Shown: positions 1 through 64,000 of the stretch, one piece after another | Position numbering within the stretch: position 1 is the stretch's first letter | How the letters are laid out: every line of letters starts with the position of its first letter | Notes under the pieces: generated by a model | Told to the model about the DNA's origin: nothing | Database searches by the model: none | Seen by the model: the letters and a program-made list of their open reading frames with translations, nothing else | From: a virus | DNA: 64,000 bases | Reading direction: 5' to 3' (one strand) | Virus genome (UHGV): UHGV-0149956 | Translations under genes and position numbers: made by a program

Positions 1-377
1 CAAAGGTTTACCCAACGTTAAAATTACCTGATTTACGCGGTGAGTTTATCCGTGGCTGGGATGATGGGCGAGGGATTGACTCTGGTCGCTCTATTTTAAG
101 CGAGCAAGGATATGCAACGGAGGATCATGCTCACGGATTACCGTCAAAATCAACCGTAGCAACTGACCGCTCAATTAATTTCTACTTTGACGAGGCATGG
201 GCTACTAGTGGTAATACGGGAGTTATCAGATGGGGGAACACAAGCGATGCAGGATTGCCAGCCCCTAATTATGGAACTTTTAAAACATATAAACAGTCCG
301 TAGCTAATTTAGGTACTGCTGGCTTAGAAACCCGCCCTCGTAATATTGCATTTAATTATATTGTGAGGGCGGATTAA
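1..377 (+). CDS. Tail-fibre C-terminal cassette, 5' truncated by window edge, opposite orientation to the main array
   Basis: Frame 3 translates to KVYPTLKLPDLRGEFIRGWDDGRGIDSGR...ETRPRNIAFNYIVRAD, stop TAA 375-377; shares the conserved N-proximal and C-terminal blocks of the minus-strand cassettes. Confidence 0.7.
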   Translation, partial: KVYPTLKLPDLRGEFIRGWDDGRGIDSGRSILSEQGYATEDHAHGLPSKSTVATDRSINFYFDEAWATSGNTGVIRWGNTSDAGLPAPNYGTFKTYKQSVANLGTAGLETRPRNIAFNYIVRAD

Positions 378-382
378 TTATA

Positions 383-994
383 TCAACTGGCTGTAGAAAG
401 TTGTTTTTCAGGCCAGTTGAGATCTGGTGCCGTGGTTAAATCCATCGCGTTCAGCTCGTCTATATAATCTAGCACGGAGTTAAGCTGCGTGGTTTCTGCC
501 TGCGTCAACTTCCGTCCAGCCCGTAATTTCAACTGAATCAGACTAATGGAATCCATCGCAGTATCAATCAATGACTGACGTTTTGTTTCTGCTGCCTCTA
601 CAGCTGCACTATGTTGAGCCTCAGTATCAACCACCCATTTCTCTCCATCCCATTTGTCGTATGGTGTTAGCGGGGCGATAGTGGTTGTATTTTCCGGATA
701 GTCACCCAACACCGTGATTTCTTCGGGATTCCCAGTGTCAATGCTATAGACAGTTTCGCCACGATGATCTGGCACATACTCCCATGAACTTAAATCCTCT
801 GAACGGAGAATCGCATAACCTGCTTTATGTGAGCCTGGAGCATCCAAACAAGAATTTGCCGGAATACCAACGCCAACAGCAAGATATTCAGTTGATGCAG
901 AAATATATTCCCGATTACCACCATCATAGTTATAAACGATAATGTTTCCTGCCTGTATGGCTATAAGTTCGCTATTTAATATCGCATTATCCAT
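383..994 (-). CDS. U: Tail fibre assembly chaperone (Tfa / U-like)
   Basis: 203-aa ORF immediately after the last fibre cassette; start overlaps the cassette stop by 1 nt (TAATG); composition typical of Tfa family. Confidence 0.65.
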   Translation of the reverse strand: MDNAILNSELIAIQAGNIIVYNYDGGNREYISASTEYLAVGVGIPANSCLDAPGSHKAGYAILRSEDLSSWEYVPDHRGETVYSIDTGNPEEITVLGDYPENTTTIAPLTPYDKWDGEKWVVDTEAQHSAAVEAAETKRQSLIDTAMDSISLIQLKLRAGRKLTQAETTQLNSVLDYIDELNAMDLTTAPDLNWPEKQLSTAS

Positions 995-1452
995 TATGCT
1001 GCTCTCACAATATAATTGAAGGCAATGTTACGTGGGCGGGTTTCATTCCCCCCAGATAACTCCGTTCTGTATTGACTGGTAAATTTACCATTAATCGCTC
1101 CTTGCCGGACGGCGTTATCTGTCGACAACAGACTATCCCCCCCTCTGTCATTTGGCACCAATACCGTGTTATCCCACGCGTCCCATGACCGAATATTATG
1201 ATAATGACTTCCTGTTAACCACCCCTGTATGCTTAAGATGACCCTTCCCGCATCCACACCTCGCCCATCATCCCAACCACGGATAAACTCACCGCGTAAA
1301 TCCGGTAATTTATTGGTGGGGTAGGCCTTTGCCAGTTTGGGATACATTTCAGAAGAAAATGCTGCACCATTGCATTTTAGCCAGCCCGTTGGTGGTGTTT
1401 CTAAGGGCCACGGAACGGGCACACCAACAGGCAGTGCAGAGCCTTCCCCCAA
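994..1452 (-). CDS. Tail-fibre C-terminal cassette 5 (receptor-binding tip module)
   Basis: Conserved ~70-aa block GEGSALPVGVPVPWP...LRGEFIRGWDDGRG, variable middle, conserved end RPRNIAFNYIVRAA; begins at TTG inside a crossover-like site. Confidence 0.6.
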   Translation of the reverse strand: MGEGSALPVGVPVPWPLETPPTGWLKCNGAAFSSEMYPKLAKAYPTNKLPDLRGEFIRGWDDGRGVDAGRVILSIQGWLTGSHYHNIRSWDAWDNTVLVPNDRGGDSLLSTDNAVRQGAINGKFTSQYRTELSGGNETRPRNIAFNYIVRAA

Positions 1453-1469
1453 ACCAACGTTTTTATGTG
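1444..1469 (-). other. Crossover-like site 5
   Basis: TTCCCCCAAACC-AA-CGTTTTTATGTG. Confidence 0.5.
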
Positions 1470-1966
1470 GCCCTTACAATGTAATTAAAAGCAACGTTGC
1501 GGGGGCGCATTGATATCCATGCCCCGGTAAAATTATCCTCTGCCGTCCTTTGAGTGCCTGTTATGGAGTTATCTGATGATGCTGGAACATAATCGCTATT
1601 ATCTCCTGCTTTAGGATTAGCAGGGTTTCCAACAGTTATAACAGAATCAGCAGTAGCATAAGCGATACCTACTTTGACATTAGTAGTCAGATCGACACCG
1701 TAATAATCCTGCAAAGCTGTACGAATAAATGTTGCAGTCTGACCACTTAGCAATGAACGCCCTGTATCAATCCCTCTCGAATCATCCCAACCACGGATAA
1801 ACTCACCGCGTAAATCAGGTAATTTTAACGTTGGGTAAACCTTTGCCAGATTTGGGTACTTTTCAGAAGAAAATGCTGCTCCGTTACATTTCAGCCACCC
1901 CGTTGGTGGTGTGGCGGAGGGCCATGGAACAGGTACACCAACGGGCAGCGCCGAGCCTTCCCCTAA
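1463..1966 (-). CDS. Tail-fibre C-terminal cassette 4 (in-frame module without start codon)
   Basis: Frame is open from the crossover-like site to stop at 1463; the codon corresponding to the TTG of other cassettes is TTA here, so the ORF track only shows 1463-1753. Confidence 0.55.
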   Translation of the reverse strand, partial: LGEGSALPVGVPVPWPSATPPTGWLKCNGAAFSSEKYPNLAKVYPTLKLPDLRGEFIRGWDDSRGIDTGRSLLSGQTATFIRTALQDYYGVDLTTNVKVGIAYATADSVITVGNPANPKAGDNSDYVPASSDNSITGTQRTAEDNFTGAWISMRPRNVAFNYIVRAT

Positions 1967-1983
1967 ACCAACGTTTTTATGCC
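1958..1983 (-). other. Crossover-like site 4
   Basis: TTCCCCTAAACC-AA-CGTTTTTATGCC. Confidence 0.5.
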
Positions 1984-2438
1984 GCCCTTACGATATAATT
2001 AAAGGCAATATTACGAGGACGGTTTTCATTAGCTGTTGGCACGACACGAGAGGCGTCGAATCCAAGGTCATCGGTTTTGCCTATATCAGTTGTGTTATTC
2101 GGCATTCTCGCAGATCGTGTTCCTGCATCATAAAAAGCCCCTCTGATTGCATCAAAAGACATGCCAATCCCGCCATCTGCGAACCCCTCAATATTTCTTA
2201 TTGCATCCCCCTGTGAAGATAATAATTGTCGCCCGGCATCCACACCACGTCCGTCATCCCAGCCACGAATAAATTCACCGCGTAAATCCGGCAATTTATT
2301 AGTAGGGTAAGCCTTTGCCAGATTTGGGTACTTTTCAGAAGAAAATGCTGCTCCGTTACATTTCAGCCACCCCGTTGGCGGAGTGGCTGAGGGCCACGGA
2401 ACAGGTACGCCAACAGGCAATGCTGAGCCTTCCCCCAA
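1977..2438 (-). CDS. Tail-fibre C-terminal cassette 3
   Basis: Same conserved N block and C-terminal RPRNIAFNYIVRAA with distinct variable core. Confidence 0.6.
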   Translation of the reverse strand: MGEGSALPVGVPVPWPSATPPTGWLKCNGAAFSSEKYPNLAKAYPTNKLPDLRGEFIRGWDDGRGVDAGRQLLSSQGDAIRNIEGFADGGIGMSFDAIRGAFYDAGTRSARMPNNTTDIGKTDDLGFDASRVVPTANENRPRNIAFNYIVRAA

Positions 2439-2455
2439 ACCAACGTTTTCATGCC
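2430..2455 (-). other. Crossover-like site 3
   Basis: TTCCCCCAAACC-AA-CGTTTTCATGCC. Confidence 0.5.
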
Positions 2456-2877
2456 GCCCTTACGATATAATTAAACGCAATGTTACGAGGACGAATGGTT
2501 ACATAATTAACCCCATCACCTCGTGAAGGCCCTGCAAATGAAAAACGGGAAAATCCTGGTTGGTTAGAAACAATTTGGTCATAGTTATTGATTGAATGAC
2601 CAGACCCAATGTCGAAATTACCTCCGTAATGAGAAAAACTTGTACCATCCTGCCCTGAAAGCAGGGTACGTCCCGCATCAATCCCGCGCCCATCATCCCA
2701 GCCACGGATAAATTCACCGCGTAAATCCGGTAATTTATTGGTGGGGTAGGCTTTTGCCAGTTTGGGATACATTTCAGAAGAAAATGCTGCACCATTGCAT
2801 TTTAGCCAGCCCGTTGGTGGTGTTTCTAAGGGCCACGGAACGGGCACACCAACAGGCAGTGCAGAGCCTTCCCCCAA
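2449..2877 (-). CDS. Tail-fibre C-terminal cassette 2
   Basis: Same conserved blocks, distinct variable core. Confidence 0.6.
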   Translation of the reverse strand: MGEGSALPVGVPVPWPLETPPTGWLKCNGAAFSSEMYPKLAKAYPTNKLPDLRGEFIRGWDDGRGIDAGRTLLSGQDGTSFSHYGGNFDIGSGHSINNYDQIVSNQPGFSRFSFAGPSRGDGVNYVTIRPRNIAFNYIVRAA

Positions 2878-2894
2878 ACCAACGTTTTTATGCC
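2869..2894 (-). other. Crossover-like site 2
   Basis: TTCCCCCAAACC-AA-CGTTTTTATGCC. Confidence 0.5.
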
Positions 2895-3355
2895 GCCCTT
2901 ACGATGTAATTAAATGCAATATTACGGGGGCGGGTTTCAGATGCTGTACGAACTGAGCGAGAGGCGTCGAATGTCCAGTTATAAGAGCCATAACCCTCAA
3001 TAATTTCCGTTTCCTTTAGGCCTGTAGATAATACTTGACCATGTTGACTAAATGGCCCTGAACTAAGTACATCTCTAAAAAGCTGAGTACGCCCGAAAGA
3101 ACCAACAATATTCTGAATTGCATCATTCTGTGCAGATAATAAATTACGGCCAGAGTCAATCCCCCGCCCGTCATCCCAGCCGCGAATAAATTCGCCCCGT
3201 AGATCCGGCAATTTATTAGTAGGGTAAACCTTTGCCAGATTTGGGTACTTTTCAGAAGAAAATGCTGCACCATTGCATTTCAGCCACCCCGTTGGCGGTG
3301 TGGCTGAGGGCCATGGAACAGGTACACCAACGGGCAGTGCCGAGCCTTCCCCCAA
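2888..3355 (-). CDS. Tail-fibre C-terminal cassette 1
   Basis: Same conserved blocks, distinct variable core; lies 10 nt after the stop of the main fibre gene. Confidence 0.6.
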   Translation of the reverse strand: MGEGSALPVGVPVPWPSATPPTGWLKCNGAAFSSEKYPNLAKVYPTNKLPDLRGEFIRGWDDGRGIDSGRNLLSAQNDAIQNIVGSFGRTQLFRDVLSSGPFSQHGQVLSTGLKETEIIEGYGSYNWTFDASRSVRTASETRPRNIAFNYIVRAA

Positions 3356-3372
3356 ACCAACGTTTTTATGCC
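3347..3372 (-). other. Crossover-like site 1
   Basis: TTCCCCCAAACC-AA-CGTTTTTATGCC, direct repeat of site 0 left half and core; spans stop of S and start of cassette 1. Confidence 0.5.
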
Positions 3373-5390
3373 GCCCTTACGATGTAATTAAATGCAACGT
3401 TGCGAGGGCGAGTTTCTGTACCTACATTTCCACTAATTTCACCATAACGTTTAACACTACGAGAGCTAATAGCTCGTAGTGAGGAAGGCACCTTATGACC
3501 GGGTTCGTCCGTTTTAACTATTCCCCCGTCACCGTATGTAGCTAGTATTCCTGGATTTACGCCTTCCCGTGCACTTCCTGCGGCGAGTCCGTCCCCTGTC
3601 CATAATTCCATATAGTGTGCATGGTCCAAAATTGTGTGTGGCTGCCAATTAAGCAAAGCGCGGCCAGCATCCACCCCGCGCCCATCATCCCAGCCACGGA
3701 TAAATTCACCGCGTAAATCAGGTAATTTTAACGTTGGGTAAACCTTTGCCAGATTTGGGTACTTTTCAGAAGAAAATGCTGCACCATTGCATTTCAGCCA
3801 CCCCGTTGGCGGTGTGGCTGAGGGCCATGGAATAGGTACACCAACGGGCAGCGCCGAGCCTTCCCCTAAACCAAGGTAATCAAGAACGCTCTGAATACTG
3901 GTCTTACCAAGAATGGCGCGTCCAACACTTGTCAATGCAGTTAACGCGGCACGATCAACACCTGTGAAATAAGGGAGTTTATCTGCTGCTGTAGCTAGTG
4001 CCGCTAGAGCAGTGAGCGTAGCGTCTGCCGCTTGCTTTCCATTAGCCAAATCATATGCAGCCTTGACAGCTTTCGGTGTGGCGGCCAGCACTTCAGACGT
4101 GCTGTTAGTGGCACTACTGAGCTGAGTGATGCCTTTCGCTGTCAATGAAGCTGTTGGCACACCAGTGATCTGATTCCAGGGATGTGTATGACTGGATGGT
4201 GCCTTTCCGGCTGCTAGATCGTATGCAGCTTTAACCGCTTTTGGAGTTGCAGCTAATGTTTCAGAAGTGCTGTTGGTGTCGCTACTGAGCTGAACTATCC
4301 CTTTTTGTGTCGTGGTTGCATCCTGGGCTGTATACTTCCCGTTAGCCAAATCATATGCAGCCTTGACAGCTTTCGGTGTGGCGGCCAGCACTTCGGACGT
4401 ACTGTTAGTGGCACTACTGAGCTGAGTGATGCCTTTCGCTGTCAATGAAGCTGTTGGCACACCAGTGATCTGATTCCAGGGATGTGTATGACTGGATGGT
4501 GCCTTTCCGGCTGCTAGATCGTATGCAGCTTTAACCGCTTTTGGAGTTGCAGCTAATGTTTCAGAAGTGCTGTTGGTGTCGCTACTGAGCTGAACTATCC
4601 CTTTTTGTGTCGTGGTTGCATCCTGGGCTGTATACTTCCCGTTAGCCAAATCATATGCAGCCTTGACAGCTTTCGGTGTGGCGGCCAGCACTTCGGACGT
4701 ACTGTTAGTGGCACTACTGAGCTGAACTAATCCCTTTTGCGTTGTGCTTGCATCCTGCGCCGTATATTTGCTTTTCGCCAGATCGTAGGCTTTTTTAACT
4801 GCCAGCGAACTCGCAGCAACATCACTTCTGGTACTGGTTACAGAGTCTGAAATATCAATGCCGATCGTGCGGTTGATACGCTCGGATGTATCAATCATCT
4901 CTTGAGTAATGGTAGATACGCCAGCAGGGATATTCACCGTACAAACCAGCAGTTCCCCATCACCTAACTGATATGAATCGGTATAGGTTCTGGCAACAAA
5001 TTCAGCTGCATGAATATGTGACGCGGTATTCACCTGATAGGTATCTTCTCCAAGAAGGTATCTTCCCTTCAGCACAATTGCATATTTCTTGCCTGCGTTA
5101 AGTGCAAGAGAGATATCCTTACGATGCTGAATAGTTACCTGGTAGAATTCACCAATATCCACTGACGCCGCGCCAGCGGTTTTATCTCCATCCACTGAGG
5201 TGATTAACAGGTTCATTCCACCGCCAGGCTTAGGCAAGAAACCAGCATAAAATCCCGGGTCAACAATTCCCCTGAATTTTCGGTTTAGAGCGGCTGACAG
5301 ATATGGTTCGTGGTATTGCACATCAGCCACCAGAGCCAACGACTCGGGTGATGGGTAAGTAACCGATGTAACAACTGTAACGTCATTCAT
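3366..5390 (-). CDS. S: Tail fibre protein (S-like) with ~30-aa repeats and expressed C-terminal tip
   Basis: ATG at 5390 with AAGGA 5-8 nt upstream; internal repeats TAQDA-TTQKG-VQLSS-TNSTSE-LAATPKAVKAAYDLA; C-terminal 150 aa homologous to the downstream cassettes. Confidence 0.8.
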   Translation of the reverse strand: MNDVTVVTSVTYPSPESLALVADVQYHEPYLSAALNRKFRGIVDPGFYAGFLPKPGGGMNLLITSVDGDKTAGAASVDIGEFYQVTIQHRKDISLALNAGKKYAIVLKGRYLLGEDTYQVNTASHIHAAEFVARTYTDSYQLGDGELLVCTVNIPAGVSTITQEMIDTSERINRTIGIDISDSVTSTRSDVAASSLAVKKAYDLAKSKYTAQDASTTQKGLVQLSSATNSTSEVLAATPKAVKAAYDLANGKYTAQDATTTQKGIVQLSSDTNSTSETLAATPKAVKAAYDLAAGKAPSSHTHPWNQITGVPTASLTAKGITQLSSATNSTSEVLAATPKAVKAAYDLANGKYTAQDATTTQKGIVQLSSDTNSTSETLAATPKAVKAAYDLAAGKAPSSHTHPWNQITGVPTASLTAKGITQLSSATNSTSEVLAATPKAVKAAYDLANGKQAADATLTALAALATAADKLPYFTGVDRAALTALTSVGRAILGKTSIQSVLDYLGLGEGSALPVGVPIPWPSATPPTGWLKCNGAAFSSEKYPNLAKVYPTLKLPDLRGEFIRGWDDGRGVDAGRALLNWQPHTILDHAHYMELWTGDGLAAGSAREGVNPGILATYGDGGIVKTDEPGHKVPSSLRAISSRSVKRYGEISGNVGTETRPRNVAFNYIVRAA
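3861..3886 (-). other. Crossover-like site 0 (Din/invertase-family-like 26-mer) at constant/variable junction of S
   Basis: TTCCCCTAAACC-AA-GGTAATCAAGAA; resembles hix/gix/cix sites as recalled (12-bp half sites flanking a 2-bp AA core). Confidence 0.55.
4021..4725. repeat. Near-perfect 300-bp tandem repeat (2.3 copies) inside the fibre gene
   Basis: Sequence lines starting at 4321 and 4621 are identical, and lines 4141/4441, 4201/4501, 4261/4561 are identical; period exactly 300 bp. Confidence 0.9.
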
Positions 5391-5401
5391 CAAGCATATC
5401 C

Positions 5402-5836
5402 TTATGCTGTAGTCGAGTTTATGGCCATAACTGCGGTATATGTTTTGCCCACATACAGCGAGTCTTCTTGGACACAAATAATGGCGATTGGCTTATTCTC
5501 GTTATCCAGAACAACCAGAGTGTTGAATGGGTAGTTTTTCCCTTCCTGCAACTGACTTTGATCAAGGTCCATTCGGACAGTAATTATCCCGCCTGAGTAG
5601 GTTGGGACGAGGTTGATGGTGCAAAATTGACTGGTCAGTTCTGCCAGATCGAAAGCCTTTGGCAGTTCTCCAATCTCATAAGTGCCATCTCCTTTCTTAG
5701 TAACCAGTGAACTGGTACCGAAAACGGCCTTGCTGATTAAAAATCGAGAGCCTTTGTTAATGGACGATTCAGCGCGCCGCTGATAGTAATAGTCCAACAA
5801 CTGACTCTTATAGAGGTTTGTTGAGACGTCAGACAT
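5402..5836 (-). CDS. Tail fibre-associated structural protein (R-like)
   Basis: 144-aa ORF ending 12 nt upstream of S start; operon position. Confidence 0.45.
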   Translation of the reverse strand: MSDVSTNLYKSQLLDYYYQRRAESSINKGSRFLISKAVFGTSSLVTKKGDGTYEIGELPKAFDLAELTSQFCTINLVPTYSGGIITVRMDLDQSQLQEGKNYPFNTLVVLDNENKPIAIICVQEDSLYVGKTYTAVMAINSTTA

Positions 5837-5914
5837 GATTTTCCCTAATCAATGTTGTGAAGCCTCATTGTAAGATAAGTAACTTGTCACCCCGCCCTGC
5901 GGACGGGGTGATTG

Positions 5915-6754
5915 TCACGCATCGCTATCCAACAGCAAATCATCTGCGCGGGTGCGATCAAACGTAGGCGTTGCTTTCACAATAGTGCCGCCCGGCGTTG
6001 CAGTGATCGGGGCGTTAATCGACGTAACTTCAGTAAGCGAAGTTGTATCCGAAGTTTCAAACCAGCAGAATGCTTTTTCGGTATCAGAAATCTCATTCAA
6101 AGTGATCATGTCGGCCTGTTCATTTACAACAACCGACAAATAGAGCGTAAGCCCATCAAACACTATATGCAGTGGCAGTAGAGGCTTTACGAACTGATTA
6201 AACTTTCTGAGAATTTCTTCTGTAATTGCGGACTGATCTATCGTTCCAGTAATACCCATTGTCCGGGCCAAGTCGTTTATGGGAATACTGATCATTCCTC
6301 TGGAAGTCAGAAACATCTCGCCGAATGTGCCGCCGGTGGTTTCCAGTGTGCTTTCTGGAATCAGGACCGTGCCATAGGGATGACGTTCAAAGTCCACCGG
6401 AGCATATATGGGATCCCATAAAACCGATATACCGTTAAATTCGCGATAAATTGTCTGGTTTATAGGGCGTTCAGTACCCTTAAAATGGATCTCATCAAAC
6501 CGCTGTTGTAACAACATCGGAACGGAAGATGAATTCGACGTTCTGATAGTAAAAAACTGGCCAAGTTCATTTGTCCTAGTCTCCAGATCCTCCTTGCTCA
6601 TGGAGAAAATAGACTTCCGGTTGGTAATTCGCTCCAACCATGGGTCAACAAAGGTGTCCATCATTGACTGAACCAAATCAGCCAATGATTTATAAAGTAA
6701 TGACTTTTGCTTAGCTGATGTAAGCCGGTTATTAAACCAGGAACGCTGCATCAC
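5915..6754 (-). CDS. Virion structural protein, probable baseplate component
   Basis: 279-aa ORF, ATGA overlap with upstream gene; position in baseplate/fibre operon. Confidence 0.4.
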   Translation of the reverse strand: MMQRSWFNNRLTSAKQKSLLYKSLADLVQSMMDTFVDPWLERITNRKSIFSMSKEDLETRTNELGQFFTIRTSNSSSVPMLLQQRFDEIHFKGTERPINQTIYREFNGISVLWDPIYAPVDFERHPYGTVLIPESTLETTGGTFGEMFLTSRGMISIPINDLARTMGITGTIDQSAITEEILRKFNQFVKPLLPLHIVFDGLTLYLSVVVNEQADMITLNEISDTEKAFCWFETSDTTSLTEVTSINAPITATPGGTIVKATPTFDRTRADDLLLDSDA

Positions 6755-8184
6755 TCCTCCTCATACGAAATATTAAAGGTGGAGTTTTCTGTATCCAGAT
6801 AAACGAAATCGTAAAAGCCGTTGGACTCATTCCACTCGACAAATTCCAGATAAAAGTCGCGGAAATAACCCAGCGTTTCGATAAATGCCCAAACGTCTTT
6901 TTTCTTGATTAGGATGTACTTGCCGACACGGTTCGGATCAAAGAAAGTTGAGTCACGCCCAAATTTTGTTTCCAGTGCCGACTTCAGCTCATCAGTCACG
7001 TTCTCAATGGTCAGGCTTGCCGATATCCGCCCAGTGATGGTGATCTTAAAGGGTAGTTTTCTGACCTCTTTATACGAGAATTTCTTGTTCAACTCATTCG
7101 GCACCTTCTTAAAGGCGGCCAGGATCATTTCTTCAAGCTCTGACTGGCTTTTGTTTGGATGCCATCCTGAAATAAATATCTTATTGATATTCCGAACATT
7201 ATAAGCACCATCTAATTTCTCTTGCTGGCCTTCGCCCCATGCCTTTACCCAGGACAGTCCCGGGATGTTACGCACCAGAAAATACGTATAGTCCCCGCCC
7301 CATACGACCTGATCATCATAGGCAAGGTAATATTGTGCACGGTTACGTGTGATCTCCGTTGTTTCAGCATCGGTACCTGCGGTTATAGGTGTCGTTGTCT
7401 TAACTGAAATCAAATTAGCTAAATTAGCCGCAGAATCAACAGGAGTCAGGTTTTGGCCAGCAACCAGGGTTATATCGCCGTTGGTGCACCATACCTTAAG
7501 CGTAATTGTCGAGCCTTCTGGCGGTATTTGCCCAATTAGCCCATCGCCGAATCGGACACCCAACTGTTCGGATGGTTTATAAAACTCAACGTAGACCTGG
7601 CTTTTACTACCAGCTAACCGGAACATTGTGCTGGAAGACCACTGCGTGGTCTTACCATCGGTCGTCACGAATACTTCCAGCTTATAGCAGACAGCAGTGA
7701 GAGCCTTTGATAACACGACTTCCAGAAATTCTTTGGCAGCCGTAACGGTATATGTCACCTCCTGGATTTCCAACTGTGCCACTTCTACCGTACCGGTGCC
7801 GTCAACCAACCTGCATACATCCATAGTCATGTAAGGGTACTGGTCGTCAGATATTAAAGGCATGTTTTTGGGAATTACCGCTGGGGCATCTTCACTTGTG
7901 GCGGTGATCTCAATCATCCCCGATGACGGTGTTGGCTTGGTACCAACGTAACTATTCGTTTCTGCCGCTGCCAGGATAGAGGAACGCCGCGTCGCGGTCG
8001 ATATAAAGCCTTCAGCCAGCGCCGCATCGGCATACTGAAAGCACCTGTAGACAATCTGGGTAATAAACAATGTCAGCATCGAGACAAATTGAGAGCCGAC
8101 AAACTTCGACCAGAATGAATCTTTCTCGACAAGCTCTTCAAACTCTGCACGAATACTGTCTTTAGTCGGTGTTGTTTTACTCAT
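6751..8184 (-). CDS. Virion structural protein, probable baseplate wedge
   Basis: 477-aa ORF translationally coupled on both sides. Confidence 0.4.
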   Translation of the reverse strand: MSKTTPTKDSIRAEFEELVEKDSFWSKFVGSQFVSMLTLFITQIVYRCFQYADAALAEGFISTATRRSSILAAAETNSYVGTKPTPSSGMIEITATSEDAPAVIPKNMPLISDDQYPYMTMDVCRLVDGTGTVEVAQLEIQEVTYTVTAAKEFLEVVLSKALTAVCYKLEVFVTTDGKTTQWSSSTMFRLAGSKSQVYVEFYKPSEQLGVRFGDGLIGQIPPEGSTITLKVWCTNGDITLVAGQNLTPVDSAANLANLISVKTTTPITAGTDAETTEITRNRAQYYLAYDDQVVWGGDYTYFLVRNIPGLSWVKAWGEGQQEKLDGAYNVRNINKIFISGWHPNKSQSELEEMILAAFKKVPNELNKKFSYKEVRKLPFKITITGRISASLTIENVTDELKSALETKFGRDSTFFDPNRVGKYILIKKKDVWAFIETLGYFRDFYLEFVEWNESNGFYDFVYLDTENSTFNISYEEE

Positions 8185-8540
8185 AGCACCACGTCCTGTG
8201 TGATAGTTATATCCCTGATACGAATGGATATTTTCAACTTATCAAAAGCATCTCCCTCGGCTACTGACAAGCCAGAAATCGGTATGTCAGGTAAATCTAC
8301 CGTCAGTTTTTGCAACAGCATTGCCTCAACCGCAATTTGAACATGCGACAAGTTGGTCGGTTCGTGTTTAAACAGCGGTAAAACATTGCCCCATGACGGA
8401 TCTCCGTATACCTCACCCTGATAAGTGTTTAGCCACTCATATAAACGAGCGCCCCAGGCCTCCTCCTGGGACTCATACGTTTTTACGCCGGATAACTCCA
8501 GCGTCAGCAAAGGATCAATTTCGTTATTGTTGGCCATCAA
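8181..8540 (-). CDS. Small baseplate-associated protein (W/gp25-like position)
   Basis: 119-aa ORF coupled between Sit-like gene and wedge gene. Confidence 0.35.
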   Translation of the reverse strand: MMANNNEIDPLLTLELSGVKTYESQEEAWGARLYEWLNTYQGEVYGDPSWGNVLPLFKHEPTNLSHVQIAVEAMLLQKLTVDLPDIPISGLSVAEGDAFDKLKISIRIRDITITQDVVL

Positions 8541-11500
8541 TCAACTCTCGCGTAGTCATTCATCAACGGATCATCAATTGACAGTGGTACCGTGCGCATA
8601 ACGCCCGGCTGAGGCGTGCTGACCTTTACGACAGTTCCCTGGCCTTTCGCCGAGTCTTTGGTGTGCTCTTCAATCCTGGCAAGCAATGAGGTCATCTGCG
8701 CAAACAGCCGCTTCGTTTCACCATCAAGTGAAACGGTATTATCAGCCAACTGCATTGTCGGCTTGGCACCGGAACCGCCAAGGTCACTAATAACCTGCCC
8801 GTCTATCTGCATACGACCGGTTGGTTGCTGCAAATCGTTGGCGGCAGTCGTCACCTGGGACGTGGAGGCTGGTTCAGGCGCATTATTTTTCCGCATCCCC
8901 GGCGAGTTGCGGAGTTTATCGAATAGTCCATCAATCCCCATTTGTGCGCCGAGATGGTCAAAGTAACTTGAGTTGTTGGCCACCGGACGCGCCTCTTCAA
9001 CTGGCATCGGAGTATCAACATACACATTGCCAGCTGCTGTTGCGGTCCCCTTCTCTCGTGCACGTTCTTCTAGCGTTCCCTGAACGACTTCCCGACGCAT
9101 CCCCCGGCCATTCATGAATTTGTTGACCAGATCGTTAACGCCAACAGCATTGCCGATTTTGTCGACCAGACCGCCTTTCTCAAACGGGCTATCACCAGGG
9201 GTAAACGCCAGGCCAGTATACTGATCGATAACAGCGTTATCAGGCAGTGGTCCCCTCACTCCATATTGCGCCCCACCCTGTGCTCCTGCTCCAGGTGTAT
9301 AGATTTCACCACCTAAATAGCGAGCACGATGAGTATTGACCTTGATCGCGTACTCACGGTTTTCTTTCGATAAGTCACCGGTGCCTTTTTTCCACTTATT
9401 AATAGTGCCAAACCCAGCATTATATGCAGTGATGGCCTCGTTTAAGTCTCCATTGGCTTGCTTAAGATACTTGCTCATGAGAAGAGCCGCAGCTTCTGCC
9501 GATTTCACAGGATCAAACGATTCACCTTCAGCTAAGCCAGTCTCTTCACGAGCAATCCCCGTGAACTGAAACATCCCCAGAGCACCGGTTTGGGATTTTG
9601 CATACGGATTACCACCAGATTCAGTTGCAGCAATCGCGTAAAGAGTGCCTTCTGGAAGACCGTATTTATTCTCTAGTTCGGCAAAATACGGAGCCAACTT
9701 ATCGAGATTTGCCTTACCTTCAGCGCCAAGACTTCCGACTTTTACATCTAAGTTGCCATTGTTGTAAGTATCCGCAGCTTTCTGAATGTCATTCCTGGTG
9801 CCAGTGGTATTAAGCGACGATGATGACGAGCTATTTTGACCAATAGCTTTATCAATTTTCTGCAACGCGCTATTGCCCGTTTCTACGGCATTTGCATTGA
9901 TAATCTGATTGGCAGTTTGTTTAACTGTTTTATTGCTATCTTTCGCTGTGTCCAGTGCCGCATTTATCACGCGGGTAGCAATATTACTCTGTTTGGCATC
10001 GGATTCAGTTTTAGAATCAGACGTCTCCTGGTGGCTATTAACCGGAGCTTTTAACTCCGGAGTGATTTCTTTCGCATTAGCCTCGCCGATCGGATTGGGT
10101 ATTTTTGATACAATCATTGCCGCAGGGGTATTTTTAACGGCATCAACCGCTGCATCTAATGCTTTACCAGGTAAATTTTTAACCCCATCCCAAATATTAC
10201 CAGCCGCCTCTTTAATGTGTTTCCCTGGGTTCTTAATGAAATCAATTGCACTATCAATTGCATCACTGAAAACCTGTTTCAGGTTATCAACAGTAAAGAA
10301 GTCTTTGATGGCATCCAGCTTTTCAAGCAGCTTATTAGATGTATCGCTAAACCATGCTGAAACAGCATCACCAATCTTTGCTGTGTAATCTTCGAACTTG
10401 GTAGAAATGGTGTCGCCAAGGTTAGAAATATATGTTTCTAAGTTGGTAATCCCACTATCAATGGCCTGGGCAATACTTTCCGTCGAAAATGATTGCAACA
10501 TATTGCCGATATCCTCAAATCCAAGTGATTTGAGAACCTCACCAATGGCGCTGCTAATACCAGATACCAGTCCCCCCATATCAAGAACATTGGCTAACGT
10601 ATAAGCGGCTTTTTGCTGGAATGATGGCTCTTGTCCTGATTTAAGCCCAAACGCTCGACGTTGCGCTTCTGTATCATTCCAACCGGTTACCGCATCATAA
10701 ATACCTCCAGCCACTGTGCCGACTAAGGGAATTGCGCGTAACGCCCCTTTACCAACTGCCTTTAATCCAAATTTACCTGCTGCCCGGGCAGCCAAATCTC
10801 CACCTTCATGGGCGATAGTCTTCTTGCCACCACCGCGTAGCATTCCTACAAGTTTCTTTGCCCCCAGAGCGCCAAAAGCGAGTGCTCCAGCTTTTTTCAG
10901 CATGCCACGCCCCATTAACAACGACGCGACGCCACCGGCCCCCTTCCCTAACAGGCTAAATAGTTTGGACAGCAAGCCGCCCTTCTTTTTCCCGGTGTTT
11001 TTGGCTATCTGATCAAGGGCGCTGAGAATCTTGTCATTGCCCTCTTTAATTTCGCTGGTCTGCTCCTGAAGTTCCTGAACCGTCCGTTTTTGGGTGTTAA
11101 CCTGAACGACATCGGCACTATTTTGCGATTTACGCCTAAAAAAACCTTTTCTACGGCTGTTATCGTCATTGCCACGAATCACATCGGCAATAGACTTTCT
11201 GGCGCCATTAAGCGATCCACCAACTTCTTTTGATATCCCGCCAAGCTCCTTCCCTGCTGCCCACAATGGACCAGCAACGGCATAACCTAACGCATCGACG
11301 GCACGAGTCTCTGAAGGGTTACCTATGCCTTCAGCTACTTTTGACAGTTTTTTTAATAAACCTGATTCAGCATTTAGACGCTCATCATCCTCTTTGCGCC
11401 TGGCCTTTTCAGCACGTTCAGCACGGGCATCTTCCGCTGCGGCCTTACTCCCTGACTTTCCAATAAAACGACCACGCGCATCGCGTTGGTTTTGGCTTTT

Positions 11501-11929
11501 TTGCGCACCGCCTTTTTGATCGAACATTTCGCGAGCGTGTTCGGCTGCTTCGGTCCGTTGTGCCTTTATATCCTCTGATATAGCCTTCCTGCGTCTTTTT
11601 TTACCCTTTGGTGTAGTTGATTTGGCCTGCTGTTCCTGTTGAGCAATGCCCTCCTGAACTACACGAGAAACGTCCCCTAAATTAAGCCGTTTCATTGCGT
11701 CAACAATAGGGTCTACTGATGGCGCATTGGCCACAAAGTCTGGCCGGGAATTTTCGATTGTTCGATTTAATGCCGACACACTGCGAGAGACAGGATCAAC
11801 AGTTGCAACTCGTTCCCCTTTCAAATCTTCAACAGCTTCCCGAATACCTGCAAGCTCTTCCAGCTCTTTCGCGCTGGCGGTTTCAACTGTCCTTATAACA
11901 TCGTCAATATTGGCGTTTTTTCTTTCCAT
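8537..11929 (-). CDS. sit: Injection/tape-measure-like protein with soluble lytic transglycosylase domain (Sit-like)
   Basis: 1130 aa; SLT motif AIAATESGGNPYAKSQTGALGMFQF; Lys/Ala/Gly-rich low-complexity regions. Confidence 0.7.
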   Translation of the reverse strand: MERKNANIDDVIRTVETASAKELEELAGIREAVEDLKGERVATVDPVSRSVSALNRTIENSRPDFVANAPSVDPIVDAMKRLNLGDVSRVVQEGIAQQEQQAKSTTPKGKKRRRKAISEDIKAQRTEAAEHAREMFDQKGGAQKSQNQRDARGRFIGKSGSKAAAEDARAERAEKARRKEDDERLNAESGLLKKLSKVAEGIGNPSETRAVDALGYAVAGPLWAAGKELGGISKEVGGSLNGARKSIADVIRGNDDNSRRKGFFRRKSQNSADVVQVNTQKRTVQELQEQTSEIKEGNDKILSALDQIAKNTGKKKGGLLSKLFSLLGKGAGGVASLLMGRGMLKKAGALAFGALGAKKLVGMLRGGGKKTIAHEGGDLAARAAGKFGLKAVGKGALRAIPLVGTVAGGIYDAVTGWNDTEAQRRAFGLKSGQEPSFQQKAAYTLANVLDMGGLVSGISSAIGEVLKSLGFEDIGNMLQSFSTESIAQAIDSGITNLETYISNLGDTISTKFEDYTAKIGDAVSAWFSDTSNKLLEKLDAIKDFFTVDNLKQVFSDAIDSAIDFIKNPGKHIKEAAGNIWDGVKNLPGKALDAAVDAVKNTPAAMIVSKIPNPIGEANAKEITPELKAPVNSHQETSDSKTESDAKQSNIATRVINAALDTAKDSNKTVKQTANQIINANAVETGNSALQKIDKAIGQNSSSSSSLNTTGTRNDIQKAADTYNNGNLDVKVGSLGAEGKANLDKLAPYFAELENKYGLPEGTLYAIAATESGGNPYAKSQTGALGMFQFTGIAREETGLAEGESFDPVKSAEAAALLMSKYLKQANGDLNEAITAYNAGFGTINKWKKGTGDLSKENREYAIKVNTHRARYLGGEIYTPGAGAQGGAQYGVRGPLPDNAVIDQYTGLAFTPGDSPFEKGGLVDKIGNAVGVNDLVNKFMNGRGMRREVVQGTLEERAREKGTATAAGNVYVDTPMPVEEARPVANNSSYFDHLGAQMGIDGLFDKLRNSPGMRKNNAPEPASTSQVTTAANDLQQPTGRMQIDGQVISDLGGSGAKPTMQLADNTVSLDGETKRLFAQMTSLLARIEEHTKDSAKGQGTVVKVSTPQPGVMRTVPLSIDDPLMNDYARVD

Positions 11930-12010
11930 GATCTTATCGCCTACCGTTTCGGTTTAAGTTTTTCTTCCAGTTTCTCCAACAGGAAAAACGCATAGGATTC
12001 AGTAAGCCTT

Positions 12011-12892
12011 TCAGCGTCCTGAATCGGTATACCCCCATACAAAACCAGGTTGGACACTAAGGTCTGATAGCTTTTCAATCCCCACCTGTGGAATGAAGTC
12101 GGTAGCCCGAAAGGGCACCCACAGACGGGTATACGCACCCTCTGTGGACTCCTTTGTATCCTGGTTTGGGCATTTGTGCGGCGGGAGACGAAGACGCATT
12201 TCGCCTTTATCGATGTAGCACGGTAAACCATGTTCGAGCTTTTCATGAGCCAGCCGGATGTGTGCCGCCAGCTTCATAAATTCAGTATCAATGGCCATCC
12301 GTTTGATCGTTTCATAACGACGCTCAGCCTGCTCTTCACGAGTACCGCTAACATCGTTATAAAGTTCACACTGATAAGCGAATTCCCAAAAACGCAAATC
12401 AACGATCGCTTCTTTGAATTCCGCGTCGTCTTCAGGTGGCAATGCTGCTCGGCGCATCTCCAGCATTTCCATTGCCCAACCATCAAGCGGCACGATACGC
12501 CATTGATAAGGCACGCCCTCTACAGACACCTCAATATCGTCAATGAACGGTTCCACTTCCAGGACCTGGATATCTTCAGCCAGAGCATTCATATCGCAAT
12601 CGTAATAATGCTCTTTACCGCAATGTTTACAGGTGTAGGTAAATGTCTCGATCGGTGTTTCGCGGGAGCCAGTAAATATCCACCATAACGCGGTAATCCG
12701 GTCCTGTGCCGTCCATTTCAGTGGATCATGTTTCGCAGCTTCAGCCAGCAAGGCTTTTAAATACGCTGTTGTCTGCTGTTCTTGTTCCTCCGGTGTTATC
12801 GAGTTGAAACGCATCGCATCAGCAATATTTGGCTGACGGAACTGGATTAATTCAGTTGGCCGCGATGGTAGCGGGAAAAGGGGTAAAAGCAT
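12011..12892 (-). CDS. Hypothetical virion/morphogenesis protein
   Basis: 293-aa ORF in same operon upstream of sit. Confidence 0.35.
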   Translation of the reverse strand: MLLPLFPLPSRPTELIQFRQPNIADAMRFNSITPEEQEQQTTAYLKALLAEAAKHDPLKWTAQDRITALWWIFTGSRETPIETFTYTCKHCGKEHYYDCDMNALAEDIQVLEVEPFIDDIEVSVEGVPYQWRIVPLDGWAMEMLEMRRAALPPEDDAEFKEAIVDLRFWEFAYQCELYNDVSGTREEQAERRYETIKRMAIDTEFMKLAAHIRLAHEKLEHGLPCYIDKGEMRLRLPPHKCPNQDTKESTEGAYTRLWVPFRATDFIPQVGIEKLSDLSVQPGFVWGYTDSGR

Positions 12893-12906
12893 CCTTGCTC
12901 CTTAAT

Positions 12907-13518
12907 TTAAAGCGAAAAACTAAAGCCCAGAAGGGAAGCTAAAGAACTTGAGGATTGGTTAAACGTGCTGTGCAACGCGAAGGTCATTGGGAATGACTTA
13001 AATTCCGTAACCTGATCCCGCGCATAGGTGACATCGCCGGTAGTGACCGGGAATACCGTCATCTCATTTTCCAGTTTGGTTAAACCGGAGGACAGCAACC
13101 GATAAATACGCACATTGAGCAAATATTTAGACGGTATATTCCCGGTACCGTCCGGATTGATCACCCGACTTTTTGCCGTCTTAAACCAGTCCAAAACGAG
13201 GCCATCAACGGTATCCCTGACCATCATTGTTATCTGCCCAGGCGAACGCTCCGTTGGCTGAAGGATATTCCCTCCGCCGATTTTAATCGTTTCATATTCG
13301 ATGCTGTAATCGTGGTAGGTAATGTCTTTAGCAAAGAAGTCTGCCCCCTCCAGACCATCAACTTCGACAGAGAACTGCCATCCTTGCGCGAACAGCATTT
13401 TGTTCATGATGATTGACGTCAGCTTGCCAACTTCCCGCTCACCAACGCCGGAGCCAAATAATGTCGTCGTTAATGCCGAAGATACATAAGACTTTACTGA
13501 AGCAACATTAAGCCCCAT
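12907..13518 (-). CDS. Hypothetical protein
   Basis: 203-aa ORF, tight operon spacing. Confidence 0.35.
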   Translation of the reverse strand: MGLNVASVKSYVSSALTTTLFGSGVGEREVGKLTSIIMNKMLFAQGWQFSVEVDGLEGADFFAKDITYHDYSIEYETIKIGGGNILQPTERSPGQITMMVRDTVDGLVLDWFKTAKSRVINPDGTGNIPSKYLLNVRIYRLLSSGLTKLENEMTVFPVTTGDVTYARDQVTEFKSFPMTFALHSTFNQSSSSLASLLGFSFSL

Positions 13519-13528
13519 ATCAGCCCCC

Positions 13529-14119
<591 letters not shown>

Positions 14120-14153
14120 TTAACCGATTCTACGAGTAGTCATTTGTGACAGG

Positions 14154-14630
14154 TCATTTTGCGCGCTTCAGGCAGCCATCTTCAGGTGCCGCGTTGAAAA
14201 GCTCTGCGGCCTTACGTAGCGTAAATGTTGCGATTTTTTTTCCGTCTACGTATGCATCGAATGTTTTTACTTCCATATCAGGGGTATCTGACCAAAAACC
14301 ATACCAGTAACTATCACCCACAGAGGAACCGATAGAACTTATAGGATATTCATCATCACCAACTTTCAGCGTTATTTGTTCTTTTTTAGCATCAAATGAC
14401 TCACCGCCAGGTTCTGTTTTCATGAGAGTGAGTAGTCGTGTTCCTACTTGATTGGGATCCGTATTATTAAATCCAACATCGCACTCAAATGTAAGCGTAT
14501 AATTATCTTTGCTGGAAACAGCATAAGAACGAACACCATGAGTCTCGCCGGTTGACCATTTGCTTACATTTGCCATTGATGAAAATGGAGTAAGCAAAGC
14601 AAGAATTAGAAAAAATCGTTTGATGCGCAT
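14154..14630 (-). CDS. Secreted/periplasmic protein with signal peptide
   Basis: N-terminus MRIKRFFLILALLTPFSSMA is a classic Sec signal peptide. Confidence 0.5.
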   Translation of the reverse strand: MRIKRFFLILALLTPFSSMANVSKWSTGETHGVRSYAVSSKDNYTLTFECDVGFNNTDPNQVGTRLLTLMKTEPGGESFDAKKEQITLKVGDDEYPISSIGSSVGDSYWYGFWSDTPDMEVKTFDAYVDGKKIATFTLRKAAELFNAAPEDGCLKRAK

Positions 14631-14691
14631 TAATTTATCTCCTTTGGATATTAACGATTATCAATATTTTAATTGGTTATCCATAATATAT

Positions 14692-15366
14692 TTACCATTC
14701 ATATGGTAAATTAAGCGCTTTTAAACCTTGCTGAAAGGTATTAAGTGAGCCGTTCTTTTGTTGTTCCATTTGTTCGCGTGCCGCTTTCTCATACTGCTCC
14801 ATCCGTTGGTTATACTCTTGCAATTCCTCTGGTGAGAGGTTTCCCATTGGGGAGTTTGTACCCGGCCCCCTGGCCCGCTCTTCAAGCGTACCCTGCACGT
14901 TTTGATGGCGCATTCCAGGGGCATTTCTGATTGAGTCAATGCCATTTCTTCCAACGTCTTCTTTATTAACGGCATTGCTCGCCACCAGCACACCCCAGCT
15001 AGGAATAGCAAAATCAGGAGCGGTTTCGCATGCCTTTACCATATAATCGAAAGAGCTTCGATTGATCTCGTTTGCGTCGGGATTTAACAGGCGAGAATAT
15101 TGATATTTAGCATTTTCGTTGGTTGCGACTTTATACAGTTCTTGCTGCACCATCGCTTCAGAAAGTTTAAGGCGTTTCATATCTGACAGTAACTTCTTGC
15201 GCATGGATTCGTCTTGACTGACAGCAAAGCCGTAAACGTGCCCAAGGTATTTCGTATAATCGGTACAAATCTCCTTTACGCTTGATGCTGCATTAACAGT
15301 CCCAGCCATAAATAATAACGGTAGTAATAGTTTTCTCATTATAACCTCACCTGCCTTATAACTCAT
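14692..15366 (-). CDS. Secreted protein, candidate superinfection-exclusion (Sim-like); shares a motif with Sit
   Basis: Signal peptide MRKLLLPLLFMAGTVNA (true start probably 15339); GMRHQNVQGTLEERA matches GMRREVVQGTLEERA in the Sit-like protein. Confidence 0.4.
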   Translation of the reverse strand: MSYKAGEVIMRKLLLPLLFMAGTVNAASSVKEICTDYTKYLGHVYGFAVSQDESMRKKLLSDMKRLKLSEAMVQQELYKVATNENAKYQYSRLLNPDANEINRSSFDYMVKACETAPDFAIPSWGVLVASNAVNKEDVGRNGIDSIRNAPGMRHQNVQGTLEERARGPGTNSPMGNLSPEELQEYNQRMEQYEKAAREQMEQQKNGSLNTFQQGLKALNLPYEW

Positions 15367-15435
15367 TTAGGGTACATATTTTCGCCTTTAAAAAAAAGAG
15401 GTTATTAGATCCAATTGTGTATTTATTAAGCACAC

Positions 15436-15452
15436 AATGCTCTAATAAATTT
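15436..15452 (+). promoter_or_regulatory. C1-repressor-type operator 17-mer
   Basis: AATGCTCTAATAAATTT versus recalled P1 consensus ATTGCTCTAATAAATTT. Confidence 0.65.
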
Positions 15453-15559
15453 GTATTTTTAAGTCGCGAATGCTATCTTTTCGCATCATATTGACCTTTT
15501 AATCGTTCAGGCTTATAGTTCCGCCGTCGTAGCAAATTCTGCGACCGGGTTTAGCAGCC

Positions 15560-15650
15560 TGAATGTTAGTGCGGACAACCGCAGATATCCGATATTGCGG
15601 TATTTTTGTGTCCGTAAAACCGCGTTACGCCCAAATTATGGTGGGGCGTG
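15560..15650 (+). ncRNA. Candidate c4-like antisense regulatory RNA region
   Basis: Structured segment (inverted repeats CGGACAA...TTGTGTCCG and CCGCAGATAT...ATATTGCGG) between the operator and icd, the expected place for c4 in an immI region; boundaries approximate. Confidence 0.3.
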
Positions 15651-15766
15651 ATGGGGAGGCTTCGGCCTGCTGGTTTCACTAACGCCAGTCTGCTAACCCC
15701 GTCACGTCCTGCCACCTGTTTAGCAGCGGGTAGCAGGTTGTTAAACCTGTTAGTGAGGCCGTAACT

Positions 15767-15988
15767 ATGGTTAATGCCAATCCTTGCGCACGCCAAGAAT
15801 TCATCTGGCGTTTCTATTCCTGTAAAAAACACCACTATCACTTCGTTATCGCAGCAACAGAAGACGAAGCACGCTCTCAATTGCCTGATGGCCCCTGCAT
15901 TTTTACTGCCCGTTTTTCAACTAACTCGCGCAATTCACTTAGTTACTGGAGCCTCCCCTTCTCTGCCGACGTTCAGGGGGGTTTATGA
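15767..15988 (+). CDS. icd: Icd-like small protein
   Basis: 73-aa ORF whose stop overlaps the ant start (ATGA). Confidence 0.5.
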   Translation: MVNANPCARQEFIWRFYSCKKHHYHFVIAATEDEARSQLPDGPCIFTARFSTNSRNSLSYWSLPFSADVQGGL

Positions 15989-17019
15989 AAACACCTCTCG
16001 TCACCCGTAATGAAATAGCCGAAGCGATCGCCTTGCATACAATCTGTATGCCGACACGGGAGATCCCCGGCGCAATTGCCAACTATTTCATGATAACCAG
16101 GCGTTTTTATACCCGAACAGATAAGGCTGTGATCAACAGGCTACTGATAGCCGAGATCAGGGATTATTTGATTGAACAAGGACGTCTACGTTACGCAACA
16201 GTGGCAGCAGAAATGAGAAAGGAGGCACATAGAATGACCGGTAATAATTTAAATGTTGAAAAACCAGCACCTGTTGCTTCAGCTACGCCAGCACCAGCCC
16301 TGAATGTCATCCCCAACACCGGAGACACAATCGACAGCCAAACATTGTTGAAGATGGTCAATGAGGCACGGAAATTATGTAGCGAAAAACCAGTTCGCAA
16401 CAATGATTTCATTGCCAGAGTTAAGGATGAGCTTGAAGGAGAAACCTACGAAATTTTCGTAGGTCAAAAAAACGGCGCAGAAATAGATATTATAACCATG
16501 ACCTACAAACAAGCCCTGCGAGTTGCCGCGCGCGAGTCAAAAGCGGTCCGCCGTTCGCTGATCGACAAACTGGAAGAATTACAGCAGGCAAACTCCCCTA
16601 CCCCATCGATCCCCCAAACATTACCAGAAGCCCTACGCCTGGCTGCCGAGTTGGCAGAACAGAAAATGCATCTGGAACAACAGCTGGTGGCCGCAGCACC
16701 TAAAGTCGATTTTGCCGACCGGGTATCAGTGGCTAATGGAATCCTGATCGGTAACTTTGCAAAGGTCGTTGGACTTAAGCAAAACGCCCTTTTCTCATGG
16801 TTGCGCCAGAACGGCATTCTCATGGCTTTTGGTGCGCGCAAAAACGTACCGCGCCAGCAGTACATTAACGCCGGGTATTTCACGGTGAAAGAAGTGGTGC
16901 TGGATGATGAAAATGGCTATCAGATACGGCTGACGCCACAATTAACGGGTAAAGGCCAGCAGTGGTTAACTCGCAAGCTACTTGATGCTGGTTTGTTAAA
17001 ACCAGTAGCAATAGGTTAA
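15985..17019 (+). CDS. ant1: Antirepressor (Ant-like, KilAC-type C-terminal domain)
   Basis: 344 aa; C-terminal block LPEALRLAAELAEQK...GKGQQWL shared with KilA; SD AGGGGGG before ATG. Confidence 0.6.
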   Translation: MKTPLVTRNEIAEAIALHTICMPTREIPGAIANYFMITRRFYTRTDKAVINRLLIAEIRDYLIEQGRLRYATVAAEMRKEAHRMTGNNLNVEKPAPVASATPAPALNVIPNTGDTIDSQTLLKMVNEARKLCSEKPVRNNDFIARVKDELEGETYEIFVGQKNGAEIDIITMTYKQALRVAARESKAVRRSLIDKLEELQQANSPTPSIPQTLPEALRLAAELAEQKMHLEQQLVAAAPKVDFADRVSVANGILIGNFAKVVGLKQNALFSWLRQNGILMAFGARKNVPRQQYINAGYFTVKEVVLDDENGYQIRLTPQLTGKGQQWLTRKLLDAGLLKPVAIG

Positions 17020-17097
17020 CAAAAGAAAAAAACCTGCCAGCAAACTGGCAGGTTTCTGAGCAGATCGTCCAACCCGATCTGGATCGAGTCAGAAAAA

Positions 17098-17114
17098 TTT
17101 GCTCTAATAAATTT
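17098..17114 (+). promoter_or_regulatory. C1-repressor-type operator 17-mer upstream of kilA-repL
   Basis: TTTGCTCTAATAAATTT. Confidence 0.6.
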
Positions 17115-17183
17115 CGTTTTCTAAGTGCAAAGAATCACCATTTCGAGCTGGTGATTGAAGGTTGATGCAAATTTGGAGAAAAA

Positions 17184-17984
17184 ATGCAACAAACATTCAA
17201 TGCGGATATGAATATATCAAACCTTCATCAAAATGTCGATCCTTCAACCACTCTTCCTGTTATTTGTGGTGTTGAAATTACGACCGACCGCGCTGGCCGT
17301 TACAACCTTAATGCTCTACACAGAGCGAGCGGACTCGGTGCCCATAAAGCGCCAGCTCAATGGCTAAGAACGCTGTCAGCAAAACAGCTCATCGAAGAGC
17401 TTGAAAAAGAAACTATGCAGAATTGCATAGTTTCGTTCGAAGGCCGTGGCGGCGGCACGTTTGCCCATGAATTGCTCGCTGTGGAGTACGCAGGCTGGAT
17501 TTCTCCCGCGTTTCGGCTGAAGGTAAACCAGACATTTATCGACTATCGAGCCGGAAGATTACAACCTGCTATTCCGCAGAGTCTCCCTGAAGCTCTCCGT
17601 TTGGCTGCCGACCTGGCAGAGCAAAAGCAACGGCTGGAACAAAAAATGCTTATGGATGCACCTAAAGTCGAATTCGCCGAACGCGTTGCTACCGCCAGCG
17701 GGGTTCTAATCGGCAACTATGCCAAAGTGCTCGGTCTGGGCCAAAACTATCTCTTCACCTGGTTGCGTGATAACGGAATTCTGATCGCAACCGGTGAACG
17801 CAGGAACGTCCCCAAACAAGAATACATATCCCGTGGGTATTTCACCCTTAAAGAAACCGTGATCGATACAAGCAATGGAAGCAGGATTTCTTTCACGACT
17901 CGTATAACCGGCAAAGGTCAGCAGTGGCTGATGAAGCGATTGCTTGATACTGGTGTGCTGGTACCTGTCGCGGCAACGCGCTAA
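17184..17984 (+). CDS. kilA: KilA (KilA-N domain plus Ant-like C-terminal domain)
   Basis: 266 aa; C-terminal region paralogous to the Ant-like protein; followed by repL-like gene. Confidence 0.6.
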   Translation: MQQTFNADMNISNLHQNVDPSTTLPVICGVEITTDRAGRYNLNALHRASGLGAHKAPAQWLRTLSAKQLIEELEKETMQNCIVSFEGRGGGTFAHELLAVEYAGWISPAFRLKVNQTFIDYRAGRLQPAIPQSLPEALRLAADLAEQKQRLEQKMLMDAPKVEFAERVATASGVLIGNYAKVLGLGQNYLFTWLRDNGILIATGERRNVPKQEYISRGYFTLKETVIDTSNGSRISFTTRITGKGQQWLMKRLLDTGVLVPVAATR

Positions 17985-18013
17985 CAGACGTAGTAAGAAC
18001 CACCAGCATTGTA

Positions 18014-18859
18014 ATGCTGGCTAAAGTCACTTTCCTGAGCTGTATAACGATGAGCGATTTTACTTTTTCTGGCTATGAATTGGCCTGCTTTGTAACACAC
18101 TCCGGTCTATCCCGTAGCGCCGGGCATATCCTGTCGCAATGTGCAAATCTAGCGGCAACAACCAGTGAATACTTCATTCACAAGCCTCACCGCCTGATCG
18201 CGGCAGAAACTGGTTATAGCCAATCAACCGTCGTTCGTGCATTCCGTGAAGCTGTAAACAAAGGAATTCTGTCTGTAGAGATTGTTATCGGCGATCACCG
18301 TGAACGTCGCGCTAACCTGTACCGGTTTACACCATCCTTTTTGGCCTTCGCACAACAAGCCAAAAATGCGCTGATTGAAAGCAAATTAAAGATCTCTTCA
18401 GCGGCAACCAAGGTTAAAGCTGTTCTCGCTAAGACATTGGCTTTATTTAATTTTTTATCCACACCCCCATGTCAAAATGATACCCCCTCCCCCTGTCAGG
18501 ATGACGTGGCAATAAAGAATAAGAAGTCACAAGTTAAAAAAACAAAAAGATCAGTTTCCGGCGGTGCCGGAACGACCAGACTCAAAAAATTGACTTCATG
18601 GATCGCTGAGGCAAAAGCAAAGGCTGACAATCTGCGGTTATCCAAAAAACGCGCTCAAAAACATGAGTTCAAGCAGAAAGTAGAGGCGGCAGCGCGGAAA
18701 TATGCTTACCTGAAGGACAAGCGTTCTCCTGATATTGGCGGGATATCAAACTTCGATAATCTGCCGCATTGCATGACGGTAAACGAAGCTCTTAATGCGG
18801 TTTTAGCCAAAAATAAAGATAACGAACAATGGGGTATACCGGCAGGATTCAGAGGGTGA
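18014..18859 (+). CDS. repL: Lytic replication protein (RepL-like)
   Basis: 281-aa basic protein directly downstream of kilA; operon order. Confidence 0.5.
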   Translation: MLAKVTFLSCITMSDFTFSGYELACFVTHSGLSRSAGHILSQCANLAATTSEYFIHKPHRLIAAETGYSQSTVVRAFREAVNKGILSVEIVIGDHRERRANLYRFTPSFLAFAQQAKNALIESKLKISSAATKVKAVLAKTLALFNFLSTPPCQNDTPSPCQDDVAIKNKKSQVKKTKRSVSGGAGTTRLKKLTSWIAEAKAKADNLRLSKKRAQKHEFKQKVEAAARKYAYLKDKRSPDIGGISNFDNLPHCMTVNEALNAVLAKNKDNEQWGIPAGFRG

Positions 18860-19155
18860 TAGATTGCTCTAATCTGGAGTCACCTGGCGTTTTCAGTTTG
18901 AGGTCGGAGATGCAATCTAATTTTTTACAGTTAGCGATCGCTTTTGCAGGATATGTTTGTATTGGCTTCTGTGTATACATGATCAGCCGAAAAATGCTTG
19001 TCGATATCGACCGCAAAGAACGAGCAGAGGAGATCTTAGTATGGATTTTCTTTGGCGCGGTCTGGCCATTAGGGATCATGTTTGCTGCAACATTTCTTCT
19101 GATGTGGATATTCACCCTTCCAGGTGATTTCTATAGAAAAAAAGCCAGACATTGA
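18829..19155 (+). CDS. Small membrane protein
   Basis: Two hydrophobic helices (LQLAIAFAGYVCIGFCVYMI, FGAVWPLGIMFAATFLLMWIF); true start may be internal near 18910. Confidence 0.35.
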   Translation: MGYTGRIQRVIDCSNLESPGVFSLRSEMQSNFLQLAIAFAGYVCIGFCVYMISRKMLVDIDRKERAEEILVWIFFGAVWPLGIMFAATFLLMWIFTLPGDFYRKKARH

Positions 19156-19259
19156 TACAATCGTTGCGGGTGCTTGAGGCTATCTGCTTCAGGCATTACC
19201 CGAAAAGCAGATAGAAGAAAGCCCCAGATAACATTACGCGTCCTGCAAGACGCTTAACA

Positions 19260-19335
19260 TTAATCTGAGGCCATATCTATGCTTAGCATACGTAGATTAG
19301 CCTCTTACCGACCAAAAGGTCAAGGAGAAGCAGGC
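19260..19335 (-). ncRNA. Expected sok-like antisense RNA of the hok locus (position inferred)
   Basis: Hok/Sok architecture places the antisense RNA opposite the mok leader; no promoter verified. Confidence 0.3.
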
Positions 19336-19485
19336 TATGAAGCAGCAAAAAGCGATGTTAATCGCTCTGATCGTCATCTGTTTAACCGTCATTGTGACGG
19401 CACTGGTAACGAGGAAAGACCTCTGCGAGGTACGAATCCGAACCGGCCAGACGGAGGTCACTGTCTTCACAGCCTACGAATCTGA
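19279..19485 (+). CDS. mok: Mok-like overlapping reading frame
   Basis: 68-aa ORF beginning upstream of and overlapping hok in another frame. Confidence 0.5.
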   Translation: MLSIRRLASYRPKGQGEAGYEAAKSDVNRSDRHLFNRHCDGTGNEERPLRGTNPNRPDGGHCLHSLRI

Positions 19486-19492
19486 AAGGTAA
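19337..19492 (+). CDS. hok: Hok/Gef-family type I toxin
   Basis: MKQQKAMLIALIVICLTVIVTALVTRKDLCEVRIRTGQTEVTVFTAYESER; close to the Gef/Hok sequence as recalled. Confidence 0.85.
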   Translation: MKQQKAMLIALIVICLTVIVTALVTRKDLCEVRIRTGQTEVTVFTAYESER

Positions 19493-19560
19493 GAGACCTG
19501 GCGGGGAGAGATCTCCGCCACTCTTAGTGTGTCAGGTATCCTCAATGCACCCTTTCATCT

Positions 19561-19588
19561 CCAAATAAAAAAGCTCCCGAAGGAGCTT
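19561..19588 (-). terminator. Rho-independent terminator (bidirectional hairpin)
   Basis: Stem AAGCTCC/GGAGCTT with CGAA loop; T-run on minus strand after the 169-aa gene. Confidence 0.6.
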
Positions 19589-19608
19589 TAAAATACAAGG
19601 GATGACTC

Positions 19609-20118
19609 TTAATCCCACTCAATCCAGTTGTAGACGATACGAAGTGACGGGCGCACAGCGGCAGTCACATCTTCGGTACTAAAGTCGATTGCATCACTGT
19701 AGATTTTGCAGTCCAACATTTCAATTGTTGTAGCAGCTTTTGTTACAGCGTTAACCCCGGAAGATTTGGATTCAGGGGTAGCAGCCATCGTGATATCAAC
19801 ATAGTCCTTCGCCGCAATGCGATCCTTGATGAACTGAAGAATATCGCCTTCGATAGTCTCCACGCACTGGACCTGGATTTCCCCAGAGTTTCGAATTGGT
19901 CCGTGCTGGTTGAACTTCACACCATTCGGACCATAGTCCTCCACATCCTCGCGGGTCATTTCAGGAATTTGCGACGTGCGAACCAGTACGCTGATATCTT
20001 CATGGCCTGCAAAAGTGAGCTGGAATTCAGAAGATACCAGTCGTTCGCCTTTGGCCGCGTTGGCAGTATAGCGGCCCTTAATAAATTTACGGTTTCCCTT
20101 AGTGTTATTGTGCCCCAT
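19609..20118 (-). CDS. Tail structural protein (possible tail tube)
   Basis: 169-aa ORF downstream of sheath-like gene. Confidence 0.4.
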   Translation of the reverse strand: MGHNNTKGNRKFIKGRYTANAAKGERLVSSEFQLTFAGHEDISVLVRTSQIPEMTREDVEDYGPNGVKFNQHGPIRNSGEIQVQCVETIEGDILQFIKDRIAAKDYVDITMAATPESKSSGVNAVTKAATTIEMLDCKIYSDAIDFSTEDVTAAVRPSLRIVYNWIEWD

Positions 20119-20129
20119 ATAAAATCCTT

Positions 20130-20711
20130 TTACTGGAACGCCCGAACAATATCGGAGCTGTTATATATCGAAGAACCGGTCAACTGGAGGTTGACGGTGT
20201 TTTTCAGGAAATGCCCATTGCTGTCCCTGGGCGCATCGAGATCGAAACTTATGTCCTGGATAGCGACATCAATGATGTTGATCCGGCGACCAATGTTTAG
20301 CGTCACACGCTCCGGGATTCGACCACCAATACTGGCATCTTTAAGTTCCGGGCTAATCATCGCTGACAATGCGGCGATAGCTCCTGAAACCTCCGTGAAT
20401 GGGTCAAACAAAGCGATGAAAGTTACTGGCAGCGTGAAAGTCGGCGGTGTTCCCCCCTCCCAAACCATTAAGCTGTTCCAACGGGCCACCGACGTTGTTT
20501 CAGTACCAACCTGCGCAAAACCACTGAAAGCACCAGCAACAGACCCCATGGACATACCGGTAAACGGCGCTTCCCAATTCTGGGCCATATTCATTGCTGC
20601 CCCCTGGCTGATATATCCGGTAACCTGGTACTGAGAGTTCGTTAAAGTAACTTTCAGAAATGGCGATACACCGTCAGCCTGGCTGTAAACCCCATAAGGT
20701 ATAGGTGCCAT
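20130..20711 (-). CDS. Tail structural protein
   Basis: 193-aa ORF in the same operon. Confidence 0.35.
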   Translation of the reverse strand: MAPIPYGVYSQADGVSPFLKVTLTNSQYQVTGYISQGAAMNMAQNWEAPFTGMSMGSVAGAFSGFAQVGTETTSVARWNSLMVWEGGTPPTFTLPVTFIALFDPFTEVSGAIAALSAMISPELKDASIGGRIPERVTLNIGRRINIIDVAIQDISFDLDAPRDSNGHFLKNTVNLQLTGSSIYNSSDIVRAFQ

Positions 20712-20746
20712 TCAAGTTAAAGGCCGGAGTTCTCCGGCCTCCTCCT

Positions 20747-21562
20747 TTAGCCAAGGCGCTTACGGCGCAGTTTCATTGACTTTTTGCGGGCAAGTTTTGC
20801 CGCGCCGGTCTGGGCTTTTCGACGCGCTTTTTTCAGCGCCGATTTTTGAGCCGCAGTCAGACGTTTTTTACGCAGGCGTTTACGGATGAGTTTGATCTCA
20901 CCGTTACGAACAACCTTCTTAAATGCTTCAGTCAGCATTTCATCAGAAGTGCCAGCTACAACAAACGCCGCTTCCAGTTCGTCACGGTCGTCGCTATCTA
21001 AACCAGCGATAGAGGCACCAACATCAGCTGCTGCGTCGTCGTCTTCATCGTCAGCCAGTGCTTCGATCAGGTCATCATCTACACCGCATGCTGCGAGGAA
21101 GTCAGCAACATTTGCCCATGCTTCGTTATAGGCATCGTCCTGTTCTTCTGTAACTTCGGCGTCGTCGTCATCAGAGATACCAGCGATAGCCTGAACGAAA
21201 CCATCAAGGGAGTCGAAAGTCAGATCACCGCTATCAGCCCAGGCGAAAACGGCGTCGGCCGCATCACTCAACGCATTCTGCATAGCACTTCGATTTGCAG
21301 CTTCCAGAATCATCTGGTGCGCCTGTTCGACGGTCCATTCTTTACCGTCTTTCCCTTCCAGGATTTGCTCAGGAGCCGGGGCAGATGGAACGTTATCGTT
21401 AGTCTGTGCCGCCGGTTCCGGATTATTATTAATAACCGGATCTGTTGGCGGTTCGGCGCTTGCTCGGGCAGACTCCATCAGCTGCACAGGATCAGAGTTC
21501 AAAGCGAAACGGGACAGTCCATTCCCCAAAAATGCCCCGGATTGAAAAAAGTTTTTGCTCAT
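20747..21562 (-). CDS. Acidic protein with highly basic C-terminal tail
   Basis: Asp/Glu-rich body, C-terminus KLIRKRLRKKRL...KLRRKRLG. Confidence 0.35.
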   Translation of the reverse strand: MSKNFFQSGAFLGNGLSRFALNSDPVQLMESARASAEPPTDPVINNNPEPAAQTNDNVPSAPAPEQILEGKDGKEWTVEQAHQMILEAANRSAMQNALSDAADAVFAWADSGDLTFDSLDGFVQAIAGISDDDDAEVTEEQDDAYNEAWANVADFLAACGVDDDLIEALADDEDDDAAADVGASIAGLDSDDRDELEAAFVVAGTSDEMLTEAFKKVVRNGEIKLIRKRLRKKRLTAAQKSALKKARRKAQTGAAKLARKKSMKLRRKRLG

Positions 21563-21571
21563 TGTATTCCC

Positions 21572-23161
21572 TTACTTAATAAGCAGCGGTACGCCCTGGA
21601 TACGACGGGCTACGCCAGTCGGGCAGCAGGCCCAGACTACTTCCCATTTATCGAATTCCGCCTGCGTAACTTTCAGCACATACGGTTCTGTACCGTCAGC
21701 ATCAGGATCACGAGGAGCCACCAGAGCGCCGGAGGCGACAAAGCGATCTAAAAGTTTGGTCATCCCTTTAGTCAGGCCAGCCGCAGTAATACCGTCCGGG
21801 CTATGCTTCATCTGTCGGGCTAACTGGACAAAGAAACGGCTGATTGCATTCATCAGGGATGGGACGTGCTGGAAGTGCAGATAGTTATCCTGCGTGCAGC
21901 AAGTTAAAGCATCGTCGATGATCATCTGGCCAGAGGTGCCAACAGATACTTTATTGAGACGGCCCTTGACCATTGCTTCTTCGTCCGGGGTATCTTCCGG
22001 ATACAGCGGTTGAATTGACGCACGAGCAATGACGGCACGTTCTTCACCAGCCGGTGAGTAATGCCAACCGCCGACATCAGAGTTTTTCTTGACGCCGCGA
22101 GCTTTCGCCGCATACGCCGCGCCAGACAGACCGAAGACCACACGGGATTGGGTCCATTTGTCTTTGCAGGAGAACGGGAAGTGATAGACAGCACAGCTTA
22201 CATAATCGGCACCAAGTAAACCGGTATCTTCAACAGCAGAGATCGCTTCCGTGTACGTCAATGTCGGTTTGACATCAAAGAAGCCATCAATCAGGCGATC
22301 TGCACAGATTTTACCTAATGCGGTGATAGCCGCATTGTCATAGCAGCCCAGGCCAAGAACAGCGGTGTACATGTACGGCGCATTATTCAGCACTTTAACC
22401 GCACGTAGGTACGCAGCGGTTGAGATTTTCGACTGATCACCGTTGGTACCACCAGTGAACGCCAGCGATTTTTTATTTGTTACTTTCGCCGTCGAAATCA
22501 GCTCTTCATTAACAACCGCGCGCAGATATTTAGAACGGGCTTCCAGAGCCGTAGGCAGATAACACAAGCGGCCCATGTCATCTTTCGCTTCTTCCGCCAA
22601 AGATACAGTGTGTGTCTCCAGGGTCGTTACCACGCCGAGCGAAGTCGTCTGGGTCAGTTTTAAGAGGAAGCGTTCATTACCCGCGCTATCCGCTGTTGCC
22701 GTTTCGATGGTTAACTCACGGGTAGGTGAAATACACGGATCACCATCATCAACGTAGATAGCAAAGGCTTCGCCACTATCAAGTTCAATTTCAGAACCGT
22801 ATGGCAACGCACTGTAAGCCGGTTCGCCTGATTCATCGAACATAATAATCGGGAACTTCGCATCATCCGGAACAGCACGAACAACATAACCAGACGTTTG
22901 CTGAATAGCTTCGTACACATGACGAATTGGTTCGAACTGTGAGCCGGAAGACGGCTTCAGCGGTTCGCCGAGAACATCTTCGTAATTGGACTCAGTAACC
23001 GCCAGAACAGTAAACGGCTTGCCACGCGCAAATACGCCAATACCAGCCCACAAGCTGCTATTTAATGCAACACCGGTAGATAACGTCGCATCGGCATTGA
23101 TCGGGCTAACCGCGACGCCGGATGCATTACCTAATGACTGTTGAATTGAATATTGAGACAT
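21572..23161 (-). CDS. Contractile tail sheath protein
   Basis: 529 aa; size and composition typical of myovirus sheath proteins; operon context with tube-sized genes. Confidence 0.5.
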   Translation of the reverse strand: MSQYSIQQSLGNASGVAVSPINADATLSTGVALNSSLWAGIGVFARGKPFTVLAVTESNYEDVLGEPLKPSSGSQFEPIRHVYEAIQQTSGYVVRAVPDDAKFPIIMFDESGEPAYSALPYGSEIELDSGEAFAIYVDDGDPCISPTRELTIETATADSAGNERFLLKLTQTTSLGVVTTLETHTVSLAEEAKDDMGRLCYLPTALEARSKYLRAVVNEELISTAKVTNKKSLAFTGGTNGDQSKISTAAYLRAVKVLNNAPYMYTAVLGLGCYDNAAITALGKICADRLIDGFFDVKPTLTYTEAISAVEDTGLLGADYVSCAVYHFPFSCKDKWTQSRVVFGLSGAAYAAKARGVKKNSDVGGWHYSPAGEERAVIARASIQPLYPEDTPDEEAMVKGRLNKVSVGTSGQMIIDDALTCCTQDNYLHFQHVPSLMNAISRFFVQLARQMKHSPDGITAAGLTKGMTKLLDRFVASGALVAPRDPDADGTEPYVLKVTQAEFDKWEVVWACCPTGVARRIQGVPLLIK

Positions 23162-23221
23162 AACTTTCCCTGTTATGCGCCCCGCACGGGGGCGCTATGT
23201 TAAACGGAGAACTTCCCCTGA

Positions 23222-24949
23222 TTACTCAGAGTCACCGGCATCAATCGTGTCGCCGCTTATGAAGTTAAGCCCGCCTTTTTTGGCCATTGTCAGCGTTACA
23301 CGAGTGAAGTAATCAGCGCCGTTGCGTGGGTGCATATCGTTGATAGCCGAACCCCACAGCGTGGTACGGTTGACCAGCGCCGGAGTGGTCGGATGCTGGA
23401 ACGGGATGGCCGGGACAGCATCACCAGTCACGAAGCCTGCTTTACCCGGATTTTCATCACGGACGTAGCACAGCACATCCATCGAGCTGAACTGAATGTT
23501 CTCTGTCGTTAAGTTCTTACAAATACCAGCAGGTACTTCGTACACTTTCACGTTACCGAACAGGGTACCGATGTAGTGAACATACGGAGTCTGGATATAG
23601 TCTTCGGCTGGCTGGAAGAAATCCTTCGGCAACTGTTTGAAGAAAGATGCTGCATCAGCACCAGCAAACATCCCCATCGCACCAGAAGATTTAACGCGCT
23701 CAATAATGTCGCGATATACAGTCTGGAATTTGCCACGAATGATGGTTGCCCATACATCAAAGGACTGGTTAACCGGCAGAGCGATGTCAAAGGTGTCGGT
23801 CGCAAGAGTGCGCCAGATCATGATGCGAAGACGCAGCATATCCTGTTCATGAGACAGGTATTCCTTCAGGGTGCGGAACTGTAGGGACCCCAGGTCCAGA
23901 CCAAATTCACGCTGTGCTTCATACGCCGCCTGTACCGTGTGCTCAGCCGCGATAACGAACTGACTTGGGAACAGGGTGTATTTCTTCATTTCGTGGTTGA
24001 TCAGCGGGATCAGCTCAGGAGCGGCTTCAATATTGATTTCCGTCTCAATTGCGATCTCAGTGCCTTTATCCGGCGCTTTGGAGAACGACAGGGCAATCTG
24101 ACCAATGTTGTAGTTCAGAGAGCAGGTAACAGTGATTTGCTCACCAGCAGCATTAGTAAACGAGTGAAGTAGGCTGCCGGAACCGTTATCAACAACAGAC
24201 TTAATACGGTTAACGTAGATGTTAGTGCGACCTTTTCGGATTGGTACATTCTGGCCTTCGAAGTCTTCCATCTTGAAGGTTGCGGTTTTGCTGGTGCCAT
24301 CGGAGCTTGCCACCAGCACATAGCGGCGACGTAACTGGCTGTACACACCGACGGATTGCATGTCCAGAACATCACCAGCAGCATAAGAACCAAAAGATGA
24401 ACCTGCCACGTTAAAGACTTCATAGATGTCGGACTGGTCACGCGTAACCGGAATGAAGGTACACGCATCAGCGGTAGCTGCCCCCAACTGAACAGGCAGG
24501 ATCATCGCGAGGAATAAAGGCAGACGCATAACACCGTCAGAAACGCTCATCATCTCTGCTGCGACGGATTCCAGCATCGCTTTATTAGTGGCATCCATGC
24601 TATTGCGGGTGGACTCAATCAGGCAGTTTTCCAGCGTCTGGTGGCAGGAGGCCAGAATTTCCGGACGCGGCATAGATTTATGTGCTGCGGCGTAGTCAGC
24701 CAGTGCACTTGCCCACGCTGTAGCGATTTGAGCGGTGGCATTATCAGAGATACCCGCAAAAACTGGGTCTTTACGTGCAGCTTCAAGGATAGATGCGGCA
24801 CGCGCGGCATCATCTTTAATGAATTGGTTATCAGTACCGAACTGCGCAGTGCTTGCCCAGCCAAGCACAGCTTTAGAGCGTTTTGCGATATCTGCAATAC
24901 GATTCTGGTATTCGCGTAAGTTACTCAATTTACTCTTCCTTAAACACAA
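23222..24949 (-). CDS. Major virion structural protein (possible major head protein); start probably internal
   Basis: 575-aa ORF at head of structural operon. Confidence 0.35.
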   Translation of the reverse strand: MCLRKSKLSNLREYQNRIADIAKRSKAVLGWASTAQFGTDNQFIKDDAARAASILEAARKDPVFAGISDNATAQIATAWASALADYAAAHKSMPRPEILASCHQTLENCLIESTRNSMDATNKAMLESVAAEMMSVSDGVMRLPLFLAMILPVQLGAATADACTFIPVTRDQSDIYEVFNVAGSSFGSYAAGDVLDMQSVGVYSQLRRRYVLVASSDGTSKTATFKMEDFEGQNVPIRKGRTNIYVNRIKSVVDNGSGSLLHSFTNAAGEQITVTCSLNYNIGQIALSFSKAPDKGTEIAIETEINIEAAPELIPLINHEMKKYTLFPSQFVIAAEHTVQAAYEAQREFGLDLGSLQFRTLKEYLSHEQDMLRLRIMIWRTLATDTFDIALPVNQSFDVWATIIRGKFQTVYRDIIERVKSSGAMGMFAGADAASFFKQLPKDFFQPAEDYIQTPYVHYIGTLFGNVKVYEVPAGICKNLTTENIQFSSMDVLCYVRDENPGKAGFVTGDAVPAIPFQHPTTPALVNRTTLWGSAINDMHPRNGADYFTRVTLTMAKKGGLNFISGDTIDAGDSE

Positions 24950-25065
24950 GGCACTTGTGTGAATCCCTTTTCGGAAGAGATTTTATTGAAAGTCACTTGT
25001 TGACTTTCTCGTGACAAGCAATTTTTTTATTTTTTCGGGAGGAGGGGAGGAAGGTAAAATCCAAG

Positions 25066-25148
25066 GTGAAATCGTGGCGATTTCACCTTGAAATTTTAGA
25101 GTAATTTACTTTAAAAACAGTCAGTTAATAGTGAAATTTGAATGGCGA
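25066..25148. promoter_or_regulatory. parS-like partition site
   Basis: GTGAAATCGTGGCGATTTCAC and GTGAAATTTGAATGGCGA: ATTTCAC heptamers plus TCGCCA hexamers immediately downstream of parB. Confidence 0.65.
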
Positions 25149-25152
25149 AAGT

Positions 25153-26154
25153 TTAAGGCTTCGGCTTTTTATCGAGGCTCTTTCTAAGGATATGCCCAAT
25201 CATCCTGTCGAGTTCTTCCTGTAACTCTTTTGAGAGTCGATTAAACTCATAAGAAAATGCACGGCCTTTCACGCGCTTCCTTGCAAAGCGATCCTTGTCC
25301 TCAAATTTCCATAATTCAGTAACTACGGACTTATCTTTAGAACCTTTATCCGTGAGTAGTGAGGCTTCCTTTGTTATCAAGCGCAGGATTTTATTTTTAA
25401 CTTCATCTTCGGCCATTTCTTCAATGGATAAGATGTCGTTTATTTCCGGGGATATGTTTTGAATAAGCTGATCAAACTCTAAATTCTTGTTCCCCATTTC
25501 GTCGCCAACAGCACAAAGCGTTTTGTAGTCCGAAAAGGTTAATTCCGACTGCACAGGGAAAAGGGCGACTAATTCTTCCGGAGCACTCGCTGCCTGGAGA
25601 GCACGCGTGACCTTCGCCTGAGACAGCCCTTCTTTGGCTGCAATATCCTTCTGACTCATCCCATCATTTTTCATTCGCATCAAACGCAGACCTATTTCTC
25701 GAATGCTGTGCTGCAATGCTGTCTGAACGTCTTTCGCTAAATTTTGCGCTTCCTGAACGCTGATCTCCTGGTCCGTGACTAAAACCCGCAACCCTACGTT
25801 CTCTAAGATGGCAGAAGCTCGACGCCGGGAACCATCCAAAATTTCAATTTTCCCTGTAGCCCGTCTGACACCTATTGCAGGGTAAAATTGCTGATGCTTA
25901 ATAGTGCTTCGGATACTTTTTAATGATTTTGGCGTAAGAGATGCCTGGTCACGCCCGTTGTTATGCTGATCAACAAAGGTATCGCTTTCTACCTGGTTCG
26001 GAGGTATTACCTCTTCAATAAATGTGGCCTGGCGACCAGTTGATAACTTGAATACCTGCTCGACTCGATCGCCAGAGGCTGAAGAACTATCAAATCCGCT
26101 TAATATTGAAGGATTAAGGGTTCGCCCAATTGTTGGTCTGTTTTTCTTTGACAT
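25153..26154 (-). CDS. parB: Partition protein ParB
   Basis: 333 aa; ParB-like motif GSRRRASAILENVGLRVLV and HTH region; follows parA. Confidence 0.8.
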   Translation of the reverse strand: MSKKNRPTIGRTLNPSILSGFDSSSASGDRVEQVFKLSTGRQATFIEEVIPPNQVESDTFVDQHNNGRDQASLTPKSLKSIRSTIKHQQFYPAIGVRRATGKIEILDGSRRRASAILENVGLRVLVTDQEISVQEAQNLAKDVQTALQHSIREIGLRLMRMKNDGMSQKDIAAKEGLSQAKVTRALQAASAPEELVALFPVQSELTFSDYKTLCAVGDEMGNKNLEFDQLIQNISPEINDILSIEEMAEDEVKNKILRLITKEASLLTDKGSKDKSVVTELWKFEDKDRFARKRVKGRAFSYEFNRLSKELQEELDRMIGHILRKSLDKKPKP

Positions 26155-26170
26155 GGGGGTTTCTTACTCC

Positions 26171-27367
26171 TCAGTTAGATCTGATAAATTCAATACGGTC
26201 AAAAACTGCTTTAGCAAAATCTTCCGCAGCAATTCGCGCGTTCTTCAATGCATCAGCACTACCAACATACGTTGCCGGGTTAGCTGAAATAACAGTGTCA
26301 AAAGACTCGCCGCAGCGTTCAAAACCGTCAAGGCGAGGGAGGACAACATCAAGCATATCCCCACCGAACACTTCTTTAGCCAGGCTATGGCAATACTTAT
26401 GGTCTGCCTTGTTACTCAACTTGGACATAAATCCAATGTTAGTTGCAAGCTGACACTCACAGCCTTCATCCGAAATGAGTTTCACCAACTCAGGAAGGCG
26501 GGCAACGTATTTAAGCGATGAGTGGAAATCAACCGTTGCAGGCGGCAGAGGTGTAAACAGTATATTGGCCGAGGCCAAAGCATTTTTCAGGAAGGCGTCA
26601 AGGTGAGGACCACTATCAACGAGGATAAAGTCATAATCGCTCTTCAGCTTATCAATCACATTTTCTTTCAGGACTGCATGGATGTTCTGACCCGGTAGAT
26701 GCTCATTGCACAGCTCTCTCCAATCGGATGCAATAAAGGCATCGTCAATCGACGCAGGCATAACGTCAACCCCAGGTACAACAGAAGGAACAATAAACTC
26801 CTCTAACAGCTCTTCACGGCTTACATTCTGCAACATAGCCTGTGCAGATGTTGCGTTTACGATACCAATAGAGTGTTTATGGCTTAAAAACATCGTTGCT
26901 GAAGATTGCGGATCAAGGTCAATAACCAGAATCCTTAAATCTTCCATCAGAAGATGAGGATGAGCACGCATTGCATGCGCCAGAGAAACCGTCGATACAG
27001 TTTTTGACACACCGCCTTTAAGATTGGAGATGAAAATCACATACGCTTCGCTGTAGCGATCCCGGTATTTTGGCACTCCGCGATGTTCATATATGTCAAT
27101 GATGTTCTGAATTGACATCGCATATTTCATTGAAGAGCCAGCAGGGCGTTTATCGAAAACATAACCCTTTTCTTCCATTTCACTTACGGCATAGTCAACG
27201 TTCGCACGAGTCAGTAGAGGCAATTTTGCCAGTGCCGCTTTCGCATAGACCTGGTAAAACTCGTTCGCGTGTAGCTCATCCTTTTGCAACTGTACTTGTT
27301 CAGTCAGAACATTGAGCATTCTATTTGCTCTTTGAGCAACCTTGTGAAGCTGGCTGGAATCACTCAT
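26171..27367 (-). CDS. parA: Partition ATPase ParA (type Ia, long N-terminal extension)
   Basis: 398 aa; deviant Walker A NLKGGVSKT; ILVIDLDPQ motif. Confidence 0.85.
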   Translation of the reverse strand: MSDSSQLHKVAQRANRMLNVLTEQVQLQKDELHANEFYQVYAKAALAKLPLLTRANVDYAVSEMEEKGYVFDKRPAGSSMKYAMSIQNIIDIYEHRGVPKYRDRYSEAYVIFISNLKGGVSKTVSTVSLAHAMRAHPHLLMEDLRILVIDLDPQSSATMFLSHKHSIGIVNATSAQAMLQNVSREELLEEFIVPSVVPGVDVMPASIDDAFIASDWRELCNEHLPGQNIHAVLKENVIDKLKSDYDFILVDSGPHLDAFLKNALASANILFTPLPPATVDFHSSLKYVARLPELVKLISDEGCECQLATNIGFMSKLSNKADHKYCHSLAKEVFGGDMLDVVLPRLDGFERCGESFDTVISANPATYVGSADALKNARIAAEDFAKAVFDRIEFIRSN

Positions 27368-27535
27368 CGAAAGTCATCCTTTATGCTGTATTTTTGAATT
27401 TAATTAAAAATGCTGCATAAAATAATAATGTATGCGTAGATGCTTGTACATAGCATTCTCTGCATGTTTGGTTCATTTTGCACGATTGAGAGTTACAAGG
27501 AGGGCACAAAAAAGCCCCGTTCAGGGGCATCAGTG

Positions 27536-28345
27536 TTATTTGCTAAGAGCAGCGAATAATCGTTCGAAATCGATAGTATCTATAGCACGCGTAAGCGCCG
27601 GAAGTTCAGCCTCAAAGTACCCGTGTCGATCGTAAAAGAAGGGACCGAAGAGCGAGGCATGTTGGATTCTACTTCGCCCCAGCCCGGACACACAGTTAAG
27701 CCCATTACCGGCTAAAAGGCTAAAAAACTTCTCTGGATTATCGTGGTAAAGCTGGGAATCAATGGTGGCGGTTAACTCTTCCATAGGGAAGCACACCCGC
27801 CCTGTATCCCAGGGATATTTAGTCCGAAGCATAAACATTGCTTTCAGCAATTCACATTGAGCGCGGATCGCGTCCGGTTCATAGCCAGATATGGAGACAT
27901 AAGCCACGTCCCTCATTCCTGCGTCATCTTTGAAAGTCACGATAGAAGTAACATCCAGCTCTTTTTCGAAAGAGCAAGCAGCATCTACTGGACGCTGAAG
28001 TAAATCATTCGACTTAATGCGCTCGAGAATCCCTCCCCACATATCATTTAGATATTCGATATGAGCCAAAACCTTATCAAGACACTCTCGTGTAAACCAT
28101 TCAGTATGCCCGCCACCGACGCTTTTCTCCCACGGCGCATTCCAGGGGAAAAAGGTTGCGTGTAAAGCCCGCTCAAGATTAACCATTGCCAAACGCGTAC
28201 CACGATAGACCCGTGAAAGCGCAAAATCGGGACTCACTTGTAGTCCTTTAAACCGTGCCAATGGACCACATGAAATGCCGATTTTAAAAGTATCTCCGTT
28301 CTCTGGCACCAGAACGTAGAGGTAGTGTTGTTTCTCTTCTTGCAT
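27536..28345 (-). CDS. T5orf172/GIY-YIG-like domain protein (cargo gene between iterons and parA)
   Basis: N-terminus YLYVLVPENGDTFKIGISCGPLARFKGLQ fits the T5orf172 motif. Confidence 0.4.
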   Translation of the reverse strand: MQEEKQHYLYVLVPENGDTFKIGISCGPLARFKGLQVSPDFALSRVYRGTRLAMVNLERALHATFFPWNAPWEKSVGGGHTEWFTRECLDKVLAHIEYLNDMWGGILERIKSNDLLQRPVDAACSFEKELDVTSIVTFKDDAGMRDVAYVSISGYEPDAIRAQCELLKAMFMLRTKYPWDTGRVCFPMEELTATIDSQLYHDNPEKFFSLLAGNGLNCVSGLGRSRIQHASLFGPFFYDRHGYFEAELPALTRAIDTIDFERLFAALSK

Positions 28346-28380
28346 ATCAATACCACTGCTTGATGAGAACCGCGCAAATG

Positions 28381-28518
28381 TTGACTATGCGCGAAGGTTA
28401 ATGTGAATAGTTGACTATGCGCGATGTGACTACAGTCAAAAGTTGACTGTAGTCGATTTAACTCCACCAAAGATCGACTATGTAAGATATTGTCGGGAGA
28501 AACGTTGACTATACGCGA
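28381..28518. repeat. Iteron array downstream of repA (incA-like copy-control locus)
   Basis: TTGACTATGCGCGA at 28381 and 28411, TTGACTGTAGTCGA at 28443, TTGACTATACGCGA at 28505, plus inverted GTGACTACAGTCAA. Confidence 0.7.
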
Positions 28519-28637
28519 TGAAATGCCCCTAAAAGCCATCTCAATAGCGACTTGCAGAATATTGACGCCAGCAAAAATCCACCAGCGTCAACGAATGTCG
28601 CCTATAGTCAACTTCTCGCTATCGCATATAGTCAATA

Positions 28638-29522
28638 TTATGGATTGCGCTTATGGATCTGGAAGCCGATTTTCCTGCCGTTTTTTATCTCTGAAAATTT
28701 AAGATATTCAATAGCTTCCAAATCTTTCATGGCTTTTCTGATAACGCTATTTTGCACGCTAACGGATGATTTGAGATTAAGCCTCGCTCTAAGGCGCTCA
28801 ATGCTGACAGGTGCCGGGTTGGCGGGTAGAGCCTCAAAGAATGTATACAGTACCTTGGCCGTCTCTTTGCGCCCTAGTTTATCCAGCATCTTCAGCTTCA
28901 GGATTCGCTTATAGTCAACATAGTAAAGTTCAGATAGCTGTTTCTGCGGCTGGATCTCGATAACATCAAGCTCGGTATTCAGGCTGCTATATGCCAACAA
29001 GTTGACGTTAATGTTATTGAGATGACCTTTTGCCGCCGGGAAGCGGAATTTGACAACTGTCTGCTGAATGCGTGTCAGAGAGTCATCAATACTTTTACGG
29101 AACGCCTTTGAAAGGCGCTTACGTGGATAGCCGCATCGATCGGCAAACTCGGAGAATGGCAGGGTGATTATGCCGTCATCATCAGGTGCGTAGTCAAACA
29201 ACGCGGAAGTTATGCCCACCCACACCTTAAAATCAGTATCCATATCCAGGCGTGGACCATGAATTTCAATTCCCTCATAGCCTTCCTGCTCAACAATTTT
29301 GAGGCTTGATAGTTCTTCAGTTGCGTTCGTTGTGTTTGTTGTAACTGACGATCCGCGACGTAGCGCCACATTGGTAGATTTTAAGGTTGGCACAAACACA
29401 CCTAAGCGCAACAAAGCGATGGGTTGTATAGTGCTGTTGTTATTGGGCTTCAGGCTGTGGATTTCTCCTGTATTTCCTGCAACTTCTTCAACGCTAAGGA
29501 AGCCTTTACTTTCTTCCGGCAT
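28638..29522 (-). CDS. repA: Iteron-binding replication initiator RepA (RepFIB/P1 RepA family)
   Basis: Motifs NNNSTIQPIALLRLGVFVPTLKS, ITGPRLDMDTDFKVWVGI, AKVLYTFFEALP; ATG at 29522 with GGAG 9 nt upstream. Confidence 0.8.
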   Translation of the reverse strand: MPEESKGFLSVEEVAGNTGEIHSLKPNNNSTIQPIALLRLGVFVPTLKSTNVALRRGSSVTTNTTNATEELSSLKIVEQEGYEGIEIHGPRLDMDTDFKVWVGITSALFDYAPDDDGIITLPFSEFADRCGYPRKRLSKAFRKSIDDSLTRIQQTVVKFRFPAAKGHLNNINVNLLAYSSLNTELDVIEIQPQKQLSELYYVDYKRILKLKMLDKLGRKETAKVLYTFFEALPANPAPVSIERLRARLNLKSSVSVQNSVIRKAMKDLEAIEYLKFSEIKNGRKIGFQIHKRNP

Positions 29523-29603
29523 CACGGTTTCTCCATGTGTGGCGCGGCCTGACGTCAATTTGGATGGCTGTTATCAACAGCTGTGAATATTCAGACTCTA
29601 AAA

Positions 29604-29814
29604 TCGCTTACAGTCAATGTTTCTGTCGCGTATAGTCAACAATAAATCGCGTGCAGTCAACAATAAATCGTGCACAGTCAACATAAAATCGCGTATAGTC
29701 AATGTTGATCCCATTTCAGGCCAGTAATGACGCGGCTTACAGCGATCCGGGATCTTCTTTGGATCTTCCTAGGTTCTCTTTAGGATCTGTTTATTGGATC
29801 TATGCTGTGGATAA
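29604..29814. other. Plasmid origin region: iterons, GATC cluster and DnaA box (oriR/incC-like)
   Basis: Five iterons CGCGTATAGTCAA-like at 21-22 bp spacing (29604-29701), five GATC within 29744-29800, DnaA box TGTGGATAA at 29806-29814. Confidence 0.7.
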
Positions 29815-29857
29815 GTTGAATAAACCGGCCAACAAAGCCGGTTGGAAGGAAGTCATA

Positions 29858-30250
29858 TTATTCTACGCTTTCGATAAGAAGACCATGTTCATAACATTTA
29901 AGCTCATCGCCTTCATACAGGAATTGGTATCCAACACCACCATCTTCATGGACATTAGGGAATAACTCATAACTCACTGAAGAGCAAATCACACCAATGC
30001 AGCGATCAACTCCTTCTCGTTCTTCAGTGCTGAAAAAATCCTCTTCGGTAAGAACATGAGTACATTGCTCATCAGCATAGGTCGGAAATACATGCTCAAT
30101 GCAATCCGGGTGTTTTAAACCAAGCTGATCGGCAAGCTCGAAAGCACGACGGTATTGTTCAGATCCTGGCTTGCCAACAGTGATTTGCTCAATTTTGTAG
30201 ATTGAAGTCGCTTTGTTGATAGTTTGCTTTACTGTTACTTTATCAGACAT
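29858..30250 (-). CDS. Hypothetical acidic protein
   Basis: 130-aa ORF downstream of origin; hairpin 29824-29850 after its 3' end. Confidence 0.4.
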   Translation of the reverse strand: MSDKVTVKQTINKATSIYKIEQITVGKPGSEQYRRAFELADQLGLKHPDCIEHVFPTYADEQCTHVLTEEDFFSTEEREGVDRCIGVICSSVSYELFPNVHEDGGVGYQFLYEGDELKCYEHGLLIESVE

Positions 30251-30261
30251 AAAAATCCCTT

Positions 30262-30516
30262 TTAGTTACCGCTAATAGCTCGGTTGTAATCATTAACGTT
30301 GCGATTCTTCCTGTTAATCCCCATCAGCATCGTTTCTGTATCGAGGATATACGCTGGCAGATCATCAAAATATTCACTGCTAAACTCTGGCATCCTGCAC
30401 ATAAATGCACTTTTGGGGGCAGGGTGGTTAACCTTTGTCGGCGTCGGCGTTAAATTCGCTGATCGACTCCCGGAGCAACCGCTGAGTGTCAGCAGGAATA
30501 CGCTGGCGAACATTAC
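30262..30516 (-). CDS. Outer-membrane lipoprotein, o-spanin-like (Rz1-type), overlapping frame
   Basis: Lipobox LLTLSGC followed by Pro-rich TPTPTKVNHPAPKS; start inside the upstream gene in another frame. Confidence 0.45.
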   Translation of the reverse strand, partial: VMFASVFLLTLSGCSGSRSANLTPTPTKVNHPAPKSAFMCRMPEFSSEYFDDLPAYILDTETMLMGINRKNRNVNDYNRAISGN

Positions 30517-30850
30517 CCGCCGCAACCAGTTGTTTCTGAACTTCAGCTTTTCGTTCCATTTGCCTGTCAGCATACTTGGCTTGTTCTGATTCATTTTTCA
30601 CTTCCTGGCTGTGAAAATGTTGCTCTGCTTTGTTCATCGTCTCGATGGTCTGGTTAAGATCCATTATTGACTTATCACGTTCCTTAACAGCCTGATCAAG
30701 ACTGCCAATTTTCTCCATGGCTTGCTTTAGCTGATGACGTTCCCATGCAAACCCAGCACCAACAAGTGCGCAAATCAGAACAAGAACACCAGTAGCAGCA
30801 AGTTTCTCCTTCAAAGACAAAGCTGTTTTTAACGTAGAAAAGAATGACAT
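30428..30850 (-). CDS. Membrane-anchored coiled-coil protein, i-spanin-like (Rz-type)
   Basis: N-terminal TM helix GVLVLICALVGAGFAW then charged coiled-coil; 3' end overlaps the lipoprotein gene. Confidence 0.45.
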   Translation of the reverse strand: MSFFSTLKTALSLKEKLAATGVLVLICALVGAGFAWERHQLKQAMEKIGSLDQAVKERDKSIMDLNQTIETMNKAEQHFHSQEVKNESEQAKYADRQMERKAEVQKQLVAAGNVRQRIPADTQRLLRESISEFNADADKG

Positions 30851-30889
30851 GTCTTCCTCCTGAAGAAAAATTATCAATGAAGTCCTTTG

Positions 30890-31735
30890 TTACTGTGCCG
30901 CTTTGTTTAATTCATCAAGAACAGAATCAGGAACCAAAGCGGCGACTGCGCTGGATGTGCTGGTCTTATTTGCTGATGCTTCCGCAAGCGCGGTACCGAT
31001 AGCATGGTTATAAGCAGTTATGGCTACGTTGGCGCTTTCCTTCGCTCGTTCATACTGCTGTTGTAACGCAGTTGTGGGCGCTGTTGTCTGGTTGAAAACA
31101 ACCCCAAACTGTTCAGTTGCTACTTTCAGAGATTCAATTTGCTCTTCTGTTAGTGCTGGTGGGGGAGTGGCAGTGCCGCCGCCTGAACCAGAGCCTGACG
31201 AGCTTCCTGAGCCAGTGTTAAGGGTCTGGTTAATCTCCCCCATAGCAGCGACTAAACTTGATGTATTAAGCGCGTTAACAGCGTCCTCAAGCGATTTAGT
31301 AATATTCACATCACCAATGGCAATAGAGATCGGCAGTTCTGAAACTTCTCGCTCATTAGCACGGCAGTAAACATCCCAACCAATATCGAGTTGAAGCAGC
31401 ATTGACAGATCTGCATAACCAGCCAACAGGTCCGCGTGCTTAGTTGCCAGTTCTCCAATGTTCGTTAAGCCGGTTGTGGTTGTTCTGATCGTTGAAACAT
31501 AGCTGGTAATAGTGTCGGGATAGACAATTGTATCCAGAATTAATCCGGTCAATTCTTCTGCAAGCAGTTTTGCTGTGTTAGCACTGTTTCGTGCCGATGT
31601 TATGGCACCAGGTGTTTTCATCCCACCGGCGGCGGCCAATTTTTTATATGCGGATAACTGGTAGTCTTTTTCCAGCATGATATCTCCTAACTTACCTGAA
31701 CCAGGCCGTCTCCGGACGCTACGGTAGATCCGCAT
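30890..31735 (-). CDS. Hypothetical protein with Gly/Ser linker
   Basis: 281-aa ORF with SGSGSSSGSGSGGG tract; start possibly internal. Confidence 0.35.
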   Translation of the reverse strand: MRIYRSVRRRPGSGKLGDIMLEKDYQLSAYKKLAAAGGMKTPGAITSARNSANTAKLLAEELTGLILDTIVYPDTITSYVSTIRTTTTGLTNIGELATKHADLLAGYADLSMLLQLDIGWDVYCRANEREVSELPISIAIGDVNITKSLEDAVNALNTSSLVAAMGEINQTLNTGSGSSSGSGSGGGTATPPPALTEEQIESLKVATEQFGVVFNQTTAPTTALQQQYERAKESANVAITAYNHAIGTALAEASANKTSTSSAVAALVPDSVLDELNKAAQ

Positions 31736-31971
31736 GAAACAGGGTCACCAACGCATACGATCCCTTTACCATTGACGGTAAACCATGCCCTGGTTGATAT
31801 AGCTTGCCCACCGTGCGTACTGTTTCCATCGGTATGCTGTGCATATTGCTTACCATCAACTAACACTTCTACTCCGTTGACTTTAAGTAGTGGTTCACTC
31901 TCTACAGGAGGCCTGGATGGGAATCCTCCGTGCCCCGAACAAATGCTGTCTTTTGTTGCAATACTTGCCAC
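31687..31971 (-). CDS. PAAR-like domain protein
   Basis: 94 aa, Gly/His/Cys-rich with PAAR-like spacing (SGHGG, HGG, VCVGDPVSCGSTV). Confidence 0.45.
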   Translation of the reverse strand: MASIATKDSICSGHGGFPSRPPVESEPLLKVNGVEVLVDGKQYAQHTDGNSTHGGQAISTRAWFTVNGKGIVCVGDPVSCGSTVASGDGLVQVS

Positions 31972-32052
31972 GTCATCACCAATTATTTGCTCTGATTTTC
32001 GTTATTTTAACTCAGGTTGTTTGTGGTCTAAATGGAGTTCAATTATTGCAAA

Positions 32053-32069
32053 ATTGCTCTAATAAATAT
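32053..32069 (+). promoter_or_regulatory. C1-repressor-type operator 17-mer upstream of uhr-hrdC-dmt
   Basis: ATTGCTCTAATAAATAT. Confidence 0.65.
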
Positions 32070-32140
32070 TGTTTTTTATGTCGTATTTTCGGTACCATTC
32101 AGCCATCGCCCTTCAATGGGCATTTGTTTGGAGTCGTCAG

Positions 32141-32425
32141 ATGCAGATGGAGCTAATAAGCCGCAAAGAGTTCGATAGCCGTGTAACCAGCGGTGAACTC
32201 GACAACTTGCAGGCTATCAAGGTGAAAGAAGGCTTTTGCCTCATTGGGAATCAGAGCGGAACAAATCGCGTTTTTATGCTTCGCCGTACGGATTTGAAGC
32301 CATTTGTCTGGAAGAACGAAATTGGTCCCAGCTCATACGCTCAAACGAGGGGGTGCCACAACCTGGCCTTTTTCTACAAAGACGAGCTTTCTGTGGTTGA
32401 TATTCAAGGGTTACAACATGTTTAA
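32141..32425 (+). CDS. Small protein upstream of hrdC
   Basis: ORF whose stop overlaps the hrdC start; start chosen at MQMELISRK. Confidence 0.4.
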
Positions 32426-33323
32426 GCACTGGAAAAACATTACTATTTATAAACTTTCTCGTGAGGCGGATCTGACCGACTTAGAAGATAAAAAGAAAAT
32501 GATCCTTTTCACGCCATGCGGTAGTCAGGATATGGCCAAGTTCGGTTTTGTATCTCCATTTGGTGATAATTCCGAAGTTATCGCTATGCATGGAAATGGT
32601 TTTATCCTTGTTGAAGCAAAGCGCGAAACAAAAATTCTTCCCCCGCCGGTTATCCAGCGAGCTATTCAAGAAAAAATTGAAAAACTTGAGCAAGAACAAG
32701 CGCGTAAACTGAAGAAAACAGAGAAGGACTCCCTGAAAGACGAAGTTCTGCATTCTCTTCTGCCACGGGCTTTTTCAAAGTTTTCTGTTATCCAGGCGAT
32801 CTACGACGGTTCAACTAAACGTATCTATATCAATGCCAGCGCGCGGCAGGCAGAGGATATGCTCGCGCTTATGCGTAAGTCTCTGGGTTCTCTTCCTGTT
32901 GTTCCCCTGAGTGTTGAAAATCCCATTGAATTAACGCTGACCGACTGGGTACGTGATGGTAGTGCTCCACAGGGATTTCAAATGGGGGATGCGGCAGAAC
33001 TTAAGGCAGTGCTTGAGGATGGCGGTATTGCCCGGGTGAAAAAGCAGGATTTGGGAAGCGATGAAATTTCCACACACCTGGAAGCTGGCAAGCTCGTCAC
33101 TAAGTTGGCACTCGACTGGCAGAACCGCATTAAATTTACACTGGACCATAACTTCAGCCTTACCAGCGTCAAATTTGCGGATGAATTGCTTGAGCAGAAC
33201 TCTGATATTGATAGTGAAGATGTTGCGCAGCGACTGGACGCAGATTTCTTCCTGTTGACCAGTGAAATTTCGTGCCTGGTTGATGCTCTGGTAAATGCCC
33301 TTGGTGGAGAGGCTAAGCAGTGA
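32418..33323 (+). CDS. hrdC: Recombination-associated protein RdgC homolog
   Basis: [52 protein letters not shown] closely follow E. coli RdgC as recalled; SD AAGGG. Confidence 0.85.
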
Positions 33324-35584
33324 AAGAGCTGTGCTATGGATCTGTTTGCAGTGGAATTGAAGCCGCGAGTATTGCCTGGGAACCGTTGGGTATGCGTCCG
33401 GTGTGGTTTGCTGAAATCGAGTCTTTTCCATCTGCCGTTCTTGCGCACCGCTGGCCCCATGTCGCCAACCTTGGCGACATGACAAAACTTGCCAAAAAAG
33501 TCCTGGCTGGGGAAATCGAATCCCCTGATGTGCTCGTCGGGGGAACACCTTGTCAGGCATTCAGTATCGCGGGATTACGTGGTGGGCTTGATGATGAGCG
33601 TGGCGCGCTAACTTTAAAGTATGTGGAGCTTGCAAATGCAATTGACGACAAACGGGCTGAGTCATTTCTCAAACCAGCCGTTATCGTCTGGGAAAATGTC
33701 CCAGGAGTCTTGTCTTCGGCAGATAACGCCTTCGGATGTTTCCTTGCCGGATTGGCTGGAGAAGATGTGCCATTTGAACCAGGTGATCGACCTGAATCAG
33801 GAAAAAGCAACGCGTTCTGGCGGTGGGATGGCAAAACCGGTTGCCATGTTCCAAAGTGGCCGCAGTGTGGTTGTATTTATGGACCGCAGCGAAAGGTGGC
33901 CTGGAGAATCCTTGATGCCCAATACTTCGGAGTGGCACAACGACGCCGACGCGTGTTTGTTGTCGCAAGTGCTCGAACAGACCTCGATCCCGCAACGGTA
34001 CTTTTTGAGTTCGAAGGCGTGCGCCGGAATATTGCGCCGAGCCGAAAAAAGAAGGAAATCGCTTCCGCCATTACTGCAAATGGCGCTGCAATCAGTGGCG
34101 AAAGCCTAAATCCATGCCTACACGCTGGCATGTCCCCCGGTATGAAATCGACGAAAGCCGTAAACGGTTTCAGGATGGCGGCATTTGGGGAATATATTGA
34201 CGATGAAACCGCATCGACAGTAAAGGCAAGAGACTTTAAAGATGCCACTGACCTTGCCGTTTTTAGCAGCACTGGAGCAGGTTTTTGGTCAGAAGGGCAT
34301 GGTACATTGCGGGCGCGTGAGCAAGAAAGCCATGAGCATCTTGTTACATTGGCTTTTCCTGAGCGTATGAGTGGTACACAACATGCAGCAACTAAGAATA
34401 CTTCACCATCTCTAATGGCTCAAAATCCAACTGCTGTTTGCTATGAAGTAAGAAACGAAGAAGTAGCTGTCCGCCGTCTTACCCCTGTCGAATGTGAGAG
34501 ACTTCAAGGTTTTCCTGATGGGCATACGTTGATCCCTACGGAAAAGCGTAAAAAAGTTAATTCAGATGAACTGGCATATCTGCACAATCACTATCCAGAT
34601 TTAAGCGAAGAAGAGGCCGCGATGCTTGCAGCTGACGGACCGCGTTACAAAGCGATCGGCAATAGTATGGCAATACCAGTAATGCGCTGGATTGGCGATC
34701 GGATTACTAAGGCCGTATGTCGGCAGAAAGAAGGAAGTGAAACAAAAGAGCGAAAAGTTAAACCAGCGGCAGAATTCGAACGGTCCATATTCAAATGGGC
34801 TGGTGGAAAATTTGGTGTTCTGGAACAAATCTTTCGCTATTTGCCAGAAGGGAAGCGCCTGATCGAACCTTTTGTCGGTGGCGGAGCTGTCTTCACGAAT
34901 GCCGGATACCAGGAAAATCTGCTAAATGATGTGAATGCTGACCTGATTAACTTTTACAAGACTCTGCAACGCGAGGCGCATTCACTTATCACACTGGCGC
35001 ATCGGTTTTTCCAGGACTACAACACACAGGAAGGATACCTGGCAGTACGGAATGCGTTTAACAAACAAGTCTATGATGATTTACATCGCGCAGCGGCGTT
35101 TTTGTTCCTGAACCGACATTGTTTTAACGGATTGACGCGTTACAACCAGGCCGGTGAGTTCAATGTCGGTTATGGGAAGTATAAAACTCCGTATTTCCCA
35201 TTACAGGAGATGGAAGCCTTCCTCGGTGCGGAAGGGCGTTCTGAGTTTGTATGTGGTGATTTTGCTGCGGTAATTGAAGCTGCCGGAGAAGGAGATGTCA
35301 TTTTTTGCGATCCGCCATATGAACCGCTTCCAAATACAGAGGGATTCACGAACTATTCCGGTCATGACTTTAAGTTTGAAGAGCAAAAACGCCTGGTGTC
35401 TCTGTTGACGGATGCTCATCGTCGAGGTGCAAAGGTTCTCATTACTAACAGTGGCGCGCCAAACATCAGAGAGCTTTATCATGACAGTGGCTTCAGAGTG
35501 GAACCTCTTTTTGCCAGACGTTCTGTGTCTTGTAAGGGGGACACTCGAGGTGTAGCTCATGACGTTTTGGGTATATTGCTCTAA
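33320..35584 (+). CDS. dmt: Fused DNA methyltransferase: N-terminal C5-cytosine MTase plus C-terminal Dam-like N6-adenine MTase
   Basis: 754 aa; C5 motifs [11 protein letters not shown] and VWENVPG; Dam motifs FKWAGGK and CDPPYEP. Confidence 0.85.
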
Positions 35585-35591
35585 TAAATTT
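35575..35591 (+). promoter_or_regulatory. C1-repressor-type operator 17-mer
   Basis: ATTGCTCTAATAAATTT, perfect match to recalled consensus; overlaps dmt stop. Confidence 0.7.
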
Positions 35592-35765
35592 ATTAGTGTA
35601 ATATCGCCTCAATGAATCGTGATTTATAGAGCGATTTAGCTGTTAGCCGCGACAGGCGCGGCGGTAAGCATGGCTGGGCCTAGTCCTCCCAGACAAACCA
35701 CCGAGTTGCCAGGTTGACCATGCGCCTAAGTGGCAACGCCGAAGTGCGTTACGAGCTTCCAGTTT

Positions 35766-35790
35766 GCCCATCTTCGGGTGGGCTTTTTTA
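35766..35790 (+). terminator. Rho-independent terminator
   Basis: GCCCATCTTCGGGTGGGC hairpin followed by TTTTTTA. Confidence 0.6.
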
Positions 35791-36253
35791 GGGTTTTCGT
35801 CATGGTTAGCGACTTTGCGGCGGTTTAGAACCCGACCATTAAAGTAAATGCAAACGATGATCTGATGATGGTAGCGGCCTAAGAAGCCAGACGCCACGGG
35901 GTATGAGTCGTCCCCCGTCAAAAAATCGACCGCAGAGTGTCCCCGTCTGTGTATTAGGGAACGGGGAGGCACAACAGGTAAGGGCGCTGGTGTGATTAAC
36001 CAGATGAACGAGAAGGGGCCATCTGTTGGTCAGCGTCCTTTCCTGTTGCGTCTTCTTTTCAGCGTAACAGCGGTGCTTAACAGCACTTTGGGTACAGTTC
36101 CACGAATTTACGGGTATATCCCGTCATGCTGAAGGCGCTAATCACGCTGGAAGCCAGGGTTGTGCATCCCCTGTTACCGAATTGCAGCCAGGGCGCGGTG
36201 CGCCGAAAAGCATACGGAGGTGGAAGCCCTCGCCGGAGACGTACCCGGCAAGT

Positions 36254-36329
36254 GATGGTGTAGCTCAGCGGTTAGAGCGGTTGACTGTTAATCAACGGGT
36301 CGATGGTTCAAATCCATCCACCATCGCCA
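36254..36329 (+). tRNA. tRNA-Asn (anticodon GTT)
   Basis: Cloverleaf built by hand: acceptor GATGGTG/CACCATC, D-stem GCTC/GAGC, anticodon loop CTGTTAA, T-arm GATGG-TTCAAAT-CCATC, 3' GCCA. Confidence 0.85.
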
Positions 36330-36331
36330 AT

Positions 36332-36407
36332 GCCGGTTTAGCTCAGTTGGTAGAGCGCCTGCCTTGTAAGCAGGATGTCAGCGGTTCGAGTCCGTTAATC
36401 GGCACCA
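36332..36407 (+). tRNA. tRNA-Thr (anticodon TGT)
   Basis: Acceptor GCCGGTT/AATCGGC, anticodon stem CCTGC/GCAGG with loop CTTGTAA, T-loop TTCGAGT, 3' ACCA. Confidence 0.85.
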
Positions 36408-36420
36408 GCACAACAGGTAA

Positions 36421-36484
36421 GGGTATTTTGCGACGTCGGAGATCGCCGAGCTTGGCAGAGGGTTCGAATCCCTACGAAGTACCC
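36421..36484 (+). ncRNA. Truncated tRNA-like element (acceptor, D-like and T arms, no anticodon arm) within an extended helix
   Basis: GGGTATT...AGTACCC acceptor pairing, GCGA/TCGC stem, canonical T-loop TTCGAAT; flanking CAACAGGTAAGGG / CCCTTACCGTTG extend the helix. Confidence 0.3.
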
Positions 36485-37097
36485 TTACCGTTGTGATGAA
36501 GTGCAGCTCTTTGAAGCAACCAGAAGATAAGCATCTGGCTTCACAACATAAACCGCAGGAACGACCAATAAACGGTAGTCCGTATGGAGAACACCCCGTT
36601 GAGGAAGAGGCCTGGCCGGAACCGTAACCGGCACTACAACGTTGAGAACACTGGCGTAACGGGGTCATATCCCAATCTACGAATAAATGTTGCGTTGCAG
36701 CGTGACAACCAGTGTTCTCAACATTGTGGTGAATGCACAGGCTGATGTGCCGCAACTACAGTAGTGCGCGCTTTGCGGGGCTTGCTACAACCCTGTGTCG
36801 GAGTTCAGCACCGACCATCACAGTTCGATTCTCTGGCATGAGCATAACGCTGAAATAAGTCCAGTCTGGTGCGGCCCGATCACCCGCCGTTAGCTCCACG
36901 AAACGGAGCACGTAACAGGTAAGAGCATTCTCCTGTAACGGGTTCATATCCCAATCTACAGGTCCACCAGGAATGCTCTTTCCGTTGCGGTGAATGCGGC
37001 TAAGCGCACGCGGAACAGTTAAAACAATCCTCCTTAATGGTTAAACATTCCGGCGTTAATTGTTAACTGGTTAACGTCACCGGGAGGCACTCGGCAC

Positions 37098-37114
37098 CGC
37101 AATCTAATAAATAT
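37098..37114 (+). promoter_or_regulatory. Degenerate C1-operator-like site upstream of the TerB-ban operon
   Basis: CGCAATCTAATAAATAT, 11/17 to recalled consensus with conserved CTAATAAAT core. Confidence 0.3.
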
Positions 37115-37138
37115 GTCACTTTTATTGAGGGATAACCA

Positions 37139-37573
37139 ATGTTCGGTAAATTGTTCGGCAAGAAAGTCGCTTCTGCAAAAGTAGAGCTGAAAAAAGTTGA
37201 GAATCGCGATCTGATGGAGGCCATCATCGGTGGCTGTTTGTTGGTGTCTGCCGCTGATGGTGAAATCGAAAAAGAAGAAACAGCGAAACTTGATCAGCTT
37301 GTCCGCTCTAATCCGCGTCTTAGTCATTTTGGTAACGAAATTACTGCAACAATTACCCGCTTTACCGAGCAACTGGAAGCTGGCTTCCGTGTTGGTCGCA
37401 TGAATATCCTTCGCGAAATTGAAGATATCAAAAACGATCCAAAAGAAGCGGAAGAAGTATTCGTTAACATGCTGACAATTGCAGAAGCGGACGGTGAAAT
37501 CGAGCCAGCAGAACACAAAGTACTGGAAGAAGTAGGCCGTCGTTTGGGTCTTCGTGTGGAAGATTATCTGTAA
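37139..37573 (+). CDS. TerB-like (tellurite-resistance family) protein
   Basis: 144 aa with duplicated ADGEIE-x-EE motif characteristic of TerB. Confidence 0.6.
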   Translation: MFGKLFGKKVASAKVELKKVENRDLMEAIIGGCLLVSAADGEIEKEETAKLDQLVRSNPRLSHFGNEITATITRFTEQLEAGFRVGRMNILREIEDIKNDPKEAEEVFVNMLTIAEADGEIEPAEHKVLEEVGRRLGLRVEDYL

Positions 37574-37737
37574 TGGCAAGCAAGGCACGTATCGCAATCG
37601 CCATTGGTTTTCTCTTGCTGTCCGTGCTGGTGGATTTCACCAGCACAATCCTGTCAGTTTTATCGGACGGGGCGTTGGTGGCAGTAGCTGTAACATTGGT
37701 ATGGCCGATATTAAAAACAGCTTCTAAGGATCAGTGA
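37573..37737 (+). CDS. Small hydrophobic membrane peptide (54 aa)
   Basis: MASKARIAIAIGFLLLSVLVDF...; start overlaps TerB stop (TAATG); not in ORF track because shorter than 60 aa. Confidence 0.45.
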   Translation: MASKARIAIAIGFLLLSVLVDFTSTILSVLSDGALVAVAVTLVWPILKTASKDQ

Positions 37738-37844
37738 TGGGCTTCTGGGATTTTGCTGACAAGCATCCAATTGTTCTCGTTGTCATTGCTGGCATAGTTG
37801 TAGGCGGTATTGCTGGCGTCATAGAAGCACTCAGGAAACAGTAA
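37737..37844 (+). CDS. Small hydrophobic membrane peptide (35 aa)
   Basis: MGFWDFADKHPIVLVVIAGIVVGGIAGVIEALRKQ; TGATG overlap with preceding ORF. Confidence 0.4.
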   Translation: MGFWDFADKHPIVLVVIAGIVVGGIAGVIEALRKQ

Positions 37845-37847
37845 TCC

Positions 37848-37923
37848 GGCCCTTTAGCTCAGTGGTTAGAGCTGGCGACTCATAATCGCACGGTCACCGG
37901 TTCAAGTCCGGTAGGGGCCACCA
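37848..37923 (+). tRNA. tRNA-Ile2-like (anticodon CAT; could be read as Met)
   Basis: Close to E. coli ileX as recalled: GGCCCTT acceptor, anticodon loop CTCATAA, T-arm ACCGG-TTCAAGT-CCGGT, 3' ACCA. Confidence 0.8.
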
Positions 37924-38209
37924 TATTTGGTTGTAACACGGCGTCTGGCACATGCGTCGTTAGCGGTCTGGTGACGTTAAAAGGGGGGAACCTTGCCCCT
38001 AGCTCAGGCAACGAACCAGGTAGCCGGAATGTGCAAGCCACCGTTTGTTGTTTCTCGGGTAAAGGGATTCACCATCCTGGCGATTCGGTGTGACAGCCGG
38101 GAAGAGTCCGGCGCATTAATCCTGATTTTCTGGTGATGACTCATATCGTTAGGAGTGATTTGAGTATGCCGATTATATCTGACATTCAGCACGCCTGGGT
38201 GGAGTGCTA

Positions 38210-51484: not shown

Positions 51485-51500
51485 TTGCTCTAATAAATCT
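51484..51500 (+). promoter_or_regulatory. C1-repressor-type operator 17-mer
   Basis: ATTGCTCTAATAAATCT, 16/17. Confidence 0.6.
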
Positions 51501-51678
51501 TGATTTTTAAAACAGAGAAAGTGAAAATAAAAACATGCCGCAAGGCGCGGCATGTATCCAATCAATCACAGGAGCTGAAAATATGAACACGGCATTCAAA
51601 ATCATTATGGCCGCGATCTATTTCTGGCTGTTCTCTATCACTTTTGGCGGCATTGTCGCGCATGGGTAAGGGGGATGC

Positions 51679-52407
51679 ATGAAAGGCGAAGTGAAAGAGC
51701 GCGGCATGATTTTCAACGATGAGATGGTCCGGGCCATCATCGAAGGAAGGAAAACGCAGACGCGGCGGATAATGAAAAATCAGCCTGCGGAAGTTGGTCC
51801 AGAAGCACCAGTGATGGTTAGAAAAATTGGTGCAGGTTTTCAGTGGTACGGGGCTGATGGTGTAAGCAGTGTCTTCAATTGCCCCTTTGGTATCGTCGGC
51901 GATCGAATTTGGGTTCGTGAAACATGGGCGATATTAGGCAATGAGGATGGTTGTAGTGTGGACTGGAACGACAACCTTTGTCGTGGTGATGAGAAGAACG
52001 CAGCAAGGATTTATCGGGCCAGTTGTGAGCAAAAGCCTGGTGATTACGGCTTATGGTCGATACCCGATGATGCCGACTGGAAACCTCACACTGTGAATGA
52101 AAAGTTTGATGGTGGGTGGCGTCCATCAATTCACATGCCGCGATGGGCATCACGCATTCTGTTGGAAATTACCAACGTGCGCGTTGAGCGGTTGAACGAT
52201 ATCAGCGAATGCGATGCAGGGGCTGAGGGCGTTCCGCCTGCTGGAAGTTTGCTTCCTGATTACCCGGAAACATTCCTTACTCCCAAGGGGGATTTCGCAA
52301 TGGCCAAGGTTGCGTTCCAGCGTCTGTGGGAATCCATCTATGGTGAAGAAAGCTGGAACGCTAATCCCTGGGTATGGGTAATTGAGTTTAAGCGCATTCA
52401 GGAATAA
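51679..52407 (+). CDS. Hypothetical protein
   Basis: 242-aa ORF, first gene after operator; conserved-looking N-terminus MIFNDEMVRAIIEGRKTQTRR. Confidence 0.4.
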   Translation: MKGEVKERGMIFNDEMVRAIIEGRKTQTRRIMKNQPAEVGPEAPVMVRKIGAGFQWYGADGVSSVFNCPFGIVGDRIWVRETWAILGNEDGCSVDWNDNLCRGDEKNAARIYRASCEQKPGDYGLWSIPDDADWKPHTVNEKFDGGWRPSIHMPRWASRILLEITNVRVERLNDISECDAGAEGVPPAGSLLPDYPETFLTPKGDFAMAKVAFQRLWESIYGEESWNANPWVWVIEFKRIQE

Positions 52408-52410
52408 ACC

Positions 52411-52596
52411 GTGAGTATGCATCAAGTCGTCAGCTTTTCAGGTGACGGGATTGCCAGAATGTATGCCGACAGCGACTACAGAAATTTGTATCAGGCGATG
52501 GTGCAGGCCAAGCGGTTTGATACTGGTTCGTGTTCCGAATCATGTGAAATCTGGGGTGACCAATTGGAGTTGAAATTCGAAGAGGTAGTGGCATGA
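52411..52596 (+). CDS. Small hypothetical protein
   Basis: 61-aa ORF, 4-nt spacing from neighbours. Confidence 0.3.
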   Translation: MSMHQVVSFSGDGIARMYADSDYRNLYQAMVQAKRFDTGSCSESCEIWGDQLELKFEEVVA

Positions 52597-52796
52597 CAAT
52601 CGTAAAAACCCATACCGGTACCGTGATCACCAAAGATGGCCCGCAGGTAAAAAAACTGCACCAAACAGAGCGGATGTGGGTCGTTGGCAAAAACGAGTTT
52701 TACCACAAAGAAACTGGACGCCGCCATTTTGCAGAAAATACGCGCCGCCGACTGCTGTTAGACACCATCAAGCCTATCGAGGTGAAGCATGTTTAA
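52593..52796 (+). CDS. Small hypothetical protein
   Basis: 67-aa ORF with ATGA coupling. Confidence 0.3.
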   Translation: MTIVKTHTGTVITKDGPQVKKLHQTERMWVVGKNEFYHKETGRRHFAENTRRRLLLDTIKPIEVKHV

Positions 52797-53028
52797 ACAG
52801 AACGAAAAAGCTATCGCTCAAATTGCTGATTATATCCCGCGTGCGTGCCGGGGTATGCAGTTGCAGGAAGCCAAAGCGCGCCTGGAGAAAAAAATTGCGC
52901 TCTATATTGATGACGGCTGTGATGCCGCCGTTCTTAACGAGGCGTTCGCACCAGCTCTTAACAGTCATACTCGGGAGTCCTTTCTTTCGTGCATCGCAGC
53001 GCAACTCCACCAAGGAGGCATCCAGTGA
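52789..53028 (+). CDS. Small hypothetical protein
   Basis: 79-aa ORF; ends with HQGGIQ followed by AAGGAGG-N-GTG junction. Confidence 0.3.
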   Translation: MFKQNEKAIAQIADYIPRACRGMQLQEAKARLEKKIALYIDDGCDAAVLNEAFAPALNSHTRESFLSCIAAQLHQGGIQ

Positions 53029-53669
53029 GTAACCGTTTTTACATGATGTGCTTGCGTGAAACTGTGGGTAATAACGCCTCATTCCATTGCCATAACGGCA
53101 ATGGTTACAGTTCTGATATCGATCGCGCTCATGTTTACACGCTGGAAGAAGCCCAAAAAGCCTGGAATTGTGGGCGAGATATCGATCAGCCTGTTTGTGC
53201 CGATAGTGTGGATGCAATTGCTGTGTGGCACGTTGATTGCCAGTACATCCCTACAGAAAGCCTGATTGAGTCAGATTGCACTGCGTATGTGGCCTACAAA
53301 AAAGGTAGCTGGAACGGCAACGATGTTTACTGGCTTCAACACGGTGGATTGCCAACAGATGATTTCAGTAAAGCGACCATCTTTAGCGTCGCCAACAAAA
53401 ACGAACCAGGAATAGTTTGGTTGCCATTTCCCATTGCTGATGCAGCAAAGCGCCGGACGTTCAATATCAATAACTTTAACCGCAGAACAATGGTTCAGGG
53501 CGCAGGTTTGGTCATGCCTGACTGGTTGAAAGAGCAGAACAGAAGAAAGAAGTCGCGAAGCGGGAAGGTGCGTTGGAATTGTCCGCATTGCGGAAAAATC
53601 ACCTGGCAGTACAGCCCATATGATTTTGAAGGCTGTAGTGATTACAACTGTGAAGGATGGCGAGAATGA
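53025..53669 (+). CDS. Cys-rich hypothetical protein (zinc-ribbon-like C-terminus)
   Basis: GTG start with AAGGAGG SD; C-terminus CPHCGKITWQ...CSDYNCEGW. Confidence 0.35.
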   Translation: MSNRFYMMCLRETVGNNASFHCHNGNGYSSDIDRAHVYTLEEAQKAWNCGRDIDQPVCADSVDAIAVWHVDCQYIPTESLIESDCTAYVAYKKGSWNGNDVYWLQHGGLPTDDFSKATIFSVANKNEPGIVWLPFPIADAAKRRTFNINNFNRRTMVQGAGLVMPDWLKEQNRRKKSRSGKVRWNCPHCGKITWQYSPYDFEGCSDYNCEGWRE

Positions 53670-54349
53670 CAATTGACTATCAGGTACTGCGCGAGGCGGC
53701 GGAACAGGCAACGCAAGATGAATGGGTAGCATATATTTTGCCGGGGCAAAACGGCACTTATCCTGCGCATACGTCTGAGGGTAGGCATTGCGGATACTTT
53801 ATTGACTGGCCTGGCATTGATGGACAGAGAAACGCTGGTGCCAATGCCCGTTATATCGCGGCTATCCCACCCAAAGTTGTGCTGGCTCTACTGGATGAAA
53901 TTAAGCGCCTGGAGGACACAAATATTGATGCTATGTGTCGAATTGCAGAGCTTGAGACTAATCTCGCGGCGCTGGTGGCGGAGAATGTGGGGCTAAAGGC
54001 GATATGTGATGACCGTCGCAGGTTCATCATGAATGGGGTGCAGATGGGTTATATCAAGGTGCCAGCAGCGGAAACAGATCCAGACCTTGAGACAATTCGC
54101 ATTGCTATATCACCACAAAAGCCCATTCCAGCCACTGATGCTTTCCTGTCTGAAGTGCGGGCGCAGGGGGTGGATGCTGCTATAGAAGCTGCAAAAAATC
54201 TGGTGGTCCAAGAATATGAGTATAAGGATTTCAAAGCGGCGCAGAGTGATTGCTGTATGCACCCTGGTTCAGACCTGGTAGGGAAGGTTGAAATGACTGA
54301 GTGGTTAGTTGACTTTGCTGCCCAGCTTCGCAAAGGAGGCAACCAGTGA
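53666..54349 (+). CDS. Ead/Ea22-like protein (paralog 1)
   Basis: N-terminus IDYQVLREAAEQ and VVLALLDEIKRLED shared with next gene. Confidence 0.4.
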   Translation: MTIDYQVLREAAEQATQDEWVAYILPGQNGTYPAHTSEGRHCGYFIDWPGIDGQRNAGANARYIAAIPPKVVLALLDEIKRLEDTNIDAMCRIAELETNLAALVAENVGLKAICDDRRRFIMNGVQMGYIKVPAAETDPDLETIRIAISPQKPIPATDAFLSEVRAQGVDAAIEAAKNLVVQEYEYKDFKAAQSDCCMHPGSDLVGKVEMTEWLVDFAAQLRKGGNQ

Positions 54350-54942
54350 GCGAAATTAATTACCAGGCACTGCGTGAGGCAGCACAGAACGCGAAAGATT
54401 TAGGTGAGATTAAGAATTACAAGCGAGGTGAGCAAGCTGTTGCCGAATTTGAGTCCTTAATAACGCCACGCATTGTGCTGGCGCTTCTGGATGAACGGGA
54501 AAGAAACCAGCAATACATCAAACGTCGCGACCAGGAGAACGAGGATATTGCGCTAACGGTAGGGAAACTGTTAATCGAAAACGGTCAGCTTGTTGCCGAT
54601 ACGCTACGCCACTTAGCTGATAACGAAATCGACTCTGATTATTTTGCTATCACCTCAACGAATGAGAACGGTACTGAAATTGATCATGAGATGGCTATTA
54701 CCGATTACGCACTGCAAGCTGCCGGAACTGTAGACGAATTGGTTGCAGCGCTGGAATCCGCAGAGAAGCGCATAGCAGAACTGTCTGCTAGCCACAGCAA
54801 ATTGCGCGACACAATGGCTGGCATCCACAACACAATCCGAATGGATGGCGGATATACGCCACTGACAGCAATCCTTAACGCTGCTAAACGCGCATATGAA
54901 GAATCAGCAAGCGCAGCTGGCATTCGCATCAAAGGAGAGTGA
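54346..54942 (+). CDS. Ead/Ea22-like protein (paralog 2)
   Basis: INYQALREAAQN and IVLALLDERERN; GTG start after AAGGAGG. Confidence 0.4.
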   Translation: MSEINYQALREAAQNAKDLGEIKNYKRGEQAVAEFESLITPRIVLALLDERERNQQYIKRRDQENEDIALTVGKLLIENGQLVADTLRHLADNEIDSDYFAITSTNENGTEIDHEMAITDYALQAAGTVDELVAALESAEKRIAELSASHSKLRDTMAGIHNTIRMDGGYTPLTAILNAAKRAYEESASAAGIRIKGE

Positions 54943-54943
54943 T

Positions 54944-55459
54944 ATGGCGTTAACACACCGCGAACTCTGTCAGATTGCGTACAAGTTCCTTAAGCGCAAC
55001 GGGTTCAAGGTTTGTTTTCATGACCGCTTTATAGCTGTAACCAGTACCGGAGAACAGCCAGATGCTATGGGATTCAGAAATTCAGCATCATGCCTGATAG
55101 AGGCGAAATGTTCTCGTGCTGACTTGTTGGCAGATAGAAAAAAGCGTTTTCGTAAAAATCCGTCTCTTGGAATGGGAGACTGGCGATTCTTTATTAGTGA
55201 GCCGGGAATTATTTCAATTGAGGATTTACCACCTGGCTGGGGATTACTTCACGTTGTTAACGGAAGAGTACGGAAAGTACATGGGTGGCCCAAGGGTAAT
55301 TGCTGTTGGGGTAATCCTGACGATAAGCCATTTACTGGAAATAAGCAGGTTGAATGCGATTACATGTTATCTGCATTAAGGCGCATGGAGTTGAGAGGGC
55401 ACCTTAATGAAATATATGACGGTGTAATTGTTAATAAGAAAGAAGGAAACGCGGCATGA
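54944..55459 (+). CDS. Hypothetical protein
   Basis: ORF with start at MALTHREL immediately after upstream stop. Confidence 0.3.
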   Translation: MALTHRELCQIAYKFLKRNGFKVCFHDRFIAVTSTGEQPDAMGFRNSASCLIEAKCSRADLLADRKKRFRKNPSLGMGDWRFFISEPGIISIEDLPPGWGLLHVVNGRVRKVHGWPKGNCCWGNPDDKPFTGNKQVECDYMLSALRRMELRGHLNEIYDGVIVNKKEGNAA

Positions 55460-55842
55460 TCACTATTACCAAAGAGCGACTGCTGACAATCAAGCAGTGG
55501 CGCGAAACATACGGACCGGGTAGCAACGTTGTACTGCCAGCAGAAGAAGCGGAAGAACTGGCACGAATTGCTCTGGCATCGCTGGAAGCAAAACCAATAG
55601 GTGCATTCCACATTGCAGAACAGCAAGTTGACGGCACAAGTGACTACATCAAGGATGGGGAGTGGCCTATTGATAATGGAATTATTGAGGTCTACGCCGC
55701 TCCCCCCGTTCCAGTAGTACCGGAAGAAAAACCAATGCCTAATCCTCTTAGCATGTACGCGGTTGATGCTGTTGCCGCTATTGCAGAGGTAAGAGGCTGG
55801 AATGCCTGCCGCGCGGCTATGCTTCATGGGAAAGGAAAGTGA
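55456..55842 (+). CDS. Hypothetical protein with ALASLEA motif
   Basis: 128 aa; ARIALASLEAKP shared with the 423-aa protein. Confidence 0.35.
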   Translation: MITITKERLLTIKQWRETYGPGSNVVLPAEEAEELARIALASLEAKPIGAFHIAEQQVDGTSDYIKDGEWPIDNGIIEVYAAPPVPVVPEEKPMPNPLSMYAVDAVAAIAEVRGWNACRAAMLHGKGK

Positions 55843-55843
55843 T

Positions 55844-56065
55844 ATGGCTAACTCATTACTTGAAACCTGCAACAACTGGCAGATTCAGAGGGCGGAGATT
55901 TTATCTCGCAATCCAGATATGGCAATGACAATTGATAATCTGGACACGCTAATTGAACGGACCGTGCGTTCTGCAATTGATATAGCACATCGAGTGGATT
56001 GGGATTTCAGAGAAGCGGAGCGGCTTGCTAAAGAGCAGGAGAAAGCAGCGGGTAAAGGAGACTGA
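55844..56065 (+). CDS. Small hypothetical protein
   Basis: Start at MANSLLETC after upstream stop. Confidence 0.3.
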   Translation: MANSLLETCNNWQIQRAEILSRNPDMAMTIDNLDTLIERTVRSAIDIAHRVDWDFREAERLAKEQEKAAGKGD

Positions 56066-56066
56066 T

Positions 56067-56264
56067 ATGGATAAAAACACCACTGCTTACTGGAATCTGT
56101 CACTTGATACCGAATGCCCAAAATGCGGTCACAATTTCGATCTGCTTTGTGATCCAGATTTCTGGGAATTTTCTGGAGCAAAACAGGCATGTGAAGAAAT
56201 AAAAGGTTACGAAACATGCTGTCCAGAATGTAACCATGAATTTAAAACAGATTTTGTGTATTGA
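56067..56264 (+). CDS. Small zinc-ribbon protein
   Basis: CPKCGH...CCPECNH two CxxC pairs. Confidence 0.35.
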   Translation: MDKNTTAYWNLSLDTECPKCGHNFDLLCDPDFWEFSGAKQACEEIKGYETCCPECNHEFKTDFVY

Positions 56265-56274
56265 GGCATAACGA

Positions 56275-57546
56275 ATGACCACTTTTACTAAAGAACAATT
56301 AATAGAGATGATTAAGCGCAATATAACGATTATGGATCGTTATCCTGATTTAGTAACTGCACAAATGGATCTGGAAGTATACAAAATTGCGCTGGCATCA
56401 CTGGAAGCAGAACCAGTTGCTTATATTTTCAAACATCCGGCCGGGAAATTATTCTGGGCTTTAACGGATGAAAGCAATAAAGAGCAAGCGGACGTTATTC
56501 CTGTTTATGCTGCCGCGCCTGCGTCGGTTGTGCCGGATAATGCATCAGAGCCTCTTGCTTATGCTTACAAAGAGCTTACGCCTGAGATTATGCGCAACCA
56601 TTTAGCTGTATTCGAGCGATATGGAATAGCCCCAAACGATAGCTCTACCACAATTCAGGCACTGCGAATCGCGCTGGATGGTATAGAGCGGAGCGACGCC
56701 ATGCTTCAGTCCGGAAACTTTCGGAAAAACAAGAATTCGTCAACCAATAATTTTCGGGAAATCGCGGAAACGTCAACCAACTATCCGGTAATTCCTAGTG
56801 AGGTGTTGTCCGCAATCCTGAAGGTTGCCAAGATTCGTGCCGATTTCGATGATTTTGACGGTGACAGGCGAGGTATCGATGATTGTCTGGATGAGGCTGA
56901 GCAAGAGCTTATCGTTACCATTAACAAATATGCCAGTCAGTTGGCAGCAGAACCGATAGCGACTAATGACGTTCGAGAGCAAACAGCCGTTCCGCCAGTT
57001 CCGGTAATACAGGCTGATGTCGCGCAGGCAATTGAAAAACTCAAACGGAAATTAGTGGAATGCAATCGCTATAACTACTGCGCAGATGCAGTTAAAGGCG
57101 TTGAGGATGCCTGCCGTGCTGTTAGCTATAGCCATGCCGACAATCAACCAGCATCTGGCAACCAGGCAGCCGAATCCAATCGCGGTAATGAGTGGACCGG
57201 CAATCCTGATATTGATAACGCCATCATCATGCTCGATCGCATAGATACGCTGGAAAGTTGCGATGATGACCGTATTGAGGCTGTTAAGGCTGTTTTGCGT
57301 AGACTAGCTGGCAACTCTCCGGTAACTCCGGATGGTTGGATAAGCTGTAGTGAGCGAATGCCGGATACCAAAACAGCCGTTCTTGTTGCCGTGGAGTTTG
57401 ACAGGAAAGGTGACTGGCGAATGAAATGGGCTACTTACATCCCGGGGCATCCTGACGCTAATGATGGGTGGATAATTCCTGGTGCGTCGTGGAAACCGTC
57501 ACACTGGATGCCGCTACCAGAACCGCCGCAGGAGGTGAATCAATGA
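56275..57546 (+). CDS. Hypothetical protein with C-terminal DUF551-like domain
   Basis: C-terminus DGWISCSERMPD...GWIIPGASWKPSHWMPLPEPP typical of the prophage DUF551 pattern. Confidence 0.4.
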   Translation: MTTFTKEQLIEMIKRNITIMDRYPDLVTAQMDLEVYKIALASLEAEPVAYIFKHPAGKLFWALTDESNKEQADVIPVYAAAPASVVPDNASEPLAYAYKELTPEIMRNHLAVFERYGIAPNDSSTTIQALRIALDGIERSDAMLQSGNFRKNKNSSTNNFREIAETSTNYPVIPSEVLSAILKVAKIRADFDDFDGDRRGIDDCLDEAEQELIVTINKYASQLAAEPIATNDVREQTAVPPVPVIQADVAQAIEKLKRKLVECNRYNYCADAVKGVEDACRAVSYSHADNQPASGNQAAESNRGNEWTGNPDIDNAIIMLDRIDTLESCDDDRIEAVKAVLRRLAGNSPVTPDGWISCSERMPDTKTAVLVAVEFDRKGDWRMKWATYIPGHPDANDGWIIPGASWKPSHWMPLPEPPQEVNQ

Positions 57547-57610
57547 GCTGGCCTGAAGCATTCACCACGGTAGGAATTGTGATGGCGGCAGCACTGGGTT
57601 TGTATTCAAT

Positions 57611-57862
57611 TTGTCGCTGGTGGTAACGATGGGAAAAATAACTTTTGTAGTCGAATTTGAGGATGGTAAAGAGCCACCTGTTAGCGCCAATCTTGATGTT
57701 GCTGGTGGCAGGCTTGTTTCGGTTCTATTTGGTGACTACCGAGATGATTTCTTCCAACCAGAAGAAGTTGATGTGGTGCGAGAGGCATTAAACGAGTTAA
57801 GTGTTGATAACGATGATGCTCATGCGGAAATCATCCAAAAAATGGAGCTGCTAACTCACTAA
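57611..57862 (+). CDS. Small hypothetical protein
   Basis: 83-aa ORF. Confidence 0.3.
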   Translation: MSLVVTMGKITFVVEFEDGKEPPVSANLDVAGGRLVSVLFGDYRDDFFQPEEVDVVREALNELSVDNDDAHAEIIQKMELLTH

Positions 57863-57910
57863 ATTATCAATTATGGTGCTATCACCTACGACACCGAGAG
57901 AAAATTTATA

Positions 57911-58333
57911 ATGTCAAAAGTAAATGTTTTGATTTTTCAGCAATTGTTGGCTTTGGTTTTACTGCCGGAGTGCAGATTTATATTACGTGGGAAAAAATCA
58001 TCAACTACGCATGGAGTTGTTTTATTAAGTGAGGTAAGTATGTGGAGAGGTAATAGTCATGGCAAAAGCCAGATGATACTTACCGAATATCAGCTCGACC
58101 ACAAAACCAATAAATCACGTTCAGTATATTTGCTTCGCCACAATAGCCGCGTAAGGAATACCGTACTGGAGCAAAATCTGACCGTTGAAATGGATAATTA
58201 CGGGGGCTTCAAGCCAACAATATCGCTTGATGATTTTCCTCGTGGTTTAAGCGAAAGAGAAGCAATGCTGAAATTAGCAGAATGGCTACAAAGATTAAGC
58301 ATTGCTATTGAAGATAACTGGTCTGAACCTTAA
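57911..58333 (+). CDS. Hypothetical protein
   Basis: 140-aa ORF. Confidence 0.3.
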   Translation: MSKVNVLIFQQLLALVLLPECRFILRGKKSSTTHGVVLLSEVSMWRGNSHGKSQMILTEYQLDHKTNKSRSVYLLRHNSRVRNTVLEQNLTVEMDNYGGFKPTISLDDFPRGLSEREAMLKLAEWLQRLSIAIEDNWSEP

Positions 58334-58339
58334 ATTAAT

Positions 58340-58714
58340 ATGATGACACTAAAACATTTTCTTGACCGCCCATTATGGGCGGCAGCCGCAGGCTATGACT
58401 TTAATTATATGGATTGCATGTCTTATACTGCCAATGCATACGACCATTCGTTCAGCCTGCTGTTTAATTCTTTAAGAATATTGCCGGAAACAGAAGTTGG
58501 AGAGCTTCATTTATGGATATTGGGCTTTATCGCGGCTGTCGTTGGTATTGCTGTATGGCCTTTTATTTTCTGGCTGGTGGCTGTTGTAGTGTGGTTTAAG
58601 TGCAAGACATACCGGAGAAAGTATTTCTTAGGTGATGGAATGACTGATATTGCCAAAATGAACATTGAAAAATGGACTAAGGAATGTGAAAAGAAATGGC
58701 GCAAAAAGAAATGA
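58340..58714 (+). CDS. Membrane protein
   Basis: Hydrophobic helices LWILGFIAAVVGIAVWPFIFWLVAVVVWF. Confidence 0.35.
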   Translation: MMTLKHFLDRPLWAAAAGYDFNYMDCMSYTANAYDHSFSLLFNSLRILPETEVGELHLWILGFIAAVVGIAVWPFIFWLVAVVVWFKCKTYRRKYFLGDGMTDIAKMNIEKWTKECEKKWRKKK

Positions 58715-59634
58715 CCAGAATCACTGAAGAGCGTATATCAGAGATTATTTCCCGTATCGAAATGTATGGTCACGGTGCTGGATATACGGCAGATGAAGTA
58801 TTGGCACTTGCCCAAATGGCTTTGGCGGCTTGCAAAGATGATAAAAAAATGAAGCTTATCGACTTGTTAGTGAAGGAGCTGCCTAAGTGCGGCGGGTGGC
58901 CTGATGGAATGAGTTATTGTTACCTACCCAGTGTCAATTTAATGGCACCATGCGCGACTTTTGCTTTTGGCTCAGACCACAAAAAAGACACTTTCTTTGG
59001 GCGCAATTTTTGTTGTGAGATTGAGCTTCCAATTGGTGACCTTGATAGCGATGAATACCAGTCAGTTGTCACTCGCGAACAATACGAATCAGCTCTCATA
59101 GCGTCGCAGAAAGTCGAGTTCAATGGTGATGAACCTGAAAGTAAGACTTACAGGTTGGATTTTGGGCAATGGCTGGAACAGCAACGCGGAAAGATCGATG
59201 TGGACTGTGGTTGTGTGTCCACTGAAACATTCATGCACTGGCTGCGGGTAGCTTACGAGGCTGGCAACTATCCGGATATTCCGGATAGTTCGGTGTCAGC
59301 GCCAGGAAAGGGCGTCACCGGTGGACGTATCCGCATTAAGCCGCATGTTTATCGCGAACTGGTTAACCGTCTCCACGATACAGCGATCAAGTGTGCTGGC
59401 ACCCAGCAATTACGAGAAAGAATTAGCCGTGTTTTGGGCGACGTTATTACGCCAGATCATCATAAACAAGCCGAGAAAAGTGGCTTGGAAAGGTGTCACC
59501 TTGAGGCGGCATTAAACATTAAGCCGGGGCATACGCTTGGCATTATTGATGCACTATTGGTTCATAAGATGGCCAGGGCTTTATTGCCGCTGGTGGCTGA
59601 AAAGCATGAGGCGGACCATGCCAACGAAAGCTGA
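58696..59634 (+). CDS. Hypothetical protein
   Basis: 312-aa ORF. Confidence 0.3.
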   Translation: MAQKEMTRITEERISEIISRIEMYGHGAGYTADEVLALAQMALAACKDDKKMKLIDLLVKELPKCGGWPDGMSYCYLPSVNLMAPCATFAFGSDHKKDTFFGRNFCCEIELPIGDLDSDEYQSVVTREQYESALIASQKVEFNGDEPESKTYRLDFGQWLEQQRGKIDVDCGCVSTETFMHWLRVAYEAGNYPDIPDSSVSAPGKGVTGGRIRIKPHVYRELVNRLHDTAIKCAGTQQLRERISRVLGDVITPDHHKQAEKSGLERCHLEAALNIKPGHTLGIIDALLVHKMARALLPLVAEKHEADHANES

Positions 59635-59902
59635 GTTACAGGCGCGCATAGAGATTCTTGAAAAAGAGAATGCGAGTCTAAAAGGAATGCTGGCGCGGGC
59701 GGAAAGGGAATTATCAGGCAAATTATTGCCAGAAGAGCTGCCACCAGCAGATATACCTGATCGAGTGTCCTGGTGGATGAAGTATTTCCGTGCACCGTGG
59801 GAGGCGTTTTGGTGCTACGACCATCGCAGATGGTGTGATGAGCTTGATAGCAGTTTCCCCTATTTTGCGGAAGGGAACTCTTGCCCTGAATGTAGGAGTT
59901 AA
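59618..59902 (+). CDS. Coiled-coil zinc-ribbon protein (tandem paralog 1)
   Basis: C-terminus PWEAFWCYDHRRWCDELDSSFPYFAEGNSCPECRS. Confidence 0.4.
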   Translation: MPTKAELQARIEILEKENASLKGMLARAERELSGKLLPEELPPADIPDRVSWWMKYFRAPWEAFWCYDHRRWCDELDSSFPYFAEGNSCPECRS

Positions 59903-60207
59903 TGATGACCGGCGAGCTTTATTTTAAAATGGCACGGGAGCGGCGTGTGCATCTGGATCGGATATTTCATCTCCAGAAGAGAGTAGAAGAACTGGAACGT
60001 CGTCTGAACTGTTATCCTGTTGATATGGTGTCTGCAATACCGCCGATTCCAATAGAAATGCAGATCCGCCTATGGATGGAAGAATATGGAATGCCGTGGG
60101 AGATATTTTTCTGCTTCGACCATAAACAGTGGGTAGATGAGCTGGATAATAGTTTCCCATATTTCACAGAGAACACATGCCCAGTATGCAGGAAGAACGG
60201 AATATGA
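59902..60207 (+). CDS. Coiled-coil zinc-ribbon protein (tandem paralog 2)
   Basis: C-terminus PWEIFFCFDHKQWVDELDNSFPYFTENTCPVCRK. Confidence 0.4.
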   Translation: MMTGELYFKMARERRVHLDRIFHLQKRVEELERRLNCYPVDMVSAIPPIPIEMQIRLWMEEYGMPWEIFFCFDHKQWVDELDNSFPYFTENTCPVCRKNGI

Positions 60208-60728
60208 CAAAATTTGGAAAGCTGGAAGCTCATTTGCTAACTCGTAACTACCGCCATGATATACACCCATATAGACAGTGGATCGATGAAAGCGAAGGAG
60301 TAGTTACATTCCCTCTATACAGGTTTGATGGGATGTTGGCTGGGTATCAGACATATAGACCAGGTGCTCATAAGCAGCATAGCAATCCGAAGATGGCCCG
60401 GTATTTCACGCGATCACACGGCAGACAGTTACTTTGGGGAACCTATCTTCCTTTAAAAGATGGCCCAATATGGATAACTGAGTCTATTTTTAAGAGCGCA
60501 GCTGTACACAACGCGGGCGGCAATTCGTGGGCGCTGTTAGGTTCGACTTTCTCCGCAGGATTACGCCGTCAACTTGCGATGCTGCCGTATGACTTTCGTG
60601 TAATAGGTGACAATGATGCGGCTGGTGAATTACTTGTGAAGTCTTTCGGAAAAGGTTTTGTGGCCCCGGATCTTGACGAGCTACAACCACATGAAGTGTC
60701 TCATTTGATTTTTAGCCATAGCCAATAA
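60204..60728 (+). CDS. Hypothetical protein
   Basis: Start at MTKFGKLE overlapping upstream stop (ATGA). Confidence 0.3.
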   Translation: MTKFGKLEAHLLTRNYRHDIHPYRQWIDESEGVVTFPLYRFDGMLAGYQTYRPGAHKQHSNPKMARYFTRSHGRQLLWGTYLPLKDGPIWITESIFKSAAVHNAGGNSWALLGSTFSAGLRRQLAMLPYDFRVIGDNDAAGELLVKSFGKGFVAPDLDELQPHEVSHLIFSHSQ

Positions 60729-60742
60729 GCATCTCTCCCCTT

Positions 60743-60775
60743 TGAGGCCACAACTAGTGGCCTTAAACAATTTGT
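60743..60775 (+). terminator. Rho-independent terminator
   Basis: GGCCAC-aacta-GTGGCC hairpin followed by T-rich run. Confidence 0.55.
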
Positions 60776-60850
60776 TTTCTACGTTTTCTTATTTGAGAAA
60801 ATCACGTTGTTGGCAGCTCATAGGCTCGTTGTTATACATGGCTGTATAGA

Positions 60851-61207
60851 TTATGAGCGTAAATTATTAGCGGATTTTAAGCCATATTCACCGTTGTAGA
60901 AATTACTCATGTTCCATTCATTGGGAAGCTCTTTTCTGTCCAATGTATAGTGGCGCACGATATAACGATCTTCATCTTCTTCGATGGACAGGCGGACATA
61001 GCCAATGTGGATCACCGATACGGGCGGTGTTCGTATTGCATAGATGTCGCGGAGATATACCGGTAGCTCGACAAATGCATCAGGTGCATCTGTGATGCTC
61101 GTTTTTTCACAGTATTCATATAACGCATCGTTGATATCGTTAAGAGATTCATGATCGTATATTTCCAGGTAATTACCGCGATCGCGATGGTACTCGATTT
61201 TAGCCAT
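60851..61207 (-). CDS. Hypothetical protein
   Basis: 118-aa ORF adjacent to the 194-aa gene. Confidence 0.35.
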   Translation of the reverse strand: MAKIEYHRDRGNYLEIYDHESLNDINDALYEYCEKTSITDAPDAFVELPVYLRDIYAIRTPPVSVIHIGYVRLSIEEDEDRYIVRHYTLDRKELPNEWNMSNFYNGEYGLKSANNLRS

Positions 61208-61792
61208 TCAAAATCCCCTGTTATCGTTTTGCATTTCTCTAATCCGGTTCAGAACTACTTCATGCTGGGCTTGGATAGCGGCTTTTTCGTTTTCAAGTCG
61301 GGCAATAGACATCTCTAATTCTTTGCTGTACCAGGCGAGTTGGGCCAGGTTCATCCGGTTGTGGTCGAGAGTTGGAGACACTTCGACGCGATCCCTTTCT
61401 TCCTGCTTTAATGAGAAGAGATTCATCTCATCCCTAGAGGAAAATTCAGCAACAATTTCTTGTTGATGATCCGGTCGCTGCGGCATCCTCGCCAGTATAA
61501 ATGGCGGTTCTTTTGAAAACATGAATGTCGGTTCAGACCGTGTTTTTACCCAGCTTGCCTGCTGTCTTTCGGCAAGTTCACAGGCTTCATCATAGTTATC
61601 TGCCAAACAAAGCACGGATGGACGGTCCCACGCCCCACCATTCAGACAATAAACTACAATTTTCCCGTCAGGTTGTGTAACCCCATATGGATGGTCCCAC
61701 CAGGCGTCCAGCTGAGCTTTAGAGCGTTTCTCGTTAGGAGTGCAGTCAAAATTTTTGGGCAATACAGGAGCGAGAGGAATGCGATTAGGCAT
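61208..61792 (-). CDS. Hypothetical protein, divergent from humD (possibly SOS-regulated)
   Basis: 194-aa ORF; C-terminal coiled-coil; shares the control region containing a LexA box. Confidence 0.35.
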   Translation of the reverse strand: MPNRIPLAPVLPKNFDCTPNEKRSKAQLDAWWDHPYGVTQPDGKIVVYCLNGGAWDRPSVLCLADNYDEACELAERQQASWVKTRSEPTFMFSKEPPFILARMPQRPDHQQEIVAEFSSRDEMNLFSLKQEERDRVEVSPTLDHNRMNLAQLAWYSKELEMSIARLENEKAAIQAQHEVVLNRIREMQNDNRGF

Positions 61793-61927
61793 AGCTAATT
61801 CCTTATTAACTGATTGGCAACGAGGTTACGCTGATCCGTTGGTGATGAATAGTAGCAAAGAGCACAAAATCATCAGCGGTGGTTGATGTACGTAACGCGT
61901 TTGCACCAAAGGTGTCTCTTTAATGTA

Positions 61928-61947
61928 TACTGTATAAATGAACAGTA
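61928..61947. promoter_or_regulatory. LexA (SOS) box
   Basis: TACTGTATAAATGAACAGTA matches CTGT-N8-ACAG, 20 nt upstream of humD ATG. Confidence 0.85.
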
Positions 61948-61966
61948 TTATTGAGGTGAAAACGCT

Positions 61967-62356
61967 ATGGGCTTCCCTTCTCCTGCGGCGGATTATGTTG
62001 AAAGCCGAATTTCTCTTGATCAGCAACTAATCAGGCATCCATCAGCAACCTACTTCATGCGGGCAGCTGATAGCCATCACCGTGAGGGAATATTGCAGGG
62101 TGCTTTGCTGGTGGTTGATTCCTCGCTTACTCCGGTTGATGGTTCTCTGCTTGTGTGCGCTATGGAGGGTGAATATCGCATAAAGAGATACAGGAAGTAT
62201 CCGCGCCAGCACCTGGAGGATTTAAGCACCGGGAAGAAAGAGGCGTTACCAGTAGATGACGATGGATACACGGGCAGTAATGCTGTTTTTGGTGTGATCA
62301 CTCATGTCATCAATGATGCCCGAAGTGGGGAATTTGATGATTGTCCGGTTATTTAA
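61967..62356 (+). CDS. humD: UmuD'-like protein (HumD)
   Basis: 129 aa, LexA/UmuD C-terminal peptidase-fold family without the N-terminal cleavage arm; SOS box upstream. Confidence 0.75.
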   Translation: MGFPSPAADYVESRISLDQQLIRHPSATYFMRAADSHHREGILQGALLVVDSSLTPVDGSLLVCAMEGEYRIKRYRKYPRQHLEDLSTGKKEALPVDDDGYTGSNAVFGVITHVINDARSGEFDDCPVI

Positions 62357-62391
62357 GCTGCAAAGTGCTGGTGCTTTATGCCTGTGAAGTT

Positions 62392-62420
62392 TATAATTGT
62401 GTACACATAACGAGTACACG
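62392..62420 (+). promoter_or_regulatory. phd-doc promoter -10 and palindromic operator
   Basis: TATAAT at 62392-62397 followed by GTGTACAC-ataacga-GTACAC repeats. Confidence 0.55.
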
Positions 62421-62428
62421 AGGTGTTT

Positions 62429-62650
62429 ATGCAATCCATTAACTTCCGTACCGCGCGTGGCAACCTTTCTGAAGTGCTCAACAATGTTGAAGCCGGGGAA
62501 GAGGTTGAAATCACCCGCAGAGGCCGTGAGCCAGCAGTAATTGTCAGCAAGGCTACTTTCGAAGCCTACAAAAAAGCGGCGCTGGATGCTGAATTTGCAT
62601 CCCTGTTTGACACCCTGGACTCCACCAACAAGGAACTGGTTAACCGATAA
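62429..62650 (+). CDS. phd: Antitoxin Phd
   Basis: [39 protein letters not shown], Phd/YefM fold; AGGTG SD. Confidence 0.9.
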
Positions 62651-63030
62651 TGAGGCATATATCACCGGAAGAACTTATTGCGCTTCATGATGCGAATATA
62701 AGCCGCTACGGCGGCCTGCCGGGAATGTCAGATCCGGGTAGGGCAGAGGCCATTATCGGGAGAGTTCAGGCCAGAGTTGCCTACGAAGAGATCACCGACC
62801 TTTTCGAAGTCTCCGCCACCTACCTGGTGGCTACAGCGAGAGGGCATATATTCAATGATGCCAATAAGCGTACCGCGCTAAACAGTGCGCTGCTATTTCT
62901 ACGCCGTAACGGGGTGCAGGTATTTGATTCACCTGAACTGGCAGACCTTACTGTAGGCGCTGCGACTGGCGAGATATCTGTATCTTCTGTCGCCGACACG
63001 TTACGTAGATTGTATGGTTCTGCGGAGTAG
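62650..63030 (+). CDS. doc: Toxin Doc (Fic-fold kinase)
   Basis: 126 aa with Fic-like motif [12 protein letters not shown]; start overlaps phd stop. Confidence 0.9.
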
Positions 63031-63214
63031 ATTAATGGCACGCAAATACAACAAATTGTCCCGTGAAGCGTTAAAGATGCTTCTTGATGGCGTGAGTCGC
63101 CGCAAGGTAAAGCAATACCTGGTTGGTAAGCAAATTGGAGTCAGGACCGCTATTGCTGTGTTATGCCGTCAGGAAATGGTTGTGCTTAAACAGAGAATGC
63201 CGGGCAGCAGATAA
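63014..63214 (+). CDS. Small hypothetical protein
   Basis: 66-aa ORF overlapping doc 3' end. Confidence 0.3.
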
Positions 63215-63241
63215 AGCCCAATCAGTGATGAAAGGTGTGAT

Positions 63242-64000
63242 GTGAAAGCCGTAATTACTCCCTTTGTACAAAAAGAGCTTGGCGTCGCCACATTCAAAGT
63301 GGATCAGGAAGTCAGAAAGCTGGTGGAGGCTGGCCGTAAATTTATTATGGAGCCGGTGCCGCGTGAGTTAATCGAGCACATGGAAGACGGCCTCGTTGTT
63401 ACCGAGCAAACCATGGCAACAAATGAGGCGTTGCAGCCGTTTTTTAACAGCGATGAACTGTTTCGCCGTATTGGTGGAATTGACTCGCTGGTGGCGTGGT
63501 TGCGCAGGAAAGAGGGGCAATGCCAGGCCGCAGATCGTAGCTGGTGTGACAACCATATTGTCCACGCAGAACGAGACAATAGCGCGGTGTTGTTGTGCTG
63601 GCATCACGATAACCATTACCGGATGCGTGGTTTTAATGAGCTGAAAGAAACGCTGCACAATAATCGCGTTAACTGGATACTGGATGTCGCCCGTCAGGAA
63701 ATGGGCCTTTCAAATAGCCATGATTTAAGTATTCAGGAGCTGTGCTGGTGGGCTTTCATGCGCAACATGATGCACCTGATGCCGGAAGAAGTCTGCCGCA
63801 TATCAATAAATAAGATGAAGGCTACTCCGCAGGATAGCGGACCTCTGAAAGAGGCGGATATTCGCCCGTATGACGATCGCGCTACAGCATATGTTCAGAT
63901 GATGGAAGAACGCGCCGCGCCGATGCGTGCAAAAGTATGCCCTGTGGATGTTGACTCCGACCCAGGTATGGCGCATTTCAAAATACCAAAACTTCAATCG
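63242..64000 (+). CDS. Hypothetical protein, 3' truncated by window edge
   Basis: Open frame from GTG 63242 to window end, at least 252 codons; not in ORF track because no stop in window. Confidence 0.45.

Follow-up and report, generated by a model that had tools for sequence, protein, structure and literature searches.

A probable P1-type uhr-hrdC-dmt early operon encoding an RdgC homologue and a bifunctional DNA methyltransferase in a viral genome

The region spanning positions 32053-35584 of a 64-kb stretch of viral DNA (UHGV-0149956; hereafter the window, analysed over its whole length of 64,000 nucleotides) raises the question of what a virus gains from placing an RdgC-like protein in one repressor-controlled transcription unit with a protein that combines a cytosine and an adenine DNA methylase. 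According to our analysis, which relies on sequence comparison, the region very probably represents the early operon uhr-hrdC-dmt of a phage-plasmid of the P1 type (Punavirus), acting by the mechanism proposed below. It aligns with P1 (65092-68742) over 3651 nt, colinearly and without gaps, with 98.2% identity (65 nucleotide differences), and its surroundings exhibit the P1 synteny: upfC (a PAAR gene on the minus strand), the Odmt-Pdmt control region, the genes uhr, hrdC and dmt, and then Oban, three tRNAs and the DnaB-like gene ban. The gene order, the overlaps and the operator are the same as in the P1 operon (GenBank AF234172, 65145-68676), whose curated record already contains Odmt, Pdmt, uhr, hrdC and dmt as features. 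Compared with the P1 proteins, Uhr is 100% identical, HrdC differs by one amino acid, and Dmt is without a single amino-acid change in its Dam half, its 16 amino-acid differences being all confined to the C5 half. The operon upf64.0-hrdC-dam of P7 (AF503408) shares the operator, Uhr, HrdC, the C5 catalytic core and the Dam half; its Dam protein, however, has 672 amino acids, with a variable (recognition) region that is different in sequence, 82 amino acids shorter and endowed with a single APTLT unit, and a predicted late promoter is annotated inside the P7 dam gene. We found nothing that contradicts the identification as a P1 operon, and the operon is carried by 575 of the 5426 complete E. 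coli genomes, i.e. about one in ten. Dmt as a bifunctional protein, HrdC as a homologue of RdgC and Op68/Odmt as the site of C1 control are all entered in the curated P1 genome record, and the operon has long been known from P1 and its plasmid-prophage relatives; the identification is thus correct but ordinary, and adds nothing new to this knowledge.

The earlier note on this DNA had postulated repressor control, and the position at which it let the region begin, 32053, coincides exactly with the first base of a putative C1 operator. Odmt (formerly Op68; 32053-32069, plus strand), a monovalent operator with the sequence ATTGCTCTAATAAATAT, is identical in this element, in P1 (AF234172, 65145-65161) and in P7, agrees in 16 of 17 positions with the asymmetric 17-bp C1 consensus ATTGCTCTAATAAATTT, and adjoins the -35 box of the promoter. 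Nine C1 operator sites were observed in the window, vs 0.32 expected by chance. Pdmt, a sigma-70 promoter (32069-32098, plus strand) placed by colinearity with the P1 annotation, comprises the -35 element TTGTTT (32069-32074), which abuts or overlaps Odmt, an 18-nt spacer with one difference from P1, and the -10 element TACCAT (32093-32098). A scan with the sigma-70 consensus did not detect Pdmt, which is a weak promoter positioned solely by homology to P1. Neither the c1 gene nor the immC operator cluster was found within the 64-kb window, which places the regulator outside the examined sequence.

The three cistrons overlap, uhr and hrdC by 8 nt, and the hrdC stop codon and the GTG start of dmt within the tetranucleotide GTGA. 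These overlaps, which match the curated P1 annotation, support the co-transcription of uhr, hrdC and dmt, as previously claimed for the RdgC homologue and the methylase, and hrdC and dmt are induced together in P1vir infection (bioRxiv 10.64898/2025.12.28.696737). We propose that in the lysogen C1 would bind the single 17-bp Odmt abutting the -35 box of Pdmt and keep the operon off, while infection or induction would lead to expression of the three overlapping, translationally coupled cistrons. On the downstream side, the bivalent C1 operator Oban a/b (formerly Op72; 35575-35602), which belongs to the next operon (ban), overlaps the dmt stop codon. The first terminator-like hairpin with a T-run 3' of dmt is located at 35761-35790 on the plus strand, inside a region annotated in P1 as dicF-like; in the Rfam search no family reached its gathering score there and no match to the DicF family was obtained, the only Rfam matches being the three tRNAs.

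With respect to the content of the operon, hrdC and dmt had been recognized rightly in the earlier note, but the first cistron, uhr (32141-32425, plus strand), was overlooked. Its product of 94 amino acids is identical also to Upf64.0 of P7, and its homologues (27 clusters) are confined to P1-like elements. Uhr matches no family in Pfam or NCBIfam, and its AF2 model (pLDDT 70.9) revealed no fold match in a Foldseek search of the PDB at E<1e-3; the best matches, to the eL38-like and FtsH N-domain folds (3e-3 to 1e-2), were judged non-informative. Uhr is a small protein specific to the P1 lineage. The PHROG/RefSeq label "nucleoside triphosphate pyrophosphohydrolase" was rejected, as it is without support from Pfam or NCBIfam and misfits the beta-rich model.

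The second cistron, hrdC (32418-33323, plus strand), encodes 301 amino acids; homology with P1 indicates that translation begins with the ATG at 32418 and not with the TTG at 32304 of the mechanically derived open reading frame. The relationship to RdgC suspected from the sequence by the earlier reader is borne out: HrdC matches PF04381 with an E-value of 8.5e-98 (327.8 bits vs a cut-off of 25), passes the cut-off of the RdgC equivalog NF001462 (379 vs 330 bits) but remains below that of the enterobacterial RdgC equivalog NF001460 (420 vs 501 bits), and shares 62% identity with E. coli RdgC (2OWL in the PDB) across the full length (2.9e-113). HrdC differs from the host RdgC in being phage-borne and repressor-controlled. 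Most likely, it would form the same DNA-encircling dimer as RdgC and damp RecA-dependent transactions on the replicating phage DNA.

The third cistron, dmt (33320-35584, plus strand), encodes a bifunctional DNA methyltransferase of 754 amino acids, 98% identical to P1 Dmt. The m5C motifs (PCQ, residues 77-79; ENV, residues 125-127) and the Dam-like motifs (FKWAGGK and DPPY) reported in the earlier note are all present within the coordinates that it gave, and Pfam finds both a C5 methylase (PF00145, 5.5e-37) and a D12-class N6-adenine methylase (PF02086, 2.9e-56). The latter, Dam-family half comprises residues 487-754 (34778-35581, plus strand) and contains FKWAGGK (residues 491-497; 34790-34810), DPPY (664-667; 35309-35320) and FxGxG. 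It exceeds the cut-off of TIGR00571 (247.8 vs 114.85 bits) but falls below that of the host Dam equivalog NF008152 (242.8 vs 441 bits), so that this half appears to be a member of the Dam family rather than an orthologue of the host Dam. It aligns over its whole length with the E. coli Dam structures 2G1P and 4GBE (~8e-57), with the equivalents of the DNA-contacting residues K9, N120, L122, R124 and Y138 conserved and P134 replaced by G; unlike E. coli Dam, it is fused to a C5 methylase, phage-borne and repressor-controlled. The P1 Dam half is specific for GATC, and P1 dmt is needed for the GATC methylation of pac, being essential only in dam- hosts (PMC12707154); Dmt controls the cleavage of concatemers at pac (PMC7253447). 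The Dam half would therefore be expected to methylate the pac GATC cluster, whereupon pacase would cut and headful packaging would start; methylation of pac by Dmt would also render the phage independent of the host Dam. When the GATC cluster of pac was sought in the window, only that of oriR (29707-29797) was present, which places pac outside the window.

The C5 half (approximately residues 1-470; 33320-34729, plus strand) is defined by PF00145 (128 bits vs a cut-off of 22), TIGR00675 (121.8 vs 100.65) and its motifs, all six of which, read in the alignment, are intact and in the canonical order: I (the variant CSGIEA), IV (GGTPCQ, 33548-33556), VI (ENV, 33692-33700), VIII (QRRRR), IX, and X (GNS). 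The P1 record describes the target of Dmt as "perhaps at C5 cytosine". Residue 74, which lies beside the PCQ of motif IV, is the canonical G in this copy (VLVGGTPCQ), and W in this position is unique to the laboratory P1. We consider it most likely that the C5 half would methylate cytosine at C5 within one or more short target sequences, the choice of which would lie with a modular variable region, and would thereby mark the progeny DNA prior to packaging.

The variable target-recognition region (residues 243-384; 34046-34471, plus strand) differs between P1-like alleles. Here it contains three TL-like units (STVKA299, GTLRA328 and PSLMA363), and the TL-like motif is 5-fold enriched over shuffled sequences. 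Its blocks A, B and C, which cover residues 285-313, 314-343 and 344-384, respectively, are separated in distant homologues (A only in 21, B only in 10, C only in 10, and A with C in one), half-region matches are found in unrelated phages, and the combinations of blocks vary among P1-like alleles (P1 type, P7 type, 710-aa and 862-aa). Modelling of residues 1-480, i.e. the C5 half, with AF2 from 12 near-identical relatives yielded an unusable structure (pLDDT 30.9, pTM 0.20). The modularity of this region resembles that of the multispecific phage C5 methylases (PMC8936443, PMC12707154), such as M.SPRI, M.Phi3TI and M.H2I of Bacillus phages, in which tandem recognition domains accompany one catalytic core. 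Like them, Dmt is a phage orphan C5 methylase that would be silent in the lysogen, with apparently separable blocks around TL-like motifs that are added, lost and exchanged between alleles; the likeness is one of architecture, and Dmt, unlike these enzymes, is fused to a Dam domain.

Is the C5 half active at all? It could be argued that it has become a relic without catalytic activity, or that it serves the Dam enzyme as a DNA-binding or targeting appendage, and that GATC methylation alone matters. Such a scenario would agree with the lack, in the literature covered, of a report of m5C activity for P1 Dmt, with the "perhaps" of the annotation and with the database names, which describe Dmt simply as a Dam-family methylase; a literature search on P1 m5C methylomes also returned nothing relevant. 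The laboratory P1 is fully viable with W74 next to the catalytic PCQ, the amino-acid differences from P1 all sit in this half, and some alleles have an incomplete motif set: motif IX is absent from 9 of the 120 cluster representatives, and P0094 is without motifs IX-X. However, the pN/pS ratio of the C5 half vs P1 is 0.19 rather than about 1, which indicates purifying selection, the six conserved motifs are intact in this copy, G74 is kept in 119 of the 120 relatives, and 4411 representatives at E<1e-30, with conserved cores, make up a large subfamily. Moreover, an intein inserted precisely at the catalytic Cys is maintained in-frame in 152 genomes, and as such insertion sites are typical of functionally constrained residues, this argues for functional constraint on the C5 half. 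We therefore regard a dead C5 half as unlikely. Pseudogenization was considered and judged unlikely in view of the same pN/pS value and intact motifs.

Alternatively, the operon might serve primarily for anti-restriction, with broad m6A and m5C methylation shielding the phage DNA from host restriction and HrdC modulating recombination, as the earlier note had it. GATC methylation would block enzymes of the MboI/DpnII type, and P1-like alleles have swapped the recognition regions of their C5 halves, the blocks of which occur independently in other phage methylases, as would be expected if restriction systems exerted a diversifying pressure. Phages are known whose methylase combines several recognition domains in a single protein, by which they evade many restriction systems (PMC12707154). 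An enzyme made after derepression, however, can mark only the progeny DNA for the next host, and the proposed protection of the incoming genome has to be abandoned, as methylation after entry comes too late for it. DNA with added m5C or m6A can, furthermore, become susceptible to type IV enzymes. What has been documented for P1 dmt is a phenotype in packaging, i.e. in the cleavage of pac, and not in the evasion of restriction (PMC12707154, PMC7253447), the known anti-restriction system of P1 consists of the virion-borne Dar proteins (mentioned in PMC9024508), and P1 needs none of the genes uhr, hrdC and dmt to form plaques on ordinary hosts (PMC10695390). Hence, while the intact motifs, the selective constraint and the swapped modules leave an anti-restriction role plausible for the C5 half, the Dam half has its documented role in packaging, and anti-restriction as the primary purpose of the whole operon seems rather doubtful to us. 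Even less probable is that HrdC, and perhaps Uhr, act as counter-defence or replication factors instead of HrdC modulating recombination, e.g. by shielding replicating DNA or linear ends from nucleases or from DNA-sensing defence. HrdC is expressed early alongside replication functions, belongs to a DNA-binding family (PF04381, named "putative exonuclease RdgC" in Pfam) and, like Uhr, exhibits extreme conservation, with at most one amino-acid change among P1, P7 and this element. On the other hand, its full-length identity to the host RdgC argues for the same biochemical activity, and it was non-essential in a CRISPRi screen (PMC10695390).

Returning to the preferred reading, in which the Dam half promotes packaging and the C5 half marks the progeny DNA, it is tempting to speculate further, albeit with considerable reservation, that the C5 half is not only active but multispecific, with exchangeable modules that number three here, one in the P7-type and 710-aa alleles, and four recognizable units in the 822-862-aa alleles. 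Different P1-like phage-plasmids might then carry different m5C "passports", reshuffled by recombination, with a homing intein spreading among the alleles, and the laboratory P1 could, by virtue of W74, be C5-defective, which would explain why C5 activity has gone unseen. As P1-like plasmids reside in about 10% of E. coli strains, and many of them carry resistance genes, the activity of the C5 half and the sequences it marks could matter there; the swapped recognition modules might decide which restriction barriers the P1-like phage-plasmids cross.

Finally, the intein at the catalytic Cys deserves a brief description. It occurs in about one quarter of the relatives, and a literature search for an intein in P1-like dmt returned nothing relevant. 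In this copy of Dmt it is absent, the sequence GGTP being followed by CQAFS without interruption. In the phage RCS47 and in about 150 P1-like plasmids of E. coli, which possess the same operon and the same exteins, Dmt bears an intein; the RCS47-type intein comprises 341 amino acids, combines Hint and LAGLIDADG domains, and separates P77 from the catalytic C78.

The segment 32000-35650 aligns without gaps, at 98.2% identity, with positions 65092-68742 of the P1 record AF234172 (megablast against phage genomes), and RCS47, P7, SJ46 and other Punavirus records match it similarly. The curated P1 record carries exactly the operon features seen in the window, the remainder of which is also P1-like, with repA and oriR upstream and tRNAs, tciA and the DnaB-like gene ban downstream. 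As judged from these alignments, the feature is the uhr-hrdC-dmt operon of P1 and is already known, since the annotation of the P1 record and the published function describe a repressor-controlled fused methylase together with an RdgC homolog. The P1 dam gene was reportedly characterised by Coulby and Sternberg in 1988, and control of the P1 dam methylase through Op68 is said to have been reported by Citron et al. in 1989. The operon is present in 575 of 5426 complete E. coli genomes, in which 581 of its 593 locations are plasmids of about 90-100 kb.

A divergent intergenic region is followed by three overlapping ORFs on one strand: uhr (32141-32425, 94 aa), hrdC (32418-33323, 301 aa) and dmt (33320-35584, 754 aa, with a GTG start). 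The start of hrdC and the stop of uhr share 8 nt, and the dmt start joins the hrdC stop in GTGA, with GGAG about 10 nt upstream; the ORFs are thus laid out as in a translationally coupled operon. Position 32053, at which the earlier note began the feature, is the first base of Odmt (formerly Op68; 32053-32069, ATTGCTCTAATAAATAT), a monovalent C1 operator that is also a feature of the curated P1 record and has the same sequence in P1, P7 and the window. In that record the -35 box of the sigma-70 promoter Pdmt abuts Odmt. Nine sites matching the C1 consensus with at most three mismatches were found in the window, compared to 0.32 expected; the c1 gene itself was not found there. The final codons of dmt, with its stop codon, are overlapped by Oban a/b (35575-35602), which belongs to the ban operon and is a bivalent C1 operator likewise annotated in the curated P1 record; one C1-controlled operon therefore ends in what serves as the control region of the following one. 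Between the dmt stop and 35761 there is no terminator-like hairpin. The region annotated in P1 as "dicF-like" (35699-35800) has a strong hairpin with a T-run at its end (35761-35790), and a search of this region against Rfam returned no family, DicF included, at the gathering score.

HrdC is a full-length RdgC (PF04381, 8.5e-98; PDB 2OWL, 2.9e-113; 62% identity). Homologs of Uhr are confined to P1-like elements (27 clusters, the full-length ones at least 65% identical), and its AlphaFold2 model is a small alpha/beta fold of moderate pLDDT (70.9). PHROG 2213 and RefSeq phage records call Uhr a "nucleoside triphosphate pyrophosphohydrolase"; since no Pfam or NCBIfam family matched it and its model has no significant fold match in the PDB, this label is unsupported and looks like an annotation artefact.

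Dmt matches both PF00145 (C5, 5.5e-37) and PF02086 (D12/Dam, 2.9e-56) and exceeds the NCBIfam cut-offs of the dcm superfamily and the dam subfamily, its Dam half scoring under the host-Dam equivalog cut-off. The Dam half aligns end-to-end with crystal structures of E. coli Dam (about 8e-57) and in this alignment keeps the equivalents of K9, N120, L122, R124 and Y138. In the C5 half, motifs I (a CSGIEA variant), IV, VI, VIII, IX and X follow in canonical order. All the motifs quoted in the earlier note are present (PCQ 77-79, ENV 125-127, FKWAGGK 491-497, DPPY 664-667), and its description of a repressor-controlled operon with an RdgC homolog and a fused methylase agrees with the curated P1 features, the domain scores and the overlapping ORFs. 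The C5/Dam fusion reaches beyond the close P1 group, as indicated by the 782-aa protein P0155, which shares with Dmt its linker and the insertion that follows motif IX, at only 54% identity in the C5 half.

Architecture and control thus stand as first read, but the anti-restriction role proposed with them differs from the documented function, which is methylation of pac for packaging. In particular, methylation of the incoming genome is untenable, because Dmt made after derepression can mark progeny DNA only. GATC methylation at pac is required for packaging of P1, and dmt is essential in Dam- hosts only (PMC12707154; PMC7253447, the latter citing Sternberg and Coulby 1990). In a genome-wide CRISPRi study uhr, hrdC and dmt were all non-essential (PMC10695390), and P1vir infection co-induces hrdC and dmt (bioRxiv 10.64898/2025.12.28.696737). 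The pac site was not found within the window, where the number of GATC sites is near expectation (244 observed, 249 expected). Their sole dense cluster, six sites in 91 bp (29707-29797), lies in the plasmid origin oriR adjoining repA and provides Dam-type methylation with a local substrate.

The modular recognition region of the C5 half is the one aspect of the operon that might repay experiments. The P1-like Dmt proteins have many different lengths, and their alignment reveals a mosaic in the motif VIII-IX region (34046-34471 in the window). Alleles of the P1/window type have units with STVKA, GTLRA and PSLMA, those of P7 a single APTLT unit (82 aa shorter), a 710-aa allele the first unit alone, and alleles of 822-862 aa additional units; motif IX is missing from some alleles, and the Dam half exists in two, of the FKWAGGKFG and FKWVGGKFS types. 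With the window region divided into blocks A (residues 285-313), B (314-343) and C (344-384), the combinations among P1-like proteins are A, ABC, AB with others, or the P7-specific unit. A HMMER scan of 1.84 billion representatives with the C5 half gave 31,625 matches, 4411 of them below 1e-30, which by sequence places it in a very large subfamily. In distant members the blocks turn up independently of one another (A only in 21, B only in 10, C only in 10, A and C in one), and unrelated phage methylases of Aeromonas, Providencia, Pseudomonas, Serratia, Pectobacterium, Vibrio and Cronobacter each match just one end of the region, front or back. Among 126 representatives the region has a median length of 243 aa, and 52 of them contain at least two TL-like motifs, which are 5-fold more frequent than in shuffled sequence (160 vs 31.6 +/- 5.3). 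In its anatomy the Dmt variable region resembles that of the multispecific C5 methylases of Bacillus phages (PMC8936443), which makes Dmt a possible member of that group. Structure prediction of the C5 half was unusably poor (pLDDT 30.9).

Across the operon, the window and P1 differ at 65 nucleotides. Synonymous and non-synonymous differences number 2 and 0 in uhr, 2 and 1 in hrdC, 9 and 0 in the Dam half, and 26 and 16 in the C5 half. With a pN/pS of 0.19, the C5 half is clearly under purifying selection, although the constraint is weaker than on its neighbors. Synonymous divergence from P1 is about 8-fold lower in hrdC (0.010) than in the C5 half (0.077), and this unevenness suggests recombination inside the operon. 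Dmt residue 74 (33539-33541), immediately before the catalytic PCQ, accounts for one of the 16 non-synonymous differences in the C5 half and is Gly in the window and P7 and Trp in the laboratory P1 of AF234172 (VLVWGTPCQ). When related Dmt proteins were compared through 120 cluster representatives, 119 had Gly, so the laboratory strain may be atypical; it may carry a mutant C5 half, and this could account for the absence of m5C reports.

The dmt gene of RCS47 (FO818745; L004, 1752-2774) contains a 341-aa intein with Hint_2 and LAGLIDADG_3 domains, whose insertion point lies precisely between P77 and C78, the catalytic Cys of the PCQ motif; the intein begins with CFTAGHM, and its end and the following extein read AVVHN|CQAFS. 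It is found in dmt of 152 of the 5426 complete E. coli genomes, accompanied by variable regions of either the P1 or the P7 type (proteins P0001, P0101, P0094 and P0002, the copy in P0002 being degraded), and the only annotation that covers it is that of the whole protein, "Dam family methyltransferase". The window dmt is free of it.

Divergent from the operon lies upfC (31687-31971, minus strand), whose product has a weak match to the PAAR motif (26.4 bits, just below the cut-off of 27), in agreement with its placement at the tip of the tail spike as a T4 gp5.4-like protein (PMC9024508). The best P1-like records do not match positions 1-4701, whose P1 counterpart is the tail-fibre and invertible-segment area, and they leave uncovered about 22% of the 39-64 kb region (39001-64000); hundreds of Stx and lambdoid phage records match part of the latter region, which suggests an insertion sequence or other cargo. 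Downstream of the operon, tRNA genes at 36254-36326, 36332-36404 and 37848-37920 are the counterparts of P1 tRNA-Asn, tRNA-Thr and tRNA-Ile.

Follow-up and report, generated by a model that had tools for sequence, protein, structure and literature searches.

A conserved pseudoknotted RNA domain in the C1-repressed ban operon leader of a P1-like phage

We analyzed 64,000 nucleotides of viral DNA (UHGV-0149956; hereafter the window), focusing on the interval between the end of the dmt gene and a downstream terminator. We consider it probable that this unit serves as 5' leader to the C1-repressed ban operon, that it has two outputs, and that a structured RNA domain within it most likely acts in cis. 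The operator, the promoter and the ban operon are already known from textbook P1; the RNA domain encoded by the leader seems to be an unrecognised part. The searchable literature, queried with text and with sequence strings, does not mention it, although Lobocka 2004, Faubladier & Bouche 1994 and King 2011 may describe it.

Operator, promoters and genes of the ban operon

The window is 99.4% identical to phage P1, and the P1 GenBank record (AF234172/NC_005856) lists at this site a bivalent operator (Op72/Oban), the promoters P1ban and P2ban, and a “dicF-like region”. In the wording of AF234172, the divalent C1 operator Obanab (former Op72ab) “controls expression of ban” and is overlapped by the sigma-70 promoters P1ban and P2ban; the P7 record (AF503408) annotates the operator as controlling the tRNA genes and ban. 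Given this identity and the existing annotation, the unit is already known as the leader of the C1-repressed ban operon, with C1 operator control of ban expression annotated in both curated records. The elements at the operator, and a further C1 operator recovered in the same scan, are:

33320-35584, + strand: dmt (DNA methyltransferase), from the ORF list and the P1 annotation; its TAA (35582-35584) lies inside the operator
35575-35591, + strand: C1 operator Oban-a (Op72a), ATTGCTCTAATAAATTT, 0 mismatches; equivalent to AF234172 68667-68683
35586-35602, - strand: C1 operator Oban-b (Op72b), ATTACACTAATAAATTT, 2 mismatches; equivalent to 68678-68694 of the P1 record
35576-35604, + strand: sigma-70 promoter P1ban; -35 TTGCTC (35576-35581), 17-nt spacer, -10 TAATAT (35599-35604)
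35559-35564 (-35) and 35585-35590 (-10), + strand: predicted promoter P2ban, mapped from features of the P1 record
15436-15452: C1 operator Op51 of immI, from the operator scan of the window

Allowing up to 3 mismatches, the scan found 9 operator-like sites in the window against a chance expectation of 0.32, and the only perfect one is the 17-mer that the first-pass annotation had placed over the dmt stop codon. Since the inverted second operator overlaps the first, the site is bivalent. The hexamers of P1ban fall within the two operators, matching the P1 annotation, and judged from the position of the -10 element transcription would start near 35611. Compared with Op72ab (Obanab)/Pban of reference P1, the locus, the 17-mer, its inverted partner, the hexamers and the downstream genes are all shared. 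The operator is identical, and the terminator stem is followed by T6 in the window and by G+T6 in the reference.

Past the terminator, the operon continues in the order tRNA-Asn/Thr, tciABC, tRNA-Ile, ban:

35790-36253, + strand: untranslated leader to the tRNA genes, conserved in P1, P7, D6 and p98192
36254-36329, + strand: tRNA-Asn (ARAGORN, Rfam tRNA), the first gene past the terminator
36332-36407, + strand: tRNA-Thr (ARAGORN, Rfam tRNA)
36983-37130, + strand: STnc100-like segment (Rfam STnc100, 43 bits against a gathering score of 47, E 3e-7)
38204-39574, + strand: ban (DnaB-type helicase), from the ORF and the P1 annotation; the distal gene dependent on the operator/promoter

No consensus promoter was found on the + strand between the terminator and the tRNA genes. 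By alignment with Qin and P7, the STnc100-like segment is homologous to the Qin DicF-dicB intergenic region, and it stops at the Shine-Dalgarno of tciA (37139). Mosaicism with Qin-like DNA is evident in the P1 ban leader.

A structured RNA domain ahead of the terminator

The operator-terminator interval, described by the first-pass annotation as free of ORFs, is not an empty spacer, as it contains a conserved structured RNA domain followed by a short variable segment:

35642-35741, + strand: conserved pseudoknotted RNA domain of ~100 nt, supported by covariation; 90.6 bits with our covariance model R1
Helices of the domain: P0 35647-51/35657-61; P1 35662-65/35700-03; P2 35674-78/35688-92; P3 35705-11/35731-37; pseudoknot 35668-73/35718-23
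35742-35765, + strand: variable single-stranded spacer between domain and terminator, occupying the position of the DicF seed
35766-35789, + strand: intrinsic terminator with a 7-bp stem, UUCG tetraloop and U6; dG -11.3 kcal/mol

In an alignment of 61 distinct sequences, 96.3% of the cells are paired and 11 of the 28 base pairs change on both sides; none of 500 shuffles matched the observed covariation, and slid controls gave at most 4. The unpaired nucleotides are nearly invariant among phages with unrelated flanks. The minimum-free-energy fold of the whole leader misses the pseudoknot and falls short of significance (z = -1.5). Searches with Rfam 15 models gave no family match over 35642-35741, and none except DicF for the Qin copies; the other Rfam families seen in the leader were noise only (nuoG, and RyhB matching just the terminator). 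Weak R1 matches at 1811-3817 (- strand) were discarded as spurious, as they fall in a coding repeat of tail-fibre gene S and disrupt helix P1.

The strong terminator proposed earlier is indeed present as a canonical hairpin, 175 nt past the end of the operator: the stem GCCCATC/GGTGGGC with its TTCG loop occupies 35766-35783 and T6 occupies 35784-35789. A loose terminator scan of the region found 3 sites against 2.9 expected, so that the scan alone is not above chance; the hairpin is kept in P1, P7, D6 and p98192, with substitutions that maintain pairing. The spacer is wholly different among P1-type, p98192-type and DicF-type variants. By inspection across variants, we saw no conserved antiterminator pairing of the domain or spacer with the terminator. 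Also by inspection, a GUGGG in p98192 could pair with CCCAC, with no equivalent in P1 or DicF types.

Distribution and genomic contexts

Of 5426 complete E. coli genomes, 4418 (81%) carry the domain, at 9463 places in all and with as many as 8 copies in one genome; for canonical DicF the number of places in these genomes is 7242. The domain was also found in 504 records of P1-like phage-plasmids, where two alleles exist and the fold is intact in each, and in lambdoid phages from seven or more enterobacterial genera. A hairpin with T5 or longer follows within 37-129 nt in 135 of 137 instances, so that the conserved structured domain directly precedes an intrinsic terminator, as in terminating riboswitches and attenuators. 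The hairpins themselves are of several sequence types that are mutually unrelated.

The lambdoid phages carry the domain within the early leftward operon, 3' of the repressor gene and of a strong pL-like promoter, and in those examined further genes lie beyond the domain-linked terminator. No N-like gene was found in the domain-bearing lambdoid phages sampled. In phage cdtI the domain is 290 nt downstream of the pL-like promoter, with no second, putR-like copy, and in neither Qin nor cdtI did we find a promoter directly 5' of it. The versions from Erwinia, Serratia, Izhakiella, Trabulsiella and Salmonella carry a Shine-Dalgarno and a start codon inside the hairpin loop, which implies that expression there needs read-through. 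D6 keeps the terminator, the leader and the tRNAs and has no domain; the domain is therefore dispensable for this arrangement. Comparison of p98192 with D6 shows that domain and spacer form one insertion/deletion cassette.

Relation to DicF, put RNAs and the immI leader

Qin-type prophages carry, directly 5' of DicF, a segment of ~100 nt that shares 77-79% identity with the domain and ends 24 nt before DicF. The order of elements is the same at the DicF locus (RF00039): a repressor-controlled early operon, the domain, a short spacer and a terminator hairpin, and then an STnc100-like segment with the ribosome-binding site of the first gene, before which P1 has a 1.2-kb insert. The P1 spacer and hairpin do lie in a DicF-type position (3' of the domain, ending at an intrinsic terminator, in the leader of a repressor-controlled operon), but their sequences are unrelated to DicF, and the shared part is the segment upstream of it. 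Consistently, the DicF model RF00039, which scores 76.7-77 bits on the Qin copies, gave no match over 35000-38500 with a cutoff of E<=1, nor over 35560-35830 with E<=10. We therefore rejected the leader as a member of the DicF family; the “dicF-like” similarity belongs to the upstream segment. The Qin equivalent of the P1 hairpin is the DicF terminator, and termination there gives the 53-nt form of DicF (PMC5069750). DicF is made from a longer transcript, by termination at its 3' end and RNase E cleavage at its 5' end (PMC5069750), the latter lying 24 nt past the domain. In none of the sources we searched did we find an explanation of how transcription of the dicB operon proceeds past this terminator.

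The put RNAs cause terminator read-through in cis, in dependence on the beta' zinc-binding domain. The present domain resembles those of HK022 and HK639 in being a 70-130-nt structured RNA in the leader of a repressor-controlled early operon, ahead of terminators. As in HK639, whose record annotates just a putL-like RNA, there is one copy only. The setting is N-less as in HK022, which uses no N protein (PMC9378689), no N protein having been found in the phages sampled here. The fold differs: three hairpins, helix P1 and a pseudoknot, against two stems in put. R1 run with filters off did not match HK022 putL/putR or HK639 putL, and the best local alignment was a 9-mer, reached by ~6-7% of shuffles (p about 0.06 or worse). 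On both results we rejected homology to these put RNAs. Two short put-like words (GGCGCG... and ACCAUGCG) occur ~55 nt apart here, with different structural roles.

The P1 immI leader likewise has a C1 operator (Op51) followed by leader-embedded regulatory RNAs (the a1b1 sites and the C4 antisense RNA, RF01695/RF03163). The sequences of the two leaders are unrelated, and C4 is matched by Rfam whereas the ban leader domain is not.

Possible functions of the domain

That the region is protein-coding, through a 109-aa ORF on the - strand (35643-35972, unannotated) or a leader peptide from a conserved AUG at 35670, has in our view a negligible probability. The ORF exists, the equivalent segment is labelled “hypothetical protein” in some phage records, and the conserved GGCGGUAAGYAUGG resembles a Shine-Dalgarno with an AUG. 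However, the AUG falls within the covarying pseudoknot, its frame stops after ~3 to 22 codons with no conserved peptide (aligned sequences by eye), and the P2 hairpin has indels that are not multiples of three alongside compensatory changes. On the + strand, the only ORF between operator and terminator is one of 32 aa starting with GTG (35730-35828), which runs over the terminator. Neither ORF matched a PHROG family; on this ground, together with the out-of-frame indels and compensatory changes, we rejected coding potential, and the interval holds no credible ORF. It is also very improbable that the hairpin just terminates hrdC-dmt transcripts and that the conserved segment is a functionless recombination relic from lambdoid DNA. 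The terminator is 180 nt past dmt, the leader is a mosaic with Qin-like DNA, and D6 lacks the domain, as such a relic would allow; against it stand the structure-preserving double changes and strongly conserved loops across P1-type, P7-type and lambdoid sequences, the retention of the fold in both allelic forms of the phage-plasmids, and the placement of an operator/promoter between dmt and the hairpin.

Two functional readings carry more weight. The domain may be part of a trans-acting sRNA gene, a possibility that we take seriously while holding it rather unlikely. It would then serve as a 5' scaffold for a short base-pairing RNA that derives from spacer and terminator, as in DicF biogenesis, protecting it, folding it or guiding its processing by RNase E/RNase III; alternatively, it would be the working part of a ~180-nt RNA with a host protein as partner. 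Read-through would be an incidental leakiness. The compact P1 layout (promoter, structured RNA, terminator), the UUU-hairpin-U6 end typical of Hfq-type sRNAs, the coupling of the domain to a variable spacer and terminator, their movement as one cassette and the way in which the DicF ends are made all agree with this. The lambdoid phages examined, however, have no promoter directly 5' of the domain, several genera enclose a ribosome-binding site and start codon in the hairpin, and the near-invariant loops are not obviously needed for a scaffold. Nor does the P1 spacer have an above-background target in the window: its best duplexes (-29 to -31 kcal/mol) are no better than those of shuffled seeds (-28 to -33), and we dropped the idea of an sRNA target there. 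It is unlikely, on the other reading, that the domain is a protein-independent processive antiterminator, put-like in action and unrelated to put. By binding RNA polymerase, the nascent RNA would render it resistant to the terminator, and to Rho on the untranslated leader; the short RNA would then come only from polymerases left unmodified. Such an activity would fit the position close to the promoter in P1 (some 30 nt past the inferred start), the location in pL-type operons ahead of the first terminator with no N-like protein detected, the single copy per phage as in HK639, and the ~1.5 kb of untranslated RNA to be crossed before tciA and ban; nearly invariant unpaired nucleotides amid unrelated flanks fit contact with a conserved host machine. 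Against it are the negative R1 and local alignment results with put, an architecture unlike put, the D6 terminator present without the domain, and the constant close coupling to a terminator, which a processive antiterminator does not need.

A leader with two probable outputs

We favor the two-output leader, a model that builds on the operator, promoter hexamers, RNA structure, terminator, homology and genomic linkage observed here. C1 sitting on the bivalent operator would shut off P1ban and P2ban in the lysogen. On derepression, transcription would start near the position given above and produce the pseudoknotted domain, with the terminator 24 nt further on. Polymerases stopping there would release a C1-controlled RNA of ~180 nt, the counterpart of the primary DicF transcript in Qin-type prophages; those reading through would cross the leader, tRNA-Asn, tRNA-Thr and the STnc100-like segment into tciABC, tRNA-Ile and ban. 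The domain most likely acts in cis, on the growing RNA or on RNA polymerase, and would tune the ratio of termination to read-through and/or direct processing of the short RNA. Three points weigh against this model: the 24-nt P1 spacer, if processed in DicF fashion, would leave little seed; the D6 sequence suggests that terminator, leader and tRNAs can do without the domain; and inspection of the variants showed no conserved antiterminator pairing with the terminator.

The first-pass annotation had offered two outcomes as an either/or, and probably each is partly true. A promoter reading into the tRNA genes, with the hairpin as attenuator, agrees with the curated annotation of Obanab, P1ban and P2ban and with the finding of no other consensus promoter before the tRNA genes, but it is not exclusive. 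A small repressor-controlled RNA is plausible by homology to the Qin DicF hairpin, but it would not be the sole product.

Implications

The novelty of the locus rests in the RNA between operator and terminator, which is covarying, pseudoknotted, widespread and not in Rfam, and which adjoins on the upstream side DicF, whose role in regulating cell division and virulence is well studied. Our boldest proposal, advanced as a quite unlikely one, is that the domain represents a class of cis-acting RNA that is new and has no relation to put. Without a phage protein, such an RNA would reprogram E. coli RNA polymerase to pass the intrinsic terminator that follows it, and Rho on long untranslated leaders. 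A single repressor-controlled promoter would then be switched, in P1-type phage-plasmids and in lambdoid prophages lacking N, between a short regulatory RNA and a whole early operon. Were this so, the dicBF operon would also have in this domain the control element it has been missing, because ~80% of E. coli genomes carry the domain upstream of DicF. Control of termination or sRNA biogenesis by the domain, if real, would account for operons that yield both a small RNA and downstream genes, and would provide a second, independent case of elongation control by RNA only.

The ban leader and its control by C1

Over 35400-36500 the sequence shares 99.4% identity with phage P1 (AF234172/NC_005856) and about 96% with P7; around the operator-terminator unit, the P1 coordinate equals the window coordinate plus 33092.

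Elements of the ban leader (window coordinates)
35575-35591: perfect operator of the P1 repressor C1, ATTGCTCTAATAAATTT
35586-35602: second operator, inverted orientation
Obanab (former Op72ab): divalent C1 operator that "controls expression of ban" (P1 record)
35576-35581 and 35599-35604: -35 (TTGCTC) and -10 (TAATAT) of the sigma-70 promoter P1ban (P1 record)
P2ban: predicted promoter (P1 record)
35642-35741 (+): RNA domain
35647-35651/35657-35661: helix P0, hairpin
35662-35665 (CGGU)/35700-35703 (ACCG): helix P1
35668-35673 (GCAUGG)/35718-35723 (CCAUGC): pseudoknot, 3' strand inside the P3 loop
35674-35678/35688-35692: helix P2, variable hairpin
35705-35711/35731-35737: helix P3, hairpin
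35699-35800: "dicF-like region" (P1 record)
35766-35783: terminator stem and loop (7-bp stem, UUCG loop), with T6 at 35784-35789
Downstream of the terminator: tRNA-Asn, tRNA-Thr, tciA/B/C, CAT-anticodon tRNA, ban

The first-pass annotation had placed a perfect operator over the dmt stop codon, and the 17-mer at 35575-35591 indeed has zero mismatches and overlaps the end of the dmt ORF (33320-35584). It is the sole perfect operator of the window, where nine sites have at most three mismatches (0.32 expected by chance). The downstream rho-independent terminator, reported with no ORF in between, also holds: the interval contains no credible ORF, and neither the 32-aa GTG ORF that overlaps the terminator nor a 109-aa ORF on the opposite strand matched any PHROG family. 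The suggestion that the operator serves a promoter reading into the tRNA genes turns out to be the curated view, since the P1 record makes ban (a DnaB-type helicase gene) dependent on this operator, 2.6 kb upstream, and the P7 record places the tRNA genes and ban under operator control. Operator, promoter and terminator of this site were already annotated. The CAT-anticodon tRNA before ban is named tRNA-Ile in the P1 record, and plp and upl are encoded on the opposite strand. A scan of the plus strand ahead of the tRNAs gave no further promoter of consensus type. From the position of the -10 element we infer a transcription start near 35611, so that a transcript ended by the terminator would measure about 180 nt.

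Other C1 operator-like 17-mers, with 1-3 mismatches, were found at 17098, 32053, 45719, 49343, 49392 and 51484; the site at 32053-32069 lies upstream of hrdC-dmt, and this operon, whose end is at the unit described here, may therefore also be C1-controlled. A further site (15436-15452, plus strand, one mismatch) precedes matches to Rfam c4-a1b1 (15513-15565) and C4 antisense RNA (15634-15719); this stretch, 15436-15719 (+), is the immI leader; here too an operator stands ahead of a leader RNA, the second such case in the phage. The sok antitoxin RNA of Rfam was matched strongly (114.9 bits) at 19168-19342 on the plus strand, which implies a hok/sok-type toxin-antitoxin locus.

A structured RNA between operator and terminator

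On comparative sequence grounds, 35642-35741 is a structured RNA. An alignment of 37 distinct sequences indicated five helices; in this MAFFT alignment 96.9% of cells were paired and seven pairs showed two-sided changes, with none of 500 shuffles as good and at most 1 in slid controls. Realignment of 100 instances (61 distinct) to R1, the covariance model of the domain built here, gave 28 pairs, 96.3% paired, with 11 changing on both sides (0/500 shuffles as good; slid controls at most 4), figures that are biased towards the R1 structure because the realignment is fitted to the model. Covariation is mostly in helices P2 and P3; helix P1 and the pseudoknot have one covarying pair each (U-A to C-G, with U-G intermediates). 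Almost no variation is seen in the loops and joining regions (GGCGGUAAG, CAGGUUGACCAU and CGC.U.AG). The possibility that the domain is coding was rejected, as indels in P2 are not multiples of three and no peptide is conserved.

Lambdoid copies have an extra closing helix around the domain (GUUGUGG/CYRCAAC), which P1-type copies lack. It pairs 2986-2992 with 3101-3107 in the sequence carrying the Qin copy, and equivalent flanks in the other lambdoid copies; its 3' strand is CUGCAAC, CCACAAC or CUACAAC, pairable in every case.

The domain belongs to no family in Rfam 15, and keyword and sequence-string searches of the accessible literature did not retrieve it, though an earlier description is possible. 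Weak R1 matches (12-21 bits) on the minus strand at 1811-1914, 2283-2386, 3200-3303 and 3714-3817 fall in repeated units of the tail-fibre gene S; they are probably spurious, helix P1 being broken and the sequence coding.

Distribution of the domain

In a sensitive BLAST search with 35588-35800 against complete E. coli genomes (n=5426), 4262 genomes had a chromosomal segment with 76-79% identity to 35647-35741. In the Qin prophage of K-12 this segment is located between ydfC and dicB, with its end 24 nt upstream of the DicF sRNA. P1 thus has in common with Qin the stretch ahead of DicF rather than DicF as such. The Rfam DicF model scored 77 bits on Qin-type copies and, even at E<=10 with only the short region searched, had no match in the window. 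Queried with the Qin copy, the same set yielded 9463 places in 4418 genomes; canonical DicF occupied 7242 places in 4011 genomes.

The domain also occurs in 504 plasmid records, mostly P1-like phage-plasmids of about 95 kb with P1-type and P7-type alleles (hosts Escherichia, Salmonella, Klebsiella and Shigella), in lambdoid phages (e.g., mEp460, cdtI, Stx2c phages and Salmonella F1055), and in genomes of Citrobacter, Trabulsiella, Serratia symbiotica, Erwinia tracheiphila and Izhakiella. Lambdoid copies, one per genome, lie in the early leftward operon, downstream of a cI-like or dicA repressor gene. In phage cdtI a near-consensus pL-like promoter (TTGACA-16-CATAAT) precedes the domain by 290 nt, and a hairpin, a long inverted repeat and the first gene follow it.

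Coupling to a terminator

A stable hairpin with at least five T follows the domain by 37-129 nt in 135 of 137 instances, or 86 of 88 distinct downstream sequences; the two exceptions are a hairpin with T4 and a decayed Shigella copy. Several types, unrelated to each other, make up these hairpins. Besides DicF there are DicF-like GGCGG...CCGCC variants, at least five of them and differing in loop and spacer, the P1 type (GCCCAUC-UUCG-GGUGGGC) and a Salmonella type. Versions from Erwinia, Serratia, Izhakiella, Trabulsiella and Salmonella have AGGAG and a start codon (AUG/GUG) in the hairpin loop. Such hairpins were seen at L162 4660-4830 and L007 2620-2760, and also in L145, L160 and L164; the frame opened there is 36-43 codons long (MFYR/MFCR...) and crosses both the 3' arm and the U tract. 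Its expression in those five genera therefore needs read-through, and these hairpins may be translation-sensitive terminators.

Mosaic make-up of the P1 leader

Farther downstream, 36983-37130 (+) is homologous to the Qin DicF-dicB intergenic region up to the ribosome-binding site, here before tciA. This structured segment matches STnc100 just below threshold (43 bits; gathering score 47); in its core it differs little from the Qin region, and the same ribosome-binding site stands at its end. The P1 ban leader thus resembles one of Qin type interrupted by about 1.2 kb, which comprises 460 nt of untranslated sequence, two tRNAs and, on the opposite strand, plp/upl.

Phage D6 (L168 1480-1530) has the P1-type terminator, leader and tRNAs without the domain or the spacer (35742-35765 in P1), whereas plasmid p98192 (L165 2990-3140) has D6-like upstream flanks, the domain and a different short spacer. 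Domain and spacer therefore act as a cassette ahead of the terminator, and the domain is dispensable for the D6 arrangement. The two form a natural insertion/deletion pair, a possible control.

A tRNA-like remnant at 36416-36489 (+), not called by ARAGORN, has a 10-bp acceptor-like stem (GGTAAGGGTA/TACCCTTACC) and a perfect T-arm (AGGG-TTCGAAT-CCCT); D6 and p98192 have tRNA-Ser at its position. One of its words, cacaacaggtaaggg, recurs at 35971.

Comparison with put RNAs and proposed function

We compared the domain with the put antiterminator RNAs of HK022, whose putL and putR were placed by position and the numbering in PMC9378689, and of HK639, whose record annotates one putL-like RNA. R1 with filters off missed all three, the best local alignment shared a 9-mer (GCGCGGCGG) and was equalled by about 6-7% of shuffles (139 and 115 of 2000), and the folds differ; these results do not support placing the domain in the put family. 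The likeness would be one of function, by analogy: a leader RNA ahead of terminators in phages that, as sampled, are N-less. The genes found next to the domain in the lambdoid phages examined included none for an N-like protein. Separately, putL-type RNAs (AACGGCGCG....TAAACCATGCGTCGG) proved widespread, being seen in more than 120 viral contigs and at 34187-34312 of L169; the lower helix of their stem II appears, by eye, to covary.

That the domain is a protein-independent antiterminator is a tentative possibility, and that it is the scaffold or body of a trans-acting sRNA is another, slightly the likelier of the two. Within the window, the P1 spacer had no targets scoring above background. 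Inspection of the variants showed no conserved antiterminator pairing. Both readings are specific versions of a dual-output leader, and our confidence in them is not to be added to our confidence in it. A functionless relic in P1 seems very improbable.

We favour, with some reserve, a ban leader with two outputs. P1ban would be under C1 control; the nascent domain would fold, and the terminator behind it would halt part of the transcripts, yielding an RNA of ~180 nt analogous to the primary DicF transcript, while the remainder would continue into the tRNAs and ban. Most probably the domain works in cis, affecting either the decision between termination and read-through or processing.

Follow-up and report, generated by a model that had tools for sequence, protein, structure and literature searches.

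In a P1-like phage, the ban operon, which is under repressor control, has an untranslated leader with four hairpins, HA to HD, of a family in which a conserved closing stem encloses a highly variable insert, and a further copy of which stands between Q and S in lambda. The family element is an RNA structure that is strand-specific and co-oriented with transcription: across 129 distinct arm pairs its stems contain 213 G.U pairs versus 26 A.C pairs, and its orientation follows that of transcription. The leader was analysed within a window of 64,000 nucleotides (the whole stretch of DNA considered here), whose positions 35960-37130 lie inside it and share 97-99% identity with P1 and P7.

Four hairpins in the ban operon leader

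The leader runs from the promoter through a dicF-like RNA, tRNA-Asn and tRNA-Thr to tciA, and the annotated order in the P1 reference (NC_005856) is Pban/Op72, dicF-like region, trnA, trnT and tciA (Table 1). Oban and Pban were transferred through a 99.4% alignment of window positions 35580-37013 with L001 1581-3016, and a terminator scan upstream of tciA returned a single terminator-like site, at 35761-35790. The structured non-coding region sits with tRNA-Asn and tRNA-Thr in one transcription unit, as the first-pass annotation of this DNA had proposed, and the CCA end of tRNA-Thr lies 3 nt 5' of the CAAC that opens HB. The spacer domain that follows HB appears, by sequence, to be conserved after the equivalent hairpin of Klebsiella phage pJN2-26, where a tRNA-Ser comes next.

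The last 115 nt of the region, outside the repeated hairpins apart from a 5' end that overlaps the 3' arm of HD, match positions 31-147 of the 206-position Rfam model RF02076 with 43 bits (E 2e-7), below the gathering threshold of 47, and are probably a distant relative of STnc100. STnc100, or PasD, is a prophage sRNA family (RF02076; bioRxiv 10.64898/2026.05.13.724894) whose outer helix, UGGUG...CACCA, is of the same kind as the helix closing the spacers after the hairpins; STnc100 is a free-standing sRNA gene, whereas 36986-37101 is the leader of tciA. By eye, this leader resembles the dicF-dicB intergenic region of prophage Qin, and the 5' part of the dicF-like region resembles the Qin dicF precursor.

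Table 1. Positions of leader elements and neighbouring genes in the window
Feature	Position	Strand	Basis
C1-controlled operator Oban (Op72) and ban promoters, start of transcription unit	35575..35604	+	NC_005856 annotation, transferred
dicF-like region, intrinsic terminator at end (stem 35761-35784 and T run)	35699..35800	+	P1 annotation, terminator scan
Hairpin HA, family closing stem with A paired to U, two-hairpin insert	35967..36053	+	Inverted repeat I2; fold -48.8 kcal/mol, z -6.4
tRNA-Asn (GTT)	36254..36329	+	ARAGORN; Rfam tRNA 74.5 bits
tRNA-Thr (TGT)	36332..36407	+	ARAGORN, Rfam tRNA
plp (36378-36755) and upl (36756-36947), P1 reference ORFs, judged non-genes	36378..36947	-	NC_005856
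Hairpin HB, closing stem extended to ~21 bp	36408..36495	+	Inverted repeat; fold z -5.0
Spacer domain closed by GUUGUGA...UCACAAC	36489..36547	+	Direct sequence reading
Hairpin HC, diverged family member (CAACGUUGAGAACACUGG / CCAGUGUUCUCAACAUUG) with C.A mismatch	36632..36731	+	Inverted repeat I1; fold z -6.5
CAU-loop module CGUA-AC-GGG-GUCAUAU-CCC-AAUC-UACG (in HC)	36655..36681	+	ACGGGKTCATATCCCAATCTAC repeat, closing-helix covariation, metY comparison
Hairpin HD, family closing stem, insert with second CAU-loop module	36912..36990	+	Inverted repeat; fold z -4.8
Second CAU-loop module (in HD), loop UUCAUAU	36932-36962	+	Repeat, covariation
STnc100-like tciA leader closed by UGCGGUG...CACCGCA	36986..37101	+	Rfam RF02076
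tciA (TerB family), first protein gene 3' of leader	37139..37573	+	Pfam TerB E 2e-14; P1 annotation
tRNA with anticodon CAT	37848-37923		ARAGORN/Rfam tRNA model

Two repeated motifs that had been picked out in the first pass, AACAGGTAAG(G/A)G in three copies and an ACGGG(G/T) motif in two, are both real, with the earlier coordinates displaced by 1-3 nt. AACAGGTAAGRG occurs exactly three times in the window (35973, 36412 and 36914, all on the + strand) against a chance expectation of 0.4, three copies being reached in 1 of 100 shuffles, and ACGGGKTCATATCCCAATCTAC occurs at 36659 and 36938 against an expectation of 0. The copies of the former are the 5' arms of the long hairpins HA, HB and HD, and the fourth, diverged hairpin, HC, contains one copy of the 22-nt repeat. 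The nested inverted repeats noted earlier resolve into these four + strand hairpins, which fold far better than shuffles and persist when the whole leader is folded, whereas the spacers between them fold no better than shuffled sequence (z +1.0, +1.2 and -0.4). Stem lengths range from 17 to 23 bp. The A that is bulged in HB and HD pairs with U in HA, and the weak pair is U.U in HA and HD, U-A in HB and a C.A mismatch in HC. HC pairs better on the minus strand, where its C.A becomes G.U; its arms are a covarying variant of the family stem, its flanks (CACAAC and GUGGUGAAUGC) are those of the family, and its insert combines the CAU-loop module with a second hairpin at 36688-36707. The sequence of HA is the commonest family variant among IMG/VR loci.

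A covariance model (R1) built solely from non-P1 arms gave modest scores in the window, with HD as its best match (19 bits, E 0.004); HA followed at 15.9 bits (E 0.03), HB came last at 8.6 bits (E 4.6), and HC was unmatched. Such an arms-only model is heavily penalised by long inserts. In the related phage SJ46 a deletion joins the 5' half of HC to the 3' half of HD and destroys both stems, so at least two hairpin copies are dispensable.

A hairpin family shared with lambdoid leaders

The family stem comprises 19-20 bp, CAAC-A-GGUAAGAGCAUUG / CAGUGCUCUUUCC-GUUG, interrupted by a bulged A and a U.U mismatch; the 5' arm CAAC-(A)-GGUAAGRGCAYUG pairs with the 3' arm CARUGCYCUUWCC-GUUG, HA, HB and HD carry these arms, and the insert measures 30-56 nt. 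The pattern AACAGGTAAG-N40-70-CTTWCC(N)GTTG was found in at least 120 IMG/VR contigs, comprising 89 distinct sequences with unrelated inserts among the matches listed, and the filtered family count, likewise among the matches listed, stands at 217 instances, 100 of them distinct. A scan anchored on the hairpin interior was noisy and was used solely after a filter for outer-stem pairing. Matches in genome contigs were mostly due to chance (a 20-base pattern with flexible gaps should occur at random ~130 times in 596 Gb), and only those in Enterobacterales look real. Of the E. coli K-12 prophages, DLP12, Qin and CPS-53 were searched, and none of these three holds a family copy. The family is absent from Rfam, where the region, searched at gathering thresholds and at E up to 10, and 15 related loci, searched at gathering thresholds, gave chance miRNA-like matches only.

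In a register-aware comparison of the 129 distinct arm pairs, 18 of the 19 positions in the stem retain 87-100% pairing, and most positions show several types of pair; 89 of the 129 have a bulged A at position 9, and at position 12 there is U.U in 73 and U-A in 25. The score from a covariation tool, with the register mixed, exceeded those of all 500 shuffles. Conservation of pairing in relatives, on which the first-pass annotation had made its reading depend, is thus borne out by compensatory changes, and the motifs that it listed are parts of structured RNA elements.

The lambda copy (44787-44862) begins 7 nt past the U-tract of the late terminator tR', and its stem consensus, flanks and orientation match those of the P1 copies. 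In lambdoid contigs the flanking genes for NinG, RusA, Q, holin, endolysin and Rz all lie on the hairpin strand (30/30, 27/27, 27/27, 26/26 and 24/24), and 95 of 101 copies are on the strand of the nearest tRNA. A tRNA-Thr stands 3 nt upstream of the hairpin in 27 family instances. Family copies often come immediately behind an intrinsic terminator, and a U-tract lies just upstream in 34 of 120 branch-1 contexts and 31 of 41 module-scan contexts. The neighbours that recur consistently are either the NinG, RusA, Q, holin and endolysin genes, a cI-like gene accompanied by yfdP and yfdQ, or dmt with tciA. The tie to a tRNA region from which the earlier interpretation set out is too narrow, as the family also occurs in lambdoid phage leaders and 114 of 160 loci have no tRNA nearby. 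When the whole lambda leader was folded, an alternative GUUGUGCUG/CAGCACAAC helix replaced the hairpin, long-range minimum-energy folds being unreliable. For the 3' arm (UGCUCUUU), interpretation as a boxA (NusB/E) was dropped because the helix sequesters this sequence.

Proposed stem cleavage and the variable inserts

With moderate confidence, we propose that the ban leader is cut in the stems of its four family hairpins by host RNase III into independently folding pieces. A transcript from the C1-repressed promoter that reads past the dicF-like terminator would be a single RNA containing tRNA-Asn, tRNA-Thr and HA-HD and running on to tciA, tciB, tciC, the tRNA with anticodon CAT, and ban. 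RNase III would cleave the stem beside the weak pair (between ...CAACAGG and UAAGAG...), and the cuts would part the small RNA upstream, the precursors of the tRNAs and the mRNA downstream from one another, and set the variable inserts free as small, structured RNAs of ~50-90 nt. The enzyme, the position of the cut, and the accumulation and own functions of the inserts are inferred. RNase P or RNase E had been suggested for this region; the 19-20 bp helix with its proximal-box-like core points to RNase III as the likely enzyme instead.

The consensus for RNase III targets consists of G-C at pb1, A-U or U-A at pb2, A-U at pb3, and A-U or U-A at pb4, where a weak pair is tolerated and G-C blocks catalysis, together with a UA/UG distal box (PMC1540722). 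The core of the family stem fits the E. coli proximal box, with G15-C in 109/129 arm pairs, A14-U in 106/129, A13-U in 122/129 (the most conserved varying pair of the stem) and then the weak position 12, and 17-23 bp is in keeping with the helix required (at least ~11 bp, typically ~20 bp). Near the top of the stem a conserved U.G/U-A step (84/129 and 110/129) recalls the distal box, but lies one bp further away and has the order reversed. By our reading of its sequence, one branch-2 variant has G-C at the position equivalent to pb4, which would suppress cleavage. Conservation of the stem sequence is far above what RNase III alone needs; recombination may have homogenised it, or a second partner may recognise the sequence. 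A putative 'WNAGWG' consensus for RNase III was dropped, as it is contradicted in spirit by the published one (PMC1540722).

T7 R1.1 and the rRNA stalks resemble the stems of HA-HD in having a ~20-bp helix with an internal irregularity, and the proximal-box-like step (G-C, A-U, A-U, weak) and the U.G/U-A step of the family agree with the RNase III consensus (PMC1540722). The 16S and 23S stalks likewise enclose structured RNA in a multi-gene transcript with tRNAs. The stem sequence of known RNase III substrates is, however, much less conserved than that of the family, whose distal-box spacing and order are inexact. RNase III processing sites in the lambda late-gene leader were reportedly described, going by the title of the work, by Daniels, Subbarao, Blattner and Lozeron in 1988 (Virology 167:568); the lambda family copy lies right after tR' in the Q-dependent late leader, where that title places the processing. 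To our knowledge, that one lambda site does not imply a family with variable inserts, copies beside tRNAs in the P1 ban leader or tRNA-like modules. The lambda GenBank records carry no annotated RNase III feature. Species 1 and 2 RNAs of T4 are likewise structured non-tRNA RNAs in a phage tRNA transcription unit, presumably released by processing, and we know of no case in which they lie inside a conserved long closing stem.

Within the insert of HB, positions 36425-36441 form a small hairpin, GCGAC-GUCGGAG-AUCGC, and positions 36459-36473 a T-arm-like one, AGGG-UUCGAAU-CCCU, with a canonical T-loop sequence. The tRNA-like segment described here in the first pass retains its T arm with canonical loop and its long closing helix (~21 bp), but it matches no tRNA or Y-RNA model and is merely the variable insert of one copy; that it has no anticodon arm is arguable, because the other hairpin, GCGAY-GUCGGAG-AUCGC, is more anticodon-arm-like than D-arm-like. 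ARAGORN and the Rfam tRNA model (E up to 10) found no tRNA in HB or the other hairpins. A YrlA or Y-RNA reading of HB was rejected, as the sole match to Rfam YrlA RF02553 (25.6 bits, gathering 69) fell on tRNA-Asn/tRNA-Thr and none on the hairpins. YrlA, like HB, has a long closing stem and an apical domain with a T-arm-like hairpin; its stem leaves from the anticodon side, whereas that of HB continues the acceptor-like helix. The HB stem extension shows four compensatory pairs across 4 variants, and the interior is nearly invariant among the few variants, which places its fold beyond covariation testing. The HB element is one family insert with a T arm, and no tRNA.

The 22-nt repeat, which the first pass missed as a tRNA look-alike, is the more striking one: in this module three G-C pairs close a 7-nt loop with U33-CAU-A37, as in the anticodon stem-loop of initiator tRNA. 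Both HC (GGG-GUCAUAU-CCC) and HD (GGG-UUCAUAU-CCC) have the three consecutive G-C pairs, U33, CAU and A37, and the commonest form, GGG-CUCAUAA-CCC, has the exact 14-mer CGGGCTCATAACCC in common with the E. coli metY initiator tRNA. The lower two anticodon-stem pairs are replaced by an AC/AAUC internal loop, so the full 5-bp stem is absent. The module, ACGG(G/C)-YYCAUAW-(G/C)CC-AAYC, occurs in at least 9 different closing-helix contexts, with 88.5% pairing in the closing helix versus 74.8% in shuffles (0/500) and 32 double changes versus 9.8 (0/500), and a pattern scan located it in more than 120 viral contigs. T-arm-like hairpins were found in 12 of 100 distinct inserts versus 0.1 expected from shuffles. 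The lambda insert has an 8-mer (AGCCTGGT) in common with the D loop of metY, a match no better than chance.

These inserts raise the possibility, unlikely in our view, that function resides in them and that the hairpins are scaffolds displaying or releasing small mimics of tRNA parts, namely the initiator-tRNA anticodon stem-loop (HC, HD) and a T-arm on an acceptor-like helix (HB), as decoys or ligands for tRNA-recognising proteins. Putative targets would be tRNA-cleaving toxins, modification enzymes and the ribosomal P site, and release by RNase III would be compatible with such a role. It draws on the recurrence of the module in different closing helices, with pairing and double changes above all 500 shuffles, on its spread among viral contigs and identity with metY, on the G-C pairs and U33-CAU-A37 kept by HC and HD, and on the excess of T-arm-like hairpins. 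Against it, the imitation is limited to the top three bp and the loop of the anticodon arm, most inserts, lambda's included, show no clear tRNA likeness, the HB interior is too invariant for a covariation test, and the fragments could have come from tRNA genes by decay; moreover, no partner protein gene is consistently nearby and a literature search returned no report of such decoys. We consider it distinctly unlikely that enterobacterial temperate phages (lambda-like, P1-like) share an RNase III-excisable hairpin 'socket' in the leaders of regulated operons, holding interchangeable small RNAs, several of them mimics of tRNA pieces (the initiator-tRNA anticodon stem-loop and a T-arm minihelix) that serve in lytic growth as decoys of, or competitors for, host tRNA-recognising factors. 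Candidate targets of such RNAs are tRNA-cleaving toxins, defence nucleases (VapC-type, which cut initiator tRNA), modification enzymes and the ribosomal P site, and the rapid turnover of inserts would then reflect an arms race.

Alternative readings of the locus

A very unlikely reading places the function of the arms in DNA, where they would act as homology blocks or recombination sites (attC-like, MITE-like) that exchange tRNAs, spacers and inserts, the RNA hairpin being a by-product. Mosaic junctions among P1 relatives do coincide with the arms or with the 25-nt repeat: OP279344 and JL22 have an extra cassette at the HB 3' arm, the same arms at the HB position enclose a different insert in P7, both P7 and D6 carry other sequence in place of 36748-36973, and the SJ46 deletion runs from one 25-nt repeat to the other. 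Conserved blocks of 17-25 nt can, however, be expected to recombine as a side effect of any sequence conservation. Integron attC sites have the ends RYYYAAC...GTTRRRY and are strand-specific when folded as single strands. The architecture of the family is similar, with CACAAC...GTTGTG ends, a bulged base, a variable centre and a length of 75-100 bp; both are imperfect inverted repeats with conserved ends, extrahelical bases and variable centres near which cassettes are gained and lost. Unlike attC, the family keeps to one position and one orientation within transcribed leaders, its arms are conserved in sequence, and its insert modules show RNA-type covariation. Neither the excess of G.U over A.C pairs nor an orientation fixed relative to transcription is expected of double-stranded DNA sites, an argument that is weaker against folded single-stranded attC. 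No recombinase is consistently nearby, no integron integrase is consistently adjacent to family copies, and no target-site duplications were seen.

It is highly improbable that the elements, and HB in particular, are pseudo-tRNAs, remains of tRNA genes from a variable array in the phage that no longer have a function. The array does vary, with an extra tRNA-Tyr in Ro157c2YLVW, an odd tRNA-Ser(UGA) in D6, P7 and pJN2-26, and a tRNA-Arg in other contigs, the canonical T loop of HB adjoins an acceptor-like helix, and pieces of T arm and anticodon loop recur in inserts. The same closing stem nevertheless surrounds many inserts unrelated to tRNA, most loci, lambda included, have no tRNA nearby, HB is unmatched by any tRNA model, and compensatory changes maintain the stems and the CAU-loop module, which is unexpected of decaying pseudogenes.

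The P1 reference annotates the proteins Plp and Upl on the minus strand, but it is barely credible that the region encodes them. Both the window and P1 keep the two ORFs open (125 aa with a TTG start, and 63 aa), and upl matches two PHROG families, but plp is frame-split in OP279344, JL22 and P7, is broken into three frames with a stop in Ro157c2YLVW and is without a start in D6 and SJ46, upl is missing from D6, P7 and SJ46, Pfam matches neither ORF, plp is also unmatched in PHROG and overlaps tRNA-Thr in antisense, and both ORFs stay open because they run through hairpin arms. The PHROG families matched by upl have no known function, and we take them to be built from predicted ORFs of the same region. 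The statement that the region contains no convincing ORF thus holds in that plp and upl are broken or absent in relatives, but ORFs of 40-125 aa are present on both strands, and two of them are annotated in the P1 reference.

An element common to well-studied leaders

The best-studied phage operon leaders, those of lambda pR', lambdoid pL and P1 ban, share a previously unrecorded RNA element. If this shared leader element is real, the lambda orf-64 and P1 plp and upl predictions are probably artefacts of hairpin arms, and cleavage of the kind proposed here would explain how long untranslated phage leaders that bear tRNAs become stable parts. Of greater interest within the element are the variable inserts: the covarying look-alike of the initiator-tRNA anticodon loop, together with the excess of T arms, suggests a pool of small phage RNAs that may engage the tRNA-recognising machinery of the host.

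Four long hairpins in the ban-operon leader

The 2.2 kb around the hairpin region is 97-99% identical to phages P1 and P7, and positions 35580-37013 of the window align with the P1 reference at 99.4%. The reference contains, in order, the end of dmt, the C1-controlled operator Op72 and the ban promoters, a dicF-like region, tRNA-Asn, tRNA-Thr, plp and upl (predicted, opposite strand), tciA, tciB, tciC, tRNA-Ile(CAT), and ban. This gene order and alignment place the hairpin region in the ban-operon leader, which is untranslated and ~1.5 kb long; a single terminator-like site precedes tciA (35761-35790, at the end of the dicF-like region). The start of the leader is similar to the dicF precursor, and its 3' end (the tciA leader, 36986-37101) resembles, by eye, the stretch between dicF and dicB in the E. 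coli K-12 prophage Qin (L348 19455-19585); the P1 ban leader thus looks like a dicF-type locus with tRNAs and hairpins inserted. An Rfam STnc100 match to the tciA leader falls just below threshold (43 vs 47 bits); the reference P1 sequence differs at this position, and its alignment with the window stops at 37013. Rfam also identified the P1 C4 antisense RNA and its targets in the window, and a full-length sok antitoxin RNA (19168-19342, plus strand; RF01794, 114.9 bits), a match implying that this P1-like element has a killer locus of the hok/sok type.

The repeats reported in the first-pass annotation are non-random: AACAGGTAAGRG is present in three copies (35973, 36412, and 36914; 0.4 expected) and a 22-mer in two (36659 and 36938; 0 expected). 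Each of the three AACAGGTAAGRG 12-mers forms the 5' arm of a long inverted repeat. Hairpins HA to HD fold much better than shuffled sequence; the three spacers show no such difference (z +1.0, +1.2, and -0.4). All four hairpins persist when the entire leader is folded. A hairpin scan revealed a further long hairpin at 55595-55672 (plus strand; CAAT...ATTG ends, arms -21 kcal/mol) without the sequence of the family to which HA to HD belong.

The earlier label "ORF-poor" is a fair one. An inserted cassette splits plp between frames in OP279344 and JL22; plp is also frame-split in P7, is spread over three frames with a stop in Ro157c2YLVW, and is without a start in D6 and SJ46, while upl is absent in D6, P7, and SJ46. 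Pfam gave no match for plp or upl, and PHROG none for plp and only two families, both of unknown function, for upl; plp also overlaps tRNA-Thr in antisense. Given these broken or absent frames, the few family matches, and the tRNA-Thr overlap, we conclude that plp and upl, judged by sequence, are not genes.

Coordinates of hairpins and associated features in the window and in related sequences
Feature	Sequence	Coordinates	Strand	Remarks
HA	Window	35967-36053		z -6.4 vs shuffled
HB	Window	36408-36495		z -5.0 vs shuffled
HC	Window	36632-36731		z -6.5 vs shuffled
HD	Window	36912-36990		z -4.8 vs shuffled
plp	Window	36378-36755	-	Predicted in P1 reference, TTG start
upl	Window	36756-36947	-	Predicted in P1 reference
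C4 antisense RNA and a1/b1 target region	Window	15513-15565, 15634-15719	+	Rfam RF01695, RF03163; P1 immI immunity region
GUUGUGRUG/CAYCACAAC spacer sites	Window	36489-36547, 36724-36830
GUUGUGRUG/CAYCACAAC spacer site	P7 (L005)	1750-1910
GUUGUGRUG/CAYCACAAC spacer site	Lambda	44857-44941
tRNA-Ser(UGA)-like gene	P7 (L005)	~1913-2000		87 nt
tRNA-Ser(UGA)-like gene	D6 (L003)	2607-2693		87 nt
tRNA-Ser(UGA)-like gene	pJN2-26 (L008)	~2724-2810		87 nt

A widespread hairpin family and its pairing

The family comprises a conserved stem closing a variable insert. The pattern AACAGGTAAG-N40-70-CTTWCC(N)GTTG occurs, among the matches listed, in more than 120 IMG/VR contigs, many of 30-50 kb and often with 2-4 copies in 1.5 kb; 89 distinct sequences among these matches share the consensus AACAGGTAAGAGCATTG...CAGTGCTCTTTCCGTTG around mutually unrelated inserts of 30-56 nt. 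There are also diverged members, e.g. the HC type, and an energy-based scan with a sequence filter yielded 217 instances, 100 of them distinct. Phage lambda carries a copy at 44787-44862, between Q and S, 7 nt past the U-tract of tR' (the 6S RNA terminator) and partly within predicted orf-64. That frame (44621-44815), which covers tR' and the 5' half of the hairpin, is probably not a gene. In lambdoid contigs the hairpin is preceded by NinG, RusA, and Q-like genes and followed by holin, endolysin, and Rz, all on the same strand.

Comparison of relatives for compensatory base changes, proposed in the first-pass annotation, revealed that pairing is kept. Across 129 distinct arm pairs (register set separately for bulged and unbulged forms), 18 of 19 stem positions are paired at 87-100%, most with several pair types, e.g. 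GAGCA/UGCUC replaced by GCUGC/GCAGC, GAUUA/UAAUC, or GGCGC/GCGCC. Two irregularities are also conserved: the A that follows CAAC is bulged in 89/129, and a U.U mismatch occurs in 73/129 (U-A in 25). In a single-register 60-row alignment, percentage paired, double changes, and covariation all exceed 500/500 shuffles. A covariance model built from non-P1 arms only gives HD (19 bits, E 0.004) and HA (15.9 bits, E 0.03) as its two best matches in the window; HB scores just 8.6 bits and HC is not found, which we attribute to the penalty on long inserts. The family is thus very probably a conserved RNA structure.

The stems contain 213 G.U pairs and 26 A.C (129 arm pairs), as expected if a plus-strand RNA fold, rather than a DNA cruciform, is selected. 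HC shows the opposite of this family-wide bias: its arms form a perfect minus-strand stem (-31.3 kcal/mol), in which the plus-strand C.A mismatch becomes G.U. In some relatives (D6, P7) a G occupies this position and both strands pair. The relatives of P1 also differ by entire modules, with junctions at hairpin arms or at a 25-nt repeat. OP279344 and JL22 have an additional hairpin-plus-spacer cassette after HB; at the HB position P7 has a different insert, flanked by the same arms; P7 and D6 have, in place of 36748-36973, 310 nt with a further hairpin and an atypical tRNA-Ser(UGA); and in SJ46 a deletion between two 25-nt repeats destroys both HC and HD. We read these differences as the outcome of recombination between short conserved blocks, which follows from the element and is not its function, leaving a small residual probability for a DNA-level role of the arms. 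The tRNA-Ser(UGA)-like gene, absent from the window, is called by ARAGORN in related contigs L014 and L048, is below the threshold of the Rfam tRNA model in P7 and L014, and, as the D6 annotation remarks, was left unassigned by tRNAscan-SE.

RNase III as the candidate processing enzyme

The length of the family helix suits RNase III. The E. coli RNase III target site consists of a proximal box (G-C; A-U/U-A; A-U; and a weak A-U/U-A adjoining the scissile bond) and a UA/UG distal box; catalysis is blocked if the weak proximal-box pair is G-C, and in natural R1.1 this pair is U.C (Pertzev and Nicholson, PMC1540722). Family positions 15-12, comprising its most conserved varying pairs, G15-C (109/129), A14-U (106/129), and A13-U (122/129), and then weak position 12, agree with the proximal-box consensus. 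A conserved U.G/U-A step near the stem top is 1 bp further off than in the model substrate, with its order reversed, making the distal-box fit approximate. RNase III sites are the best explanation of the hairpins, although we favor this enzyme and mechanism only modestly; the RNase III sites reported in the lambda late leader (Daniels et al. 1988) would then lie in the lambda family hairpin.

The upstream flank often holds an intrinsic terminator (34/120 distinct contexts) or a small 5-bp hairpin, and the commonest downstream flank, UGGUGAAUGCGCAGGCUGAUGCGC, is a small hairpin. The frequent location just past a terminator suggests a role in read-through transcripts, in which RNase III cleavage would detach the short upstream RNA from the message that follows. 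DicF is reportedly produced by termination and also by RNase III/RNase E processing.

The initial proposal of a processing or regulatory RNA made together with the tRNAs is partly upheld: the RNA is structured and non-coding, shares their transcript, and is probably a set of processing elements. The family is widespread, common to lambda, and untied to tRNAs: the fetched stretch is without a tRNA in 114/160 family-bearing loci. Where a tRNA is present, 95/101 hairpins are on its strand, and 27 start 3 nt after a tRNA-Thr, like HB. In some lambdoid contigs (L017 7034-7183, L030 2065-2208) a tRNA Arg-TCT/Gly-CCC begins at the last base of the hairpin 3' arm; the hairpin would be its immediate 5' leader. 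By reading of the sequences in the window, P7, OP279344, pJN2-26, and lambda, the GUUGUGRUG on the 3' side of the hairpin complements a CAYCACAAC preceding the next hairpin or tRNA, so that the spacers, too, may form closed domains. The flank could thus pair in either of two ways, which may reflect an alternative-structure switch or merely result from modular repeats.

tRNA-like inserts

The segment described in the first-pass annotation as tRNA-like sits inside HB, which consists of a closing helix of ~21 bp, an AGGG-UUCGAAU-CCCU hairpin with the canonical T-loop sequence, and one further small hairpin. HB is not recognized by ARAGORN or by the Rfam tRNA and YrlA models. The stem extension has four compensatory pairs in four variants; the interior is nearly invariant, placing its tRNA-like fold beyond the reach of a covariation test. 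On reading the sequences, the variants fit a hairpin GCGAY-GUCGGAG-AUCGC better than the RNAfold alternative. T-arm-like hairpins (4-5 bp closing UUCRANY) occur in 12/100 distinct family inserts, HB included (0.1 in shuffled inserts), and fall into four unrelated types. An 8-mer match between the lambda insert 44825-44845 (AGCCUGGUUAGC) and the metY initiator-tRNA D loop (AGCCUGGUAGC) is within chance.

The tRNA likeness resides in the variable inserts, and its strongest case is a module resembling the initiator anticodon loop. The 22-nt repeat lies in the HC and HD inserts within a small helix (CGUA/UACG and CCUGUA/UACAGG, respectively). The same module, ACGGG-YYCAUAW-CCC-AAUC, is found with many different closing helices, including CGUG/CACG, CCGGRYG/CAYCCGG, CUGAUG/CAUCAG, CUGUCUG/CGGGCAG, and CUGAAUA/UAUUCAG. 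Among 26 distinct sequences, pairing is 88.5% (74.8% shuffled) with 32 double changes (9.8 shuffled), neither reached in 500 shuffles; slid controls drop to 27-53%. Scanning for the module alone gave more than 120 contigs among the matches listed, most of these matches being a second hairpin-family branch, (A/C)AACAGAGAAGAGCAUCA...AGGUGUUCUUCUCUGUUUUG, directly past a terminator. This branch occurs in mEp460, SfV, SfII, SfIV, cdtI, and Stx2c phages, with a cI-like gene upstream and yfdP/yfdQ-like genes downstream.

Three G-C pairs in the anticodon stem are a hallmark of initiator tRNA. The commonest module form, GGG-CUCAUAA-CCC, and the anticodon stem-loop of metY, an E. coli initiator tRNA, have an exact 14-mer in common, CGGGCTCATAACCC, which takes in these three pairs. 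The three G-C pairs, U33, CAU, and A37 are all present in HC (loop GUCAUAU) and HD (loop UUCAUAU); in place of the lower two pairs of a real anticodon stem, the module has an AC/AAUC internal loop. Whether the inserts may have a function of their own is the most interesting question of the region.

Follow-up and report, generated by a model that had tools for sequence, protein, structure and literature searches.

A short sequence that recurs at gene boundaries in the accessory operon of a P1-like phage-plasmid joins the stop of one gene to the start of the next, and it is likely that this translational-coupling junction also serves as a short patch of homology for recombination. We found it in a 64,000-nt stretch of viral DNA (the window), which is a P1-like phage-plasmid. 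In the junction, a 7-nt Shine-Dalgarno (SD) sequence, AAGGAGG, is separated by a constant 6-nt spacer from a GTG start codon whose overlapping TGA ends the preceding gene. With almost no base changes, this junction is common to numerous gene pairs that are otherwise unrelated, both in the 'ea' accessory region of enterobacterial lambdoid prophages and in the imported ea-type operon of P1-like phage-plasmids like the present one. Because the same 23 to 45 nt occur at many gene boundaries, they provide short, near-perfect homology, growing to about 85 nt where the adjoining Ead N-terminal codons are shared. Homologous recombination at such a patch could exchange, insert or delete whole genes. 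The recombinants would retain their reading frames and ribosome-binding sites and therefore be viable, which would make the junction a hub of gene reassortment. The enzymes involved are probably Rad52-type annealing proteins of phages, or RecA.

The junction region is part of a C1-repressed operon packed with lambdoid ea-type genes (all features given here are on the plus strand). A P1 C1-repressor operator (ATTGCTCTAATAAATCT) at 51484-51500, one mismatch from the C1 operator consensus, lies ahead of the operon. It is a homolog of P1 Op88/OpmgT and P7 Op(hea), and its position matches the operators annotated in P7 and P1; the window contains nine C1 operator-like sites compared to 0.32 expected. 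The ORF list places at least 13 close-packed, same-strand genes at 51679-59634, with stop and start codons that mostly overlap or abut. Reference P1 is without 52374-59252, and its matches are limited to 47191-52373 and 59253-59599. This deletion at the junction locus is illegitimate, with approximately 1 nt of microhomology; at least one rearrangement here thus counts against an explanation by linkers. A foreign origin by composition was rejected, as the GC content of the cluster (0.41-0.50) did not differ from that of the P1 backbone. An NCBIfam search of the cluster proteins gave one weak zinc-ribbon match only, and the families matched in PHROGs were all of unknown function.

The motif AAGGAGGCANCCAGTGAG has two exact sites in the window, 53012-53029 and 54333-54350, and no other in the 64 kb. 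At up to three mismatches, chance alone predicts 0.13 matches, and two were reached in 1 of 100 shuffles. Ungapped similarity between the two copies extends over 34 nt, 27 of them identical (79%), from 52996 to 53029 for the first copy (J1, core AAGGAGGCATCCAGTGAG) and from 54317 to 54350 for the second (J2, core AAGGAGGCAACCAGTGAG), which has the canonical form. At both, AAGGAGG sits inside the upstream ORF, 6 nt before the GTG of the next gene (53025 and 54346), and the TGA within GTGA is the stop of the upstream gene (an overlap of the NTGA kind, the SD spacing lying in the 5-9 nt range of coupled gene pairs). This agrees with the sequence-only reading, which had the next gene starting at GTG after an SD sequence. 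The C-terminal (H/R)(Q/K)GG(I/N)Q pattern that it attributed to several neighboring genes is real and leads into this junction, but only two genes carry AAGGAGGCANCCAGTGAG. Similarity is not restricted to the SD sequence, since the spacer, GTGAG, and 4 to 24 nt upstream are also conserved. Judging from the overlap, translation of the gene pairs may be coupled across the junction.

Upstream of J1 is a 79-aa gene (52789-53028; phrog_1344, function unknown) that ends in CIAAQLHQGGIQ, and a 214-aa gene (53025-53669; phrog_2457, homolog of P7 upf87.6) takes its GTG start from J1. J2 joins two Ead/Ea22-family genes. Ead-1 (53666-54349, 227 aa) starts at an ATGA overlap and ends in ...FAAQLRKGGNQ, while Ead-2 (54346-54942, 198 aa) starts at the GTG of J2 and ends in ...GIRIKGE within a junction of a second type. 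The intervening 214-aa gene sets the J1 and J2 genes apart, and the order of the window (79-aa gene, J1, 214-aa gene and Ead-1, J2, Ead-2) is the one that would result if a cassette of two genes had inserted between two copies of the junction. The two upstream proteins, with the tails AAQLHQGGIQ (52789-53028) and AAQLRKGGNQ (53666-54349), are unrelated outside their last 15 residues, of which 8 are identical (E=0.029). The two Ead genes had been called adjacent paralogs, and both match PF13935 (Ead_Ea22) well above the gathering cut-off of 27 bits (Ead-1, 75.8 bits, E=6.3e-21; Ead-2, 64.9 bits, E=1.5e-17). However, they are distant, with 27% identity over 121 aa (E=7e-6), and their similarity is limited to two motifs, IDYQ.LREAA and VLALLDE, which indicates members of one family rather than a recent duplication. 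Ead-1 gave partial matches to 11 PHROG families, as a mosaic protein would.

Across viral contigs, the flanks of the junction were reassorted. We collected 173 unique contexts, in which 13 upstream and 28 downstream families formed 76 combinations and 240 four-gamete quadruples, while two ordinary ATGA junctions of the same operon, included as controls, each had one real upstream family and no quadruples. Representatives of the 13 upstream and of 26 downstream families gave the 23-nt consensus CGCAAAGGAGGCAACCAGTGAGC. Since these loci were retrieved by exact motif match, its central 17 nt are invariant by construction; the junction itself varies more than this set shows, and variants with one to three changes exist. 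The 17 specified bases occur exactly in at least 120 viral contigs.

Breakpoints fell inside the junction or within a few tens of bases of it. In 128 pairs with downstream flanks at least 97% identical and unrelated upstream flanks, identity began between -23 and 0 relative to the motif. In 136 pairs with the converse arrangement (upstream flank at least 97% identical, downstream unrelated), it ended at +17 to +20 or +26 to +59. All one-flank switch points therefore fell between -23 and +59 nt, and upstream of the motif, similarity between different families reached 29 nt at most. A polymorphism inside the junction, CATCCA versus CAACCA, was itself reassorted relative to the flanks. Part of the downstream reassortment falls outside the junction proper, in the Ead N-terminal coding island. 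The 76 combinations and 240 quadruples, the junction-proximal breakpoints, and cassettes bounded by two junctions support the earlier proposal that such junctions act as recombination linkers for the exchange of small early genes among phages.

Gene content between junctions in relatives, a comparison that the sequence-only reading had suggested, pointed the same way. The 79-aa gene, 93-97% identical in relatives, precedes four different genes there (the 214-aa gene, a SAM methyltransferase, and two Ead types), and identity drops to approximately 24% right after GTGA. The methyltransferase cassette has a junction copy on each side. Homology of the window to P7, the P1 isolate MH422554, and Stx2c phages begins at 53012-53014, in P7 and MH422554 at GGAGGCA. 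P7 upf87.4 and the upstream ORF of MH422554 cross the junction in another frame, ending in ...EATSE and ...EASSE, respectively. This other-frame reading, which comes from the annotated P7 gene and MH422554 only, indicates that conservation is at the DNA level. In a reading-frame survey over the contexts, the frame of the downstream gene was open across the junction; an alternative-frame ORF over a 67-aa gene and the 79-aa gene is probably spurious.

The junction is widespread. A 44-nt query (54317-54360) matched 933 of 5426 complete E. coli genomes, or about 1 in 6, and 58 phage records, and in prophages of E. coli and Salmonella a wide range of gene pairs have the junction between them. It is present in HK97 and P22-like phages, directly 3' of erf-type recombinase genes. 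When the hypothetical product of a J1/J2 deletion was compared with E. coli genomes, no record covered at least 80% of it at high identity. E. coli records that have the 79-aa gene joined straight to an Ead gene do exist, and those Ead genes are not identical to Ead-2.

Similarity to relatives also starts and stops within the Ead genes. For the N-terminal coding island of Ead-1 (IDYQVLREAAEQ, 53671-53713), the start positions of high-scoring segment pairs (HSPs) peaked at 53671-53672 and their ends at 53711-53717, the P7 match ended at 53700, and downstream variants at the control junction switched right after the island. The corresponding island of Ead-2 (INYQALREAAQN, 54351-54394) is contiguous with J2, and 68 HSPs end at 54374-54394; the right-hand breakpoints of the +26 to +59 class fall in this zone. 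A 23-nt direct repeat encoding VLALLDE, with 91% identity between copies, is located at 53877-53899 in Ead-1 and 54473-54495 in Ead-2. At the Ead-2 copy, a putative intragenic crossover point, 67 HSPs have their start between 54473 and 54480. Plasmid AP026472 carries a second Ead gene with 98% identity from 54479 on but another N-terminus. These islands, which had been used earlier as evidence of paralogy only, appear to be additional crossover zones. In two motif-selected sets of loci, 102 of 136 and 0 of 11 Ead genes had the canonical junction, counts that carry opposite biases and are not estimates of frequency. Ead genes were also found with unrelated ribosome-binding regions, so the junction is not needed for their expression.

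Most genes downstream of the junction belong to the Ead family, raising the question of whether the shared sequence merely represents a 5' end passed down with Ead/Ea22 genes (ribosome-binding region and N-terminal codons), with no role in recombination, while new combinations come from illegitimate joints of which selection retains those at gene boundaries. The core is also present where the in-register upstream frame is closed (clusters U5, U8, and U10), the deletion at this locus in reference P1 is illegitimate, and surveyed mosaic boundaries without detected flanking homology range from about half (PMC2327257) to approximately 70% (PMC3945230), all of which would be compatible with that reading. 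Nevertheless, at least eight non-Ead genes begin at the junction, including the 214-aa gene, a methyltransferase, and a PAPS-reductase-like gene, and illegitimate joints should not keep remaking the same 23 nt between unrelated partners. Reassortment of the CATCCA/CAACCA polymorphism also argues against it, as does the control junction before Ead-1, which has a different ribosome-binding region and one upstream partner only. We therefore regard simple inheritance of a 5' end as unlikely. Selection on the upstream protein is more improbable still. Many unrelated upstream proteins end in the peptide [FILW]-A-x-Q-[LI]-R-K-G-G-N-Q, and the A-x-Q-L residues are kept while their codons vary synonymously, which suggests some protein-level constraint on the upstream tail. 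If the peptide were functional, the DNA similarity could be a by-product. The R-K-G-G-N-Q codons show almost no synonymous variation, however, several upstream families are without A-x-Q-L (for example, ...NAMWRKGGNQ), and the frame is closed a few codons upstream in U5, U8, and U10. The other-frame endings in P7 and MH422554 weaken this explanation further.

The cassette-like layout, with junction copies flanking inserted genes, and the HNH endonuclease genes annotated near some copies could instead point to a target of a site- or structure-specific system, such as an integron attC-like or homing-endonuclease site, rather than to general homologous recombination. We give this very little weight, since breakpoints are spread over approximately 80 nt with no single position, no integrase or recombinase domain was detected in the 10 cluster proteins scanned, and neither significant secondary structure nor an inverted repeat is present at the junction. 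The z-scores from folding three junctions were -0.94, +0.16, and -0.64, and RNA structure at the junction was rejected on this basis. A known RNA family was likewise rejected, the sole Rfam match over 50500-58500 being to GcvB (E=0.41), far under the gathering score and away from the junctions. Finally, AGGAGG followed by a start codon is common, and a looser version of the type-2 pattern described below matched unrelated AT-rich phages by chance. That the resemblance reflects chance or a generic strong SD sequence is effectively refuted by the two sites observed versus 0.13 expected, conservation of the spacer and flanks, and the prevalence of the 17 bases among viral contigs and of the junction among E. 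coli genomes.

Phage mosaicism has been attributed either to homologous exchange at conserved linkers (Botstein, Clark) or to random illegitimate joints followed by selection (Hendrix). The junction locus is a compact, countable case for the former. Flanks of the junction are reassorted while those of ordinary junctions in the same operon are not, and the illegitimate deletion in reference P1 provides a side-by-side contrast. As the junction is short and precisely defined, the linker hypothesis is open to a direct test by mutation. In 2001, Clark and colleagues reportedly described seven sequences in phage HK620 that delimit functional modules. Unlike that set, the present junction separates single accessory genes inside one operon, but it may itself be one of the seven and hence already known. 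No description of this specific junction was found in the searchable literature. It is best read as an addition to the class of "boundary sequence" elements already known. Lambdoid 'boundary' or 'linker' sequences, from the modular theory of Susskind and Botstein and from HK620, are proposed as recombination foci that assort modules (PMC2327257, PMC3029335). The junction resembles them as a short conserved sequence with unrelated flanks at a gene or module boundary, in the same phage group (HK97, P22-like), and with reassortment and coincident breakpoints. In contrast to them, it is a ribosome-binding site with a stop-start signal, recurs in tandem within a genome, and is also found in P1-like plasmids.

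Promoter-early stem-loop (PeSL) cassettes of T4-type phages are intergenic elements of approximately 100 bp that combine a sigma-70 promoter with a terminator stem-loop (Arbiol et al. 2010, PMC2839356), and their crossovers were partly mapped between the SD sequence and the -10 box (PMC2839356). In both systems, repeated expression signals flank non-essential genes in hyperplastic regions, and recombination adds, removes or replaces genes while expression is kept. Unlike a PeSL, the junction is approximately 23 to 45 nt, overlaps both coding regions, and relies on transcription of the operon. Promoter-like sites were absent from every junction (11 in the region compared to 15.9 in shuffled controls), terminator-like sites were absent from the junctions, and the operon had no excess of either. 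A PeSL-type cassette was therefore rejected, as neither type of site nor a stable stem-loop was present. Mini-circles have been demonstrated for PeSLs, whereas the junction is known here from sequence comparison. Like integron cassettes, the locus has promoterless gene arrays with a recurring separator, and cassettes are gained or lost between copies; unlike integrons, it has no integrase, no attC-like imperfect palindrome, and spread breakpoints, a resemblance in outcome rather than mechanism.

Relaxed homologous recombination by Rad52-like phage recombinases has been described as a source of mosaicism (Martinsohn 2008, PMC2327257; De Paepe 2014, PMC3945230), and Red-beta, Erf, and RecT can act on patches that are short or diverged (PMC2327257, PMC3945230). 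In keeping with that model, HK97 and a P22-like phage carry their ea genes just 3' of recombinase genes of the same operon. Those studies dealt with 'shoulders' of hundreds of bases at moderate identity, whereas the junction patch is far shorter and nearly identical. Red-beta reportedly needs a pairing segment of at least 23-27 bp, and RecA one of 31-34 bp (PMC3945230), which makes the length of the junction plausible, with the 23-nt core only at the lower limit of efficient pairing. De Paepe et al. found no recent exchange between the lambda-like and P1-P2-Mu groups (PMC3945230); in contrast, the window locus shares 95-98% identical segments with Stx phages, and our data document recent movement of genes between lambdoid prophages and P1-like plasmids. 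In Stx phages, ea-type genes affect the choice between lysis and lysogeny (PMC10834534). In the mosaic Ea22/Ead proteins of lambda and Stx phages, exchangeable C-terminal domains follow an N-terminal segment and coiled coil that are shared (PMC10834534). Both window genes bear the Ead_Ea22 signature and have this architecture, and DUF551 appears as a portable domain. That account is at the protein level only, while here we describe a DNA junction, its recurrence before non-Ead genes, and breakpoints.

A second junction type, in which an SD sequence and a TGA stop are followed by ATG, is defined by the 18-mer AAAGGAGAGTGATATGGC and has three sites in the window: 54931-54948 (AAAGGAGAGTGATATGGC), 55831-55848 (AAAGGAAAGTGATATGGC), and 56054-56071 (AAAGGAGACTGATATGGA). 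With up to two mismatches, 0.02 matches are expected by chance. The exact 18-mer joined 25 upstream with 13 downstream families, giving 51 four-gamete quadruples; the looser pattern had chance matches in unrelated AT-rich phages as well. It is conceivable, though doubtful, that the two junction types and the Ead coding islands together form a maintained, operon-internal cassette-exchange system of temperate enterobacterial phages. The linker would then be near-invariant because of the interchangeability it gives to accessory genes, through second-order selection for evolvability and not for translation alone. Its length would approximate the minimal pairing segment of Rad52-type annealing proteins, whose genes in lambdoid phages lie just upstream within the early operon itself, and it could carry whole gene sets across unrelated phage lineages, out of lambdoid phages and into P1-like plasmids.

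The cluster contains one further repeat, of 31 nt and 90% identity between copies, encoding IALASLEAKP at 55566-55596 and IALASLEAEP at 56385-56415, the right copy being within the DUF551 gene. In P7 upf89.5, position 55596 is joined to 56385.

Comparison of 40000-64000 with P1, P7, SJ46 and other Punavirus genomes gave 98% identity over 59-78% of its length, indicating that the window represents a P1-like phage-plasmid. The repeated junctions belong to a series of closely spaced accessory genes (51679-59634), at least 13 in number and all on one strand, that begins directly 3' of pap and a C1-repressor operator (ATTGCTCTAATAAATCT, 51484-51500, one mismatch), the counterpart of Op88/OpmgT in P1 and Op(hea) in P7; the entire cluster probably forms an early operon under C1 repression. 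A weak promoter-like site (51456-51485) overlaps the operator, while a strong minus-strand terminator-like hairpin (51533-51555; 10 pairs then a T run) sits between the operator and the cluster's first gene and overlaps a small plus-strand ORF (51535-51669). P7 and other isolates hold different gene sets at the accessory position. The accessory genes are of the type usual in the 'ea' (exo-xis) region of lambdoid prophages, and Stx2 phages have up to 49% of 52400-57600 in common with the window, at 95-96% identity. Across segments of this interval, identity to Stx2 and further lambdoid phages is 95-98%. This amounts to recent lambdoid-to-P1-like exchange; De Paepe et al. 2014 did not detect such exchange between the two groups (PMC3945230).

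The sequence-only reading had described a shared boundary motif at several neighbouring genes. The motif is real, but AAGGAGGCANCCAGTGAG occurs at exactly two sites in 64 kb, 53012 (junction 1) and 54333 (junction 2), so "several" means two; the chance expectation in the window is 0.13 matches, with up to three mismatches allowed. The two copies are alike over 34 ungapped nt (79% identity). Both have AAGGAGG 6 nt 5' of a GTG whose TGA is the upstream gene's stop, an anatomy that indicates a translational-coupling junction. The upstream proteins, a 79-aa product (52789-53028) at junction 1 and the Ead/Ea22-family protein Ead-1 (53666-54349) at junction 2, end in AAQLHQGGIQ and AAQLRKGGNQ, respectively, and are unrelated outside their last 15 residues. 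A second, different boundary 18-mer, the type-2 junction (AAAGGAGAGTGATATGGC; KGE, stop, then ATG), was found at 54931-54948, 55831-55848 and 56054-56071, against 0.02 sites expected. Ead-1 and the adjacent Ead-2 (54346-54942), previously read as paralogs, both score against the Pfam Ead_Ea22 model (E=6e-21 and 1.5e-17). Their kinship thus stands, but it is distant: identity is only 27%, likeness is limited to the N-terminal IDYQ.LREAA and VLALLDE motifs, and their DNA has only short islands in common. They are neighbouring family members, not a recent duplication. A 118-codon alternative-frame ORF (52676-53032) overlaps both the 67-aa gene and the 79-aa gene and terminates, after KEASSE, just past junction 1; its counterpart frame is open for ~155 codons in several prophage loci, and it is probably spurious, though persistently open.

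An exact-motif scan of IMG/VR matched at least 120 contigs; with loci from later scans added, the matches listed gave 173 unique junction contexts of 418 nt each. Among these matches, clustering of the 140-nt flanks gave 13 upstream and 28 downstream sequence clusters, joined in 76 combinations with 240 four-gamete quadruples (two upstream types each occurring with both downstream types). Upstream protein tails were diverse (e.g. NAMWRKGGNQ, VDFAAQLRKGGNQ, SIAEQLRKGGNQ and SCIAAQIRKGGNQ). The genes 3' of the junction were mostly of the Ead family, with differing bodies, and at least eight were not, including the 214-aa gene that starts in junction 1 (53025-53669), a SAM methyltransferase and a PAPS-reductase-like gene. 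When each cluster was represented by a single member, the block that stayed conserved was CGCAAAGGAGGCAACCAGTGAGC, in which the invariance of the central 17 nt is by construction of the motif-based search. The block was often lengthened by A-x-Q-L codons upstream and Ead N-terminal codons downstream, and likeness between different upstream families reached at most 29 nt upstream of the motif.

As controls, two ordinary ATGA junctions from the same operon were subjected to the identical procedure. The 214-aa/Ead-1 junction gave 65 contexts and no four-gamete quadruples; 59 had the same upstream gene, and the others resembled chance matches in unrelated phages. Its many downstream variants switched only past the Ead N-terminal island. 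For the 171-aa/128-aa junction, the 70 contexts fell into a single upstream cluster and, on the other side, essentially a single downstream cluster. The type-2 18-mer was also reassorted on two sides (25 x 13 families, 51 quadruples), with upstream tails in prophages such as GIRIKGE, HLRTKGE and MLHGKGE and at least six different downstream genes. Reassortment on both sides thus characterises the repeated junctions.

In 128 pairs with downstream flanks at least 97% identical and unrelated upstream flanks, identity started at -23 to 0 of the motif, while in 136 reverse pairs it stopped either at the motif end (+17 to +20) or at +26 to +59, within the Ead N-terminal island. Close relatives of the window show the switch very cleanly: across five elements, of which four are P1-like plasmids and the fifth is a chromosomal prophage, the 67-aa gene and the 79-aa gene keep 93-97% identity, yet past the GTGA after the 79-aa gene identity falls at once to ~24%. 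What follows is the 214-aa gene, a methyltransferase or either of two Ead genes. The inserted methyltransferase gene has a junction copy at both sides. Homology of the window to P7, P1 isolate MH422554 and Stx2c phages starts at 53012-53014, within junction 1. The sole polymorphic spacer base (CATCCA vs CAACCA) occurs alongside different upstream genes, which suggests that crossovers take place inside the junction.

Conservation is at the level of the DNA. The annotated upf87.4 of P7 reads through the junction in another frame (tail EATSE), in MH422554 the upstream ORF has the tail EASSE, and a few codons upstream the junction's in-register frame is already closed in some contexts; the GGNQ tail is thus a by-product of the conserved DNA. 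Because it shows synonymous variation, the A-x-Q-L extension may be under some protein-level constraint. Junction variants with 1 to 3 changes occur and some Ead genes have unrelated ribosome-binding regions, and therefore the canonical junction is not needed for expression. Searches at the junctions for an RNA structure signal, Rfam match, promoter or terminator found none.

Homologous exchange at the shared patch would reassort the flanking genes, and a crossover within it would leave the ribosome-binding site and the two reading frames intact, so that recombinants would be viable. The comparative pattern matches this prediction. At 23 to 45 nt, or ~85 nt including Ead codons, the patch equals or exceeds the minimal pairing length reported for Red-beta (23-27 bp) and is near that for RecA (31-34 bp; PMC3945230). 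The same reasoning holds for three further short repeats of the locus, namely the N-terminal island of the Ead genes, the VLALLDE island and a 31-nt IALASLEA repeat. Likeness between the window and prophage loci is dominated by these islands; both recombination at them and the identity of the enzymes are inferred. At the VLALLDE island, plasmid AP026472 has a second Ead gene that matches Ead-2 at 98% identity from 54479 on, with a different N-terminus. The 31-nt direct repeat, encoding IALASLEA(K/E)P, occurs in two different genes (55566-55596 and 56385-56415, 90% identity); P7 upf89.5 corresponds to 55456-55596 fused across it to 56385 onward, with 55597-56384 removed. The DUF551 gene carries a 33-nt tandem duplication (56716-56780, 75% identity) encoding NFRKNKNSSTN and NFREIAETSTN.

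The modular theory of Susskind and Botstein already includes conserved linker sequences, and short boundary sequences were put forward as recombination foci of lambdoid phages by Clark et al. (2001; cited in PMC2327257 and PMC3029335). The linker idea itself is not new, and the junction may already be present in older lambdoid literature; no account of it was found in the searchable literature, outside which Clark et al. (2001) falls. PeSL cassettes of T4-type phages have an equal role but are promoter-terminator elements (PMC2839356), whereas the junction is neither. Mosaicism of Ea22 proteins is already known at the protein level (PMC10834534). The earlier proposal that the junctions act as recombination linkers swapping genes is supported by strong comparative evidence with appropriate controls, and the locus offers a clean, testable case of an accepted but debated mechanism rather than a new kind of system.

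Of 5426 complete E. coli genomes, 933 carried a match to the 44-nt junction, with 847 of the places on chromosomes and 254 on plasmids. It was also matched in 58 phage records, including HK97, HK544, HK629, HK106, HK75, mEpX1, CUS-3 and P22-like Salmonella phages; in the P22-like phages it forms the EaE/EaA boundary. In HK97 and the P22-like SE1, the two examined in detail, its place in the early-left operon is directly 3' of erf-type recombinase genes; HK97 gp37 ends in FADQLRKGGNQ, followed by the junction. After the HK97 junction, 5' of a terminator and xis, is an unannotated 34-codon Ead remnant (L234 2526-2630; beginning MSKIDYQALREIAKHQRL).

Reference P1 (NC_005856, L236 5183) lacks all of 52374-59252, a 6.9-kb gap between window positions 52373 and 59253. 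Its pmgT is a fusion in which the initial 695 nt of window gene 51679-52407 are followed, out of frame, by the 3' portion of ORF 58696-59634, with only ~1 nt of microhomology at the joint between CCCTGGGT and TACGAGG. The PmgT C-terminus, given this fusion, looks like the product of an illegitimate deletion rather than native sequence, and so, probably, does pmgU. Just downstream of the cluster, ORFs 59537-59902 and 59902-60207 form a tandem paralog pair sharing a C-terminal module, PWE.F.C.DH..W.DELD.SFPYF....CP.CR, that resembles a zinc ribbon.

Follow-up and report, generated by a model that had tools for sequence, protein, structure and literature searches.

The window, a 64,000-nt stretch of viral DNA, carries a gene for a UmuD'-like protein (humD) and a divergently oriented gene of 194 codons (lxr), and an SOS box lies between them. 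The locus raises the question of whether host LexA controls one or both of these genes, as the initial annotation had proposed, and whether such control is independent of the repressor of the element itself. The question has been addressed by analysing the box, its conservation at related loci, the surrounding promoter features and the proteins encoded on either side.

Gene layout and the HumD protein

Megablast of positions 60800-63100 revealed a DNA identity of 98.3-99.0% to Salmonella phage SJ46, phage P7 and phage P1. Both C1 operators and collinear DNA of high identity are found in the window, and its sequence thereby identifies it as a P1/P7/SJ46-type punavirus, a P1-type phage-plasmid. 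The features that are relevant to the present analysis are as follows.

15436, 17098, 32053, 35575/35586, 45719, 49343/49392 and 51484: matches to the C1-operator consensus
60851..61207, minus strand: upf93.6 homologue, 118 aa (phrog_5797), directly abutting the lxr stop codon
61208..61792, minus strand: lxr of P1 (upf94.2 of P7), 194 aa (phrog_6164)
61793-61966: intergenic region between lxr and humD, 174 bp
61901..61906, plus strand: inferred -35 hexamer TTGCAC, weak, with a 19-nt spacer to the -10 hexamer
61926..61931, plus strand: putative -10 hexamer (TATACT) for humD transcription, which overlaps the left half of the box
61928..61947: predicted SOS box (LexA operator) TACTGTATAAATGAACAGTA, from its sequence, its matrix score and the P1/P7 annotation
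61953..61959, plus strand: ribosome-binding site GAGGTGA of humD, read from the sequence
61967..62356, plus strand: humD, 129 aa, encoding a pre-processed UmuD' analogue, umuC not adjacent
62429..63030, plus strand: phd-doc addiction module, following humD; a separate promoter is annotated for it in P1

The left arm of the window is of the P7/SJ46 type, with a full 194-aa Lxr and upf93.6, whereas in P1 lxr is followed by the convergent gene hot. The upf93.6 homologue is probably the operon partner of lxr in P7-type elements. Further to the left, two tandem paralogous ORFs on the plus strand (59537-59902 and 59902-60207) have in common a C-terminal motif, W.xF.C.DH..W.DELD.SFPYF....CP.CR, which is zinc-ribbon-like in appearance. 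They are followed by an ORF of 183 aa (60177-60728, plus strand) that matches only the mid-part of phage DNA primase profiles (positions 143-333 of 435 in phrog_849). A search of positions 60700-62700 against Rfam gave zero matches at an E-value of ≤1. On the right, the stretch that separates humD from phd (62357-62428) gave no terminator-like site, in contrast to N15 and phiKO2, in which a terminator is annotated directly after the umuD'-like gene; SOS-induced transcription of humD might therefore read through into the phd-doc addiction operon.

The description of the gene at 61967..62356 as UmuD'-like is borne out by its match to the NCBIfam equivalog NF051876, 'HumD family', at 220.2 bits (cut-off 120), which covers residues 1-129 of 129. 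HumD also matches Peptidase_S24 and phrog_811 (profile positions 21-140), and it is 100% identical to the HumD proteins of P7 and SJ46. Residue 2 of HumD aligns with residue 1 of UmuD' (1umu) and with residue 25 (Gly25) of full-length UmuD (8gmt_B). HumD lacks the N-terminal 24 residues of UmuD and, in the alignment to UmuD, keeps Ser and Lys at the S24 dyad. There is no cognate umuC in the humD operon, phd and doc being the next genes downstream. The equivalog match, the start at the equivalent of UmuD Gly25 and the lack of a following umuC thus identify HumD as a pre-processed analogue of UmuD'.

The SOS box and the predicted promoter of humD

The SOS box reported upstream of humD is present on the plus strand at 61928-61947 as TACTGTATAAATGAACAGTA. 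The distance from the end of the box to the humD ATG (61967) is 19 nt, one less than the 20 nt noted earlier, and that from the start of the box to the divergent lxr ATG is 135 nt. The intergenic region is indeed common to humD and the divergent 194-aa gene, its length being 174 bp (61793-61966) and not 175. The SOS-box consensus is a 20-bp palindrome, TACTGT-(AT)4-ACAGTA, with the core CTGT-N8-ACAG; TACTGTATAAATGAACAGTA agrees with it at 17 of 20 positions, with three mismatches, a perfect CTGT/ACAG core and an AT-rich spacer. It is the sole 20-mer in the 64 kb with ≤3 mismatches to the consensus, and 0 of 100 dinucleotide-preserving shuffles of the window yielded any such match. The bare core is found twice in the 64 kb as compared to 0.76 expected, which is not significant alone; the significance is therefore carried by the full 20-mer. 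On a symmetrised LexA weight matrix, which was made with 28 E. coli operators and gives approximate scores, TACTGTATAAATGAACAGTA scores 23.9 bits and the runner-up site in the window 10.7. Among the training operators the median is 20.6 bits, which the box exceeds, and the minimum is 12.6.

The box is also bracketed by an inverted repeat of 11 nt (61897-61907 and 61955-61965, 10/11 complementary), which may be due to chance. In transcripts coming from further upstream, its arms would bring the ribosome-binding site of humD into base-pairing with the -35 region. It was rejected as a candidate element for sequestering the ribosome-binding site, the left arm being different in D6-type sequences.

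The SOS box at 61928-61947 is already known. The GenBank record of P1 (AF234172) annotates the identical 20-mer at 87545-87564 as protein_bind, 'LexA binding site in the regulatory region of lxr and humD', and that of P7 (AF503408) annotates it at 94404-94423 as a LexA site with 'regulation of humD expression'. In both phages the 20-mer has the same place relative to humD and lxr/upf94.2, in surrounding DNA that is 98.3-99% identical. The P1 record further names the divergent gene, of 190 aa in that phage, lxr for 'LexA regulated function', and notes that HumD 'functionally complements E. coli UmuD''. Full-text literature searches for experimental work on the humD LexA site returned secondary mentions alone, the primary papers being outside their scope. 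The primary papers are reportedly those of McLenigan et al. 1999 (J Bacteriol 181:7005) and Lobocka et al. 2004 (J Bacteriol 186:7032; P1 genome). In the secondary mentions, humD is stated to be LexA-regulated (PMC9603915), lxr and humD are given as non-essential in a CRISPRi screen (PMC10695390), and a LexA site is mentioned at the coi promoter.

Conservation of the box was assessed in a set of 80 close IMG/VR loci, the encoded HumD proteins of which are 95-100% identical. The box stands before the humD ATG in 80/80 of them, at a distance of 18-19 nt and with scores of 19.0-27.8 bits. None of 75 control regions reached 12.6 bits, the maximum being -0.7. Upstream of humD, lxr is present in 37 of the 80 loci; the remaining 43 are devoid of lxr, yet keep the box. 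The 80 loci comprise 13 box variants and 26 distinct 60-nt control-region sequences, over which the entropy is 0.00 for the CTGT/ACAG core, 0.47 for the spacer, 0.44 for the upstream flank and 0.39 for the downstream flank. The 6 nt preceding the box (aatgta) display zero variation in the 26 sequences. An alignment of eight elements likewise has invariant half-sites, TACTGT...ACAGTAT, and a variable spacer. The DNA on the left is unrelated in D6, RCS47, 813R1, Cyrano and CMS-2020a, all without lxr, and the box is kept in each; megablast homology with D6, RCS47 and 813R1 begins ~9 nt to the left of the box.

The association of box and gene extends to unrelated temperate phages. Their standalone MGFPSPA... 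gene is accompanied by a box in 9/9 (N15, phiKO2, HK140, HK639, an Enterobacter phage, APC_JM3.2, an Aeromonas phage, Hafnia yong1 and BTP1), and the distance to the start is 14-21 nt in seven of the nine. The proteins of N15 (gp26), phiKO2 (gp23), HK639, HK140 and BTP1 have the MGFPSPA... N-terminus in common with HumD and are 60-70% identical; most of their genes carry the SOS box 14-21 nt before the start, as at humD, and in the phiKO2 record a lexA site is annotated. The neighbourhoods of these genes are unlike that of humD: the genes lie at a tail-fibre/integrase or sop junction, and a divergent dinI is often present. When genomic homologues with a standalone UmuD'-like gene were considered, a box was recorded in 32 of 36. 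It is proximal in 19, and in 13 it precedes a short leading ORF, the arrangement seen in HK140, at 255-285 nt upstream. The four homologues without a box include two from Bacteroidota, in which an E. coli-type SOS motif is not expected, and one from Sodalis with half a box. A GAGG/GGAGG-like motif occurs in the humD homologues at the place equivalent to that of the ribosome-binding site. As judged from these comparisons, the SOS box belongs integrally to a portable humD cassette, in which it is under selection and which occurs in many unrelated temperate phages.

The best plus-strand sigma-70 match in the region is TTGCAC-19-TATACT, with a score of 9.55, at about the 80th percentile of random 240-nt windows. 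Its -35 hexamer agrees with the consensus at 3/6 positions, and a stricter sigma-70 promoter scan of the intergenic region found none. In the P1 group, an invariant TATACT starts 2 nt before the box, with a -35-like hexamer 17-19 nt upstream (TTCAAA at 17 nt in Cyrano, TTCACA at 18 nt in D6, and TTGCAC at 19 nt in the window, P1 and CMS-2020a). Most homologues have TTGATC, 17-18 nt and then the box. Over 20 sequences follow the plan of a -35 hexamer, a 17-19-nt spacer and the left half-site. The E. coli umuDC operon is similar to humD in its near-consensus SOS box, the 19 nt from box end to ATG, the -10 hexamer (predicted in the case of humD) on the left half-site and a product of the UmuD family. 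It differs in its -35 hexamer, TTGATC with a 17-nt spacer to TACTGT, as compared to the weaker TTGCAC and 19-nt spacer of humD. Furthermore, the UmuD encoded together with UmuC in the umuDC operon is full-length and has to undergo RecA-mediated cleavage, whereas humD encodes the truncated form already, without umuC.

The P1 record carries a 'predicted sigma 70 promoter PhumD' at AF234172 87080-87106, which corresponds to window ~61463-61489, inside lxr and ~440 nt upstream of the box. If humD were transcribed from it, LexA on the box would act as a roadblock to elongation and not on initiation. This is highly improbable, as the sequence of PhumD (TTGATG ... CATCCT) is a weak prediction and is absent from every humD locus without lxr, where the box nevertheless keeps its distance of 18-19 nt to the ATG. 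Control of initiation, as in umuDC, is also favoured by the -35-like hexamer, which is conserved at 17-19 nt upstream of the -10 on the left half-site. Since its sequence is absent from many humD loci that keep the box, PhumD is probably not the main promoter, and its placement in the P1 record is probably a mis-assignment. That the box might be a chance palindrome or a decayed relic with no regulatory role is scarcely credible. The frequency of the bare core would allow it, but the lack of the full 20-mer from all the shuffles, the invariance of the core while spacer and flanks drift, and the fixed distance of the box from the start codon across unrelated phages all argue against it.

The 20-bp palindrome is thus very probably a canonical E. 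coli-type LexA operator within a portable unit that consists of promoter, SOS box, ribosome-binding site and humD, and the comparison of loci speaks strongly for control of humD by LexA. From these features we infer LexA binding, the exact promoter and the induction of humD. As long as a lysogen is undamaged, humD would be kept off by a LexA dimer bound to the box, where it would mask both the -10 hexamer (TATACT, 61926-61931) and the start region of the weak sigma-70 promoter. Upon DNA damage, RecA-stimulated self-cleavage of LexA would free the promoter. HumD would then be made already in the active UmuD' form, RecA-mediated processing being unneeded, and may pair with the SOS-induced UmuC of the host for translesion synthesis.

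The divergent gene lxr

Lxr of the window is 98% identical to P0001 over 194 aa, and the lxr DNA is 98-99% identical to that of P7 and SJ46. The match to phrog_6164 runs end to end, and the protein is orthologous to P1 Lxr and P7 Upf94.2. The N-terminal domain (residues 1 to ~125) is very conserved, with invariant WWDxP, CLNGGxWDR and QRPD motifs, and displays 46-60% identity between enterobacterial phage-plasmids and plasmids of Pseudomonas, Burkholderia, Xanthomonas and Bradyrhizobium; the enterobacterial versions have an added long C-terminal helix. By these alignments, the N-terminal domain defines a family that is strongly conserved and is carried by mobile elements throughout the Proteobacteria. 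Lxr gave no match in Pfam, NCBIfam or PADLOC and no significant match among PDB sequences, the weak hits (E 0.05-0.5) looking like chance. The AlphaFold (AF2) model is confident (pLDDT 86), and a Foldseek search with it of PDB and BFVD returned nothing at E ≤0.001. The NCBI name for the protein is 'DNA-binding protein' (putative). Genes of the family are located directly upstream of a resolvase gene in Pseudomonas plasmids and adjoin a HEPN/Toprim gene in Klebsiella phage-plasmids.

The initial annotation had placed both divergent genes under LexA control. For humD this is in agreement with the presence of the box in all 80 close loci and with its invariant core; for lxr the evidence is its adjacency to the box. 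A shared bidirectional operator, through which one LexA box represses both lxr and humD, is possible but unlikely. It is favoured by the wording of the P1 annotation, 'in the regulatory region of lxr and humD', from which the name lxr derives, and by related arrangements: the dinI-like gp22 and umuD-like gp23 of phiKO2 form a genuine divergent pair with a common annotated lexA site, and dinI of HK140 adjoins the humD operon of that phage with a box in common. These two pairs, unlike lxr/humD, have short intergenic regions and a central box. The uvrA-ssb genes of E. coli are divergent SOS promoters with one box between them, and the layout here is alike in having one box between two divergent genes; it differs in that the box is strongly asymmetric (19 nt from humD and 135 nt from the lxr ATG) and no convincing promoter of the far gene overlaps it. 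Two weak promoter-like matches on the minus strand do overlap the box (ATAATA-18-TACATT and TTCACC-18-TATACA), but their scores of 5.7-6.1 are below the median of 7.4 for random 240-nt windows of the genome, and they imply an lxr leader of at least 130 nt.

The loci that have only one of the two genes also speak against a shared operator. The 43 of 80 humD loci that carry the box without lxr indicate that the box does not depend on lxr. Conversely, genes of the Lxr family that are away from humD have zero upstream sites of ≥10 bits in four independent contexts, namely Klebsiella phage-plasmids (inside a module of RecA, gp32 and Pol III genes), a Salmonella island, Pseudomonas plasmids and a Salmonella P1-like element, the last of which encodes a full-length Lxr, 67% identical, with no box at lxr. 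In an alignment of the regions upstream of lxr, close relatives are nearly identical and distant ones are not alignable. The -22 sequences of LPhot and LPpac, compared by eye, have no counterpart upstream of lxr that would suggest a P1 late-promoter element.

Control of lxr by LexA, a positional reading from adjacency, is on balance unlikely, and lxr is most probably a neighbour gained by mosaic recombination and not a co-regulated partner. We therefore lean, by a modest preference, to regarding the name lxr as a misnomer: the SOS box would belong only to the humD cassette, which recombines into various phage backbones just to the left of the box, and Lxr would be an unrelated, conserved family of mobile elements. 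If Lxr is unrelated to the LexA cassette, its conservation would suggest a conserved host target.

Another SOS box, TACTGTGTTTTCATACAGTA, with a score of 23.2 bits, was observed in the Salmonella P1-like element L026 at 5332-5351 (also in L027). It directly precedes a gene of 92 aa (L026 5328..5050, minus strand), presumably another LexA-linked cargo gene in the family.

Apparent independence from C1 and biological meaning

The proposal that the humD circuit is independent of the element's own repressor holds at the level of sequence. The window contains nine matches to the C1-operator consensus as compared to 0.32 expected by chance. None was found in the humD/lxr control region, the nearest C1-operator-like site being that at 51484, ~10 kb away. 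As no C1 operator lies within 10 kb, the humD circuit appears to be independent of the phage repressor, and C1 would play no part in it. Among the nine matches there are two closely spaced or overlapping pairs, which fits the immunity circuitry of the P1 family.

An SOS-inducible UmuD' analogue is textbook biology for the P1 family. What is added here is that the box is integral to the humD cassette, that PhumD of the P1 record is probably misplaced, and that LexA control of lxr rests on adjacency. The points on the placement of PhumD and the control of lxr matter for reading the P1 annotation and for the use of these elements as vectors. The site would explain how phage-plasmids of the P1 family couple one cargo gene, humD, to the SOS response of the host, bypassing the C1 immunity circuit, humD being a ready-made UmuD' that can boost translesion synthesis and mutagenesis in the host.
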